A DNA stretch of 64,000 nt from Lepidodermella squamata (taxonomy: Eukaryota > Animalia > Gastrotricha). The notes beneath the pieces are model-generated. The model saw only the letters and a program-made list of their open reading frames with translations, did no database searches and was not told the origin of the DNA. The DNA lies in assembly GCA_047495785.1 (NCBI GenBank), contig JBLDXI010000001.1, forward strand, positions 992,001 to 1,056,000, given 5' to 3'. Shown in pieces: positions 1-64,000 of the stretch (its first letter is position 1; the number at the start of each line of letters is the position of its first letter). The translations under genes were made by a program, and so were the position numbers.

Positions 1-2
1 CT

Positions 3-3000
3 CGGTCGTCGACCTTCTCTCCGAAATCCCGTGAAGCGGAGAAGCAGGCGGCCGAGGACATGGAGCAGCGTATTTTGGCCCAGCGGGCCGAAAAGATGGG
101 CCGGCGTTTATCTCTCATGGAAGCCATTCCTAATTTTCCGGTGCTCAGGAAGGCACCAAGAGTGGTTGTTGTAAGTTGATCACATAGCTGCAGAAGATTC
201 ACTCACGGAATCGCATGTGTCGAAATAGCCGACAATACAACATAGAAAAAATCGATACGATTAATTTTATAGGTAGAAAAAATGTTGTCTATTTCTGGCA
301 TGTTAATTATAGAACAGAATAATACAGATCTAGCTGTAGTAAATTGGTAATTATTTTAAAATAATTTTCTATATAATTTAAGCATGATTTTTTAGCGTAG
401 ATTCGATTTAATTGTTTTTGCGAGTTGCTAATTTTTTCACAATTTTTTTAATTAGGAAAAGGGCGAGTTCGAAGAGGAGCTTGAAGATGTTAACGCTGTT
501 TTTGGCGAGACGAAAGAAGCGCAATTCGCTTGCGTGTTCTCGGACGAAAACCAGAAGGGTCGTTGGTTCAAGGGCCGCACCGAAATTTTCCATGGCCTCA
601 AGTACTTGATCCAGCACGAGGGCAAGCGTCACACGATGATTGTCAAAACGCCAAATGCCGACGACACGGGTCCGTACACGTGCGACTGCGACGGCGTCAC
701 GTCGACCGCGTTCCTCATGGTCGAGGTGCGCAAGACGCAGATCAAGCGCAGCCTGCCGCCCAAGTCGAAAATCGGCCGTAAAGGCACGACCGTTCTCGAG
801 GTGGAGATGTCGGACGACAAGGCTGAGCCGACGTGGTTGAAGAACGGCAAGCCGATCACGCCGAAGCGTGGCAAGTACGAAATTAAGAAAGAAGGCAACA
901 AGGCCTCGCTGACGATCCTCAACGGCTCGCCCGATGACGAGGGCAAGTACACTTGCAAGGTCGAAGATTCAACCAGCGATACCGACTTGGCCTTCGAAGG
1001 TTAGTTGTCTTTATTCGTTTGCTATGAATGTAAATTAATTGCTTTTTCTGCTTTGATTTTATTTTGCGCTTTGAAGATGTTGATGATTTTAATTCTGAAG
1101 GAAAGACAGGAAAAGCAGGAAAAGGGACAGGGAAAGGTATCACCATCTATTCTGTTCATCTATTTCTGTTCAATCGAGCCGTTTCTTTTGTCATGCCGCA
1201 AAAATTACTCTGTTTATCCCAACTATATTTTTTGGTTCATTTATTCCTCCTTTAAACAGCTTTTATTTGGATATCATCTAATTCGGTCTTTTTGTTGTAA
1301 TTTTACAGAGGGTGACTGGAAATTTATCGAAAAATTGGAAAATGCGGCGACCACTGAAGACCAGCCGGCTACATTTTCTTGCACTGTTAACGAGCCGAAT
1401 GCTGACGTTACTTGGCTCGTTAACGGCGAGGAGGTGTCGGCTGACGATAGGCGATTCGAAATAGCTTCAAACGGCATGAAGCGTACACTGACGGTGAAGA
1501 AGCCGAAGAAAACCGACAACGGGCTGAAGGTCACGTGCATGACGACAAAAGACAAGTCCGAAGCTTCGCTCATGGTGAAAGGTACGTTCCAACGCCGGCA
1601 ACGTGCATGAATTTACTAAGGCATGGCCCCCTTGATGTTGTTGATTTTTGTTATTGCATGTATAGCTGGGAAGAAATTGACGTTTAATTTAGGCAGAAGT
1701 GGAACAGGTGTGTTTTCCAAGTTCCATTTCTAGTGTGTAAAAATCTCACACTTTTTGAAATCTCTGGCATGTAAAAGTAGGGTGTTTAATTTTCTCTCAT
1801 CCCCAGTATATACTTCTACTTCACTTCGTAGCATTTGCTCATTTCCTCCTCCTTCATTTCTCGACAAAAAAAATCTGCTCTGATTTTTTAAGGCGGCTTT
1901 TTTCAAAATTAGTTTTTTTCTGTTATGTGAGAAAACTGGAAGAGGAAATCGAGCATATTGCATGTTGGAATAATTTGTTGATGTTCTTCTTTTGTTTTTT
2001 TTTTCTGTTCTTCCGTCTTGCACGTTGCCAGATCTGATCTCTGCATGCGAAACTGTTGAACTGACCCCAGCCCCGTTAGCTGGAACTTCTGACTACTCCA
2101 CTACTGCTTCATCTCAGCTGCATGCTGCTGCTAGTTCCACCACCGCTACCACATCCACCACTGTTTCTAACTCTACTAGCACCGCCGAAGGCGGCTACCT
2201 CGGCTGGCTCTCGCCCGCCGGCGTCAACAACGCGCTTTCATCGTTTTTACACCGCCTTCAATTCGACACGTTCGAGGAGGATACCGAACACGTAGCCTCT
2301 CTGACCCTGGCCGCGACGCGACCCGGGTCACCGCCCCTTTCCCTGCGCTCGGCTGACGACATCTCGTCGTCGGCCGAGGGCTACCTCACCCCTATGGAGG
2401 TCGAAGACTCGCTCAGCAGCACCGACGACTCCTACGCCACCCCGTTGAACATCGCCACCCCGGAGGAGCAGCTCAGTGGCGCTGAGGATGACGAAGCTAA
2501 GACCGTTTGCGGAGACGAAGTTCCTCTTGACGCCAGCCTACTCGACTCCTCAACCTTCCATGAACAACTCAAAATCACAGTTGGCGCAGATCACGACGTT
2601 TCGGTAGTTCGACCGCTGAATCTACCGAAACCCATCATAAAGGCTTCATCCTTCGATTCAACCGGGGAGGAAGTTGCGACGCTTACCAGCGAACCTTACG
2701 GCCTATTACGACCAGCTAACCAGAGGTCTAACAGCAGTTTAGGTTCGAATTCGCCAATACTCCAAGTTCCGGCTGGTTTGACTGCAGACCCGCAGACACT
2801 GGTCGAAGGGTTATCGAAAATTAAGAGTCTACACGCCGAGCAAATGGAACTAGCCGCGAGGCTATCCCGCCGCTATGAACAGCGCTTATCACCTGCAATG
2901 TCCCCTATGAGGTTATCGCCAGTTCCGGCGATGTTCGTCTCCCAGCCGCATACCCCGGAACAGGCGAGTCCTAGAAACCACCCTCCGTTAATCCGGCCCC

Positions 3001-6000
3001 GTTCCTTCGACATGGGCATGACAAGCCCTGGTCTGTTGTCACCCGCCTCAGCTCAAAGCCCTGTTATGTTATCGCCAGTACCGATTCGCGCCGCCGGTCC
3101 AGCCGAGTTCCAGGAACGAATGCAACGGCTGCGCGTCGAAGCCGCGGTGCTGGCTGAGCGGTTGCAAACGCGGCACTCTCGAACGTCATCCTCAAGCCTC
3201 ATGCCCGGTATGCGAGTCGACCCGGATAGCCTGTTGACGAAAGACGAAGATGTTTTCGAGAAAACGACGATTGAATCGATTCGTTCATTAACGCCGAAAC
3301 AGGTTTCGTTCGATTTGCCAGACCCGGTCGAAGAGGTTGAGGAGGAAGAGTTCGAACAGAGCGACCCAGCCTCGCCAAGCGTCGCGTCGCCACCTCAAAG
3401 TCCAACGCCATCTCGCAAAAGCGACGACAAAGACGGCTCAAAGTCGCCGTCGATAAAAGAGAAAATCGAGGAAAAATACAACAAATTGCTGTCTAAATTC
3501 GGCTTGAAAAGCTCGAAGGAGAAAAAGGCGGCGAAATTGGCGAGGATGAGTCGAAGTGAGGATAACATCAATAGTTTGGCTAAAATCGCAGAGGAGCCTC
3601 CATCGCCCCAGCTTAGTGTTAAACATGAGACGATACCTACCCCCACCACCACTGAACCAGCTGAAGCAGAGGAAGAGCAGCCGAAGAAAATGGAGCGGAA
3701 ATTATCGTGGCGCAAGAAGTTGAAGAAAGCGTTTTCCCACGACTCGAAAGAAAAGCCCGAGAAGCAGAAATCAACGAGTTCCTCCCCTGTTGCCTCGCCT
3801 CGTGTTACAGTTACCGAGCCGCCGCTGGAAGAGGTCGAGCGTGACGGCGCGAAATCGCCCTCCTCCAGGATTATCGTAATCACCCCAAGCGATCCGAGAT
3901 CGCCGTCGAGTCTTTCATCCGGTAGTTCCTCGTCAATTCAGCAGATGGCTCAGAGAATGCTGCTGCCTATTGAAGAAGTCGTCGAGCAGCAACGGGTCGA
4001 AGAGGCAGCGACTCGCATTCTGGCTGATCAAGCGCTTCATCAGCCTATCGTAACCATTCGAACGCCCTCGATTCAGTCGGTTAGTGAAGAAACTGGTGTT
4101 GTGGTGCTGCAGCCATCGAGGGTTGTGCAATGGCTCGAACATCAGCAATCGCCGACTCAACAATCGACGGAAGAAGATATCAAACAGGCAGAGGTCGATT
4201 GGAAATTCCGGCAAATCACGCAGCAATACCGCGGCGCGTCGTCCACATCTTCCGTCGATTCTCAGCACGAAATCGATGCGAAATACGCGAAAGTACTTGA
4301 ACGTTACGCTCTAAAGCGGCAAGTTTCCGACGTGACGGCTGAAGTTGGCTCGCTGGATAAGCTGCCAAAGAGCCAGGCGAAAAAATCGTGGGATAGGAAG
4401 GCTCAATTTTCGCTGGACGACAACGCTACGCAGTTGTATTTCGAAGGCCCGGTGGCGCCGCTGAAGCTTAAACGCTCAACCGAGGTGCTGATGGAGCCTG
4501 AGACGGCCGAATCTGTGTTCAGCCCGTCTTCCGATGAACAGGTCCATCCAGCTATGGCTAACCTTGGCCAGCGGAAACTCGCGCAACCGGCCGAAATGGC
4601 GCAGAATTATTTGAAAGAACGCGAGGCCTTCCTGAAAATTCAACACGGCCAGGTTGTTGAGAGTTTGAATTTGATAAAAAGCCCGGCCGTTCGCCTGCAA
4701 AAGCAGTTTGCGTTCGAAAGCCAGGTCGACTACCGCACGCCATCTATTGAAATTCAAGCGTTCGGGTCTGATGTTGACTTTGCAAATCCGACCTTCCGCG
4801 ATTTGCCCGAGTACCAAATGGCGGAGCAGCATTCACAGCTGATTGAACAACGCAGCGAGCCGGAACGGCCGCATTCTGCTAACCAGCTGGTTCAGGGCCG
4901 GTTTTCGACCGGCTTTTCCAAGGCCTACTCTGTCGAGGAGCTGCGGTGTTACGAAAGAGCTGGCTCGATCAGCGAGTTGAGCATCCCGAGCGCTGAGCGG
5001 AATTTCAGCAAACCTGTTGTTAACGTCATGGTGAAATGCCACTCGTTTGAACACGTCTCATCCATTTGCGTGCCACCCCACGTTCAGCAACCGCTCAGCC
5101 CGGTTCGGAGTCCGTTGCTACCAATGTCGTTGAGTGTTTCTCAGGAGAATATCACCCATATGTCGACGGACGATTTGACCAGAGAACCGGAGAGTTTGAT
5201 GAAAATTTTCGCTGGCTACGGTCAGTTGAACTTGCCAATTGTGACGTCGACGCAGATTCAAGTCGCCCCGGAGAGATATTTAGAGCACCAGCCGGATGCA
5301 ATCGATGATGAGGGTGATGATGTGCTGTCTCCGGATAGTGCGGTTATCGAGCCGAGTTCGGAAGTCGATGTGCAGGTGGAGGAAGTTGCGTATGAATTCG
5401 ATCGATTGTCACCCGAGCCGACGAGCTACTTCACACCGCGAGTTTTGGATGTTATCGCTGAAACGTCTTCTGTGAGCAGCCGTGAGTCAGTCACTGTCTC
5501 TGAGCACCAGCAAATTAGCCATATTCAAACTGTGGAGAAGCAATCGTCCTCGCAGAGTCAAATGTCAGACGCGACCTTGACTGCTTCTGATGAAGCCGGC
5601 GGAGAAGCGACCATTGCAATGTCATCGGCTACATCAAGCGAGCAACAGTCAACTGCTATTAAGGTGGCTTCATCGGAATCCGAGGTTAAAATTGCCACCG
5701 CTTCAGTTAAAGAAACAAGCGAAATCGTCAGCAAAACAGTGACTGAGATTTCGGAAACAGTTGAAATTCAAAGTTCTGAAACAGCTTTATCGAGTCAAGT
5801 TTCTACCACGGCACTACATACTGCTGTGGAAAGCGTTGAATCGGCCGTTTTGCATACCAAGGAAACAGTGATTTCCGATGAAAAATCGTCAGTATCACAT
5901 GTCACAGAATCTAGCGTGACATCCGACGTTTCTCGGTCTGAAAAAACGGTTCTCGAAGAAACAACCACGACCAGCAATGTTTCGACAAGCTCGGTATCGG

Positions 6001-9000
6001 CTACAGTTTCACACTCTGAGGAAAAATCGGCGTCTTTTGCAAAGGTCTCAAGTTCTTCAGCGGCGAAAGGTTCTGATGTCTCAGCACCCTCAAGAACTGC
6101 CGAGAAAAATCTGGAATCGGCGAAAGATTCTGTGAAGCCGCAAATATCAAATGTGGCAGTATTTGGCACGGCATCTGAAATTTCTCAATTCGAGACCGAG
6201 AAAACAGCAACAATCAGCCAAGTTTCTATTAGCGAAACAAGCTCGGTATCGAAGACTGTTGTACAATCTGAGGAGAAATCGACAGCTTCTTTCGCAAAAT
6301 CATCGACGGAAGTGTCAGTTTCTTCAGCTGTGAAAGATTCTGATACCTCAGCGCCCTCGAGAACTGCCGTGGGATCTACCAAAGATTCTGTTATTTCAGC
6401 AGAAAAGCCATCGATATTACAGATCTCAGAATTGGGAGTTTCCCAGTCTGAAATAACGATGGTTGAGCAAACAGGCGCTACCAGCCAGATCACAACAAGC
6501 GAGGCAAGCTCGATTTCGATGAAAGTTGTTCACTCTGAGGAGAAATCGGTGGCTTCTGTTGCAAAATCAACAACAGAAGTCTCCATTGCTACAGCAGCGA
6601 AAGGTTCAGATGCTACGGCGCCCTCAATATCTGCCGAGAAAAGCCTGGAATCGGCCGTTTTGCAAAGCAAAGATTCGGCGATATCACATGTAGCAGAATC
6701 TGCTGTGATATCTGAAGTTTCTCAGTCTGAGACAACTTCGACATTCGAGGTGGAGGAGACTACTACAACTACAACCAGCCAGGTTACATCAAGCTCGGTA
6801 TCGAAGACAGTTGTGCAATCTGAGGAGAAATCGGCATCTGTTGCGAAATCCTCGGCTGAAGTCTCAGCGAAAGTTACAAGCGTTGAGCAGGCTGGTGATC
6901 AGAAGAAATCTTCGGTATCGGCTATGTTGCGTAGTATCAAGGAAAAATCACCAGATTCCTCGAAATCTTTGAAGGAAACCTCGAAATCTTCCAGTGTAAC
7001 CTCAAAAGCTTCAGTTCTCCAACAGTCTTCAACCCTTTCATCGGCCCGGAAAATTTCCACCGTAACCGCTGATTCGACTTCCGCAAAATCATCGGCAATA
7101 GCTTCAGATGAAAAGAAATCCGAAGCTGTGTCCGAAACTAGTGCAAAAGAGCAAACACTGGAAATCAAAGCTGAGGCTTCGGAGGTGAGAACTGAAACCT
7201 CCTTAGTCGAAACAGTGACATCAACGGAAGAGCAGTCAAGCGTTACGGTTACCGAGGTCAAATCTGATTCGCGCCTCGCTGAAACTAAGAATTTGGCCTT
7301 CGAAAGTGTCGAACAGCATGTTGAAAAAACTTCGACCATGGAGCAATCTGTGGTAAAACATGAAGAGAAATCTTCATCTCTGCAATTATCAGCTGCGATA
7401 CAGCAAGCTGTGGTTGAAAGCTCGGTTCTCACTGCTATTCTGGAACCGAGAGCGGCGCAGGTCATCCTGAGTGCCGAAAAAGCGATCGCCGCAGCTCAGG
7501 CTGAAGTAGCGGCGGTCAAAGGGGAGAAGCCAAAGACTTCGAAGCCTGAAATTTCCCAAGTCCAACCGGCCGTCTCGTCCAAGGCGAAAATCGGCGTGGC
7601 TGAGTCTTCATTCGAAGTCAGTGAGGTGGAGTACCGCCAGGAAACCCTAACCGAAGCTTCCCTCGCGCGGGAGAAGGAACTGGCTAAAAAAGCCGCAGTT
7701 ACTACGCACGTTGAAACAGTTGATGAATCATCATCGCTGTCTATCGATCGAACTTCACCCAGCGAGGAAGGATCACGTGACACACCGGTTTCGCAAACAG
7801 CTGTATTGCTCAACATTTCTTCCCTAGTTTCGTCCGTTTCCTCAGAAATTAAAGAAGCTAGATCAATGGAGACCGCGCTATCCTCCGATTCCTCAGTTTT
7901 CTTGGCCGCCCGGCCGTCAAACGTTCCAAGGCAGTCGCTAGGAGCCGAGGCTAATGCTAGCATCGGATCGATCTCACGCTCGTTCAGTTCAGTGGCGCCG
8001 GACTCGTCGTTCGACGACCGGCCCGTTGCCTCAACTACAGCCTCGTCCGCGGTTTCTTCCCCAGTCGAAAGTTTTGCCACAACTTCGACTGACCTACCTA
8101 CGAGTCGAAGTGCCACAATGCAGCAAAACCTCACCTCTGAGACAGTCTCGCCACCTCCGCCTGAAGAGCGGAGAGCTCTGAGTCCAACAGAGGCAACAAA
8201 ATCTCAAAGTCAGGCTGGAACCTTGTCGAAATCTGAGAAAACTACCTCGTTATCAGGAACAATCTCGCCATCCACGTCTGAAATCAAGTCAGAGGAGCGA
8301 AGATCTCTCAGTCCAACGTCGACTCAGAAATCAGAGGTTGGCAAGTCTGAGGCAACGAAATCGCAGAATCAGGCTGGAACCTTGAAAACTAGTACCACTA
8401 CCTCGTTATCGGGAACAGTCTCGCCACCCCCGCCTGAAACAAAATTAGAAGAGCGGAGACCTCTCAGTCCAACTCAGAAATCAGAGGCAACAAAAGCACA
8501 GGCTGGAACCTTGAAAACTAGTGTCACTACCTCGCCACCTGAAACCAAGTCAGAAGAGCGGAAGCCTCTCAGACCAGCTAAATCTCAGAAATCAGAGGTC
8601 AGCAAGTCTGAAACAGCTGAGAGCTTGTTGGAATCTGTGAAAACTAGTCTTACCTCAGTCCCAACTTCCAAAGCCGAGGTCATTGAATCTTCTCATCAAG
8701 CTGAGGAATCGACTGCGTTCACCGTCGAGACCTCAACAGTTGAGGCTGTTACTCGAACTGAAAAGGTGTTGACTACTTCGGCGAGTATCGAGCAAACTGT
8801 GGCTGAAGAGACCGTCGCTGCCACGGTTTCGGTCCAGCAGTTCACGCCAACTGTTCAAACAACCAAAAAACAGTTGATGACCGCTCCAAGTATCGAAGGA
8901 GCTGTTTCTCTAGAAACCTCCCAGCCAACCAAAGCCGTGGAGCCTGAGAGCGTTAAAATCGCTGAACAGCCTATTGCAGTTCAGAAAATTGAGGTGAAAC

Positions 9001-12000
9001 CAGTCGCGACCTACCGGGCGGTTGCTCGGAAGTTGAAACGCGAATCTGCCGTGGAAGAGGTCGTTGAAAATTTTGAGCCGGTCGACGACCGCCTTAAAAC
9101 TACGGCGAAGAACGTGGTCGTTGAAGATGCACGGCCCGGCCCGGGTTTGAAGCCTATCAAAATCTCCCAGCCTAACGTGCAATTCTTCGAGAAGCCCGTT
9201 CGAATTTCGCCGTCGGAGGATAAGGTGAAGTCGCAGGTCATTCCTACGATTGTTGAGACGCAGCCGACTGAGCCGAATTCAGGCGAGGAAAGCCCGCCGA
9301 CTCAGTCTGTAGATCGGAAGGTGACTTTCAATCCGGAGGTTGACATGCGGCAGCGAACTTCGGAGGAAACGATGACTCCGACCCCGCCTGGCTCGCCGCT
9401 CGAGGCGCCCCAGCAGCAGCCGGTCGAACAGCAGCAAGCGGCGTCATTGCCGCCACCTGGTATCCGCCCAACTAGACGCTTGTGCCGAGTTTACGCCGTT
9501 GACCTTTCCTGTTAACCGCTTCTAACACGCTTTAAAATCAATTGCGCCTTGTTTTTACTAACAAAATACATGATTGGCTTGATACAACACCAGTAACATG
9601 ATTTTTAACCCTTGTCAAAAATAATTAATTCCGATTTTTTTCATCGTTTCAAGTGCCGCCGGAGGGTCCGAAATCGCTTCGTGTTACCGATGTCGATTCC
9701 GGCCGAGCGACGCTGGCCTGGGAAAAGCCGCCCAGCTCAGACAACGCCCCGGTCAAGGGTTTCATCATCGAGGCCCGCGACAAGACGTCTGGAAAATGGA
9801 CCAAAATCAAAGATCTACCGGCTGATGCTGATAGCTGCACTGTCGATGGCCTCGAGAACGGGAAGGAGTACGAATTCCGGGTTATGGCTAAAAACGACCT
9901 GGGCAACTCAGATCCGAGCGAGCCCACTCCACTCACCCTTATCAAGGGCAAAAAAGGTTTGAATTTTCGACATTTTTTAAGATGAGTCTATTTCTCCTCT
10001 TAATTAGTGCCTGCTCGCATTTCGGACAAAAACTTGATTCTCGGAACCCGTATGAAGGCTGGCCAGGCCTTCAGCGTGTCTGCAAAGTACACGGGCGAGC
10101 CGGAACCCACCGTTACCTGGACCGTGGACGGTAAACCAGTCGCCGTCGATGAATCACTCGTCATTTCTACCGCCGGTTTTAAAACTAATCTTGAAATTAA
10201 GACGGGTAAACGCAAGTACACGGGCGTTTACTGCATTACTGTCAAGAACGATTCCGGTAGTGACAAGCACGAGTTTGAAGTTGTCGTGCTGTCATCCCCC
10301 GCCCGGCCTGGAGGTCCGATCAAGGTTTCCGATGTCAAGAAAGACTCGTGCCTTCTGCAATGGTCGGCGCCTGAAGACCTGGGCGGCAGCGAGTTTCTCG
10401 GCTACAAGGTTGAGAAATTCGACCCGGAGAAGGGCGTGTGGGAGACGGTGAAGGAGGGCATCCCGAAGCCGGAATTCCAGGTCAAGAACCTGCAGGAGGG
10501 TCACAAGTACCAGTTCCGAGTTTCGGCTGTCAACGCACAGGGCCAAAGCGAGCCGCTTGAGACAACATCGCCGACCCTGGCGAAGAACCCGTTCGACGCG
10601 CCCGGCAAGCCGAGCAAGCCTGTGATCGTTGATTCGAGCCCGAATTTCATCGAAATTCGCTGGGACCCGCCTGCCTCGGACGGCGGCGCTCCGATCACTG
10701 GCTACCACATCGAACGTGCCGACCCGAAAACAGGCCGCTTCGTCCGCGTATCGACTGACCCGGTTCAGGGCCTGACGTACCGTGACGACCGCGTCTCGGC
10801 TGGCCGCGCTTACAAGTATCGCATTGTTGCGCAGAACGCGGGCGGCGATTCTGAGCCTAGCGATGGCTCGGACGACCTGATTGCGAAGAACTTGCGCGAG
10901 GTGCCGAAAATCGACTTGTCGTTCCTGCCGAACGGTGGCGAAATCCGGGTCAGAGCTGGTGAACCCCTGGCCTTGGCTATTCCGGTCTCTGGTGAGCCGA
11001 TGCCGACAATTGCTTGGTCAAAGGATGGATTCCCAACCCCGGCAACGGTAAATCTCAAATTTTGAAAAAATTGACTGAATACAAATTCAAAAATTAAATT
11101 AAATAACTTATTTCATTTATTAAAAAATAATTAATTAAAATTAATCATTTTTTAATTAATCAATTAATTATAATATTTGTCATTTTATTATTTTTTAATC
11201 CTTAATTTTTGTTCCAGCTTACTCCGGAGCAAAAGGAGGGCGAAGCTAAGCTATCGACTCCATCGGCTATTCGAGCTCAACACAATGGCACGTATACTAT
11301 CACGGCGACCAACGCATCTGGCACGTCTAGTGCTCAGGTCAAAGTGGTCGTGCTCGACAAACCAGGCCCGCCGGAGGGTCCGATCAAGGTGGACAATGTC
11401 ACCGCCGAATCTTGTCACCTGTCATGGGACAAGCCGAAAGACGACGGTGGCTCGGAAATTACCGGTTACATCGTTGAAAAGCGCGAGGTCGGTACAAGTT
11501 CGTGGAGCAAATGCGCGACTATGGTCACGGCGCCGGAAGCCAACGTGCGCGGCCTCGAGGAGGGTAAGAAGTACGAATTCCGCGTTATCGCTGAGAATCT
11601 GATCGGAACGAGCGACCCGCTTGTCGGCAGCAGCCCGGTATTGGCTAAGAACCCGTTCGACCCGCCTGGCCCACCGCAATCGGTTAGGGTGGAAGCGGTT
11701 GATGCGGTGTCAGCCACCTTGAAATGGCAGCCGCCACTCAAAGATGGCGGTAGACCTGTTAAGGGCTACGTTGTCGAGAAGAAGTCCTCGAAATCTCCGA
11801 CCTGGACCCGTGCGGTTCAGTACACGATTTCGAGCCCGGAGGTAACTGTGACCGGGCTGACTGAGGGCGATGACGTTCAGTTCCGGGTTGCTGCTGTTAA
11901 CGAAGCCGGACCTGGCGAGTTCAGCCACGCCACGCCGTCAGTCACGATCAAAGATCCGGTCGTACTCGCCAGCCCACCTGGCCAGCCGAATGTCGACAAA

Positions 12001-15000
12001 TTGACCAAAAACAGCGTTCAACTGTCGTGGACTAAGCCTGTTAACGAGGGCAATAGCCGCGTTGTTGAGTATGTTGTCGAGGCTCAGAACGAAGGCGCCG
12101 GCCCTGACGACTGGGCTGAGGTAGCGAAGGTCCCGGCTCGTGAGACAACTGCCTTGGTTAAGAATCTTAAGGAGGGCGAGAAGAAGAAGTTCCGAATCCG
12201 GGCGGTGAACGCCGGTGGCCCGGGTGAGCCCAGCCGCCCGACTGCTGTTCTCACGATCGCTGACCAGCCTGAGAAACCATCATTCGGCGTCGGCCAGTTG
12301 GGTCCGATAACCGTTAAGGCCGGTCAACCTCTCACCCTTACCGTTCCATTTGTCGGTCATCCATTGCCCACCGCTGTGTGGAAAATCGATGGCAAGGAAG
12401 TTAAGGCGGATAACAGGATAGTTCAGAAGGTCGAGCCGGGTGTGGTTACCTTCCACGTCCCGAAGGCTTCTCGCGCCGAAAATGGAGAATACAATTTGAC
12501 CCTGACGAATTCGGAGGGAACCGGGTCGATTTCCGGCCAGGTCACTGTACTAGCCCCGCCGAGCAAACCAACCGGTCCGATCGAGGTCGAAAGCAACGAC
12601 GGCGAGACGATGCAGATTTCGTGGAAGCCGCCGGCTGATGACGGCGGTGAGCCAATCACCCATTACCAGGTTGAAAAGCGCGTGGCTGGCACCCAGAAAT
12701 GGACCAAAGTCGCCGGAACTTCGAGCCGGCCGACTGCGAACGTGAAGAACCTGGAGGCTGGGCAGAAGTACGAATTCCGCGTTGTCGCGTGTAACGACAT
12801 TGGCGAGTCGGAGCCGTTAGAGACATCTCAGGCCATCCTGTCCAAGGCTCCGTTCGACCCGCCTGGTCAGACTGGTACGCCCGAGTGTGAGACGACTACC
12901 CCGGATTCTATCACCATCAAATGGGACCCGCCGCGGAAGGACGGTGGCGCCCCTATTCGCGGGTACATTGTCGAAAAGCGTCCGAAGGGTGAGAAGAAGT
13001 GGACCAAGGTCTGCGAGGCTGCTGATAACCACACGACCGTTCGTGGGCTGTCGGAAGGTCGCGAGTACGAGTTCCGGGTGACTGCCGTTAATACGGCTGG
13101 ACTGGCGGGCGAGCCGAGCGACGCTTCGGCAGCTATCAAGGCCGAACCGCCACCCACAGCGCCCCGGGTTCAAACCGCCAGCATCCCGCGCGAGATCCGC
13201 GTCAAAGCCGGCGAGTCGTTCAAGGTCCAGGTGCCGTACAGCGGTTACCCGCCGCCAACTGCGAAATGGTCGCACGAAAACGCCCCGTTGACCCTGGGCG
13301 ATCGGCGGTCGTGTGAGGTCGCGCCGGGCATGGTCACCCTGACCAACTCGTGCGCGCAACGAGGCGATACCGGTAAGTACAGCGTCGTCATTCAAAACCC
13401 GAGCGGACAAGACCAGGTCAGCGTGAATGTCGTCGTCCTTGACGTACCCGGCTCGCCTGAGAATCTCGAGGTTAAAGAAGTCACGGACACTACTGTCAGC
13501 CTGGTCTGGCACGAGCCGAAAGATAACGGCGGTTGCCCGGTTACTAACTACGTTGTCGAAAAGTGCGACGTCAAGCTCTCGGCTGGTACTGATCGCCAGG
13601 TCTGGGAGAAGGTGACGCGATTCTGCCGCACGACTAACCTGCTGGTCGAAGGCCTGAACGAGGGCCATGACTACCTGTTCCGCGTCTCGGCCGAAAACGA
13701 AGTCGGAGTTGGACAGCCAGTCACTCTGCCACGCGCTATCAAGACAATCAAGGTATGAAAAATTGAAAAAAATATTTAGAAAATAAATTTTTGCTGTATT
13801 TTAATTTGTAGAAACAAGCAGTTAGTTTTCATTTTTGGCTTAAAATTTCAGTTATTTTTCTGGAATGGTTATTTCTATTTTTTTGTTTTCACAAGCTCTT
13901 CTCTATTCTATTTTCAATTTATCTAATTTCAATTTAATTTAATTTAATTTTTTAATTTAATTTAATTTTTAATTTTTATTATTTTTATTGATTTTTTATT
14001 GATTTTTTGTGATTTTTAATTTTTTTAGGCAATTCACCCGCCTGGTGCGCCGAGTGGTCTTGTTGTTTACGATATCGACAAAGATTCGGCGACGCTGCGT
14101 TGGGACCGCCCGATTAATGACGGCGGCGATAAGAACTTGTCGTATGACGTTGAAATTCTGGACAAACGCACGGGTGAATGGAAGCCGCTGAATAGCAGTC
14201 CAATCCGAGGCAACGAATTCACGGCAAATCGCCTGCCCGAAAACGGCGACGTCGAATTCCGCGTTCGCGCTCGCAACGAATCTGGCCTAGGCAAGCCTAG
14301 TGAAACCTCAGGGACGGTCCGCCTTAAGTCCAAGTACGGCAAGGCCTCGCCGCCTGGTTGCCCTGAGCTTAACAAGCGTGAGACCTTCCCCAAATTGGAA
14401 TGGTCCCGCCCGCTCTCGGACGGTGGCTCGAAAATCACCGGCTACGTCGTCGAGTTCAAATCGCCGGCTGATCCGTCGTGGATGCCGCTAACCCCGTCGC
14501 CAGTTCCGAATCCGAACATGGTCCTGACCCCGGATTTGGTTCGCCAAATCGCGCTGAGTGGCTCCCCGACTACCCAGTTCAGGGTTGCGGCTGTCACTCA
14601 AAACGGCGGCATCGGCGAATTCAGCCTGCCGACCTCGTCATTCAACGTCAAAGACCTGATGGTATCGGCGCCGTCGATCGAAGAAGGCCTCGCTGATACG
14701 ACGGGCAAGTACGGCTCGGACGTTCGTTTCTCGTGCAAGGTCGCCGGCTCTGGCCCGATGACGGTCAAATGGTTCATGGGCGACTCGGAGGTCGTTCCGG
14801 GCGGGCGATTCCGCGTCTACCGCAACGACGTCGATGGCCAGTTCACGCTGGCTGTCAGCGGCCTCGAAGAAGGCGACGCCGGGCTGATCCGTCTCCAGGT
14901 TACCAACAACCTCGGCTCGGACTCGACCTCGGCTATGCTGAAGATCAACCGCGCGCCTCATTTCGATCAAACCATGGCGGAGACGAGTGTTGTCGACGGC

Positions 15001-18000
15001 GAGACGGCTAAATTCAAGGTCCCGTTCGTCGGCACCGAACCGGTCAAGTTCGTCCTGAAGCGCAACGGAAAGCCGATTGAAAGCGACAGATTCCGCATTA
15101 CTTACCTCGAAAAGTTTGCAATGGTCACCTTAAAGTAAGCAAAAACTTATTTTATTATTATTTTTATTTTATTAATAATTAATTAATTAATAATAATTAA
15201 TTTTATTTTATTACTGATTTTTTTTATTTTTTCGAATTTTTAATGGAATTTTTTGATTAATTTTAGGGACTGCAACGCGGATGACAGCGGTCAGTACACC
15301 CTGGAGGCGGAGAATCCGGCCGGTCTTGATTCGATGACCCTCAGGGTGACCGTGCAAGGCCCGCCTGCCGCGCCCACCGGTCCGCTCAAGATTTCAGATA
15401 TTTCGAAGAACAACTGCACCGTGTCTTGGCGCGCACCAACCAGCGACGGTGGTGCTAAAATCACGCATTATATTGTCGAAAAACGCGATGTTTCAAAGCC
15501 GTACTGGACCACGGTGTCTAGTAACGTGCGCGATCTTAGCACTATCGCGCAGGGTTTGACTGAGAATACGCAGTACGTGTTCCGCGTCGCGGCTGTCAAC
15601 TCGATCGGGCAAAGTCAGTGGCTGGAGCTGTCGACCCCGATCACAGCCCGTCTGCCCTTCGACCCGCCTGGCCCGGTTCAGTCCATCTCTGTCACGTCGG
15701 TCGGCAATGATTTCGTCAATCTGGCGTGGGAGAAGCCGCTGTCGGACGGAGGCGGCCGCTTGTTAGGCTACGCTATCGAGCGCCGTGAGGTCGACTCGAA
15801 GGGCTGGATCCGCCTCACCCCGCCCGACCGCCTCTGCATCGCCCCGATGTTTAACATCGCGAATCTTATCGAAGACCACACGTACGAATTTCGGGTTTTC
15901 GCGGTGAATGAAGCCGGCGAGAGCCAGCCGCTTGAAACCGCGAGGCCGGTACTGGTCCGCGACCCGAACGCCGCGTCCGTGCCAGTTTTCACCATCCCGC
16001 TGCAGAAGATAACGGCGAAAGAGGGCGGCCGGGCTGAGTTCCACTGCAAGATCGATTGCCACCAGCGGCCTGACGTCACGTGGTTCAAGGGCTCGCGCGA
16101 ACTCACGTCGTCGACCGCCAAGTTCGACATGACGTCGGACAGCGACGGCAACTACCGCCTGTCGATCCGCGACTGCCAGCTGGACGACGAAGATGAATTC
16201 AGCATTCGCGCCCGAACCGCGGCCGGGTCGCGCCAGTCCCGCGCTGACCTCATCATCCACGCAGCGCCTAAAATCCGCCTGCCTAGCAACTTCGCGACAA
16301 CTATTACGCTTTCAGTGGGCGAAGAGCTGGACCTGCGCATCCCGTTCACGGCGAACCCGCGCCCGACTGTCCGATGGACGGTCAACGGCAAGGAGCTTAG
16401 CGGGTCTGACCGCGTCGTGCACGCCCTGGCGGCTCGTCACGCTCTGCTCACCGTTCGCCGGTTAGTTCGCAACGATTCCGGAACTTACAAAATCACGGTA
16501 GCTAACGACATGGGTGAAGACCATTTAGTGCTGAACTTGAACGTTATCGACAAACCATCGCCGCCGACTGGCTTGAACGTCAGCTCGATCACGGACGAAG
16601 CTGTTGTCCTGACGTGGTCGCCGCCGACCAATGACGGAGGCAGTCCGATTACCAGTTATATCGTCGAAAAGCGGGAAGAGGGCATGGACTCGTGGATTCG
16701 TTGCGCCCTATCGCGAGCCACTACTGTCAGCCTGGGTTCGCTTCTGGAGCAAAAGTCGTACCAGTTCCGCGTTATTGCTGAGAATGCCTGCGCTCGCTCT
16801 GAACCGTGTGAAGCCACGCGTGGCGTGATGGTCGAACCATCGAAGCCTCGCAAACGCTTCGGCGGAGAAGGTTCGTATTTTTTCCTAAATTTGTTTAGCT
16901 AGAAAAAAGCGGAAATTTACTAAACTCGAAAATGTATTCAATTAACAGAAGAATGGAAGCTGAGTGAGTTTGCGGTTTTAAGAAAAATCTTTCAAAATTA
17001 TCGTACTGGTTTTTCACTTGTCTTCGTATTAATAGTTTCGCTATAATTTATGTTCCGGTTTTGCTTTAAATGTTTTGAGTTGTTCAAATCGTGGCTTCTC
17101 TCCGAATGTTTTTTATTCGTTTAAAAAAATATTAATCGATTTTTTACTATATTTTCAGAAATGAATGAAGACTTCTGGCAGCGAAATCGCACCAAGAAAC
17201 AGGAACAGGTCAGCGACTACGACCAGTTCGTGCAGGACCTGCATGCCAAGCATAAAGTCCCCACGGCGTCGATTCACTCATCGAAGAGCATCTACGACTC
17301 GTATGACATCCTCGAAGAACTCGGCCGTGGCGCATTCGGCGTTGTTTACCGGTGCCGCGAACGCGCTACCGGCGACATCTACGCCGTCAAATTCTTGCAC
17401 TGCCCGGCGGCTGAAGACAGGGCAACAGTGCGCAATGAGATCAATATTATGAATCACCTGATCCACTCGCGGCTGTTGTACTGCCACGAAGTCTTTGAAG
17501 CTCACGACGAAATGGCCGTTGTCCTCGAATTGTAAGCTCTCAATTTAAAAATAATTTAATTTGAAATTTGAAATTATTAAAAATTATTATTAAAATTTTC
17601 GAATTTTTTGAATTTTTGGAATTTAAAATTTTCCTGTTTTTTCCAGCTTATCTGGTGGCGAATTGCTCGAGAAAATCTCTTCGCAGTCACGCTTGACCGA
17701 GGAAGAGATCATCGAGTATATGCGACAGATTTGCCAAGGCGTCAAATACATGCACGAACAAGGGTGAGTTATTCTATTTAGTTGATAGATTTTTTTCTCG
17801 CCAGCTGCGGGACCAACAACACCCTAGCCGCTTGGTTTTGAGAACACAATAGTTGATTATTTTGATTAAAATTGGTATTTGGTATTTTATACATATCCAT
17901 CGCCAATACGTGCAGCATTGTCCACCTCGATATTAAACCCGAAAACGTGCTTTTTGAGACTAAAAATGGCCACGGCGTGAAAATTGTCGATTTCGGCCTG

Positions 18001-20113
18001 GCAACTAAGCTGCACCCAGATGAACCAGTTAAAGTCTCGCTAGCTACGCTCGACTTTGCCGCTCCCGAAGTTGTTCAGTACGACCCGGTTGGCTTTTATA
18101 CTGACATGTGGAGCATTGGTGTTCTCGCTTACGTCCTGTAAGTCAAAAGATATCACCGCTTTTTAATCAAACCTCTTACTAACGCCTGGTTTTTTCCTAT
18201 TTTTTTCCATCCTCTTGAAATTATCATATTTCAAATGGATTTATAGGCTGAGCGGAATTTCGCCTTTCGCCGGTTCGTCCGAGTCGGAAACGTCGCAGAA
18301 CATCTCGCGCGGCCGCTGGACGTTCAACGAAACGTCGTTCGCGAACATTTCGAAGGAAGGCCGCGATTTCATCACGCGCCTGCTCATCGTAGATGGCTCG
18401 CGCCGCATGACGATATTCGAGGCGCTCGAGCACCCGTGGCTGGCGGGCGGCGTTCGCGGCGCATCCGCCGTCAACACCGACCACCACCGCGACCTGCTGA
18501 AGCGGCTGCGCGATAAGCGCGCCGATTTCGAACGCTCCATCCTCGCGCTGGGCCGCCTCGCCAACTCGGGCTACAGCTCGCTGCGGCGCAACCGCCTTAA
18601 AGAGTTCAACCTCTACGAGTCGCGGTTCGACCGGCGCGAAATGGCGCCGCGTTTCGTCCGAAAGCCGCTGCCGGTCGTCGTGCAGGAGGGCCACGTCGCC
18701 GTTATCACGTGCGTGGTCTACGCGCTCTCGCCGCCGATTATCACGTGGTACGCGGGTGGCACTACCGCCCTTATCCAGAGCGTGAAACACATGCAGCTGT
18801 CGAGCGGGGAGACGTACACTTTGAAGGTGTCTCGTTGCGAGATGAACGATGCCGGCGAGTACTTGGTGCGCGCGGAGAATTCGTTCGGCAGCCGGGAGGC
18901 TAGTACAACGCTGACCGTGATTGCGAACCGCGTCGACGACCGGCCGAAGCGCGAGTCGATTTCTCGCATGAAGCGCCAGCCGTTCCAGCTGGAACCGCTC
19001 GAGCCGGAAGAGCAAGACTCGCGGCCGATCGTCACGTTCCACCTGCGCGACCGTCTCATCCAACAGGGCGACTACTGCAAGCTGTTGTGCTGCATCGCCG
19101 GACAGCCGAAGCCGCAGATTTTCTGGCAAAAAGACAACCAGCCGTTGGATTCGAAGCACGGCGCGCAGGGCTGGAGCAACGGCGTTGCCTCCTTCGAATT
19201 TGTGTCGTGCAAAACCGAGGACAGCGGCCGGTACACGTGTCGGGCGGTCAACTCGCTCGGTGAGACCGAGACGAGCTGCCTCGTCCGCGTAGAAGGTAAG
19301 CCCGCTTCAGTAACATCACCGGCTAATAATAATGCTAGGACGGCTGGGAGTAACACCAACGACCTGGCCCAGACGTACTACCAAAGTCAATACTTAGCTA
19401 ACCAACAACGGCCGTGGCGCAACAGCGCCCGAAACATACACACTTACACGACCATGTTCGATAAACGTCTAACTTATTGGCAGTCCACATATGGCAAGAA
19501 ATAGCCGTGTTATCCAGAGCACTGCTAATTAATTAATACTATTAATTCATTATATTATCGCTCAAAAACTCGGTTTTTTCGAGTTCAAAATTCGTAAAAA
19601 TAATAATATAATGAATTAATTTATTAATTATTGAAAGGGTGTCAACAACAGTGTTCTCCTCATCTGTCCTAGCTTTACTAGAGGGCGGAAATGCACAAGA
19701 AACAATTGCACAATTTTATATAATAATAATTTGCTTCCCGCATTTTAACAGCTCACCCAGGCGGTCTTAGAAGGCCGTCTATCACCAGCTCGGCCAGCTT
19801 GGTGCGCCGAGTTGATATGCGCGAGCGCTCGTGCGAGCCCTCGATGCTGATTTCTCGAAGCGACCGCCACGTCACGCCGACGTTTTCTTACACCTCTTCG
19901 GCGTCGACTTACTCGCCGCGCTCGCGCGTCCCCTCGCCGGCGCCCATCGTCATCGCCGGCGCCTATATCCACCACCCTTCGCTGTCGCACGCCGGCTCAT
20001 GGTCGTCGCTAACTTCTGCTAACTACAGCTCCTCGAACTCGACCTCGAACTCGATGTCATCGTCCACTTATCGGCAAAGCCACTTCACATCGGGCTCCAA
20101 TTTCAACATCTAA
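3..20113 (+). CDS. unc-22: Twitchin/projectin-type giant Ig/Fn3 muscle protein kinase (5'-partial, multi-exon)
   Basis: Frame-consistent GT-AG exons read by eye: 3-170, 456-999, [1077-1136], 1309-1581, [1693-1707], 2032-9459, 9654-9956, 10008-11047, 11218-13752, 14029-15134, 15267-16870, [16949-16963], 17159-17531, 17647-17763, 17916-18137, 18247-19295, 19752-20113 (or read-through to stop 19504). Encodes I-set Ig and Fn3 repeats (DGG.PI.GY.VE, YEFRV.A.N), an MLCK-family kinase (ELGRGAFG, YAVK, HLDIKPEN, DFG, APE) with regulatory tail, and two post-kinase Ig domains. Confidence 0.95.
1604..1964 (+). promoter_or_regulatory. Cluster of Rbfox-type (T)GCATG splicing elements
   Basis: TGCATG at 1604, 1655, 1959 and GCATG at 1621 and 1767, in the intron(s) flanking the 15-nt micro-exon and preceding the giant exon. 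Confidence 0.55.
5980..6870 (+). repeat. Degenerate coding tandem repeat (~4 units, ~85-95 aa)
   Basis: Recurring SS[VI]S.[TK]V..SEEKS.AS.AK.S..VS / AKGSD..APS motifs; DNA AAGCTCG..(T/A)TCG...CTGAGGA[AG]AAATCG recurs near 5987, 6239, 6507, 6791. Confidence 0.8.
8140..8620 (+). repeat. Degenerate coding tandem repeat (~4 units)
   Basis: Recurring SPP.PE..EER[RK].LSPT..KSE.TKSQ.QAGTL motifs; CAGGCTGGAACCTTG occurs three times. Confidence 0.8.
19516..19657. repeat. Inverted repeat / predicted hairpin
   Basis: ATTAATTCATTATATTAT (19541-19558) is the exact reverse complement of 19603-19620; TAATTAATA (19530-19538) pairs with 19622-19630; AGAGCACTG (19516-19524) pairs with CAGTGTTCT (19649-19657) with one G-U pair. 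Confidence 0.8.
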
Positions 20114-21339
20114 ACGAGCCGTCTACAACCTGAAAAAAACGCTAGCAATTTAATCTTTACGAATAAAAAATTGTTTTGTTTTAGCCTGAATTTTTCACTT
20201 TTATCGCGCACTGATGATTGATACCCGGAAGGTGCATCGTATTTGGTGTGCTTCTCTTTCAAAAAATGACTATCTTAAATAATTATAACCTTGGAAAAGT
20301 ATTACTATTTATGGCATTTTCGATGTTGCGCGAAGAAGATATCAAACATGCCCTGCGATTATTTTTGCTTTGAAAATACTCCTTGTTACTCATTGTGTTG
20401 ACCTATTATCTGTCTCCTTCGTTTAAATACTTCATCGATTACCTCGAATTTTCTTCTCGTGTCATTTTTCGTTAACAATATCTATTATCGACGGTGAAAT
20501 ATTTTGTTTGTCAACAGCTCCGCTTTGAAACTGTATAAAAGCTTCAGCACCATGAAGAATGAAAGATGAAGCTAGGAAATTTGCATGATTTACGTTTGTT
20601 CTTGCAAATGTTATCGAGAGAGAGAGAGCAACCTACATGTGACTTTTGCTCCACTTGACGAAGTTCAGATGTGTATCCACGTGACCCTTGGTTTTACTCA
20701 ATTTTATCAACGAACGATCCTCGGAAGTATGGACTTACTTCGAACCCCCATGTTACCCCTCGATTTATTTGTACTTATTTGTCATGGATGATAACTGTAT
20801 ATCACGCGTATTATTGTGTTTTGAAGTTATCATTTGAATTATCTTATTAATTCTGATGGTATTACTGGGTACATAAATAAGGCGCTGTTTAACTCTCAAT
20901 GCCTACTAATGATGATAATATCATATGAACTGTTATATTAATATATGTGAGTGAGCTGTGGTTGAGCAAGCGTCATTAAACCAACTCTATTGAAAGAAAA
21001 CAAAAACAAAAAGGCGACAGTAAAATCCTTTGCAACCTTGGTTTTTGCCGCGTTTTTTTCTGATAAGAATCATATTTTCATTTTAAACCATTTTATTTAC
21101 AATAATCAAACCATGATAACAGTCATTAACTCTAATTCTGGCGCTGGTTTAAAACTTTGCTAAAGCAGAATCATAACAAAAGTTAAAAATACAATCACAA
21201 TTACATGAATTTCATCCTGGATTAATGGAGACTCCGTGTTACATTGTTTCGTAATGAATAGCAATAGCAAAGCACGTAGAAGTTATGAAACTGTGTATCA
21301 AAGTTACGAGATATTCAGCTTGCGCAAACATCAACTCGA

Positions 21340-22400
21340 TTACTGGGTTTGCTGAGCTTTCAAAATATCCAAGACGGCAAATAGATCACCCTTCTTCAAA
21401 CGAACCAAGTTGTTCAGGCTCCCATTGTCATCTTGGAAGCCCATGGCTCGAAGGTGCTCCAAAGTTTCAGTAATGCGTCGCTCAAGTGCAGCAGTAGCGG
21501 CAGCTGATGAGGCATTTTCGTTCGAAGCACTGGCCCCGCGGTAAGGGCATCCGCTACCAGCAGGGCGGCCATGGGGTGGCTGAACAAAATAATTCGCATC
21601 GATACCTATTCAATAAGGATAAAATAAGAAACTATGACAATAATTACTTTAAAAATCAATTACCTAATCCGCCGAGAATTTGGGACATTTGCTGGCCAAG
21701 AGCGTTCAAATCCATGAAGTCTTGAGGATTTGGCATAGCACCCATTGCGGCATGACAATATTGCTTGCCTTGTGCCTGAGCATCCTCGGCATTTCGGAGC
21801 ACACGCGACATGAAAACCAGAGGAGCAACCCATGGCATGTTGGGCTTTGGAATCCTCAGCATCAAGTGATCCTTATGATTGTCTCGCCCGTAACACGATT
21901 CGCACAAATCGTAGTCAGCACAGTTGAGGCATTTGAAACGAATGCCACGCAGAGGAGTATTGCAACCGTCGCAAGTTACACCCCTGTGAAGATCTGGGTC
22001 TACAGGTTCAGGTTCTGGCTGAGGCTGGCTCGGAGAAGGAATAGATCCTTCCATCGGCTCGGCGTGGTAGCCAGGAGGTCGCACAGTGATACGCTTGACG
22101 TGCAGTTTCAAGACATCATTAGTGTTTCTCCACATAGTCAATAGATCCTCATCATTAGCAATGGTGATCTCATCGCCATCAGCATCTATAAATCACAATT
22201 TGTATGGATATTATAGCTAACAAAGAATGAAAATTACCTTTCCACGAAATAGCAAATGACCCCGGTTGAAGCTCGTAAATAAAACGAACTTTTTCCAAAA
22301 GGTTTGTGTATGTAGTCTCCTCGGTTCTCAATGTGAACCTTCGAATGTCGGTCTGACCGCTTGCTCCTTGCAAGAATGTTTTAACGTTGAGTTCAGGCAT
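21340..22400 (-). CDS. SQSTM1: Sequestosome-1/p62 (Ref(2)P)-like autophagy receptor, 316 aa
   Basis: Exons 22400-22238, 22185-21664, 21605-21340. PB1 (VK...IRRF...WKDADGDEITIANDEDL), ZZ finger (HRGVTCDGC...RFKCLNCADYDLCESC...H..H), C-terminal UBA (LRAMGFQDDNGSL...KKGDLFAVLDIL). Confidence 0.92.
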
Positions 22401-22770
22401 TTCTACAGATGAACCAATCAAAGTAACTTTATCAGTTTGAAGAAGTTTTCAGTGCTTTAAAAAGTGAAGAATGATTTTAGAAGGATGTCAGCTAGACTTA
22501 TAAAGGTTCGTAGAACATTCAAGACGAGTCTGTCATTGTTACAAGCAGCCGATGATTTTTGCCCCCCTTTCGGTATATCGCTTTAGAAATATACGTTGAT
22601 GATTCAGGATTTCGTCTCGAAAGGTTTGGCATTCGCCCAGTCAGTAAGAATGACCCGCTCAAAATCAAATTTGCATCACATTTATTTTAATTGTATCCTG
22701 AAAGTTGATTGGTCTGCTTACTTCATTATAACTGCAAGATAACTAATAATATTGTTAAATTTTGACACAT

Positions 22771-22968
22771 TTATCGTGGGCAAGTAAAGGCTTGCGACGG
22801 AATCGCTGCGGCCTGCCTTCTTTGCGGTTGCTTTGAGGCTGAGGACTTCCTTCCGCTTCTCGGGCTTTGTGCGTTTGACTTTGGGTAATAATAGGTCTTT
22901 GATCTTGAATCTTGATGAATCTTGAGTCTTCCGTTGCCCCTAGGCTCGCTTTGCCTGCCCCTAGGCAT
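22771..22968 (-). CDS. Possible small basic orphan protein (65 aa)
   Basis: ATG-initiated ORF with 15 Arg/Lys vs 2 acidic residues, GC-richer than flanks, CCAAT about 15 nt upstream; no family recognised. Confidence 0.25.
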   Translation of the reverse strand: MPRGRQSEPRGNGRLKIHQDSRSKTYYYPKSNAQSPRSGRKSSASKQPQRRQAAAIPSQAFTCPR

Positions 22969-23439
22969 TAATGTTTGATGTTTGATTGGCTATTAACATC
23001 CAATGAATTTTGGACAATGAACTTGGGAAGTTGGGAAGACGAAAAATGAACTCCTCAATTCCCAATCAATATTGTTGATCCTCCGATGCCTCAAATCATC
23101 TCAAGTATCATTTATCACTTGTGAATTAATTTTCCAACTATCGCCCACTACATTACTTTCTATTCGTTGCTATACTCATGCTATAAGTATGCTAGCTTTA
23201 TGGCACATTAATTCTTGGCTCACTGAATGCGGGCTACCAGCCGTGTTGCTGGTTGAATCTCCCCACGCGCTGTTCATCGCCGTTTATTTAGTGTCTACAT
23301 TCCTGTTTCCTCTGTGACTTCTGTCATCGGCATACTACATCGAAAGATTTTGATCAGTTATCACCAATCACCAATCATAATATTTCTTTTCGATATTCTA
23401 TATAGCTTTTAATATGACTTGAAGGATTGCTCAGGCTCA

Positions 23440-25643
23440 ATGGCGGAAAAAGATGATGATTTTCGGAACGATATTGAGAGCGGCGATATGATTGATACGA
23501 AAAATTCGTTGCTTGATGTACACTCGCCTCAGCCAGCTGACGCTTCTACTGTGAAGTTTTTGTCGGATACAAACAATGAAGAAGCCAGAATAGAGCTGAT
23601 TGTTGAGCAAGGCGTTTACGTCGGTTTCACTCGCGAGGAGCTATTGAAATATGAACGTGACCCTGCATGGCAAAAGCTCCGCATTGCTCTGGCAATATTG
23701 TGTGTCATCGGTTGGCTGTCTTTGCTTGGTGCTACGATTTACACTACTTATTACATGCCTGGTTGTCCTTTGAGACCTGAAATGGGCTGGCCGGAGCGAA
23801 GTATCATCTATGAAATAAACGTTCCGTCATTCCGCATCGGACACAGCTGTGATAGCGAGACCAGATTTACTGGCAACATTCTAGGGATCCACGACATTTT
23901 AAGTATGCCTTACAGTGATCATCCATCTTCAAGGAACTACTTCCTGAATGCGCTAAACCCCGTCAATACTTACTGGTTGAGAGGAATTCACGCAATTGCC
24001 TCGGGAGAATGGAACGAAGACCTTGATGACCTGGACGTTACTATCGTCGGTTCCAATAACAAGCATCTCTTCGATTTATTTACTTTGGCTCGTAAAAAGA
24101 AGAGATTCATACTCATTGATCTACTTCCATACGAATTTGTAAACCAAACGACCGGTGTGCAGAACTTGAACTGTTCGTTTTTGGCTGATTCCGGCTATTC
24201 TTCAGCCGATCTTGGCTATTTAACGGATGCGTCATTGAAAATAAGATGTTTCAATGAGACAGAAATAAAACCTCGGCTACTAAATTTCGTTAAGAAATAC
24301 GCCAGATACGTTAATGGTGAGTTTTTACCCATTTACTTGATTTGATTGTTGACGATGCTGTTTTAGGTTTTGTCTTGGACTATTCACGCTGGCTGTTGCG
24401 TACTAAGGATGGATTTGAAGCTCTGAGGGAAATAGTGGCGAAAGTTAGGGAATATGATGAAAATATTGCCGATAGCACTTTCAAGAAAACGTTCGGCAAA
24501 AAGTTCCTATTCATGCGGATGCCACTATTCTCGAAAGCTTTTGAAAATTCACTTGAGCAACGTCGGATAGACGAGCTAACTGCGAAACTAGCTGGGGTGC
24601 GATCGATCGTTGAAACAATTGATATGATCAGCCCATCCAGTTGCACATCTTCAAGTTGCCTCGTGAAGCTCATTGACGAAATACAGAAGCCGTTGTTTTC
24701 GAATAATTCTAGTCTTCCGGAGTGGATTTTTCTTGACAATAGGACTACTCCGTTTGATTATCTACCTCACAGAGCCTTTACCGTGGACGATCCATTCCTG
24801 AGTCATCGCGCCTTACCGAATCAGTCGAATAGCGACATTGCTTGGTCGCCTGAAGCGCTCGCCGCTTTCGTTATCGCCGCCCTGCCTGGCTCGCCCATTG
24901 TGTATTACGGCTCAGAAATCGGCATGAGCCATCTATCTTCGGTTGCTCAAATGAAGTGGCGTGGAGAGGAAAATAAATGCTCTAATCGTCTGGAAGAACC
25001 TTACTGCTTCTGTTCACAATTTTGCAGTTACGATGAAGCCAAACCGGCTACATGTCCAGTCAGCGATCGATTCCCGCTCTACCAAAGTTATAGAGTAGGA
25101 AGTGATGTCGATTATCCTCCTTCGGTAAGTCAAAACAGATATTTTGTGATTGTTATGATGGTTCGTTTCAAATAGGTAAGCGAGCAAGTTCGAACGGAAT
25201 CGCACGGTCCGTTGAAGGCTGTGGTCAGGATTCTGAGGGAAAAGTTGGAGGCCGATTCCCTCGTTTGGGGCCGAGCTAATGCGTCTATTCTACCAGCTGT
25301 TGGAGTTGGCGAAAATGTCCCGATTTCAATCATTCGCACCGCCAATGACCGATTTAATGACTACGCTGTCATCTTGTCGTTCGGCTTGAAAGTTGGCTCG
25401 TTTCCAGCCGAGAAAATGCGTCGCAAATGCTACGATGAAATCGTCTTTCACCAAGCATCTGGGCCATCGGCAAACAATCAGCGGAAAACTAGCGGCGAAT
25501 TCGAACAGATGGTTGTTCAGTCGCGCGAAGTTCGCCTCATAAAAATCGTCCATTGTAACAGTGGCAGCTATAATTTTCACTACACTTCATCTTTCTTGTT
25601 TCTTCTACTGCTGGCGTGTTTTACTACGTCCATTGTCGGTTGA
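23440..25643 (+). CDS. SLC3 family (4F2hc/rBAT-like) amino-acid transporter heavy chain with degenerate GH13 ectodomain
   Basis: Exons 23440-24316, 24367-25124, 25176-25643. SLC3 N-terminal signature GFTREELLKY..DP.W..LR, TM helix, P.C, W....IYEI, GFVLD, LPGSPIVYYGSEIGM. Confidence 0.85.
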
Positions 25644-26500
25644 TATTATCAGCAGTTTTCCAGCTAAAAGACCAAACTATATACTTGTTGAAGATGAGAT
25701 GAAAAAACTGAGGACATAATGAAGAAATCGAGTTTTCCCGGTCTCTTGCTCTCGTGTGCTATCGTTCATACAAATGTCTTAAGTTTACGGCGAGTCTAGT
25801 ACCAAATTCAATTTTTTACTGTAAATGTGACAATAAAATTGGCGTCAAGTGTCGTTATATGATAAATGCTACAATTTGCTAAAAATTCGTTGCTCATTGT
25901 TATTATTAATTGAGGAAATATTCGCTGCCAAAAATAGTCTTATTCCAACCCGAAAAATTCCCACCATATTTTTTTGAGAAATTCCCACCATCTTTCAAAA
26001 ATGCTATATAGGCGACTGCTGTTAAATACTGCGAGGAATCTCCACCTCGGATAAAGCTGTTTGGTTTTGCAATGCGTTTATCAATGAACCTGGGTCTCCT
26101 TTTACCATCCGTCTTGATTCTTTTTCGCGTTTGTCGTGATCAAAATCAATCGTTAGTTCATTGTTGAGTTTTGCGTGGCAAATATTTTTGGTGTGTTATT
26201 ATCGTTACCTCCCTGTTCAAAGATATTCTTATGTTTTACTGTGTACAAATCTTTTGTTTTGTGATGAAAATAAATCAAGAGGAAAAATCATCATCGCAAA
26301 AACGTGATGAAAGTGAAGCTAACGGCCTGACGATTGTTATTCAACCTGCGGAAAGAATGTTGCGGTTTGATTGTTATTAATCGTCGTATTAAATTTTGCA
26401 TTTTATTCATATTTTTACAAATTAGTTTTATTAAAATTGTATGATGACAATCAATTTGCAGTAATACAATTTTTCTGGAGGGTCGAGCTGTGGCTGCAAA

Positions 26501-29500
26501 ATGAAGTCGTCGCTATCTCTATCTGCGATGCAACTGACCACAGATGACCTGGATGCGTGTCTCGACGTGGTCGAGAGCTACTGGTCGCAAATACAGGTAA
26601 AGTGCCACTCATTGATTATCAATGCAAACAATCTATTCCCCGTTTTAACAATGCAGGAATACACGGCGAGGCCCAAGCTGTGCAGTGACGATTTGGAAAC
26701 GCTGTTCCACTATTTCGAGCAGCTTGTCGAAATCGTAGCGTTGGACCTCAACAGCTCTTCAGGCCGTGCGCGACTTTTGCAGTGCCTCGAAAACAAGGAG
26801 ATTTTTAATTTATATATATCATGGTTAGTAAATTTCCTGATGCAATTTTTGATAGAAAATGAATAGTTATTATGATATTTTATTAGCAGAATATATTTAA
26901 GCGGAGCTTGAATTGACTGTAGCGGAATAAAATTTCAGAAATTGGAACCAAATGTCGCAAACTAGTTCAGATTTTAATCTTTGAATCATTTAATTTAATT
27001 AATAATTTAGTTCCGCTTAAAGTGAGACCCTAGCTACATCCTATCATTTTTAAGGCTATTATTCTAATTTAAAAATTAACAGCGTTTGGATTTCATTTTT
27101 TGAAATACTGGAATGTAAAGAATCACGAATTATTCGGAAATTTTACATCAACATTTTGATTTTAGCCCTCAAACCTTCAATTTAGCGAACGCTCTGAGCA
27201 TTTCTTATAGTCGATTTTCTTCCCTTCTCGGAAGTTTATCCTGAATTGTGGTTAATTAAGTTTTTTCTTGTATTATTCAGGTTACTCAAGTTAACGGATT
27301 CTACCGGTCGCCTTAAAGAGCACCTCTTAGCCTCAGCCCTGCCTTTGTGCCGGCCCGTCGGCCTGCTTTCAGTCGTCCTACCCGATGCTCACCTGTGCCA
27401 ATTCGTCGTTAGTGCCGTCGACTATGCAATATCCGCCAACAAGCCTTCTCGAAATACAACAGCGTCGACTGAGCAAATCAACCTGCTACTCGGCCAAATC
27501 GTCCTCGCTATTTCAAAAGCGATAGCCGCTAACCAAGACTTATTCCTAGCCGTCTACTCTAACCGTTGTGCCCTGCTACCAGCCTATCGTGATTACCTAT
27601 TGCAAAGTTCGAAGGATAAAATTGAGGAGGAACAGCGGTTTCCCGTCATTTCCGCAATGCTTTCAGTCGCCCTGATCCCGGGTGAAGCGGGTGATTTAGG
27701 CCGAGAGGCGATTGTCCTGCTGGTCGATGCAGTTCGGCAACACGGGCGCAGTGATATCGCAATTTTCCTGGCTGAGAACACGGATTTGTGCCCGTTGCTA
27801 GCCACCGGTCTATCCGGCCTATTTTCAACCCTACCCCGGGTTTTGATACCCGACTCGAACAGCGTGTTATTCTCGAGTCAAAATTTCGAATCATTCTTCA
27901 GTAAATCCGAGCCAGTGCTGTTTGTCGAGTGTTTCCGGTTCGTTAACCGCGTAGTCACCCTGGCTCACCCGGCCATCCAAGACCGGCTGGTTGACTTTTT
28001 GTACCACGGCTTTCTAGTACCAGTACTCGCCCCGGCCCTGAACCAGCCGGTTGGCGATGAGTTGATAACAACCATCGTCTACCTAGACTATTTGTGCCTT
28101 CAAAATTTGTCAGACCAAAACGTAGCGGGTGCTTTTGTTAAATTCCTGTTATCGGCTAATTACGACGGAATGGCCACGATTGATACGTTGATCAAGTATT
28201 TGGATGTCCCGTCGTCGGCCAGGTCATCCTCATCGCCGAGTAAAAACTCATCCACATCAACGTCCTCGTATTGGCGGCTTTTGTTTTGCGCACTTGGCAT
28301 GTTTCACTCCTTCCTAAGCCTCAGGTCACTTTCTAATAGTGAAGACGTGTTCTATGAATTGATTCACCGCCACCTTTCGCCGCTGTCCTACCTCATGCGG
28401 AGTCAACGGTTGCAGTTGGTAGCCGCGACAAAGGCGAGGTTGAAATCGCTTTGCGTCCTATGCTCGTTATCGCCGAAGAAATCGCTGGAAAATGGCGATT
28501 CTGAGAAGATTGACGCGTTGCCGAATGCGTTTTACAAACGAGCGGCCGATCATTACTTGTCGCTGGTAACGCTGGACTCGACGCCGCGCGATGGCGACGA
28601 CTCGCCGAACCAGTTCGATTCGCCGACTTCAACGCCGAAAACCACGCCCACGAAGAAGCATTTGTTTTCAGTCGCGATTATTCGATCCCTCGAAGACACC
28701 CCGGTTGGGCGGCAGTTGTTATCTGAATACACGGCTTTGCTAGAGGAAACACCCCGCCGTTTGACGATGGTCGACCGCCAGACTAGCGGTTGGTTGAAAT
28801 GCGGAACTTTGAATTCATTGAGTAACGGGCTATGTGCCACTCATCGTCAATTGCTACTCGAACAGCGCGATGACGAGAAGTTTTTCGAGTCAGAAATTTG
28901 GTCTGATCTTGATCACGTGGAAGAGGAAGAAGACCCGGAAACGTTTGACGAGGCTGAAACTGAGCTGACTGAGTTCATCACTGCGTTGAATCAGGAGTTT
29001 AAGGCGGCGGATGACAGTGACAGCGGTCTGGCGGTTGAAGATGCGCTGGAGAAGCTTGACATGGCTGATTTGAGTGATTCAATTCCGACCTCGGTGTCTG
29101 AACTGCCGTTCGCGATGAATGTATCCGGCATAGGACAGCGGGCTCATGCCGAGTCATTCAGCCAATCGGCGTCGTCGTCGGCGAAAATCACAGTCGGGCC
29201 GTTTTTGACCCGAATCTTCGAGTTGGTCGACCATTTTGCGGAACTGCCTACTCCGGTTGTGGTCGCCCTTGGTACTTTGTTGTCGCATTTGGCGTCTATC
29301 CCGCACCCTCTTCTCGCCCCACTTTTGTTGGATCCTAAACTCAATGTGCATCCTAACGTAAAATCACTTCCACTGGTGCTATCTGCTGTTCGAGAGCGAT
29401 TCATCGAGAAAATTAATTCGGAAGGTAAGTGCGAACTTTACACATTTTTGAGGTGGATAGTAAATAGGTAATACAGAATTTATTAGTCGCGCGAAATTTA

Positions 29501-32142
29501 ATGATTGGCTGAAATGGAATGATTTATTGGTCGAAAATCGAAATATGCACAAGGCCTCAACCCGCAGGTTAAATAGGCCGGGCCACTAATGTGAGTTAAC
29601 TAACAGTAACAGCTATGATACCTATAGTAGATAGTGAGCACCTGAGACAGGTGAGCAGGCTAGCAGCAGCGCGAAGGCTGGGCAGCAGGAACACAGAGGG
29701 AGGAGCAGTACAGAGATGGACACAAATAGAGTAGCAGGGACGACCAGATCGAGCGACACACGAATACAGAGTTGAGCAATATAAGACATAGATAGCGTCT
29801 GTGTACAGTAAAGAACCGGACTGCTGCACGCGGGCCGCCGTTTGCTCGCGCCGCCACCCGTAGCCCAGCAGGAACTCAAGAGGTCAGGAGACACGGGGCA
29901 CCCAAACTCTGGTAAGGGCCGGATAAGAGCCTTGGAAAAAAGGAGGCCCAGGCGCGGACGGGCAGCCAGCTTGGATCGGTGGAGGGAGGCGGTGCGTGGC
30001 CCAGCGTTAGCGCGAACATTTTCCACGTGCGATTGTGGTGCTTCGCAAGCCACAGCCCCAGGTACCGGACTTCTTGGCAGCGCGGGATTGAGGCACCACC
30101 TATGACGAGGCGACCAGCCGGCACATCAGCGACGGTACCGAAGGCCACGTACTCGCACTTGGTGGGGTTGAAGGTCAGACGCCAGCACCAGCGTTCGTGG
30201 TTCCGCAGCGCCATCTGGACTCGAGTGGTGACGTTAGCGGCGGGCTTGCCGGTGGCCCAGAAGGCATGGTCGTCGGCGTAGGCAGCGGCTGCGAACGGCG
30301 TCCTCCGGTTTTGGTCTCTGCCGTGCGAGATTCCGGGGAGGAAGATTTGCTCTGATAGCAATGTGCTTAGCCGAGTGAAATTGAGCCTGCCCTCATATCT
30401 TGGGGACCTCGGATCCCCAAGGAAACAAATTAAATTATTGGGTCGGACAATCCCAATGACGAACGAAGTTGAAAGGTTAGAAGCTGTCAATGGTCTTCAA
30501 TGTCTGAGAAGGGCAGGAGAGACCCCACATTTCTGAACCAGCCAACATTGCGGATTCTATTTTGCCCGAGTAGAGAGTGTCTGTATTTGACCTACTTACC
30601 TAGTTCAAATTAATTCTATGCAAGGATAGTTCGTTGTAGGCGTTTTGTCCGCGGTTGATGGCGTTTGCGATAGCTTCATTCCAACCGAGATCGTGCGAGA
30701 TGGTTATGCCTAAATCTCAGAGCACTGCGCCTAACCGAGTGAAAGCCGGTCGACCTAACCCTAACCCAACCCATCAGCTGGAAATGATAACGACAACAAC
30801 ACTCACTTTATTATTTCAAAATCAAGTTATTCAGCCAGGCAACTAGGGAATGATATCCTCATGCTCAACCAAGTGAAAGTCAAGCAACCAACAAATGCTC
30901 CAATCATTGAGAAAAGGAAGAACATCAGTGACGTTTTACAAACAGATAGTCCGGTCTGACTATGCTGTAATGGTTCAGCTTGCAACAGCTACATCTCCGT
31001 TATTGGCATCGAACCAGATTTCCGCGACGTTACACGATCTAACAAAACGATACATTTTACCAACGTCAGATTGTAATTTTTTCGGAGCTCGAGCTGTTCT
31101 TCGAAGGTGTGTAATTGAAACCGTCAATGCAGTAGCGAAGGAAGAAGAGGAGGAAATTTCTCTGATGACAGTTGCAATGGAAAATCTTCTCAACGAAACG
31201 ACAACTGAGATAAAAATATTTGTCACGATTTTTCAACTTCTGCAAGGCTTGTCAAGCAAGAAAGAAACATTGATACAACTGAGATCTGCAGAGTGAGATC
31301 TATAATAAAAGACGAAGAAAATGGAGATTTCAAGAGTGATGAAAACTCCGATAATCCTAATCGGGAGAAACCTATTGCCAAGACTGAGCCCTCAGCACAT
31401 CCCAACATTTCTTGATACGCTGACCGAAATTCTTTTAGCAATCATAAATTTGACATTTGCGCCCATTTTTTTCTCTATAAGCTATAAGTGAAGCCCAAAG
31501 TGATAATGAAGTAAAATTTTCAAGGTGGAGTTTATATTTTCAATTTAATTAATACGATTCTTATAAAATTCTACAGGATTCACTTCTGCTGACTTGCGGG
31601 AATCGCTGTATGCCCAATGCCAGGAACTGACGCAGGGTGATTTTCACTTTGCCGAGCAAATGCGGCACTGGTCCCCCTCGACCAGCCCGTTGCCTACCGA
31701 CGAGAACCACTTTTCGTCGCCCCAGTCTTCCGGTTCGCGTTACAACGCCATCAAAACGGCGGCGTTGGAGCCGCCCAACTCGCCGAGATCGTTCTTCTCC
31801 CGCCTTCTGCTATCGTCGTCGAACCGAACTGCGAATAACAACGACAGCAATCAGAGTCGTCTAGTCCCTCGCAAGAATTCGTTCAACGGCGAACAAACGA
31901 CGCCGGCGAAACGCACGAGCGCGACGAATGGCAATTCAGAAAACGCGCCCGGTTTCGTTTCATCGTCATCGTCGTCCGAATTCGAGCTGACCCCGCGCGG
32001 TTCGACCGTGCCCAGATCGTCGATGGGCGCCCCCGCCGCCGATCGCCTTGCCCTCTTGTCCCGTTCTCTGGTCCTTTTCGACGCTACGCTGCTGGAACTA
32101 GCGGCGATTTCCACTTCAGCCTCTCGGCGCTTCCTTATTTAA
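26501..32142 (+). CDS. FHIP1: FTS- and Hook-interacting protein (FHIP1/FAM160A family)
   Basis: Exons 26501-26596, 26657-26823, 27281-29424, 31577-32142. Family motifs CPLLATGLSGLFSTLP, FLYHGFLVPVLAPAL, GPFL...F..V, HPLL..LLLDP, terminal LLELAAI. Confidence 0.85.
29596..30300 (-). mobile_element. 5'-truncated non-LTR retrotransposon fragment (RT C-terminal part plus 3' region) in the FHIP intron
   Basis: YADD at 30280-30269 followed by W..W.L.FNPTKC and VRYLGLWL, typical of LINE RT domains 5-7; abrupt GC-rich block inside an AT-rich intron. Element ends are approximate. Confidence 0.85.
30330..30716 (-). mobile_element. Second, more decayed non-LTR retrotransposon fragment (RT thumb region)
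   Basis: Minus-strand translation DLGITISHDLGWNEAI...*...LYSGKIESAMLAGSEMWG matches the LINE post-RT pattern (LG......L.W / LY...I.S...GSE.WG); contains in-frame stops. Confidence 0.65.
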
Positions 32143-34175
32143 AATAACACTTGAACTTTTGATATAACAGACAATGATGATACATCGATGTGAAAAATTA
32201 TGATAAGGTTTGTGTTGCTCTTCTCAAGTTCTCGCATTTTTGTTCTAGGCCAAATTTCGATTTATTCGTGGTTTGTGGCAATATTTTTCTCGTCAAAATT
32301 TTATTATGCGACCTTCGAAGCTGCGCTATACTATATTATATTCACAAATTTAACAGTGTAAAAAATTCGACGGCTCAATCATTATTTATTTGAAATTTAT
32401 AATGATGATGAAGAATTACTAATTTTTTGTGCGTTGGTTCGACACGTGCGTTCTTTCTTGTGAAACAATAACATTTTTTGTTCGCCATTCCTTTAGATGT
32501 TAACGACTTGCAACGACAATGTAACTACACTATTGTGACCTCGAGATTCTCTAACCTTTATAAATTTGATTGATATACTTATTGGTACTCTTATTGCTAA
32601 TTTCTAATTGTTACCGCGTTGAAATCAAGCGTCGATTTTTTGCTGATAAACCCAAATCTACGTGCGAGAGTATGTGAAAAAATAAAGGAAGACGAATAAT
32701 TTGAATTCCAGGTGTCTTCTTGCAGTCAGAGTTGAATTGACTAAATTATGGAAGCGGCGATAAACTCAACAGGCCGAAATAAAGGTATCCCAAGTCCTAA
32801 GTAATATAATCCACACCATTGGTCAGGTTGATGGCTGAATAATCAAATTCAACGCTTTCCGTGTTTTGAAAGTTAAGAAATTTTCAGCGTCCGTGGATGA
32901 AACAGAAGAGGAATAATGAAAAATTCATATTTCGACACCCATATTCCCATTTTTTCGAGCTCCTTTGCTTCGAACACACATGGCAATAAGTGGTGAATTG
33001 TGGAAATTCACGACAAATACTTGAATAAATCTCCCTTAATTCGCTAAGGGAGTGGATATTCGTACTTGAATATTTGTACATTTTCGTATATTTGTACTTA
33101 CAAAGGGTTCCAGCAGCGGATGATTGAAATTTATTTGCTCAAAATACCTATTCTACTTTTGTAAACTGCTCATTCTTCACCTGGTTGGAAACAACGATCT
33201 GGCCTTATCTTATTTGCTGCAGAAAAGCTTATTTTTGCTTGATTTTATCATTACAACTGAACCTTGAGCTTCCTGACCTTTCTGAAAGGTTCATCTCTTA
33301 AAATTCATCCACTGGAATCGCTTTTTCCAACAACCAAGAGAAGTATGACCTTAACTCAGTTTCAAACGTAGAATATTTCGAGCAACATTTTTCCAATTAT
33401 CCGCAACTGGAACACCTTCCAAGTACAAATAGTCGAAAATGCGTACCTATTCAAGTGCGAATATACCGACCCATTAACAAATGACACTCATTATAAGGCA
33501 GAGCCACATGAAATGTGCCTTATCCAATCCAAGCCTTATGACAATTGTTTTGTAGGCAGTAGGCAGGCTTCCAGCTAAGTGCAAGCAGCAGCTGCCAAGT
33601 CGAAAGTATGCAGTTCTGTCGAAATCAAAAACCTTTGCAAAAGACCTGTGAACATGGGTTGAAGTCTTCACATTATTTATTGCAACTTTTTCAATACTTT
33701 CAATTTATCATCGTCGATTTCCAAAATTCACCGATATAACAGGATATGGACAAAGAGTTAGTTGCCTCTATCAATATTTCCCAGTTCTTTGCAAATCAAG
33801 GCACGGCATGACATGGGAAAAATAACACGAATTTCAAGACAGCCCTAACGGTGTTCAGAGGGTATATACTCGATAGAAAGCAGCAACAACCGAGTTTTGC
33901 GAACGTAACAAAAATAGCAAAATTAGGAGCGCAACTGAAAAAACAGGCGTTCTTCTGCTCGAACAAACACAATAATTCAAGGTAACGAAAGCATTTTTTC
34001 TAAAATTCGAAATAATGAAGTGTGTATGCAGCAATGTTTTGATATATTTCGAGGTCTTTAAAGCAGACGCGAGTTGAGACGTTATGTTTAGATTTTAAGG
34101 TGACAATTCTTTGTAGAATATATGAATGGCTTTTATCGTCTTTTTTAGCATTAAAGTGTAATAGAAATAAACAGA

Positions 34176-36854
34176 TCACAGGCAATTTTTACACAAAGCA
34201 AGTTGGCCGGGCATGAAGTCGCGGCACGGGCAGATGCGCTTACCCTGCGCATCGGCGCCAGCGCACGAGAACAACATCATATCCTCCTGCAAGTAGCACG
34301 CGTCGTCGCCAACAACCGGGTACTGAATTTCGGCGCCCGACTGCGTGTTGTCGCGCGTGCACTTGCCGCCGCTAAGCCGCTGCACCACGTCGGCCTCGTT
34401 CGCGCGGTAGAAGTGCGTCGGCTCGCAAATTAGGCCCTTGCGCTCGCACAGCTCGACGCAACTCTCGGCCTTGTCGCTCAGCAGAAACTCGACCGAAGAT
34501 TCAGGCGGCCACAGTGGCTTCTCGCCGCTGCAGAGATCTTGATTTTCGATGTAAGCATTCAGCCGCTCCAACATACCAACAGCGGTAAATTCTAAAAAAA
34601 AATCCTCCTTAAAATTCGATTTAATCAAAATTTCGAAATTGTTTACCTCGTGGAACGAAGGGGGATGGGTCAGTTTTGAGTGCCTCTTTGACAGCTTTCC
34701 GAACAGCGGCAAGGTCACTCATGTCGACGGTAATAACTCGAGGCCGGCCGATAGCTTTTTCCGCATACGGACTCTGGCTGGAGAGGCCGCGGCTGGTCGG
34801 TTTGCCTTTAAAAAAGGCCGTGTTCGTCGATGCGTGAGGAGGGTTAAATGCCGGGTTAAGATACACACAACCAGCAGCAATGGCTTCGAGCGGCGCTGGG
34901 CCTTCGTAGGGAAAGCCGAGCCCGACAAAAATGCGAGACGACCATAGCAAATCATGAAATTTACCAGGAGGCACAACGCCGTGATTCACTAAAATTAATA
35001 AATTTATATTCGAAATTTCCTAGAAGTGTAATTACTTACCAACAAATGAAGGTAGCTCTCTTATTTCAGGTTCGCCGGGTTTCGCAGTAACCGGAGTTGT
35101 GTCGACAGTAGCATGGACCGAGGTTAATTCAGCGAGAGTTTCAATAAATTGCTCCCTTGAATCGCCCTGCCACATCGTGATATGCTTGCCGTAGACCAGT
35201 GACACATTCATATTGCGCACAATTTTAGCACTAGAGGGCGGCGGCACCGAAACAACAAATCCCATAAACGAATTATCAGGCGAATGTGGGAATAACGTGT
35301 AAAATTGCTTCGGATGCATGCCGAGACGACCCCATTGGCCGGGCAACGAATTTTTCTTGGAATAAGAATCGTGGTTAAAGGCCGGCTCCGTCCCGAACGA
35401 ATCGAGTAGTCGAACCCGGCATTTGATACCCGACTGGCTCAAAATAGTCGCAGCTTGTTTATAACCAACAATGTCGGTATAAATCAAATCAACGTTCACC
35501 GTATTCGCCTGGCACGACGTCGCCGAGATGTGCGTGCGTTCTTGCAAAAGTGTTTGAAGCGCCTGTTTATCGTAGGTCAACACAACCTCGTGACCTAGCA
35601 TGTGGATTGATGCAATAACGTCAGACCACTGCACCATTTCGCCGAGCGGCCCGCCTTTCGACGCAGTCTCCGCCATGTGCCAACGCCGCTCGACTTCTGG
35701 CGTTAAAAATCCGAGATGTACAATGATGGTGCGTTTTTTCCTCGTCGCGTAAACTGCTGATTTATTTGCGACTGAATCAGGCCCGAATAATTCCGCCCAG
35801 GCAGCTTCCCACATCGGCCAAGCTGATTTAACTCGATTAGCAATAAATTTCACGCGATCTTCCTTTAATTTGGCAACGATTTCATCGACTGATGCCACTT
35901 TTCTCCGAACCAAGTTTTCCGGCGCAACAGTGTCTTCAGCAAGATCAGGATCTCGAGGCCGCCACGGTAATCTAGGACAGAATCTCTCTACTTCAGACAA
36001 GAAAATGTGGAAAGAGCATCGCGTTCCATCGACGCCGAACGATGAATAGCACGGATCTGACTTCCAAAACGCCTCCATCCACGTCAGTTTAGCCGAGCAA
36101 TGAGGGAAACGCGGGTCCATCGGAATGAAAGAGCAGTTATCAGCGGATGCCGGCTTATTTATCGCAATAGTTCGATCGCTTTTCGGCGGCTTTTCCTCCA
36201 CAATTTTCGGCTGCTTCGGCATCGCATCGAGTTTAGGATTACTGTGAGCACCCATAAAGCCAACGCCGCCGCCGCCAACTTCGCGAGATGCGGCGAACTG
36301 AAGCAGTTGTTTGATCTGTTCGAGTTCCCGTTCGACGTCCTTCTGAGATTGAGCGAGTTCTTTCAGCTGGTTGATTGCAGACTGCAGTTGAGCTTGTTGA
36401 CTATTATTATTGGTCCCGTAATAATAAGACAAACCTCGGTCGACATTCTAAAAAAACATGAAATTTAATTATTAAAAAAATTCCTCCTCAAATCTTTTAC
36501 CAATACTAAAGGCGGTGCATTGCTGACGTAAAGCGATAGGAAAAACACGAGGAACCACGCAATAATGAGCGACACAAAAACGGCAAGTCTGACGCGACAA
36601 ACGGCGCCTGGTAGCCGGCACAGCAGCAGCGGAACATCGCCGACCGAACTCAGCGAGCTGTTCGTCGAAGAAACCGACAGCAGCGACTCGTCCGGCGACA
36701 AACGGGAGGGCGAGTGCTGGCTGCCGCTGTTGCTTCGGCCGTAGCCAAAGCCACGAGGTGACGATTTCGATGCCGTTTCGTCGGGTTTTCGGGTTAAATC
36801 AACCACTACTAGAGCTTTCCATTCGGTCGAATTACTAACAATTCCCAGCGGCAA
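34176..36854 (-). CDS. MGAT5: Alpha-1,6-mannosylglycoprotein 6-beta-N-acetylglucosaminyltransferase (GnT-V, GT18); start codon unresolved
   Basis: Exons ~36854-36501, 36447-35040, 34988-34647, 34591-34176. Type II TM segment; GGPLGEMVQWSD, LLDSFGTEPAFNH, FPHSPDNSFMGF, GLGFPYEGPAPLEAIA, terminal RICPCRDF..GQ.ALC..CL. Confidence 0.95.
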
Positions 36855-39800
36855 TTATTGTGCCGTTATTCAACTTTTCATTAAAATAATTATTTCTATA
36901 AATAAGTAGAAAAAACTAGGCATTAAAAAAGGTGGCTTTAAAAAATGGTAATTTAATAAATCGCCGATAATTTAAGTGATGAAATATCGCGCAATTCAGT
37001 AATTTGATAGTCTGCGAAAAAAATGCCATTCATTAATACAAAATAAGACGCAATGACTTGAGGAAATTGCCAAGCGATACGATCTGAGATGGCAATAAAA
37101 TTATCAGACGCCAATAATAACAATAATAAAGGGCGGAATGGCAGCTGAACGTGTGATAACCAGTAAAAGAGTTTGCGTGAGAGAAAAGCGACAACGTGTT
37201 TATTCTGGGGCCATGCACACTGCTTTATTACACACGAGAGGTCTTGCGGACAAGTTCTCAGCGCACTTGCCGTGATTCACGTGGCCGCACAGGCCAGCAA
37301 TTAAACAACAAATCTCGCCTGAAAATTCAAGTGACCGTAGCTTTTACTGCTGGATTATTATGTAAGCAAATGAACGAGACGGGTGATGATGCGAATTAAA
37401 GTCTCTACCGGCTTCCTCGCAATGGCTGAACAGTGCATGCTATAGACCTCTAATGGGCCATCGAGAAATAGGTATAAAGTAAATAAATAAATGCGTTGGC
37501 TAATAATGTTATTTGGAGCAATATAATCGAAGTGGGTATTTTTCTTCTATCGAAAAACGTGAAACAAACCAGAAAACAAGCTGCTCAACAGAGGCGCTTA
37601 CGCTCTGGCACATCACCGCCATTTAATATTATTATTGTTATAAATGCGAAATGTTTTGTTAGGTAGGTATTCTAACAGCGAAATAATAAGCGCTGCATTT
37701 AATACAAAGAATGTGCTCGCGCGCGTCGCATGTTGTGGCAGGAGAACGGCAACCAACTAAAACGTTTTTACTAGGCGAAAATACGCGCAGCAATCTACTA
37801 TTATACTACAATTTTACTACCATAGCTGTAGTCACCTCTGTATTATAATTGCCGATATTCGTTGTAAATACTAATAGTAATGCTAATGCTAGTGAATAGC
37901 ACCACTCGAGTCTCGACTTGAATTATTTCTACGCTGCTCGGTGATGACGAGGTAAAATATGCATTCATACGCGTGACGAGTGCTATCCGATAAGCTATTG
38001 CGATAATATCAAAGGCCAGCGACACTGGTCAGTTTGACATGGCGTATATAGGATGAAAAAACCAGGCTGCAAAATAGTTTCACGCGCGCATAGAAAATAC
38101 AAATTACAGGTGCACGACGTATTGATTCAACAAGCTTCGTTTTATATTAAAAAATCGTGATTTATAATTTATATTAAGGTGGAATTGTTAGAAAACAAAT
38201 TTATCTCAGTGCATATAGCTCGCACATATATTTTTATAAAAAAAAACCGGGAAAATGAGACGTTGATGTGTAGAAAATGAGGTAGGTATAGCGTATAAGA
38301 TAAAGGGTTGTAAGATAGGTACACCTACGAGTATATCATAAATATCAAGGACTGAGGGCGCAGATAGGCGAGTCGGAAGCTCTCAATGAGCGGCAAATTA
38401 TCCACCGCTAGTAAATATATGATAAAGCAGAGCGTTGTTGTTATTGCCGGCATGACCCAAGCTGCGAGCCGTGCGACATCACAAAAGGATGAAAGATAAT
38501 TACCTCGGCACATCGGCATCGCAGTGCAGGTGCACATTATTATTGCTCGAAGGTATTTAGGGCCATCATTATTTTTGCGATTACCTGACGCCATGGGCAG
38601 AACAAATAAAAACAAAGCTGCGAACCTGCGAAATCCGCGGCGACTGGAGAGCTGATGTTGTTGTCAGTCGTCTCAGTCGCTAATCGTGGCTCACCCACAG
38701 GTGAAATACTACGTAATAATTGTCACGCACTTGATGGCAGAAGTACTCCGCCATTCTTGTATTATCTCTATATTTAAATGACATGATGATACGTGAGGGA
38801 TGACTTGAGTTGAGTAAACAAGGTGGCTAAAAGAATATATTTCGCGTTTTTTCCACTCATTCGTCATCACTTCAAACAAGCTTGCAGAGAATTAGATTAC
38901 TGGGTGCAACTGAGTGAGGCGGCGCGTGTTTTAACGAAGTGTTGGGTGGGGCGGGGGAGCTCTCGATTCAATTTAGCGCCGCGGCGCCGTATGGCTAGTG
39001 AAGATGCGCCCCGGCGTGATCTTTCGGCGCCAAGCAGTGCGTGATGAAATGAAATTTCGAATGTAATTGATAACAACGCGTGTATAGCTGTATGGAAAGC
39101 AAGTTGTCGGGTAGAAATAAATTGGTTGCTAAATGAAGTTAGCGCGAAAGCGTTGTTGACAAGAAATTGCTGCCGCTAAAATTATTATCGCCTAGCGATA
39201 AACGCTGCGATTGTTTTACAAGATTGCAAGGCTCGCCTTATGTTTATCAGAAAATTGAGCTTGGTCAGGGATAGAAATACTTCGCGAAAATGCGAAGGCG
39301 GACATTGGCTGAAGTTTCTGGAGAGATATTCCCGCCCCATTAAGTTCACCTTTCGCATGTGTCATATTGCTACTTTTTTGTATGTGCAATGCATATCAGT
39401 TAGTCTATGCCGTTAGTCGACGTGGCGATGGGCAATATGTAATATGAGACCTGCCGAATGTCGATATTTGCTTATTATTTGCGCACCTTATCGATTATTA
39501 CCCAAGTTATCATGTGAAAACCATATGCGTCTACGAATGCAAAATGACTGCACCGGCTTTGCTATATAGGTGGAAAAGGCAATAAATCAGAATAAAAATG
39601 GTTTATTAATTGTGAAAAAACTTGCTAAATAAAGCGAATGGCGTACGGAGCTCACGGGCAGCTGACTCTCCAAGACTCATGAAAGCAGCCCAAAAAGAAG
39701 CGCGTCCAAGTTCACAGGGGAGATTTTCAGCCATCTACCTCTATGCGACCCGCAAATGGCGCCTTTGATCTCAGACCGACCGAAAAAAGGAAAAAACTAG

Positions 39801-40079
39801 GTCACTGTCGTCGCACTAGACTACTGCATAGATTGAAAGGAGAGCAATAATATCATAGCCCATGTAATTTAATTATAGTCTCTTCGTGCAAGATATTATA
39901 GGTTCATTTTCCAGATTTTCTTGAGAAAATCGATCGATCTAAAGGACGCGAGCCATTTCGGCTGATTAAATACTTGCATTTTATTAAGATTTGGATCGAA
40001 TATAAATATGGATGTTAAAAATGGTTTTTCTGTCAAAAAATCACGACACATAATGGTTTAGGATGAATGTGAAAGTAAT

Positions 40080-42289
40080 TCAGAGCTTGTTTTCATCCTC
40101 AATTGTCATTGACACCGAAGCCGGATTCGCCGCGGAGAAAGAAGCCGAAGTAATAACAATGTCATTGATATCAGGACAAGCTTCGTTGCTACCTCCAGAA
40201 CTTCGCTCAACGTTATTATTACCAGCACTGTATTTTGACTTGCGACTGCTTTTATGGTGGCTACCATGTTTCCGCCGCGATGATGTATCACCGCTGATAT
40301 CATCGATAACAACCGGAATCCGCCTAACACTGCCTGATTTGTGTGATTTTGTAACAGCCGCTAGAGACGTGAAACCGCCGTCGTCGAAATTGCCATTCTT
40401 CAGCTTGTAATCGTCGTGGTTACCACTTGCAACAGACAGGTAAACTCGCGACTTGCCGTTCGAACCCAGCTCGTTATCTCCCACATCCGAAATGTCGAAA
40501 CAGGCACTTGGATCGGTAAAGCCAGATGGGGCATGATGGCTACTGCGACGGGAGAATATAGTCGTAGTTTTACCCGATGAACTGTGTCTAGCACTGCCGT
40601 TACTTCCATTTGCAGTGAAGGCTGAAACCATGAATTTATTAATAATTCGAAATTTTATTCGTTGAGTTATTTTAACCTGATGGAATTATGCTGAGAAACG
40701 CGTCTGTGTTGATTTTTTCACCCGGAATAAGATGCCGAGATCCGCCATGGTGTTGCCGCGGGAGATTTTCAATATTCACGAAACCGCCGTTAAGTTGAGC
40801 GGCAGTCACCGGCGCCGTTCGCTTGTGCCGGTCAAACGGTGAACTTCGAGCAACAACATAGCTAAAATTCGAGAAAAAATAATTTAAAACTGAAAATTCG
40901 ATTTTCTTATCTTACTTTTGAGTTCTATAAAATTTCGAGCAGCAGGGTGCGACAAACGTTTCGAAGATTGCCCGTCGGAATGTGAATGAGAAGCCGATAT
41001 AGAGGAAGCTTTTCAGGAGACAAACAAGGAATAGCAAAGCAGTCGTTATGAAGCGACGCGATAAGCAAAGTGAGCTGGCCGATGCTGAAAGCGGGGCGAA
41101 AGCGACGATGAGGGCGCATACCGAACAGGCTATCCACAGCAGCAGGGTGGCCCACATTATTTTGTAGCCATCGACGAATTTAGCGTTGAACGAATTCGTG
41201 AATTCTGGCTTACGACGTAGGGACAATTTCTTGCACAAAAACACGCTGTTAGACCCGGGCAATGGCAATATCGACCAGATTTGAAACCACGTCACGGACA
41301 TGAACGCGATCGAAATGCTCATTAGCACGGTGTAAAATACCGAAATTCCAGCCACGATAGCAACTGCAGTATCTGAAGGAATGATGAAGCAGCCGAATGA
41401 GTAGAAAGAAATGGCCGGAGTTATATTGACAACGCTGTCTCGGTAATCAATTTTTACGCTGGTCGAATTGAGCACAATAATTTCTTGACTATCGAAATTG
41501 ACGTTCTGGAGGTTATTGGTGATGTTGTAAGGAGTTATTTTGATGGGGTTCACTCGAACGTTATCACGGGTCATTATAACATCGTCGCGGATTACGTTGA
41601 TACCGATAGCAATTGTTAGGAAAAAGAAAACTGTCATACTAGCGACCAGCAAAGTTCGACCTTTCGCCCATCTTGGAACTTCAGGCTTCGAAATTCTGCA
41701 ATAAAAACCGATTTATTTTGATACTGGAAATTATCAAAATTAATTACGCGAGCCATCTATTGAAAGATCCAACAGCCAGGAATGCCGATTCGAGCAGCAG
41801 AAAAATTAATGGCATGAGCACAACAAGGCGGCAAGCCATTGAGCCGGCGTTGCAAATGCCCAGCTGCAGGCTATTTGTCACGAGGAAATTGCTTGGTTCA
41901 ATGAATGTCGCGATAGAAAGACCCAACTGCACGCCGACAAACAAAATATCGAGCATGGATATTGCTGAGAATAATACACGAATAATTATTTGGAATTATT
42001 TCCTGTAAAAATTTATACCGAGAATAACTGAGCTAAAATTTGAGCGCCGCCCTCGAAAGCGGAGATGCACGAAAGATGTGGAAATGTTGACGAAAATAGC
42101 GAGGCTTGCGATGAACCCGAGAACCGTGATTTGCCATGACATGGTGCCAATAACCTGGCGGCGCAACTCGGCCGCATCTGACGCTTCTGTTAGTGGGGCT
42201 GTGAAGTCAGATTCAATCTGCTTGACGTTGGTCACAAAACTCTCGACCATTACTCCAACTTGCCCAGTTGCACTTGCTAGAGCATTCAT
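40080..42289 (-). CDS. Divergent class A (rhodopsin-like) orphan GPCR with long Ser-rich C-tail
   Basis: Exons 42289-42019, 41964-41748, 41695-40916, 40861-40677, 40621-40080. Seven hydrophobic segments; N in TM1, LA...D in TM2, Cys at top of TM3, NRW at the DRY position, KSFLY...F.FR at NPxxY/helix 8. Confidence 0.75.
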
Positions 42290-43201
42290 TTTTTAACAGC
42301 AGCAGGTCAAGATTCAAACAGTGGAATGAGTCATTGCTTGATTTCAAGAAGTTGTTTGATTAGAAAGTGATTTAAAACAAATTTTCCGCCGCGTTCACGG
42401 CTGAGCCTTTCCTGGCGCGGTGTGTTTCAGATCGATATACACTGCGGACCGTGATGCAGGTGCTTGTTATTATATTACTAACACGTCATGCGACGGTGAA
42501 CGCTTTTTATTATTGAATTATATTACTATCAAACAGGTCGCATCACTTCGTGCGATTTTTAAGAAAATCACGATCCGAGCGGAGGCAATTAACATGATCA
42601 TCAATACCTGTGACAAGACTCATCATAGGCTTGTGCACTTGATGTAACATGAGTCGGGGTCTCCGTGCAGAACCTTTTGATTACAACTGAGACGCCGCGC
42701 TAGGAATAGCGCAAATAAGGAAGCTATGTAAAATTATAAAAAATAGACACAAATTCGCCTCAACTCCACCCTGTCGCAAGAACTCACTTGAAAAAAATCA
42801 AAATAGATTATAGCCAATGGGGTCAAAGTAATTGTTGGCCATATAATAGCTATTTTAAGGCTCTAGCTTTATTTTTAAATTTTGACCGGATACATTATTG
42901 ATTCGATAGATAATTTCACATTGGCGAGTCCTATGATGAAATTACTCCAATTTATCAGCGTGCTCTTTGAAAATTTTCATGATATCGGGCTTTTCGATCG
43001 GCAGTGAAAACTTTCCCTGGAAAATTAAAAAATAGGATTAAAGGATTTTTATATGCATTTATAATCTTACAATTGACGATCGGTGTTGCATTAGCATACT
43101 GGCGACAAAATTGAACATTTCTTGCTTCTCGGCATTTTCGAAGCGAACGTTCAATCTGGGAATCAAGGGGTTCAAATCGATTGAAAATAGCAAAGAAAAT
43201 A

Positions 43202-43659
43202 TTACTCAGAGTGTTGATGCTTGCCGTCATTTGAGTAAACGCGGTCGCTGAAAGCTTGGAGCTGGGCGCCGAAGTCCATAAAATCGGCCTTGCTTGAAAA
43301 TACAGCCACGCGGCGGCTTTGGATGAATTCAAGAAACTTTTCAATCACGTGGTTCAAAACTTTGATAATACTGTTGACCAGAGTTGGTCCGACTGGAAAT
43401 TAGGAAATGATCAATTTTTTTTTCGTCAAACGGTTATTTCCAACTAACCTTCATGAACGATGAAGCTAACATCAATGACAGGTAGAGGTGCAGCTCTTGC
43501 CTCGGCCTCAGCACGGGCCTTGTCTTCTTCAACCACGGCAATTTTCGGGTTGAGGCGATTGAAAAACGCGTCCATTGAAGTGTCTTGTTCGTCCCCTGCG
43601 CAAATCACGGCGCCGACGAAAATGGCTGCGAAAAAGAAGCTAACGGCGGCAATTTTCAT
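43202..43659 (-). CDS. Small secreted peptide precursor (133 aa)
   Basis: Exons 43659-43449 and 43392-43202 (56-nt GT-AG intron). Signal peptide MKIAAVSFFFAAIFVGAVICA, acidic pro-region, X-A/X-P dipeptide run, amphipathic helix, RR site. Confidence 0.7.
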
Positions 43660-44000
43660 GTTGGTAAGCTATAATTAAGTTAACGTAAGTAACTATAAGT
43701 GGTGTCAGTAAATGAATAGAATAGAGCAGCTAAATGGCGAGTATCACTGAGTGAGGGCGTGTCGATTATAGATAAGGCTCGAGCAAATATTACGCGGCAT
43801 CACAATTGGCGGTAAAAGATATCTCACGGGCGAGCTAGTGCATACATAAATCGGCCGAAATTCTCTGGATAGTTTTTTTTCACAAACTTTTAAGTAACAC
43901 AAGTTCGGATAGCAGTTCGGGTCTAGGTATTCGATTCAAATTAATCTCGGATCTTGGATGCTTAAAAATTTGCGATCACAGCTTTCGTGAGTTTTTAACC

Positions 44001-44072
44001 GGCTCAGTAGCTTAGTGGTAGAGCGTCTGTCTCGTAAACAGAAGATCGCGGGTTCAATTCCCGCCTGGGCCT
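44001..44072 (+). tRNA. tRNA-Thr(CGU)
   Basis: Cloverleaf with acceptor GGCTCAG/CTGGGCC, anticodon stem TCTGT/ACAGA with loop CTCGTAA, T-arm GGTTCAATTCC; followed by a TTTT Pol III terminator. Confidence 0.95.
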
Positions 44073-44237
44073 TTTACTTCTTGGAGTAATCGATCAGGGA
44101 AATCAAGAGATGACACCATTTATAACCATAAAAAATTTCAAATTTATTTGTTCAAAATAATTTTTACTTTTGCTGAAAAAATTGAAAAAAACCGGAACGT
44201 TTCAACCGGATCGAGGTATAAAAAAATAAATCACCAG

Positions 44238-45635
44238 CTAACAAAACGGCGCCTCCGAGCTCGTTGTCCCACAAAAAGATCCGCTGATATCGGGGGTTTT
44301 GAACGAGTGATAGCCCATAATCTGAGTTTCATTCCTAGCGCAAGATTTCGTCGAATTCATACTCTCCTTGATGTTACACGGGCAAAAATTGAATGTTGAC
44401 GTGCAATTTGCTGTTTCGGGTAGATTGATGGATGCCGCGAATAGATGAGGAGCTCGATAGTGACCACACGCGAAATAAGCCATAATTTCCCCCATCAACC
44501 AAACCGGGGTTCCGGGAGGCATGAACTCTTTCTCGCAACCTTTCAAATAGATATCCGAGATAATATAAGTGTATTATAAGCTAAAGCTAACCTGGCTGTA
44601 GCTTCTGGTTATTGACGAAAAAATCCACATGACCTACATTAAAATTCAAGCCCTGAAAAAATTCCGAATTTCTCAGGTGTTCCTTTACCCAGCGAATAAT
44701 TACCATCAAAGAGGTGTGAATGACGTCGACAAAGAGTGCATCACTTTTATCGACCCGTGCCTCGGGATGATCCTGTTTATTGAACAGCGGTGCTGCGGGA
44801 TCGATAGCCGACAACCGGCGCCACTTCTTCCGCGCGTGTTTACTCATAAAGCCGCAAACATGTGAGCCAAGACTGAAACCGATGCAATGAGCTTTCGTCA
44901 TATTAAATTCGCGGTTCGATTCAAGAAAGTTGACACTTGCTGCGGCGATTGAACGGGTATTGCTCGCTGCTTGCGAATACACGTGAACTATTGGGTCGAA
45001 ACATAATGCCGCGCCTTGTCTCCAATCAATGAAGAGGATCGTAATATTTGGCTAAAAATTAACTTCTCTATACGCTTCTGAATAATTATCGAAAAATTTC
45101 AGAAAATCACGTTATGCTCGAGCAAAGCTAAGGAGATCGGAACGTTCCAATCCCGAGTCCCGTTGTAGTCGCCAGTAAATCCATGGGTCATAACCACCAA
45201 GTTGTCCACATCAATATCATTTGCATCTTTCACTTCGCGAGGATCGATTCCATCTCCTGTAGCATTCAGCTCCAACACAAAGAAATTTGGCGGTCTAAAA
45301 TTACATAAAAATCGTTAAAACTCAGAAAAGTCGCAATTGAATAAAACATTTTTTCCGGATTTTGGGGAGGGGGCAGATCATGGAATGGTTGCGTTGTTGA
45401 GAAACATCCGACCACTGGGAAGCAGGCCAAGTTCGGAGATGGTGGCGATTGAAAGAATTTCAACAGACTCTCAGGTGGGGATCCTTGTCGATGAATAGCG
45501 CAGCCGCTTGAAAACCTGGCAAATATTTTGCAAATTATCTAATCGATTTATTATATAATTTGCTGACCTGAAATTCAAAAGTGAGTATACGCAAAAGAAA
45601 ATCAAAGCCAACATCAGAGTATTTGCTATAGGCAT
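44238..45635 (-). CDS. Secreted pancreatic-lipase-family lipase/phospholipase A1-like protein without PLAT domain
   Basis: Exons 45635-45568, 45515-45348, 45294-45111, 45051-44704, 44652-44592, 44539-44238. Signal peptide, CF..VGCF, THGF, IDW, GFSLG (nucleophile), IDPAAP (Asp), DA.FVDVIHT, GHVDFF.N...QPGC, CGHYRA (His); ends at APFC. Confidence 0.9.
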
Positions 45636-46691
45636 ATTTCTGTCGGCAGCTTCAGTTCGTGTGAAAACTGCATGATGAGCAAGTAATCAGATTAATTTTT
45701 AGATTTACGCCGAAAAGGCGCCCCTCGAAATTTCACGCCCCTACTTGAAGGTTAACACGATAATTACACGCGTAGCTTAGTTCACTCCTCATGCTATAAT
45801 GCATCCAGGGTAGCAAACGCGTGTGGCTCTTTAGATCCCAAAAACACTTGTTTATTGCTGCCAAGAAGGGCGTGGGCTGCGAAGTTTACTCTTGGTCTGG
45901 CTAAACGAAATGAGAATATGTATTCAGGTGTCATTCTTCGTGAATTTAACCATGAGCGCAGCAACCGCGCGAGTATATTGACAACCGGAAATTTTAAATA
46001 GTTTCAGATGCACTCTTCCATCTGTCAAGATGGCGCTTTTTCATGAAGCCCCGCGAAAAGGGGCATGATTCATCGATGTGATGCAATCATTTGATCATCC
46101 AACCCAACTATTTAAAGCTGTTCTCTTTCTTGACAAACACAGTCAAATTAGCCCATTTTCCCTGGTGTTTTATAAACAGCTTATCAATCCGATAAGCTTT
46201 CCTATGTTTGAAACTCCATTAAAAACTGGCGTGCGCTGGGACGAACTTGAAGCAATACCACTGCTAACTCCTCCAACTTCTAATAGTGTCACAGTGCTTT
46301 ATAGGAAGGCCTTTATCTCTGTGCTTATGGTATGTACAGGCCCCCAGTGCACATCAATCAATATGCAGTATTCCATTTGCAGCATCGTGCATCATGCGGC
46401 ATAGTTGTATGCATAATTCACTTGGCAATACATAGGTATTGCATAAGCTAAAACTACGAATAAGCTTACCTGACATGAGGCAGCATATCCTGCTGTGAGC
46501 ATCGTGTTGGCGTTCCATCGTGATAATGATTCATACCACATTTTCCAAGGGGCACGCGCATGGCACACGATTTTTTGTTCAAGTTAGCGAAAAAAAACTC
46601 AATTGAAAAATAATTATTTTGAATAGTTGCCAGCCATTTCTATTCACAAGCTATCGCTTCTCTTTTTTAGATTCATCTCACTAATTTTGAA

Positions 46692-49600
46692 ATGACCAAG
46701 CTGAAACTTTACTCCGTTCCTGATGGGTTTGTGGGAAAGTATCTATTCGCCCCAGCATCGGACGCGAAACGGCAAAAGATTCAAAAACGGGAAATAAAAA
46801 CAATCGTTATTCTAGATGGATCTGGTTCCATGGGCAACGAAGTCAAGCGTCTTACAGAGGACATCATCCCCAAATTTCTGCTAAACCTCGGTTACGGCCA
46901 ATCCGACCCTATTACGCTGATCCTGTTTGAGAGTCAGGGCCATTTTTACGATACAACCCCAAAAGGTATTGCGAAGTTAGGCCTCCGTAACATGGGCAGC
47001 ACTGACATGGTTAAAGCGATCGAGATATTGGAGAGCGTAGTCAAAAGTCTCAAGTCTGACAAACCAATTCGACTGCTCACCATCTCAGACGGCGAGCTTG
47101 ATGATCAGAACGCAACTGTTAAAGCTGTGACGAAATTGGCTCCGTTATTTCAACATCGACGAACGAGCTCGAAAGCCATTCGCTACTTCACAAGCTCGGC
47201 TAACCCAGACACCCGTGGAATGGCCAGTGTTCTGCAATTCAACACCATTGATTCTTGCAACTCTTTGATTGACATAAATGCCAAGAAAAAACCTGAAGAA
47301 ATCATTAGCGAGATTGTCAACCTCTTTCGGAATGATGGACTCGAGTATCGCGACGAGATAACTTCAGACGCCGCTATTCAAATGCTGCCCTGGGACGATA
47401 ACTGCATGGGTTCTACCAACATTGTAGGTGGCGAGAACGTGTTTTGGTTCAAAGAGTTGCCTCGAGATGTCAGAATCAACGGCGAGCCTATTGAAGTTGA
47501 AGAGTGCGGTGATGTTACGTTCTCTGATTGGCAAGTCCTGGAGACGAAACTGAAAAGTATGGCCTACAGGTTGAAACTTCTTAATGTCGTTGGCACAGAC
47601 GCCGGAGCTGAAGAAGTCGAAAAGGCGAAATTGTACATTGACAAATGGATGCAAGCCCTCGAAGCCGCCGAGCAGAAAAAGAATGAAGACAAAATCAATC
47701 CTGACCTATTGCACAACCGGATGTTGATTTTCAAAGACAAGGCAAAACGTCAAACTCGGGCGATCTTTTACGAGCTGTCTCAAATTTGCAACCAAGGCAA
47801 AGTTTCGGCTTTGAACTCGGCCCAGCAAGCTGAGTATCTGCGTAGCGTCGGAACAGGTAGAAACAGCAAAGCCTTGGCTCGGCGAGCTTTCAAAGACGGC
47901 TTGGACTTTGATGTGGTTCTTCACGATGAGGTCGAGCAAATGAGGAAGCATCTTTTTGAACTTGATGGTGTTGACGACTCAAGCCATGTGCCGTCATTCT
48001 ATTCATACGCGACTACAAAGGCTGGAATCAAGGCCCTGTGTGAGCTTTTCGACGACCCTGAGATATTTGATACTATGCAGCCGATGGAAATTCTACAAAT
48101 GATCAACATAGTTGGAGTTGCTTGCCAAGGTCCAGTCGGCGACTTCCCAGATCCAATGACATGGCGCGTTCGGAAAATGTTCCCTGGAACCTACGTCAGT
48201 GTGTCCGATTTGATTGTCGCTTTCAGCCAAAGTGGAACTCACGATCATTTGACTATTCCTCAATCCACAGAAGTAATAACTAACGCCATTCCGTATTTTG
48301 AAGACCGTCGTCTTCAAAACTTTCTGCAGAAATATGCCCCGAACATGTTGGACTACATCTGCTCGATTGGTATGAGGAATGTGTTAGCTGGAGTGCCGAA
48401 GACGTACGTCTACACCCTTGCTAGTGGTGTTTGGAAAATGGTTCAGGAGCTCGATGAGAATAAGTTCGAAATCAACGTCAACACTTTTTGCAGACTTGCT
48501 CGGAGTTTCGAATCAGCGGCTAGTAAATCTTTCGACGATGTGCTTGAGGTCATTGGGGACCAACCGCCAGTGAACGGGAAAGTGATGTCGTTTTACCTGA
48601 AGAACAATGGCGTTATCAATTTGATTGCTCCGATGATCCGCCTCGCTCAGGCCGGTCGACTCCGCCCTCCAATTTTATGCCGCATCATTCGAGCTTTGTA
48701 TTCCCACGAAATATACCTGGTTGCTCGCAAATCTCTCAAAGAAGACAAGCGGAAGATTCAACAGATTCTTGGAATCGACCTTGAGAAATACGGCACTCCT
48801 GTATCAGATTTGTTTGTTGAGAATTGCAAGAATCCTCGATTTCATGATCAATACCACTTGGATGAACCATCTTTCGCTGAATTGGCCTCGTTATTTTGGT
48901 ACGTCGACTTCATCACTCTTCTTCCGGAGTTGCTGAACTGCCTTTATCGACACCAAGACCCTGTCCAGGCGATAAAAGCTCTCCCGAAGATGAGCGAAGC
49001 GAGTATTTGTAAAGCTCTTGGCATTACTTGTGATCTGCAGACTTTCAAACTTTTGAACGTCGTTCAAACTGTGGTTTATGATTCGCAGCAGAAACGTTGG
49101 AACGAAGCTGAGAATCGCATGAATATGATCGACCTGGGCGTGCAAGAAGAAGCCGAGGCATTTATCAAAGATTATGTCCAATCATTCTACAAAGCCGACT
49201 ATGAACGCCGCCTGGCTGTCAAAGAGGTTGAAGAAGTGAAGGCAGTAGCTGCCCACCTAGTCAATGAAATGCTTGTATCAGATGACCTGGAAATTTTCAA
49301 GTCAATGCTGGGCAACGGTGGCGAATTTAAGGGTCGTCAACATCGTATTCTTAATAGAGCATCAGTTGGTTTCGATCTCTTGGACCAGGGCTTGCTCGAT
49401 TTGCAGAAGGATGTACCTCTCAGGTTGGAAAAGCTGCGAGTTTTATTGACCGGGCGACATCTCGACTCAGCAGTCTGGAATCGTGGCAATGTGGTTGCTC
49501 TAGTCGACAAGGAGCCCTACGCAGCTGTTTTTGCTAGGCTAAATGGGCAAGCCCAGTGGGCGGAGATCCTGGAGATTTACAGAGCCAGCCGTCATATCTA

Positions 49601-49775
49601 TCGTGAACCGAAACCCAATCGCCACACCCATTCAAATGAAAAGCCTTCCTATTGGGCTTGGGGCTATCTCAGCCTAGTCGAATACTTCAAGTCATTGACA
49701 CCGGATGCTCGTTCTGAGTACGAGCAAGTTCATCATGGTTGTTGTGGTGTTGCCCGAATGGCGATCCAAGCTTAA
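46692..49775 (+). CDS. Intronless 1027-aa protein with N-terminal vWA (MIDAS) domain and long uncharacterised C-terminus
   Basis: Single ORF. IVILDGSGSM (DxSxS), MGSTDM and LLTISDGE form the MIDAS; no signal peptide; TTTTTTAG splice acceptor ending at 46670 suggests a 5' UTR intron; AATAAA at ~49858. Confidence 0.85.
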   Translation: MTKLKLYSVPDGFVGKYLFAPASDAKRQKIQKREIKTIVILDGSGSMGNEVKRLTEDIIPKFLLNLGYGQSDPITLILFESQGHFYDTTPKGIAKLGLRNMGSTDMVKAIEILESVVKSLKSDKPIRLLTISDGELDDQNATVKAVTKLAPLFQHRRTSSKAIRYFTSSANPDTRGMASVLQFNTIDSCNSLIDINAKKKPEEIISEIVNLFRNDGLEYRDEITSDAAIQMLPWDDNCMGSTNIVGGENVFWFKELPRDVRINGEPIEVEECGDVTFSDWQVLETKLKSMAYRLKLLNVVGTDAGAEEVEKAKLYIDKWMQALEAAEQKKNEDKINPDLLHNRMLIFKDKAKRQTRAIFYELSQICNQGKVSALNSAQQAEYLRSVGTGRNSKALARRAFKDGLDFDVVLHDEVEQMRKHLFELDGVDDSSHVPSFYSYATTKAGIKALCELFDDPEIFDTMQPMEILQMINIVGVACQGPVGDFPDPMTWRVRKMFPGTYVSVSDLIVAFSQSGTHDHLTIPQSTEVITNAIPYFEDRRLQNFLQKYAPNMLDYICSIGMRNVLAGVPKTYVYTLASGVWKMVQELDENKFEINVNTFCRLARSFESAASKSFDDVLEVIGDQPPVNGKVMSFYLKNNGVINLIAPMIRLAQAGRLRPPILCRIIRALYSHEIYLVARKSLKEDKRKIQQILGIDLEKYGTPVSDLFVENCKNPRFHDQYHLDEPSFAELASLFWYVDFITLLPELLNCLYRHQDPVQAIKALPKMSEASICKALGITCDLQTFKLLNVVQTVVYDSQQKRWNEAENRMNMIDLGVQEEAEAFIKDYVQSFYKADYERRLAVKEVEEVKAVAAHLVNEMLVSDDLEIFKSMLGNGGEFKGRQHRILNRASVGFDLLDQGLLDLQKDVPLRLEKLRVLLTGRHLDSAVWNRGNVVALVDKEPYAAVFARLNGQAQWAEILEIYRASRHIYREPKPNRHTHSNEKPSYWAWGYLSLVEYFKSLTPDARSEYEQVHHGCCGVARMAIQA

Positions 49776-50059
49776 TTCGCTGATTACTTATTCTAGCTAG
49801 CTTCTTGTGTAAACTGTGACGATGGATTTTTCTTGTAATATGTCGTGTATACTTTTCAATAAACCTCAGTTTATGGATTGAATATCGTTATTTTGCGGTA
49901 GCAGATAACAGTGATAGTTTTATAAAACATGCTTTTCTTGAACTTAAATGATGTGGGATGAGCGAAATTCATTCCCCGTGACGCTGCAGAACTGTGAACG
50001 GCACAAACACAAAGCTGTATGCTCACCTCGCATATACCGCCAAAACTCATTGCAGCAAA

Positions 50060-52007
50060 ATGACTCGTATTTTCCCATTCCAGCATCATGATAAATACGA
50101 TCTAGCAAAAGCAGCAGCAACCGAAATCAAGGACAAAATATCAAAACCACGACTGCTGATTGCTGCTCTTATTGTCACATGCGTCATCGTTATTCCTATC
50201 ATCATAGTCAAAACCACTGAAAGGAATAATGCTTTTTTCAAATTCTCTGTCTCTGATTCTCCACTCGGCAGATACCGATTCGCATCAGTGGCCGCTGACG
50301 CCGAAACTTGCTCTGTTATCGGGACTAAGATTCTTGCCAGAGGTGGCTCAGCTGTCGATGCTGCGATTGCGTCAGCTTTATGCGCTGGAGCTACATACAA
50401 CATGCATAGTGCCGGAATCGGAGGTGGTTTTTTCGCAACTATCTGGCATCAAGACTCACAGCAAGCCTTCACTGTCGACGCTCGGGAGGTCGCTCCACTT
50501 GCCTCAACTGAAAACATGTTTGAGAACATCTCATCAATCGTCGGTCCTTATTCGATTGCTGTGCCTGGTGAGATAGCTGGTTACTGGGAATTGCATAAAA
50601 AGTTTGGCAGAATAGAATGGCGAGAATTGTTTCAGCCTACGATCGACTTATGCATGAGAGGTTTTGCAATCAAGCAGCCGCTAGAGGACGCCATTGTTTC
50701 TCTGTTCCAAAAGATATCGAAAAACACCACTAACACCCCATTTGAACTTGCCGGGTAAGGTTCAAACCTCCTCAAAGATTTTATTACTCATATAGTTTGT
50801 AGGACCACCTTCCGACACCCTGACACCGGAGCTTTTTTGAAGAAGGGTTATGTGTTTAAATGCCCTTACTTGGCTACAACTTTGGCAAGAATAGCTGAAT
50901 TTGGCGGTCACACATTTTACAACGGGACTCTTGCAAGAGATATTCTTGCTGATCTTCAAGACGCAGGTTCGCCAATTACGAAAGCTGACCTTGAGAGGTA
51001 TCGAGTGATTTGGCGAAAACCAATGGACGTGAAATTCGAAGGCACCAACAGGCTTCTGAGTATTAATCCACCTGGAAGTGGACCTCTTTTAGGTTTAATA
51101 CTGAACGTGTTATCGGTAATTTCATCGCAGAATTCTACAGATATCAGCTTATTTATGTTCTTAGGGCTACAACTTGACAAGCTCTGACAGTATGGACCCG
51201 CTATTCTACCATCGATTTGTCGAGACCATGAAATTCGCATATGGCTGGCGTTCGTATTTCGGAGACGAGTCTTTCGTACCTGGCTTGGATGGATTAATCA
51301 CGAATTTAACATCAAGCTCGTTTGCGGAGCAAATTCGACTGATGATTGATGATCGAAAGACTAAAACTACCTCTTACTATTCATCTGACCCGCCGATTAT
51401 TCCTAAGGGTCAACACGGGACGTCTCACGTTTCTGTCATTGATGGGCAAGGTAATGCTGTTTCGCTTACTTCTACGATAAACGTCTATCTCGGAAGTGGC
51501 GTGATTGGTAAAAGAACTGGGATCATTTTTAACGATGAGATGGATGACTTCTCCGTACCTGGGAAGGTTAATTACTTCGGATACCAGCCAAGTGAAGCCA
51601 ATTTTGTACGACCAGGTAAGCGGCCGCAATCATCGATGTGCCCGGCGATAATTTTAAAGCAAGACGAAGAAAGTGGGAAATATCGAGCTAGAATGGTCAT
51701 TGGAGCATCTGGAGGATCGAGGATCACCTCAGGAACAGCTTATGCTGCAGCTAGAATGCTTTGGTTCGGAGAAAACCCGAAACAGGCGATTGACGCGCCT
51801 CGTCTGCATCATCAGCTGATTCCAGAGACCTTGGTTTTCGAACCCAGCGTGCCAGGTCAGCTTCTGGAATCGCTGAAACAGCGAGGACATACAAATCAGA
51901 CAGTGAGAAAGATCATGTGTGTTGTGCAGTCCATCCAAGTTTTAGATGAAGGAACAGTTTTGAGTAATTCTGATTATCGTAAGCAGAGTAAAACTGACGG
52001 ATTTTGA
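50060..52007 (+). CDS. GGT1: Gamma-glutamyl transpeptidase (glutathione hydrolase), type II membrane
   Basis: Exons 50060-50754, 50803-51115, 51165-52007. N-terminal TM, GGSAVDAAIA, GIGGG, DARE.AP, autocleavage HG|TSHVSVID..GNAVS.TSTIN, NDEMDDFS, PGKRPQSSM, GASGGSRI. Confidence 0.95.
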
Positions 52008-53388
52008 GCAAGCAGTCTTCAACTTTCATATTAAGTTCACCTAGTTTTTCTTGGGTTTATTCATCAAGCTCATAGCACCATCATGCCTGTAGTTACTTGA
52101 ACATCACTTTCAGCTTGAGAGCGGCCGCCAAAGAAAGAACGATATGAATATACGAATTACATATGCTATTCGGCAATAAGCGACCAATAGCAGCCCGCCG
52201 TGACGCGGATTGACGTCATTCCATTTTCGCATTATTGCTCTATAAAAGAACCCTGAAAATGTTATTTTATCAAGATTCGGGGTCGCCGTCTTGGCAGATT
52301 AAACGCAGTTCTGAACCTCGTTGGGAGTTCAAACTCTTCCTCCTCACCACCACGTGTCACTAGCGCTAAAAAAGCACGTTACACATACAGTTTTATAATT
52401 AAAACATATCTCCAATCTTCAGAAATGCCCTCTGGTACCTCTTCGGTGTTTCACACGGAAATATCTGTATTTTTTATTCATTTATTTGTATAAGAACTTG
52501 AGTCCAGAAGGAATGCTCGTTAGATAAGTATCGTTGCAGTTCATATAAAGCGTGCAGACAAATCGGATTCAATATCGTTCCATTTCGATTACAGTTGACA
52601 AAATCAGTGGCAATGTCATTAAAATAGGCAATGTGCCACATGCCACAGATCTCTCAAGTAAGTTACTGATCTCATTCGCCATCCCTCATTTCATGAATTT
52701 GGTCTTCATTTTATTTGTGTATAAGTACTTCCTCTTGGATTTCAGTAATCGAGGTCAAAGTAAACAACAGCCGAAAACGACAATTTGTCTTTATCCGGGA
52801 AAGTAATTCCTGATCCTGAAGCAATTATCCGAAAATAGGCGAATGACGCAAATGGACAGCTTCTGTGACAAATTTAACCTGCCATTTACGTCAATGGAGC
52901 GTTAAACCTTCACGCCATTAATACTTGTTAATACTAAAAAGGTGTAACGTTGTAATCATGCTATACTTGCTATACAGAAGGTTATTTTAAACGTGTTAAC
53001 ACGATACACAGAACAAGAACGGCGTTGGCGCGCAAGGTTCACACTTTGGCTGCGTAATTTTTTATTGTTTTGCCGCGCGCGAAACTTGGGTGCAACCCAG
53101 TTTTTTCAAATAAAAGAATTATTGCTTAGGTTGTTTTAAAAGGCGGCTACTTATAATTGATGTGTATACAGCCTCTCTGACGTCATAACGCACCGGGCGC
53201 GCATACCTCCGCTGCGGCCTTAGAAGTGCGTAAGTGTAATACGCCTGTCTCACGTGTGCGCTAAGGCGATGTGATGGCTTATATAAACCAACAAAACACC
53301 ACCCCGAATAAACATCTGAAGTTAAACCTAAAATCAACCAATGAGTCTAGTTAGCATTATCTTTGACTCGTCTATTTTTCAATAAAAC

Positions 53389-56300
53389 ATGTCAATAACA
53401 AACGTTAACGAAAAAGGCGTAGAACATGAAGATAGCGAAAAGCATGATGTGGCTCTACCCATACCGGTCTTGCCGCGATCAATTCTGTCGGTAACTGAAG
53501 CTGAAGATGGAGAATTCCGACCGAAATCGAACAGCGTGGCTGGTAAACGATCGAGATTCGCTGTTTCATTCAGCGAGCAAAAAGTGCTCGAAACCGCAGT
53601 AGTCGCCGAAGAGCCGACGCCGATTGCCGGGCGTATCAACCGTTTATCGGCTCGATTGTCCTCAAGGATGTCGGAACTGTCATCTCGCGTATCGTCTAAC
53701 GAAGATCCAGAGACCCGTTCTCGAGCTGAGAGTATCAAAATGGCGAGGCGTAATTCGGTTATGACGGATAAGCAGGTTGCGTCCCATTGTTGGCAGGGTT
53801 TTGTCGACTCGTGTTGCGGAAGTTTGCTGCAGTGCGGAAAGGATACTGCCCACGAAATGGAAGAGCTGAAAAACGAGGCCAACATCGACGCCCACAAGAT
53901 CAAGATTCGTCAGCTTGAGCAACGTCTTGGAACAAGCTTGAGAACCGGTCTTCGTGATGGTGATGTTCAGACCCGTCTAGACACGTGTGGCTTGAACAAG
54001 ATTCGCCCGCCGCCAACAATTCCGGAATGGTTCAAATTTTGCAAGCATCTTGTCGGTGGTTTCAGCATTATGCTTTGGATTGGCTCAGCTCTTTGCTTCA
54101 TCGCTTATGGTCTTCAAAAGTCCCAGAGTGACGATGTACCCGGTGATAATCTCTATCTTGGTTGCGTGCTGTCAGCTGTCGTCCTAATTACGGCTACCTT
54201 CTCCTACTTCCAGGAAGCAAAGTCTTCGAAAATCATGGACTCTTTCGCGAAGTTCATGCCAACTTTCGCGACTGTAATGCGATCCGGATCCGAAAAGCAG
54301 GTTCCTGTTGAAGAAATTGTGCCTGGTGACCTTACAATTTTGAAAGCCGGTGATAAGATTCCAGCGGATTGCCGAATAATTGCGTGCTCGAATTTCAAGG
54401 TAGACAATTCCTGCCTTACCGGTGAATCCGAGCCGCAAACACGCTCGGCCGAATTCACGAATGATAACCCGCTTGAGACTAAAAATTTGATCTTCTTCTC
54501 GACTTATGCGATCGAAGGCACTGCGACCGCTATTGTTGTTGCCACGGGCGATAACACCGTCATGGGCCGTATAGCTCGTCTTACAACCGGGATCAAGCAG
54601 AAGCAAACTCCTCTCTCCCGAGAACTCGAGATGTTCGTATACGTCATTTGTGGTGAGTAAATTGTCTACTATGTAGATGCTTTTATTCAATGCAATTTAT
54701 TATTTTAGTTTTCGCTTTCACTCTTGGCATCATTTTCTTGATTTGGATCTTGGCCAAGGATGCCAGCAACTGGATCGGTGCTGTAGTTTTCGCCATCGGT
54801 ATCATCATTGGCAACGTGCCAGAGGGTGTCTTGATTGAAATTGCCCTCTGCCTAACTTTGGCCGCAAAGCGAATGGCGAAACGAAATGCCTTGGTCAAGA
54901 ACCTCGAGGCTGTCGAAACTCTTGGTGCAACATCTACCATCTGCTCAGACAAAACTGGAACTTTGACCCAGAACAAGATGACGGTCGCCCATTTGTGGTT
55001 CAACAACGAAATTCACATTGCTGATATAACCAAGGAGCAAATTGTTGGTAGAAAGTATTCTGCCAATGGCGAAGCAAATGGTTGGACAGCTCTGAGTCGA
55101 GTTGCAACCCTATGCAGTCGCGCTGTGTTCAAGCAAAACCAGGAAAATGTCGATATCATGGAGCGGGAATGTATCGGAGATGGTTCCGAGTCTGGCTTGC
55201 TCAAATTCTGCGAACGCTCTCTTGGTTCAGTTGAGCAATACCGTGGTAAATGGCCGAAGAAGGCTGAAGTTCCATTCAGCAGCGCGACCAAATTCCAGGC
55301 TTCAGTTCACAAGCGGTTGGAAGACGGTCGGTTCATCGTTGTCATGAAAGGAGCTCCTGAGCGTGTCATTGATATGTGTAAAACAATGTGGGTTGGCGAG
55401 GCAAATGGCGGTGAGATTGAGATAACCGACGAAGTCAAAGATAATTTCAACAAGGTCTATGCCGAACTCGGTGGAATGGGCGAACGCGTCCTTGGATTTG
55501 CTGACTTCATGCTGCCAGAAAGCGAATACCCGCCTAATTACAATTTCGTTGTCGACCCTGAACCCAACTTCCCGTTAAAAGGTCTTCGCTTTGTTGGCCT
55601 GGTCGCGCTGATGGACCCGCCGAGACCAGCTGTTCCTGATGCCGTGAGAAGGTGTCGCGATGCTGGCATTCGAGTAGTGATGGTAACTGGCGACCACCCT
55701 GTGACTGCGAAAGCCATCGCTAAAATGGTCAACATTTTTTCGCCTAACGCCAAGACTATTGAAGATCTTCCCGCTGGTTCAACTGAGAAGCCGACGGCTA
55801 TTGTCATTCCAGGCGATAAACTTAAGGAAATGTCCCGAGAGCAGCTTGATAGCGTCATTGCCAACTACCAAGAAATTGTTTTCGCTCGCACCTCGCCCCA
55901 ACAAAAGTTGTTGATAGTCGAAGGGTTCCAACGCGCTGGCAATATTGTCGGGGTTACTGGCGATGGTGTAAACGATTCACCGGCCCTTAAGCAGGCAGAT
56001 ATTGGCATTGCTATGGGCATCACCGGCTCAGATGTCTCGAAACAAGCGGCTGATATGATTTTGTTGGACGACAACTTCGCCACCATTGTATTCGCCATCC
56101 AAGAAGGTCGTCTGCTTTTCGATAACTTGAAGAAAACTGTTTGCTACATTTTGGTCGCCAACATTCCCGAAATCGCCGCTGCTCTTTCCTATGTCGTGCT
56201 CGAAGTTCCTCTTCCTATGGGAACCATTGCTATGTTAGTCATTTGCCTGGTCACTGACATGACCCCTGCTGTTATGCTGGCCTACGAACACCCCGAGGCG

Positions 56301-57077
56301 GATATCATGAAGCGAAATCCAAGAAACCCGAAGACTGACTCGCTGATTACTCAGAAAATGATGTCGGTAGCCTATGGTCAGAATGGAATAATGGAAACTG
56401 CTGGTGCTTTCATGGCCTACACCATTTGCCTATCAGAGCACGGCTTCCTCGCTCGTGATGTGTATTGCGTCGGACTGTCCGGTCGTTGGGATAGTCTTGG
56501 TGAGTATAGGAATCATATAGGATTTATCTATTCCTAACTTTTCTTTATTTTATAGCTTTGAATAATCTCGAAGACTCGTACGGCCAAGAGTGGACTTACA
56601 ATCAGCGGAAAGAGCTCGAGCATACCCTATACGGCGTCTATTTCTTGGCAATGGTAGTCATGCAGTGGATCTGTGTTGTCTGCTGCAAAACCCGTCGCAT
56701 GTCAGTGTTTCACCAAGGATGTAAGGATGATCATTCGAATTTTAGGCATTTTATTAAATAATTTTCTTGTTTTTTGTTTCTAGGGAGAAATCACTATCTC
56801 ACCATTGGTATCGTCGTTGAAACAGCTATTGCAGTACTACTATGTTACTGCCCAGGTGTAAATGATGCGTAAGTCTTTTATTTGTCCATTAATCTGGTTT
56901 ATAATATATTCATTATTTTTTCTCTCATTCAGCTTTTTCATGGCGCCCATCCTTGGTTTACACTGGCTACCTGTGTTACCTTTCACGTTATTCTTCCTGA
57001 CAGTGGACCAATTGAGGAAGGTCGCAATTCGAAAAGGTGGCGAAGGCTCGTTTGGAGAGCGAGAATTCCTATTCTAA
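53389..57077 (+). CDS. P2C (Na,K-/H,K-ATPase alpha-like) P-type ATPase with non-canonical ion-binding residues
   Basis: Exons 53389-54652, 54709-56499, 56556-56720, 56784-56868, 56933-57077. TGES, PEG, DKTGTLT, KGAPE, TGDGVNDSPALK and EDSYGQEWTY (beta-subunit-binding loop) are all intact. Confidence 0.95.
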
Positions 57078-57224
57078 TCTCAATAAAATCTTGATCATTT
57101 GACTGATAACTTAACATTAATTGTATAATCTCAATTGCTATCGTTTTTCAGGCCTTGAATACGAAATAAAAAATATCAACAAAATCTGAATTGCTAGTAT
57201 TTTATATTAAAAACATCTAATTCA

Positions 57225-57296
57225 AGGCCCAGGCGGGAATTGAACCCGCGATCTTCTGTTTACGAGACAGACGCTCTACCACTAAGCTACTGAGCC
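57225..57296 (-). tRNA. tRNA-Thr(CGU)
   Basis: Exact reverse complement of 44001-44072. Confidence 0.95.
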
Positions 57297-57747
57297 TGAG
57301 ATGATTCATGCGATATCAAAGTTCTTCCTTAATGCAAGCGGGTCAAATTTCTGAATTTTCCAAGCATCGAGGAAACGCCTAATGGGGTAATCAAAAAATC
57401 GATAAAAGCAACGCTGCCCCTTGGCTTGCCAAAACTAGGATGTAAACAACAACGTTCGATTATCCCAACTATGTTGTATATAGCATGTGACTATATAATG
57501 TAATGCGGCTAATGCATCACGCGCTGGCCATCATGTGACCCGGCGCTTTTTCGCCGCTGTTGAGAGAAGAGCGGCACACACGCGGCCTGAATTCAGACAG
57601 TACAAGCCGCATACACAAGCACTCACCCGCAGAAAATATTCACTGCATATCGCACAACTTTATACACTCGAATCGATAGCAATTATACTTGCATCATTTC
57701 AGAGCTATACAACATATTTTACGCGATTTTTACTGATTTTTTCCAAC

Positions 57748-58250
57748 ATGGCTACTCATCACCACATCGGAAGCATTAGCAGTGCTGGCGACAGTCGATC
57801 AAACAGCGTGAGTAACTGCCCCAACGACCCGAATTGGTTGTTGATTCTTAAAATTGTCCGCCAACACCATTCGCATACTTTGAAATCGCTGCTAACCGAC
57901 GATGCCGTTACAGTAGCGATGAGATTTGCCGACGGGTTGGCTCAACGCAATGGCTGGAAAACTGTCGGATCGCTGGAGAACGACACGGTGAAACTGTACA
58001 CCGAGGCTAACAATTACGGCGAGTCGAGTTATGCCGCTGTTCACGAGACAGTTGAGACTAATATTACGAATCCGTTGAAGACTTACATGGCAACGGTTAT
58101 AACGGTGGTGATGGCGACTGCGTTGCGACGCTACTGTTTCACCTTAACGAGAACAACAGAGCGGAGATGTTGAAAAACTTGCGACTTCTCTGCGTCACTG
58201 GAACGAACAAGCCGGCGGAGAGCGTCAAAAACATGGAGATGGACAAGTGA
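57748..58250 (+). other. Candidate ornithine decarboxylase antizyme-like sequence split over two reading frames (gene or pseudogene)
   Basis: The frame from ATG 57748 gives WKTV...LYTE...SYAAVHETVE; the -1 frame from 58062 gives ESVEDL...LLFHLNENNRAEMLKNLRLL. These resemble antizyme WRAV...LYIE...SFA.LLEFAEE...ICFHKNREDRAALLRTFSFL in the same order. TATA-like element ~57492, AATAAA ~58356. Confidence 0.45.
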
Positions 58251-58990
58251 GATCAGGCGCTCACCTTTGATATATTCGAACTTTTTACCTCAATGGATTA
58301 CTATGCTATGATCTCAGAAAAACTTCCTTACATTGTGCTTTTGTTTCTTTGATTCAATAAATTTAATTGTATGCATTTGATTTTGTTTCGGATATGTTGC
58401 AGATGAGAAAATCCGCAAACATATTTGACAGGTGATAAGACAACATATTCTAGTTCTGATTTTCCAACTCTAATTCTCCAGGGAGAGCTTGTATATGTGA
58501 AATGAGGAATGAGTTAAATATTGGATTCCAGCGCTGAATTTGAGACTTTTGCACTAGATTTCCTAAAAATATGGTTTTTAGAGTTTCACATCTTCCCTAG
58601 AATCTCAATGTGTTGTCATCGGCCTAACCGATAGATCTCAATATTATGCGCATTTTGCGCTATGAGCGGTCAGATTACGAGTCATACGTCAGGCTGCAGA
58701 GGTGATATCGATTCCAAGTACTTATCGATTTTAAAAATCAGTGATTTTCCCGATTTTCTAAATACTCACAAAAAAAAGTATTTCTACCTAGTTGGTGGTA
58801 CCCGGTAGCTGAAATAGAAAATCCCATGAACATGTGGACATCAATATCAATTAACAATCGAAAAAGCCGAAATCGCAACAAAAATCGGTAAAATTCAGTG
58901 CTGGAACCTCAATTTTAGAGGTGCAAATATTTAGACGCATGACTAATGTAAGCTGTGGTCGAATGTCGGATCAAAAATTTCGCTCATCGG

Positions 58991-59062
58991 AGGCCCAGGC
59001 GGGAATTGAACCCGCGATCTTCTGTTTACGAGACAGACGCTCTACCACTAAGCTACTGAGCC
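58991..59062 (-). tRNA. tRNA-Thr(CGU)
   Basis: Identical to the other two copies over 72 nt. Confidence 0.95.
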
Positions 59063-62000
59063 TGGTTTCCCTGGAACCCTCAATTTATTAGAAAATAAAA
59101 AATGTCAGGTCAGACCACAGCGAAGTTCCATGTTCCAATTTATTTTGTCAATGATTTTTTCTGTATGTTTTTCTGTATTGAAACTGCCCATCAAAATCAA
59201 AATGGATTCGGCTTTCGATAATGATTCTATTAGGATCAAGCCGAGTTTTTTGCTAGAGACATCTTATTTCGGTTGCCTGAAGCAGATCTGCACCTCCAAT
59301 TTAATACCGATATTTCTGAAATAGAATTACGAGTCACTTGAGGGTTCATTCCAGCGTGAACAACTTGCTAAAAATTGATGTTAGATGTTGGATCTATTTG
59401 AAGGTTACGTCAGCCGATTATGTTTTCGAAGCTTCTATTGAACTCTTGAATGTGCCAGGGATTAAAATTTCAAATAGTCCCGATTGAACCCGGGAGGTTT
59501 TATCTTCAGCTCATCCAACAGCAAAATTGCACTGCTTCTCGTATTCGCGGATAACTCTCAAATTGGAAGAAAATCCATGATCATATAATCATTTGCCATC
59601 ATTATTTTTGCTATGGTTGAAAAACATGCCAACTCAACAATGGTAAGTGAAAACTGTAGTCAAGTATAATAAACACAAGTAACGCCGCGGTGCGCTCTGC
59701 GTGTTTATTATTCGAAAATAGGCATCGCTAAATGATCATCCATTAGTTTTTACCTATCGTTTATTGATTGAATTCACGCGCTGTGCGCTTTTTACGCAAT
59801 TTTGTAATAAGACATTGAAAATAAACACTGTTATTACCTCGACTACTGCCTATTAGGCGGGCCAAAAATGATAGTACGTGTTATGTTGAATTATTATCAT
59901 TATCGGTAATTTGTTCCACATTACTTGAAAATTGTTCACAATCGTCGACTTCTTCATGTAAACTGGCAGGTGGTATGGCCGTGGCTGGGCCGCGTTAAGG
60001 CGCGCGCACTCACTCGATGCGCCAATCACTACGCACCTTGTGCCACCTTAAAAATGCGCGCATCCAAGCTATTCAGTGTGTAAATAAACGCCGCGCGCTT
60101 TTGGAAGTGATTAAAGGCATGCGCGTCTTGGTGGCCGCTAAATGGCACATCCTATACTAGCCTACTCGCTCGGTATATCACTGGCTACTCGAACTACCGC
60201 GAACACTTTCACACCTTAGTAGCTCGGAAATACCTGGGCCGGCAAATTGTTTTATAAAAATGTAATAATATGTTATTGTTACCGCTGTGATATGCCTGTT
60301 GTTGTTGTTATTAGGTACGAGAACAAGAAGTGATAGCTGATGAGTATGTGATGAGCGCGCCGCGGCGAAGAAATGCGCAAATAGGTGATGGCCGGCTTTG
60401 TAATAAATATGCATAGGTATATATCATAATCAATATTTGTTTATAGTCGTCAGTCATACGGCGATAATCAGCCGCAGATAGTTAGCAGTAGTAATTGTTC
60501 TTTTTACACGCTTCGCACCTGTACAAGCCTTTCAATAATTGCATGGTGAGAGTCGATGCTCAATGATCAATCAGCTGCTGTGCACTGCCAGCTACCTAGG
60601 TGTGTATAATAATTTTTCGAGATAATAAAAAGGCTTTTATCGCGCTCGGTGGGTCAATTGCGCAGCTTTGAAAGCGACTTGAGTGCGGCGTGATGTATTA
60701 TCTCCAACTATACCCGAGCAATATCTCTCCTCTCGCGGACTCGTTTGTATTTGCTTGTTGTTATGGAGAGGGGCCTTTTGCTCCAATGCTTACACAACAA
60801 GAACGGTTTTGCAGGGTAATAATAGTGGGTGGAGAGGCTCACCTTGTGTTTTATTGAGTCCCCTGTATATATGTGTGTGCGATACATGGGTCGCTGAAGT
60901 GGCGCCTCTCGAGACACTAAATGAGGCAACTCTGGTCGACTAGGTATTTCCGCGTCTGATTGACAGCTGGTGGGATCGGCCTCGCAACGGGTGCGCTTGG
61001 TTACACTCTCAGGTCGACCCTTGTTATTGTTGTTGCTGTTAACAATATTGCTAATAATTGTTGCTGATTGACACCACACGAAGATGATACATTATTTCCG
61101 AGGCGACGCGATGTCTCCTATACTACCATTAACTATCAAATGTGTATACACAGTAGAAACGGTTTTATTGCTCGTTATATTTTTGTTTTGCGAGAGTAGC
61201 GTGAACGTCAACATCGCAGCCAACCACCTGCACACCTACAACAATCATAATCATCATCATCACCGGTTCATTGTTGAACAAAAACAACAGCTTTAAGGTT
61301 AACTGCGCGATTCAGCCGGACAGAGAGTGCGGCGAAAATTGACCAAGAAATTAATGTGAGGAAAATAAAGACTAATTTCCAATAATGTGAAATTAGAATC
61401 GAAATTTGAAATTGATTGAATTAAAATGAAGGGAAATTCATTTCAGTTAGCATCTTTCGGACTGAGTTCATAAGATATGAAAGGAAAAATCAATCACGAC
61501 TATACGTTTATTTTCTTCCTAGTTTAATTCGCAGCCGATACTACGCGCTTGAATATGACGACACAAGACCTTGATGACTGGACAGGTAGTTTTGTACTCG
61601 CTAATCAAAAATGATGTCGCTGCAAAAATTTGGTGTGAATAGGTAATAAATCAATTACTGAATTTCAGTTTGTCACTATGTAAAAATTTGCGTCAAAATC
61701 ACGGTGTTACGACGCTGATGCGAAGCGACTCGTAGTTGTTAATTGCCGATGAGAGGGTTATGTCTATCGTCTAATAAGATAATATAATAACACATAAGAG
61801 CCAGGCTCACCCCGGGCCTTCTCACCCTCGTGGCGCTGATCTCAAGTTTGGCATTTCCCGAGCGCGAGTGAGATGCCTGATAGCGACAGCACTTGATAAG
61901 AGCGACTAGTGTGTTCTAAGAATAAGAGGGCACAATTTCACGTCAATCACCCGAGCGCTCTCATCGTTTTGTTGTTATCCCATCTTCAAACTATCCAAGA

Positions 62001-62477
62001 CAAAATATTATCGACGCGCACATCTCGTCTGGTGGCCGTTAACCACCGCACACCTAGGCGACGCTTACTCCCCCCTGTTATACTCTGCTGCTGCTGCCAA
62101 TAATAATAACAGTAATACCTAACTGCGCGATGAGTGCATTTCTATTGCGTTATACAACTGAGCACACAATGGACAGGTATACGATCTCGCTGCTCTTGTC
62201 TTATCTTTCCTAGGCGCGCGCAAACACTCGCGCTCACTCGCTCACCTGCGCGCACCTCGACGCTGATTGGTCGGCCGCGCATCGCGCCAGCCAACGGCAG
62301 CCCAGCCTGCCCGCTGCCGTCAATCATCCGTATACAGAGATATTAATAAGAACAATAACAATAACTTTCGCGCATACCACACTCAGCCCAGCGAGGCACG
62401 AAAAATCTTCTTCATTTTCGCTCGATTCACATTTATTACTATCAAGTTTTCGGTAGTTGAACCTAAACCCACCGAAA

Positions 62478-62775
62478 ATGACCTCAGCCCTTACGATTGA
62501 CAATCAGAGACGCGCGAATACGTTCTCGATCGCTAACATCCTCGGAATCGATACAACAACTGGCGTCGGATCGTCGGCTGGCAGTGCCGAGATAAACCAC
62601 CGAAAACGAAAGATCGCTCCAGCTCATAGCGGCAGCTTCGATGACGACCAGCCGAACGCATTTCGCCGGCGGCACAGCAACGAAAAATCATCACCGGATA
62701 GCAACAATCAGAACAGACGGCAGCAATCACTTCATGTCGATATCGAAGGCTCGAATGACGACTTTCCTAATGCAG
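62478..62775 (+). CDS. First coding exon of an eh1-motif (Groucho-binding) transcription factor, probably a homeobox gene (3'-partial)
   Basis: ATG in AAAATG context; TFSIANIL fits eh1 consensus FSIxxIL (62523-62543); basic HRKRK; donor G|GTACGT; ATTGG (CCAAT) box ~62266. The DNA-binding domain was not found in the window. Confidence 0.7.
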
Positions 62776-64000
62776 GTACGTATTAGTTTTACTTCCGATT
62801 AAGGTGCTTTGAATCCCTGACTAATGTGAATCATTTTCTCTTCGAGATTTGACCAGAAATTACGGTCCTTATTTTATATATTAGGAGTTCAAATAGGAGT
62901 ACTAGTATTCAATTATAGTATTAAATTAGAAGTATCAGTATTAGTAGTTCAATAGAACATTTTGTCAAGGTTCAACTCAAGTTTATTTTGTCTTTTATTA
63001 TTCGGCTCAAATCAATCGACTTTCTGCGTTGATTTGAAATCGCAGCCCTTGTGTCCTGGGTGAAAATTCTAGTTAACCCGGGTGCGTTTCTTTAGACGCA
63101 GTCGGAAGATTGCATTCAAACGTTGATATCTCTCAATCTTCATCGTTTTAAAATTGAAAATTTCACGCCTTTCTATAGAAAAGTTTGCTTCATTTTACCT
63201 GTCAAGTTCGTTTCTTTTCGTTCAATTTTGGTACGCCGACGCATTTTTGCTATTGGCTCTCCCCTATTTTCACAAGGAATATCGATATAAAACCGGACTG
63301 GTTTTAGTCTTAGCTAATTTTAGCGTTAATCTTAATCGTTAGCGGTGGCTATAAGCAAATTTTCGCTTATATTTTTGGCGTGAATATTGCGCGCTTATGT
63401 TGCGCCTGCCTGTCAAATGCGCAGCGCTAGTGCGTCAAAAGGCGCGGCGGTGTGAGGTGCAATAAATTCAATCTAAGAAGCTCAATTATTAAACAATAAC
63501 AGAGACCCCTCGCTCTAGGCATAGGGTGCGATTGACGCAGTTTGCGAGTGATAATAAAACCAAAATTATTATCATATTAACGAGCCACGCGCTTAATCAT
63601 CACGCAGCACCGGTGTCTGCTGCTGCCGCAGTTAATTAATTCGAATATACTCCCTTGAATATTTTATCATTTCGAACGCGCGTTCGCCCGCGCATTTTTT
63701 GCGCCGAGGTGCGCAAAAATTTGGCGCGCGCGCGCGGAAATTGCTGTGCGATATTCGCACTTGGCCAAAGTTGAGCATTTCCGGCTGGCGGCGGCGTGTC
63801 GCGGCGCGCCTCGCTGCCGATCTGGCAATATTTGCTCGGTGTGATGCGGGTGTCGATGAACTCTCATCTCGCCATAATAATGTAATGTGCGATACCTATA
63901 AATAACACACCGGCGGCCGTCGGCTATTTAGAAGTAGCCCGGCGTGTCCATCATCATCGAGGCGCGCTTTTTGTCTCTTCGGCAGAGGAATTTCCCGAGA

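What the first reader, a model, noticed from the sequence alone, without database searches (positions are those of the whole stretch)
54800..57077. Na,K-ATPase-like pump with Asp-to-Cys swaps in the ion-binding sites
Seen: the catalytic motifs are intact, but against Na,K-ATPase alpha1 (pig numbering) TM5 YTLTSNIPE is YILVANIPE (T772I, T774V, S775A), TM6 CIDLGTD is VICLVTD (D804C, codon 56244-56246), TM8 QWAD is QWIC (D926C, 56672-56674), TM9 FEET is VVET, C-terminal KETYY is REFLF, and TM4 gains a Glu (PEGVLIE vs PEGLLAT). The H,K-ATPase TM5 lysine is also absent. Known: D804 and S775 coordinate K+/Na+ at sites I/II; T774, D926 and the terminal tyrosines support Na+ site III. Inference: neither a 3Na/2K nor a classical H,K pump, so substrate or stoichiometry is probably different (possibly soft-metal, proton or single-ion transport).
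Basis: partly seen in the sequence, partly recalled or inferred. Interest (0 to 1): 0.75.

Follow-up and report, generated by a model that had tools for sequence, protein, structure and literature searches.

The report
Sodium-pump paralogue with cysteine-lined ion pocket
A small invertebrate expresses a relative of the sodium-potassium pump whose ATP machinery is intact, but two of the five acidic ion-binding residues are cysteines; this change is conserved in five old gene copies, so the pump very probably moves different ions or fewer ions than the textbook pump.

Summary
Window 53389-57077 (+) holds a five-exon gene of about 1149 codons for a P2C (Na,K/H,K-type) ATPase alpha subunit. All catalytic motifs are intact.

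Changes against pig alpha1:
- D804C (TGC, 56244-56246) and D926C (TGT, 56672-56674)
- S775A, T772I, T774V, A323G
- a new Glu at position 332
- the tail ends ...EFLF instead of ...ETYY

These are not assembly errors. Two independent public runs hold the gene. cDNA-like contigs splice all four introns as modelled, and 37 of 39 listed strain differences are synonymous.

The same genome has four further paralogues (63-86% identical over the best BLAST stretch, dS saturated, dN/dS about 0.05) with the same C804/C926/E332/A775 signature. They belong to an eight-gene lineage-specific family, whose least-changed member keeps both Asp. Two canonical alpha genes also exist.

No orthologue turned up in three word searches, one exhaustive representative search and two metagenome signature scans. 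Orthologues at about 55% identity could be hidden.

Cys at 804 occurs in other lineages (a sponge, fungi, an ichthyosporean), always with a non-acidic 926, but never with Cys at both.

Best reading: an active pump that has lost Na+ site III and has a remodelled site I/II, so its stoichiometry or substrate is altered. This is untested.

The scan already found a sister paralogue of this gene on other DNA of this genome (s1-422782).

The parts
53389..54652 (+). Exon 1. It encodes a 150-residue N-terminal extension, the Cation_ATPase_N domain, TM1-TM2, the A domain with TGES (54418-54429), and TM3.
   Evidence: ORF. Pfam PF00690 and PF00122. TIGR01106 profile positions 4-269. A cDNA-like contig of run X2 starts at 53407.
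53746..53841 (+). Conserved motifs in the N-terminal extension: RRNSVMT (a consensus basic-kinase site) and C-x7-CC-x5-C (CWQGFVDSCCGSLLQCGK). The second is probably a palmitoylation or regulatory patch.
   Evidence: Conserved in L002, L003 and L004, and also in L010 and L008, which do not carry the double Cys. Coordinates. The function is inferred only.
54653..54708 (+). Intron 1 (56 nt, GT..AG, phase 1)
   Evidence: Sequence. Joint 54651/54708 (cut +1) in an X2 contig.
54709..56499 (+). Exon 2. It encodes TM4, the P and N domains, TM5, TM6 and TM7.
   Evidence: ORF. About 57% identity to Na,K-ATPase alpha, E about 1e-216, against PDB. TIGR01106 profile positions 273-866, 814 bits.
54819..54839 (+). 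TM4 motif PEGVLIE. E327 is kept (54822-54824) and there is a new Glu at position 332 (54837-54839). A323G lies just upstream.
   Evidence: E332 is conserved in L001-L005 and L008/L009; L010 has Gln there.
54948..54962 (+). DKTGT, holding the phosphorylated Asp369
56145..56171 (+). TM5 motif YILVANIPE: Y771 kept, T772I, T774V, S775A (56157-56159), N776 and E779 kept.
56238..56258 (+). TM6 motif VICLVTD: D804C (TGC, 56244-56246), G806V, T807 and D808 kept.
   Evidence: TGC or TGT in all five paralogues.
56500..56555 (+). Intron 2 (56 nt, GT..AG, phase 1)
   Evidence: Sequence. Joint 56498/56555 (cut +1) in X2.
56556..56720 (+). Exon 3. It encodes the TM7-TM8 loop with the beta-subunit contact motif SYGQ (56576-56587) and TM8 with QWIC (56663-56674). 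Q923 is kept; D926C is TGT at 56672-56674.
   Evidence: TIGR01106 profile positions 869-922.
56721..56783 (+). Intron 3 (63 nt, GT..AG, phase 1)
   Evidence: Sequence. The X2 loose end before 56784 reads the last ten bases of exon 3 (table 7).
56784..56868 (+). Exon 4: TM9 with VVET (56813-56824; E954 kept).
56869..56932 (+). Intron 4 (64 nt, GT..AG)
   Evidence: Sequence. Joint 56868/56933 in X2.
56933..57077 (+). Exon 5: TM10 and the C-terminal tail ending REFLF (57060-57074), then stop TAA at 57075-57077. An AATAAA follows a few bases downstream of the stop.
   Evidence: The tail ...GSFGEREFLF is identical in L001, L002 and L003.

Best explanation
This is a transcribed, intact gene for the catalytic alpha subunit of a P2C-type (Na,K/H,K-family) P-type ATPase. 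It is one of five ancient paralogues in this genome that share a remodelled ion pocket.

Shown:
- The phosphorylation and dephosphorylation machinery is intact: TGES, DKTGT, KGAPE, DPPR, TGDHP, TGDGVND.
- The beta-subunit contact motif SYGQ is intact, and the genome has several beta genes.
- 12 of the 19 pocket residues listed for pig alpha1 are kept: N324, V325, P326, E327, Y771, L773, N776, E779, T807, D808, Q923, E954.
- Seven are changed: V322I, A323G, T772I, T774V, S775A, D804C, D926C.
- A Glu is gained at position 332, and the C-terminal YY becomes LF.

Inferred:
- The only carboxylate that belongs exclusively to Na+ site III (D926) is gone, and so is the tyrosine tail that controls that site. 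The third Na+ site is therefore dismantled.
- The Asp shared by sites I and II (D804) and the site I serine (S775) are neutral. At most one or two monovalent cations can then be bound, by E327, E779, D808, N776 and main-chain carbonyls. E332 possibly restores negative potential on the cytoplasmic side of TM4.
- The protein most likely still cycles through E1P and E2P with ATP. It would carry fewer ions per cycle, or a different cation pair, than 3Na+/2K+. One example would be one or two Na+ or H+ out against one K+ or none.
- As in gastric H,K-ATPase and the Artemia lysine pump, this would trade ions per ATP for a steeper gradient or for different electrogenicity.
For: Gene model and expression. 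All four introns are spliced in X2 contigs. One X2 contig carries a 24-nt stretch that I recognise from memory as the reverse complement of a SMART cDNA adapter.

P2C identity:
- PDB phmmer gives E about 1e-216 to Na,K-ATPase alpha against about 1e-84 to Ca pumps.
- Pfam domains fit.
- TIGR01106 matches collinearly over exons 1-3 with 357 + 814 + 67 bits against a cut-off of 946.
- In the tree the gene sits inside the animal P2C group.

Pocket residues.

Conservation and selection:
- The same signature is present in L002-L005.
- L001/L002 have dN 0.097, dS 1.8, dN/dS 0.054. dS is not computable (saturated) for nearly all the other pairs.
- 37 of 39 differences between the window and public runs are synonymous.

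Order of events: the family member L010 keeps D804, D926, S775 and T774. The Cys clade (SH-aLRT 100) is nested in the eight-gene family (SH-aLRT 97).

Roles of the residues:
- Five acidic residues are critical, D926 interacts only with the site III ion, and it must be deprotonated to bind Na+ (10.1101/106724).
- Protonated D926 or D926N weakens site III Na+ binding (PMC5233988).
- The C-terminal tyrosines govern site III and leak currents (PMC2812498 abstract).
- Fewer sites give a steeper gradient in H,K-ATPase (PMC6706254) and in the Artemia pump (PMC10756188 abstract).

Beta genes are present in the genome.
Against: There are no functional data of any kind. I could not build or inspect a three-dimensional model of the pocket: the joined protein was not made, and the structure tool returns no coordinates. 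Where E332 points, and how far apart the two thiols lie, is therefore unknown.

A Cys thiolate could in principle still carry negative charge. K+ can also be coordinated by neutral oxygens (PMC6706254), so some Na+/K+ exchange cannot be excluded.

Tissue, membrane and beta partner are unknown.

The organism is unidentified. Other agents of this scan guess a rotifer, so the ecological argument is weak.
Confidence: 0.55

Rival explanations
1. The two thiols, together with D808, E779 and E327, form a site for a soft or borderline metal (Zn2+, Cd2+, Cu+). This would resemble the Cys2-Asp site of ZntA-type P1B pumps, so the clade would be P2C pumps converted to metal transport. A variant of this idea is that the pump is gated by redox state or by metal binding at the thiols.
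For: Two Cys replace two carboxylates in the transmembrane pocket and are conserved in five paralogues. The N-terminal extension carries a four-Cys patch. Other notes of this scan report Cys/His rewiring of ion sites in NCX genes of the same genome (s1-401875, s1-379613; I did not check these).
Against: Positions 804 and 926 serve different sites in the canonical structures: I/II and III. A joint Cys2 site would therefore need helix rearrangement, and I could not measure the geometry.

The N-terminal Cys patch is also present in L010 and L008, which lack the double Cys, so it is not linked to the pocket.

There is no CPx motif and no HMA domain. P1B models score far below their cut-offs.

In every other lineage with C804, position 926 is Asn or Thr, not Cys. 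That points to neutralisation rather than thiol chemistry as the common theme.
Confidence: 0.1
2. The protein no longer transports ions productively. It would act as a signalling or scaffolding ATPase, or as an uncoupled ATPase. Pump-independent roles have been reported for C. elegans CATP-1.
For: Two essential ion ligands are lost. The regulatory-looking N-terminal extension with RRNSV is conserved. The family has expanded beyond what housekeeping needs, to at least 11 P2C loci. The scan also reports a dead PMCA-like pump in the same genome (s1-430940; I did not check this).
Against: All catalytic motifs and 12 of 19 pocket residues stay conserved over saturated dS, including E327, N776, E779, D808 and Q923. 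A non-transporting scaffold would not be expected to keep them. The transmembrane signature itself, including C804, C926 and E332, is conserved rather than drifting.
Confidence: 0.15
3. It is still an ordinary Na+/K+ exchanger. The cysteines (as thiolates or via water) and E332 would functionally replace the lost carboxylates.
For: Overall about 57% identity to canonical alpha subunits. SYGQ, Q923, E954, N776, E779 and D808 are kept.
Against: The genome already has two canonical alpha genes with all ligands intact (L006, L007). The literature describes D804 and D926 as critical, and neutralising D926 weakens Na+ binding at site III. S775 and the YY tail are lost as well. Among 457 retrieved P2C-like proteins, 426 keep D804 and 309 keep D926.
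Confidence: 0.08
4. The substitutions are artefacts of assembly or sequencing, or the gene is a decaying pseudogene.
For: None found.
Against: Contigs from two independent runs of different years and studies cover the gene. It is spliced in cDNA-like contigs. All five exons have open frames. dN/dS is about 0.05. The same codon changes are present in four paralogues on other contigs.
Confidence: 0.01

Closest known systems
Canonical Na,K-ATPase alpha subunit (pig alpha1, PDB 3WGU; shark, PDB 2ZXE)
   Same: About 57% identity over TM4-TM7. The domain order and all catalytic motifs are the same. The SYGQ beta-contact motif is kept, and so are E327, N776, E779, T807, D808, Q923 and E954.
   Different: D804C, D926C, S775A, T772I, T774V, A323G, G806V, T332E, tail EFLF instead of ETYY, and a 150-residue N-terminal extension. 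The genome has its own canonical copies (L006, L007).
Gastric H,K-ATPase alpha (ATP4A; 1H+:1K+, single K+ site; PMC6706254)
   Same: Same P2C fold. The ion pocket holds fewer usable sites than Na,K-ATPase, which is the analogy for how a lower stoichiometry could arise.
   Different: H,K-ATPase achieves this with Lys791 at the S775 position, salt-bridged to Glu820 at the D804 position. Here those positions are Ala and Cys, with no built-in positive charge.
Artemia alpha2KK sodium pump (PDB 8K1L; PMC10756188)
   Same: A natural animal Na,K-ATPase paralogue whose ion-site substitutions reduce stoichiometry. It coexists with canonical pumps.
   Different: Artemia has two Asn-to-Lys changes, which add charge. 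Here two Asp-to-Cys changes remove charge, and a Glu is gained.
Uncharacterised P2C-like proteins with Cys at position 804: Ephydatia muelleri Em0006g213a (P0147), Racocetra fulgida CAG8502028.1 (P0259), Chromosphaera perkinsii (P0215), and metagenomic P0182, P0208, P0209, P0257
   Same: Cys at the D804 position together with a non-acidic residue at 926 (Asn or Thr) in all eight.
   Different: Only 42-51% identical, and they lie in other parts of the tree. None has Cys at 926 or Glu at 332. None is functionally characterised, as far as my searches show.
C. elegans divergent P2C pumps CATP-1 to CATP-4
   Same: Lineage-specific divergent Na,K-ATPase-like paralogues beside a canonical alpha (EAT-6). 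CATP-1 has a long N-terminus (my own knowledge; papers listed).
   Different: Not compared here, because I could not retrieve their sequences by name. No nematode sequence grouped with this clade in the tree.

Membership tests
P2C P-type ATPase alpha subunit (TIGR01106, Na,H/K antiporter P-type ATPase alpha) | Collinear full-length match to the family profile above its cut-off | tested here: met
   Exons 1, 2 and 3 hit profile positions 4-269, 273-866 and 869-922 with 357, 814 and 67 bits. The simple sum of 1238 exceeds the 946.1 cut-off. Each exon alone is below it because it is only a part of the protein. The next best family scores 336 bits.
P2C P-type ATPase alpha subunit (TIGR01106, Na,H/K antiporter P-type ATPase alpha) | P-type catalytic motifs (TGES, DKTGT, KGAPE, DPPR, TGDHP, TGDGVND) | tested here: met
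   All are present.
P2C P-type ATPase alpha subunit (TIGR01106, Na,H/K antiporter P-type ATPase alpha) | Beta-subunit dependence: SYGQ motif in the TM7-TM8 loop and beta genes in the genome | tested here: inconclusive
   SYGQ is present at 56576-56587. At least seven PF00287 loci lie elsewhere in the genome and none in the window. Physical assembly was not tested.
P2C P-type ATPase alpha subunit (TIGR01106, Na,H/K antiporter P-type ATPase alpha) | Phylogenetic placement among P2C sequences | tested here: met
   The gene falls inside the animal P2C group (SH-aLRT 96-99) but outside the canonical bilaterian Na,K-ATPase clade.
Canonical 3Na+/2K+ Na,K-ATPase | Five acidic ion ligands: E327, E779, D804, D808, D926 | tested here: not met
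   D804C and D926C.
Canonical 3Na+/2K+ Na,K-ATPase | Ser775 ligand and the C-terminal Tyr-Tyr that supports site III | tested here: not met
   S775A. The tail ends EFLF.
Canonical 3Na+/2K+ Na,K-ATPase | Na+- and K+-dependent ATPase activity with electrogenic 3:2 exchange | not testable with these tools
   This needs expression and electrophysiology.
H,K-ATPase (gastric or non-gastric) | Lys in TM5 at the S775 position, paired with Glu at the D804 position | tested here: not met
   Ala and Cys stand at these positions. The feature is taken from PMC6706254.
P1B heavy-metal P-type ATPase | CPx-type transmembrane motif, HMA or CxxC N-terminal domain, and a match to the family profile | tested here: not met
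   TIGR01525 scores 170 bits against a cut-off of 346, through the shared P domain only. There is no HMA domain and no CPx motif in the translations.

The most novel reading that the evidence does not exclude
The conserved thiol pair turns a sodium-pump scaffold into a pump for a soft metal (Zn, Cd or Cu), or into a pump switched by redox state or metal binding. That would be a substrate class never shown for P2C ATPases. The five paralogues would then be a metal-handling or detoxification toolkit of this animal.
Probability: 0.1. Interest if true: 0.9.

Novelty: new variant of a known kind. Interest (0 to 1): 0.6.

Why it matters
How P2-type pumps choose their ions and set their stoichiometry is still studied mainly with engineered mutants and two natural variants, H,K-ATPase and the Artemia lysine pump.

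Here nature supplies a graded series inside one genome:
- canonical pumps (L006, L007);
- an intermediate that keeps all the acidic ligands (L010);
- a five-member clade with Asp804 and Asp926 replaced by Cys plus a new Glu in TM4;
- a sister pair with a further degraded pocket (L008, L009).

All of these are old, and the Cys clade is under strong purifying selection. Expressing the series would test directly which residues set site III and the shared site I/II. It would also show whether a sodium-pump scaffold can be retuned without a built-in lysine.

The recurrent pairing of Cys804 with a non-acidic 926 in a sponge, fungi and protists suggests an unrecognised functional class of P2C-like pumps.

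Tried and rejected
Searches for orthologues:
- Word-index searches with exon 2, with the 722-residue ORF of paralogue L002 to lift the length cap, and with the 869-residue ORF of L010. Nothing exceeded 61% identity.
- An exhaustive phmmer search of 1.84 billion representatives. Nothing exceeded 61% and none had the double-Cys signature.
- Caveat: only the best 120 or 150 hits are listed, and clustering at 50% could fold a 55% orthologue into a canonical cluster. Absence elsewhere is therefore not proven.
- Two degenerate DNA signature scans of metagenome contigs, for A-M-L-x-[IV]-C-L-V-T-D-M and M-Q-W-x-C-V-[IV]-x-C-K, gave 0 hits.
- The ESM Atlas feature search returned only generic P-type clusters.

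Organism identity:
- Run and organism names are coded.
- The canonical alpha L006 is about 74% identical to mollusc and brachiopod pumps and less similar to nematode ones.
- Other agents' guess of a rotifer was not verified.

Literature: six searches found no description of natural Cys at positions 804 or 926.

Not run:
- Structure prediction. The tool gives no coordinates, and the full-length protein would need the joined exons.
- Complex prediction. No binding claim is made.

Full report
**Gene and observation.**

ORF listing and sequence reading give five exons on the + strand:
- exon 1: 53389-54652
- exon 2: 54709-56499
- exon 3: 56556-56720
- exon 4: 56784-56868
- exon 5: 56933-57077

They are separated by GT..AG introns of 56, 56, 63 and 64 nt. 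The coding sequence is about 1149 codons.

A phmmer search of exon 2 against PDB sequences aligns it end to end with pig and shark Na,K-ATPase alpha at about 57% identity (E about 1e-216). H,K-ATPases follow, and Ca pumps lie far behind at about 1e-84.

- TM4 motif PEGVLIE: E327 kept, new E332, and also A323G.
- TM5 motif YILVANIPE: T772I, T774V, S775A.
- TM6 motif VICLVTD: D804C, TGC at 56244-56246.
- TM8 motif QWIC: D926C, TGT at 56672-56674.
- TM9 motif VVET.
- Tail REFLF.

All catalytic motifs are intact. Measured against the 19 pocket residues listed for pig alpha1 in PMC5233988, 12 are kept and 7 are changed.

**The gene is real, expressed and not an artefact.**

Two public runs from different years and studies hold the gene. 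When their contigs are laid on the window, run X2 skips introns 1, 2 and 4 exactly at my boundaries. Its loose end before 56784 reads the last bases of exon 3, so intron 3 is spliced too.

One X2 contig begins with 24 nt that I recognise from memory as the reverse complement of a SMART cDNA adapter. That fits a cDNA library.

Of 39 listed exonic differences between the window and these runs, 35 are at third codon positions and 37 are synonymous. No difference is listed at either Cys codon, although the table was truncated.

**A clade, not a single oddity.**

Searching the window's own 121-Mb assembly with exon 2 finds at least eleven P2C loci. The motif read-out sorts them as follows:
- L006 and L007 are canonical, with all ligands present and tails RETYY and KELYY.
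- L011 is nearly canonical.
- L010 keeps D804, D808, D926, S775 and T774, but has Q332 and the tail KEFYF.
- L001 (this gene) and L002-L005 share PEGV[LI]IE, YILVAN, [IV]CLVTD and QW[IVF]C.
- L008 and L009 have E332 with D804P, D926G and E779C.
- L003 additionally has E779Q.

L002-L005 are 63-86% identical to this gene over the best BLAST stretch.

For L001/L002, dN is 0.097 and dS is 1.8, giving dN/dS of 0.054. For nearly all other pairs dS is too saturated to compute. The Cys codon is TGC or TGT in all five. Asp to Cys needs two base changes. The tail ...GSFGEREFLF is identical in L001-L003.

A maximum-likelihood tree of 74 sequences (IQ-TREE quick search, LG+G4) gives these groupings:
- the Cys clade, SH-aLRT 100;
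- the Cys clade with L008/L009, SH-aLRT 81;
- both with L010, SH-aLRT 97.

The whole family lies inside the animal P2C group but outside the canonical bilaterian clade that holds L006 and L007. The simplest history is a lineage-specific family whose ancestor still had both Asp. E332 arose first, followed by loss of the carboxylates along two different routes.

**Relatives elsewhere.**

Three word-index searches and one exhaustive search of representatives returned nothing above 61% identity to any family member. Two signature scans of metagenome contigs returned nothing.

I aligned all 457 retrieved P2C-like proteins to one reference:
- Asp stands at position 804 in 426 and at position 926 in 309.
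- Cys at 804 occurs in eight: a freshwater sponge, a glomeromycete fungus, an ichthyosporean and several unnamed metagenomic or Logan proteins.
- All eight have Asn or Thr at 926.
- Cys at 926 occurs in four others.
- No protein has both Cys.
- Glu at 332 occurs once.

So the double-Cys plus Glu332 signature is so far private to this genome's clade. Neutralising 804 together with 926 appears to have happened repeatedly.

The caveat is that hit lists are truncated and clusters are cut at 50% identity. An orthologue at about 55% in a related animal could have been missed.

**Family membership.**

NCBIfam TIGR01106 (P2C alpha) matches exons 1-3 collinearly with 357 + 814 + 67 bits against a cut-off of 946. 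Pfam finds Cation_ATPase_N, E1-E2_ATPase, Cation_ATPase, Hydrolase and Cation_ATPase_C.

The SYGQ beta-contact motif is present, and the genome has at least seven beta-subunit loci, none of them in the window. P1B (heavy-metal) models score only through the shared P domain and stay below their cut-offs.

The gene is therefore a P2C member. It fails the defining ligand set of the canonical Na,K-ATPase, and it lacks the Lys/Glu pair of H,K-ATPases.

**Mechanism.**

What the papers I read describe:
- E327, E779, D804, D808 and D926 are critical for coordinating Na+ and K+.
- D926 touches only the site III ion and must be deprotonated to hold Na+ there (10.1101/106724).
- Protonated D926, and the D926N mutant taken to mimic it, bind Na+ at site III more weakly (PMC5233988).
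- The C-terminal tyrosines control site III and leak currents (PMC2812498 abstract).
- In gastric H,K-ATPase, neutralising the residue at the 804 position leaves one K+ site and allows a far steeper gradient (PMC6706254).
- Artemia up-regulates a pump with ion-site substitutions and reduced stoichiometry (PMC10756188 abstract).

What I infer for this clade:
- Site III is dismantled: D926C, tail YY lost.
- Sites I and II lose their bridging Asp and Ser775.
- E327, N776, E779, D808 and the TM4 carbonyl region stay conserved.

The most likely result is an ATP-driven pump carrying fewer monovalent cations per cycle, or a different cation pair, possibly with altered electrogenicity (confidence about 0.55).

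Rivals and their confidence:
- a thiol-based soft-metal or redox-gated pump (0.10);
- a non-transporting or uncoupled ATPase (0.15);
- an ordinary pump with functional replacement of the ligands (0.08);
- an artefact (0.01).

None of these can be separated without expression and electrophysiology.

**Limits and omissions.**

The organism remains unidentified.

**Earlier work of this scan.**

Note s1-422782 describes a sister paralogue on another piece of this genome with the same reading ("cysteine-lined ion pocket"). My family read-out agrees with it and places both genes in one five-member clade. This is a repeat finding on other DNA, not independent support.

**Verdict.**

The main inference is supported by sequence, expression and selection, but is functionally untested. 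This is a new variant of a known kind, with interest 0.6.

Noticed in passing
window 53746-53841: The 150-residue N-terminal extension carries a conserved RRNSV(M/L)(T/S) motif and a CCGSLLQ-type Cys patch. Both are shared by the eight-gene divergent family, including L010 and L008, but absent from the canonical alpha genes. They may be phosphorylation and palmitoylation sites.
   Followed up: partly
L008 and L009 (G000:C55:556843-570922): Two neighbouring P2C genes form the sister group of the Cys clade and have a more degraded pocket: D804P, D926G, E779C, N776S, with E332 kept. At least some of the stops seen in the tblastn hits lie in an intron read through in frame (TM8 of L008). I did not check whether the genes are intact.
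   Followed up: partly
L010 (G000:C19:2177446-2181774): A two-exon member of the family, about 1160 residues long, that keeps all the acidic ligands but has Q332 and the tail KEFYF. It is the natural intermediate for comparison.
   Followed up: partly
L011 (G000:C54:4254681-4259411): A further divergent alpha-like gene that reads DKSGT instead of DKTGT at the phosphorylation site and QWGN (D926N) in TM8.
   Followed up: no
L006 and L007 (G000:C13:1325793-1337017): Two canonical alpha genes about 6 kb apart. L006 is almost intron-free over 981 residues and is about 74% identical to mollusc and brachiopod pumps.
   Followed up: partly
L013-L019, L023 (G000:C14:504016-513291): A cluster of probably three or more Na,K-ATPase beta-subunit genes on both strands. 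Further beta loci lie on C13, C24, C12 and C144, so the beta family is expanded like the alpha family.
   Followed up: no
window 51174-52007: The ORF upstream of the pump gene reads like the C-terminal part of a gamma-glutamyltranspeptidase. I judged this by eye from the translation.
   Followed up: no
P0147, P0182, P0208, P0209, P0215, P0257, P0259, P0359: All eight other retrieved P2C-like proteins with Cys at the D804 position have Asn or Thr at D926. Among proteins with Asp at 804 the share is 56 of 360. This hints at a recurrent, undescribed functional class. Shared ancestry among these proteins was not controlled for.
   Followed up: partly
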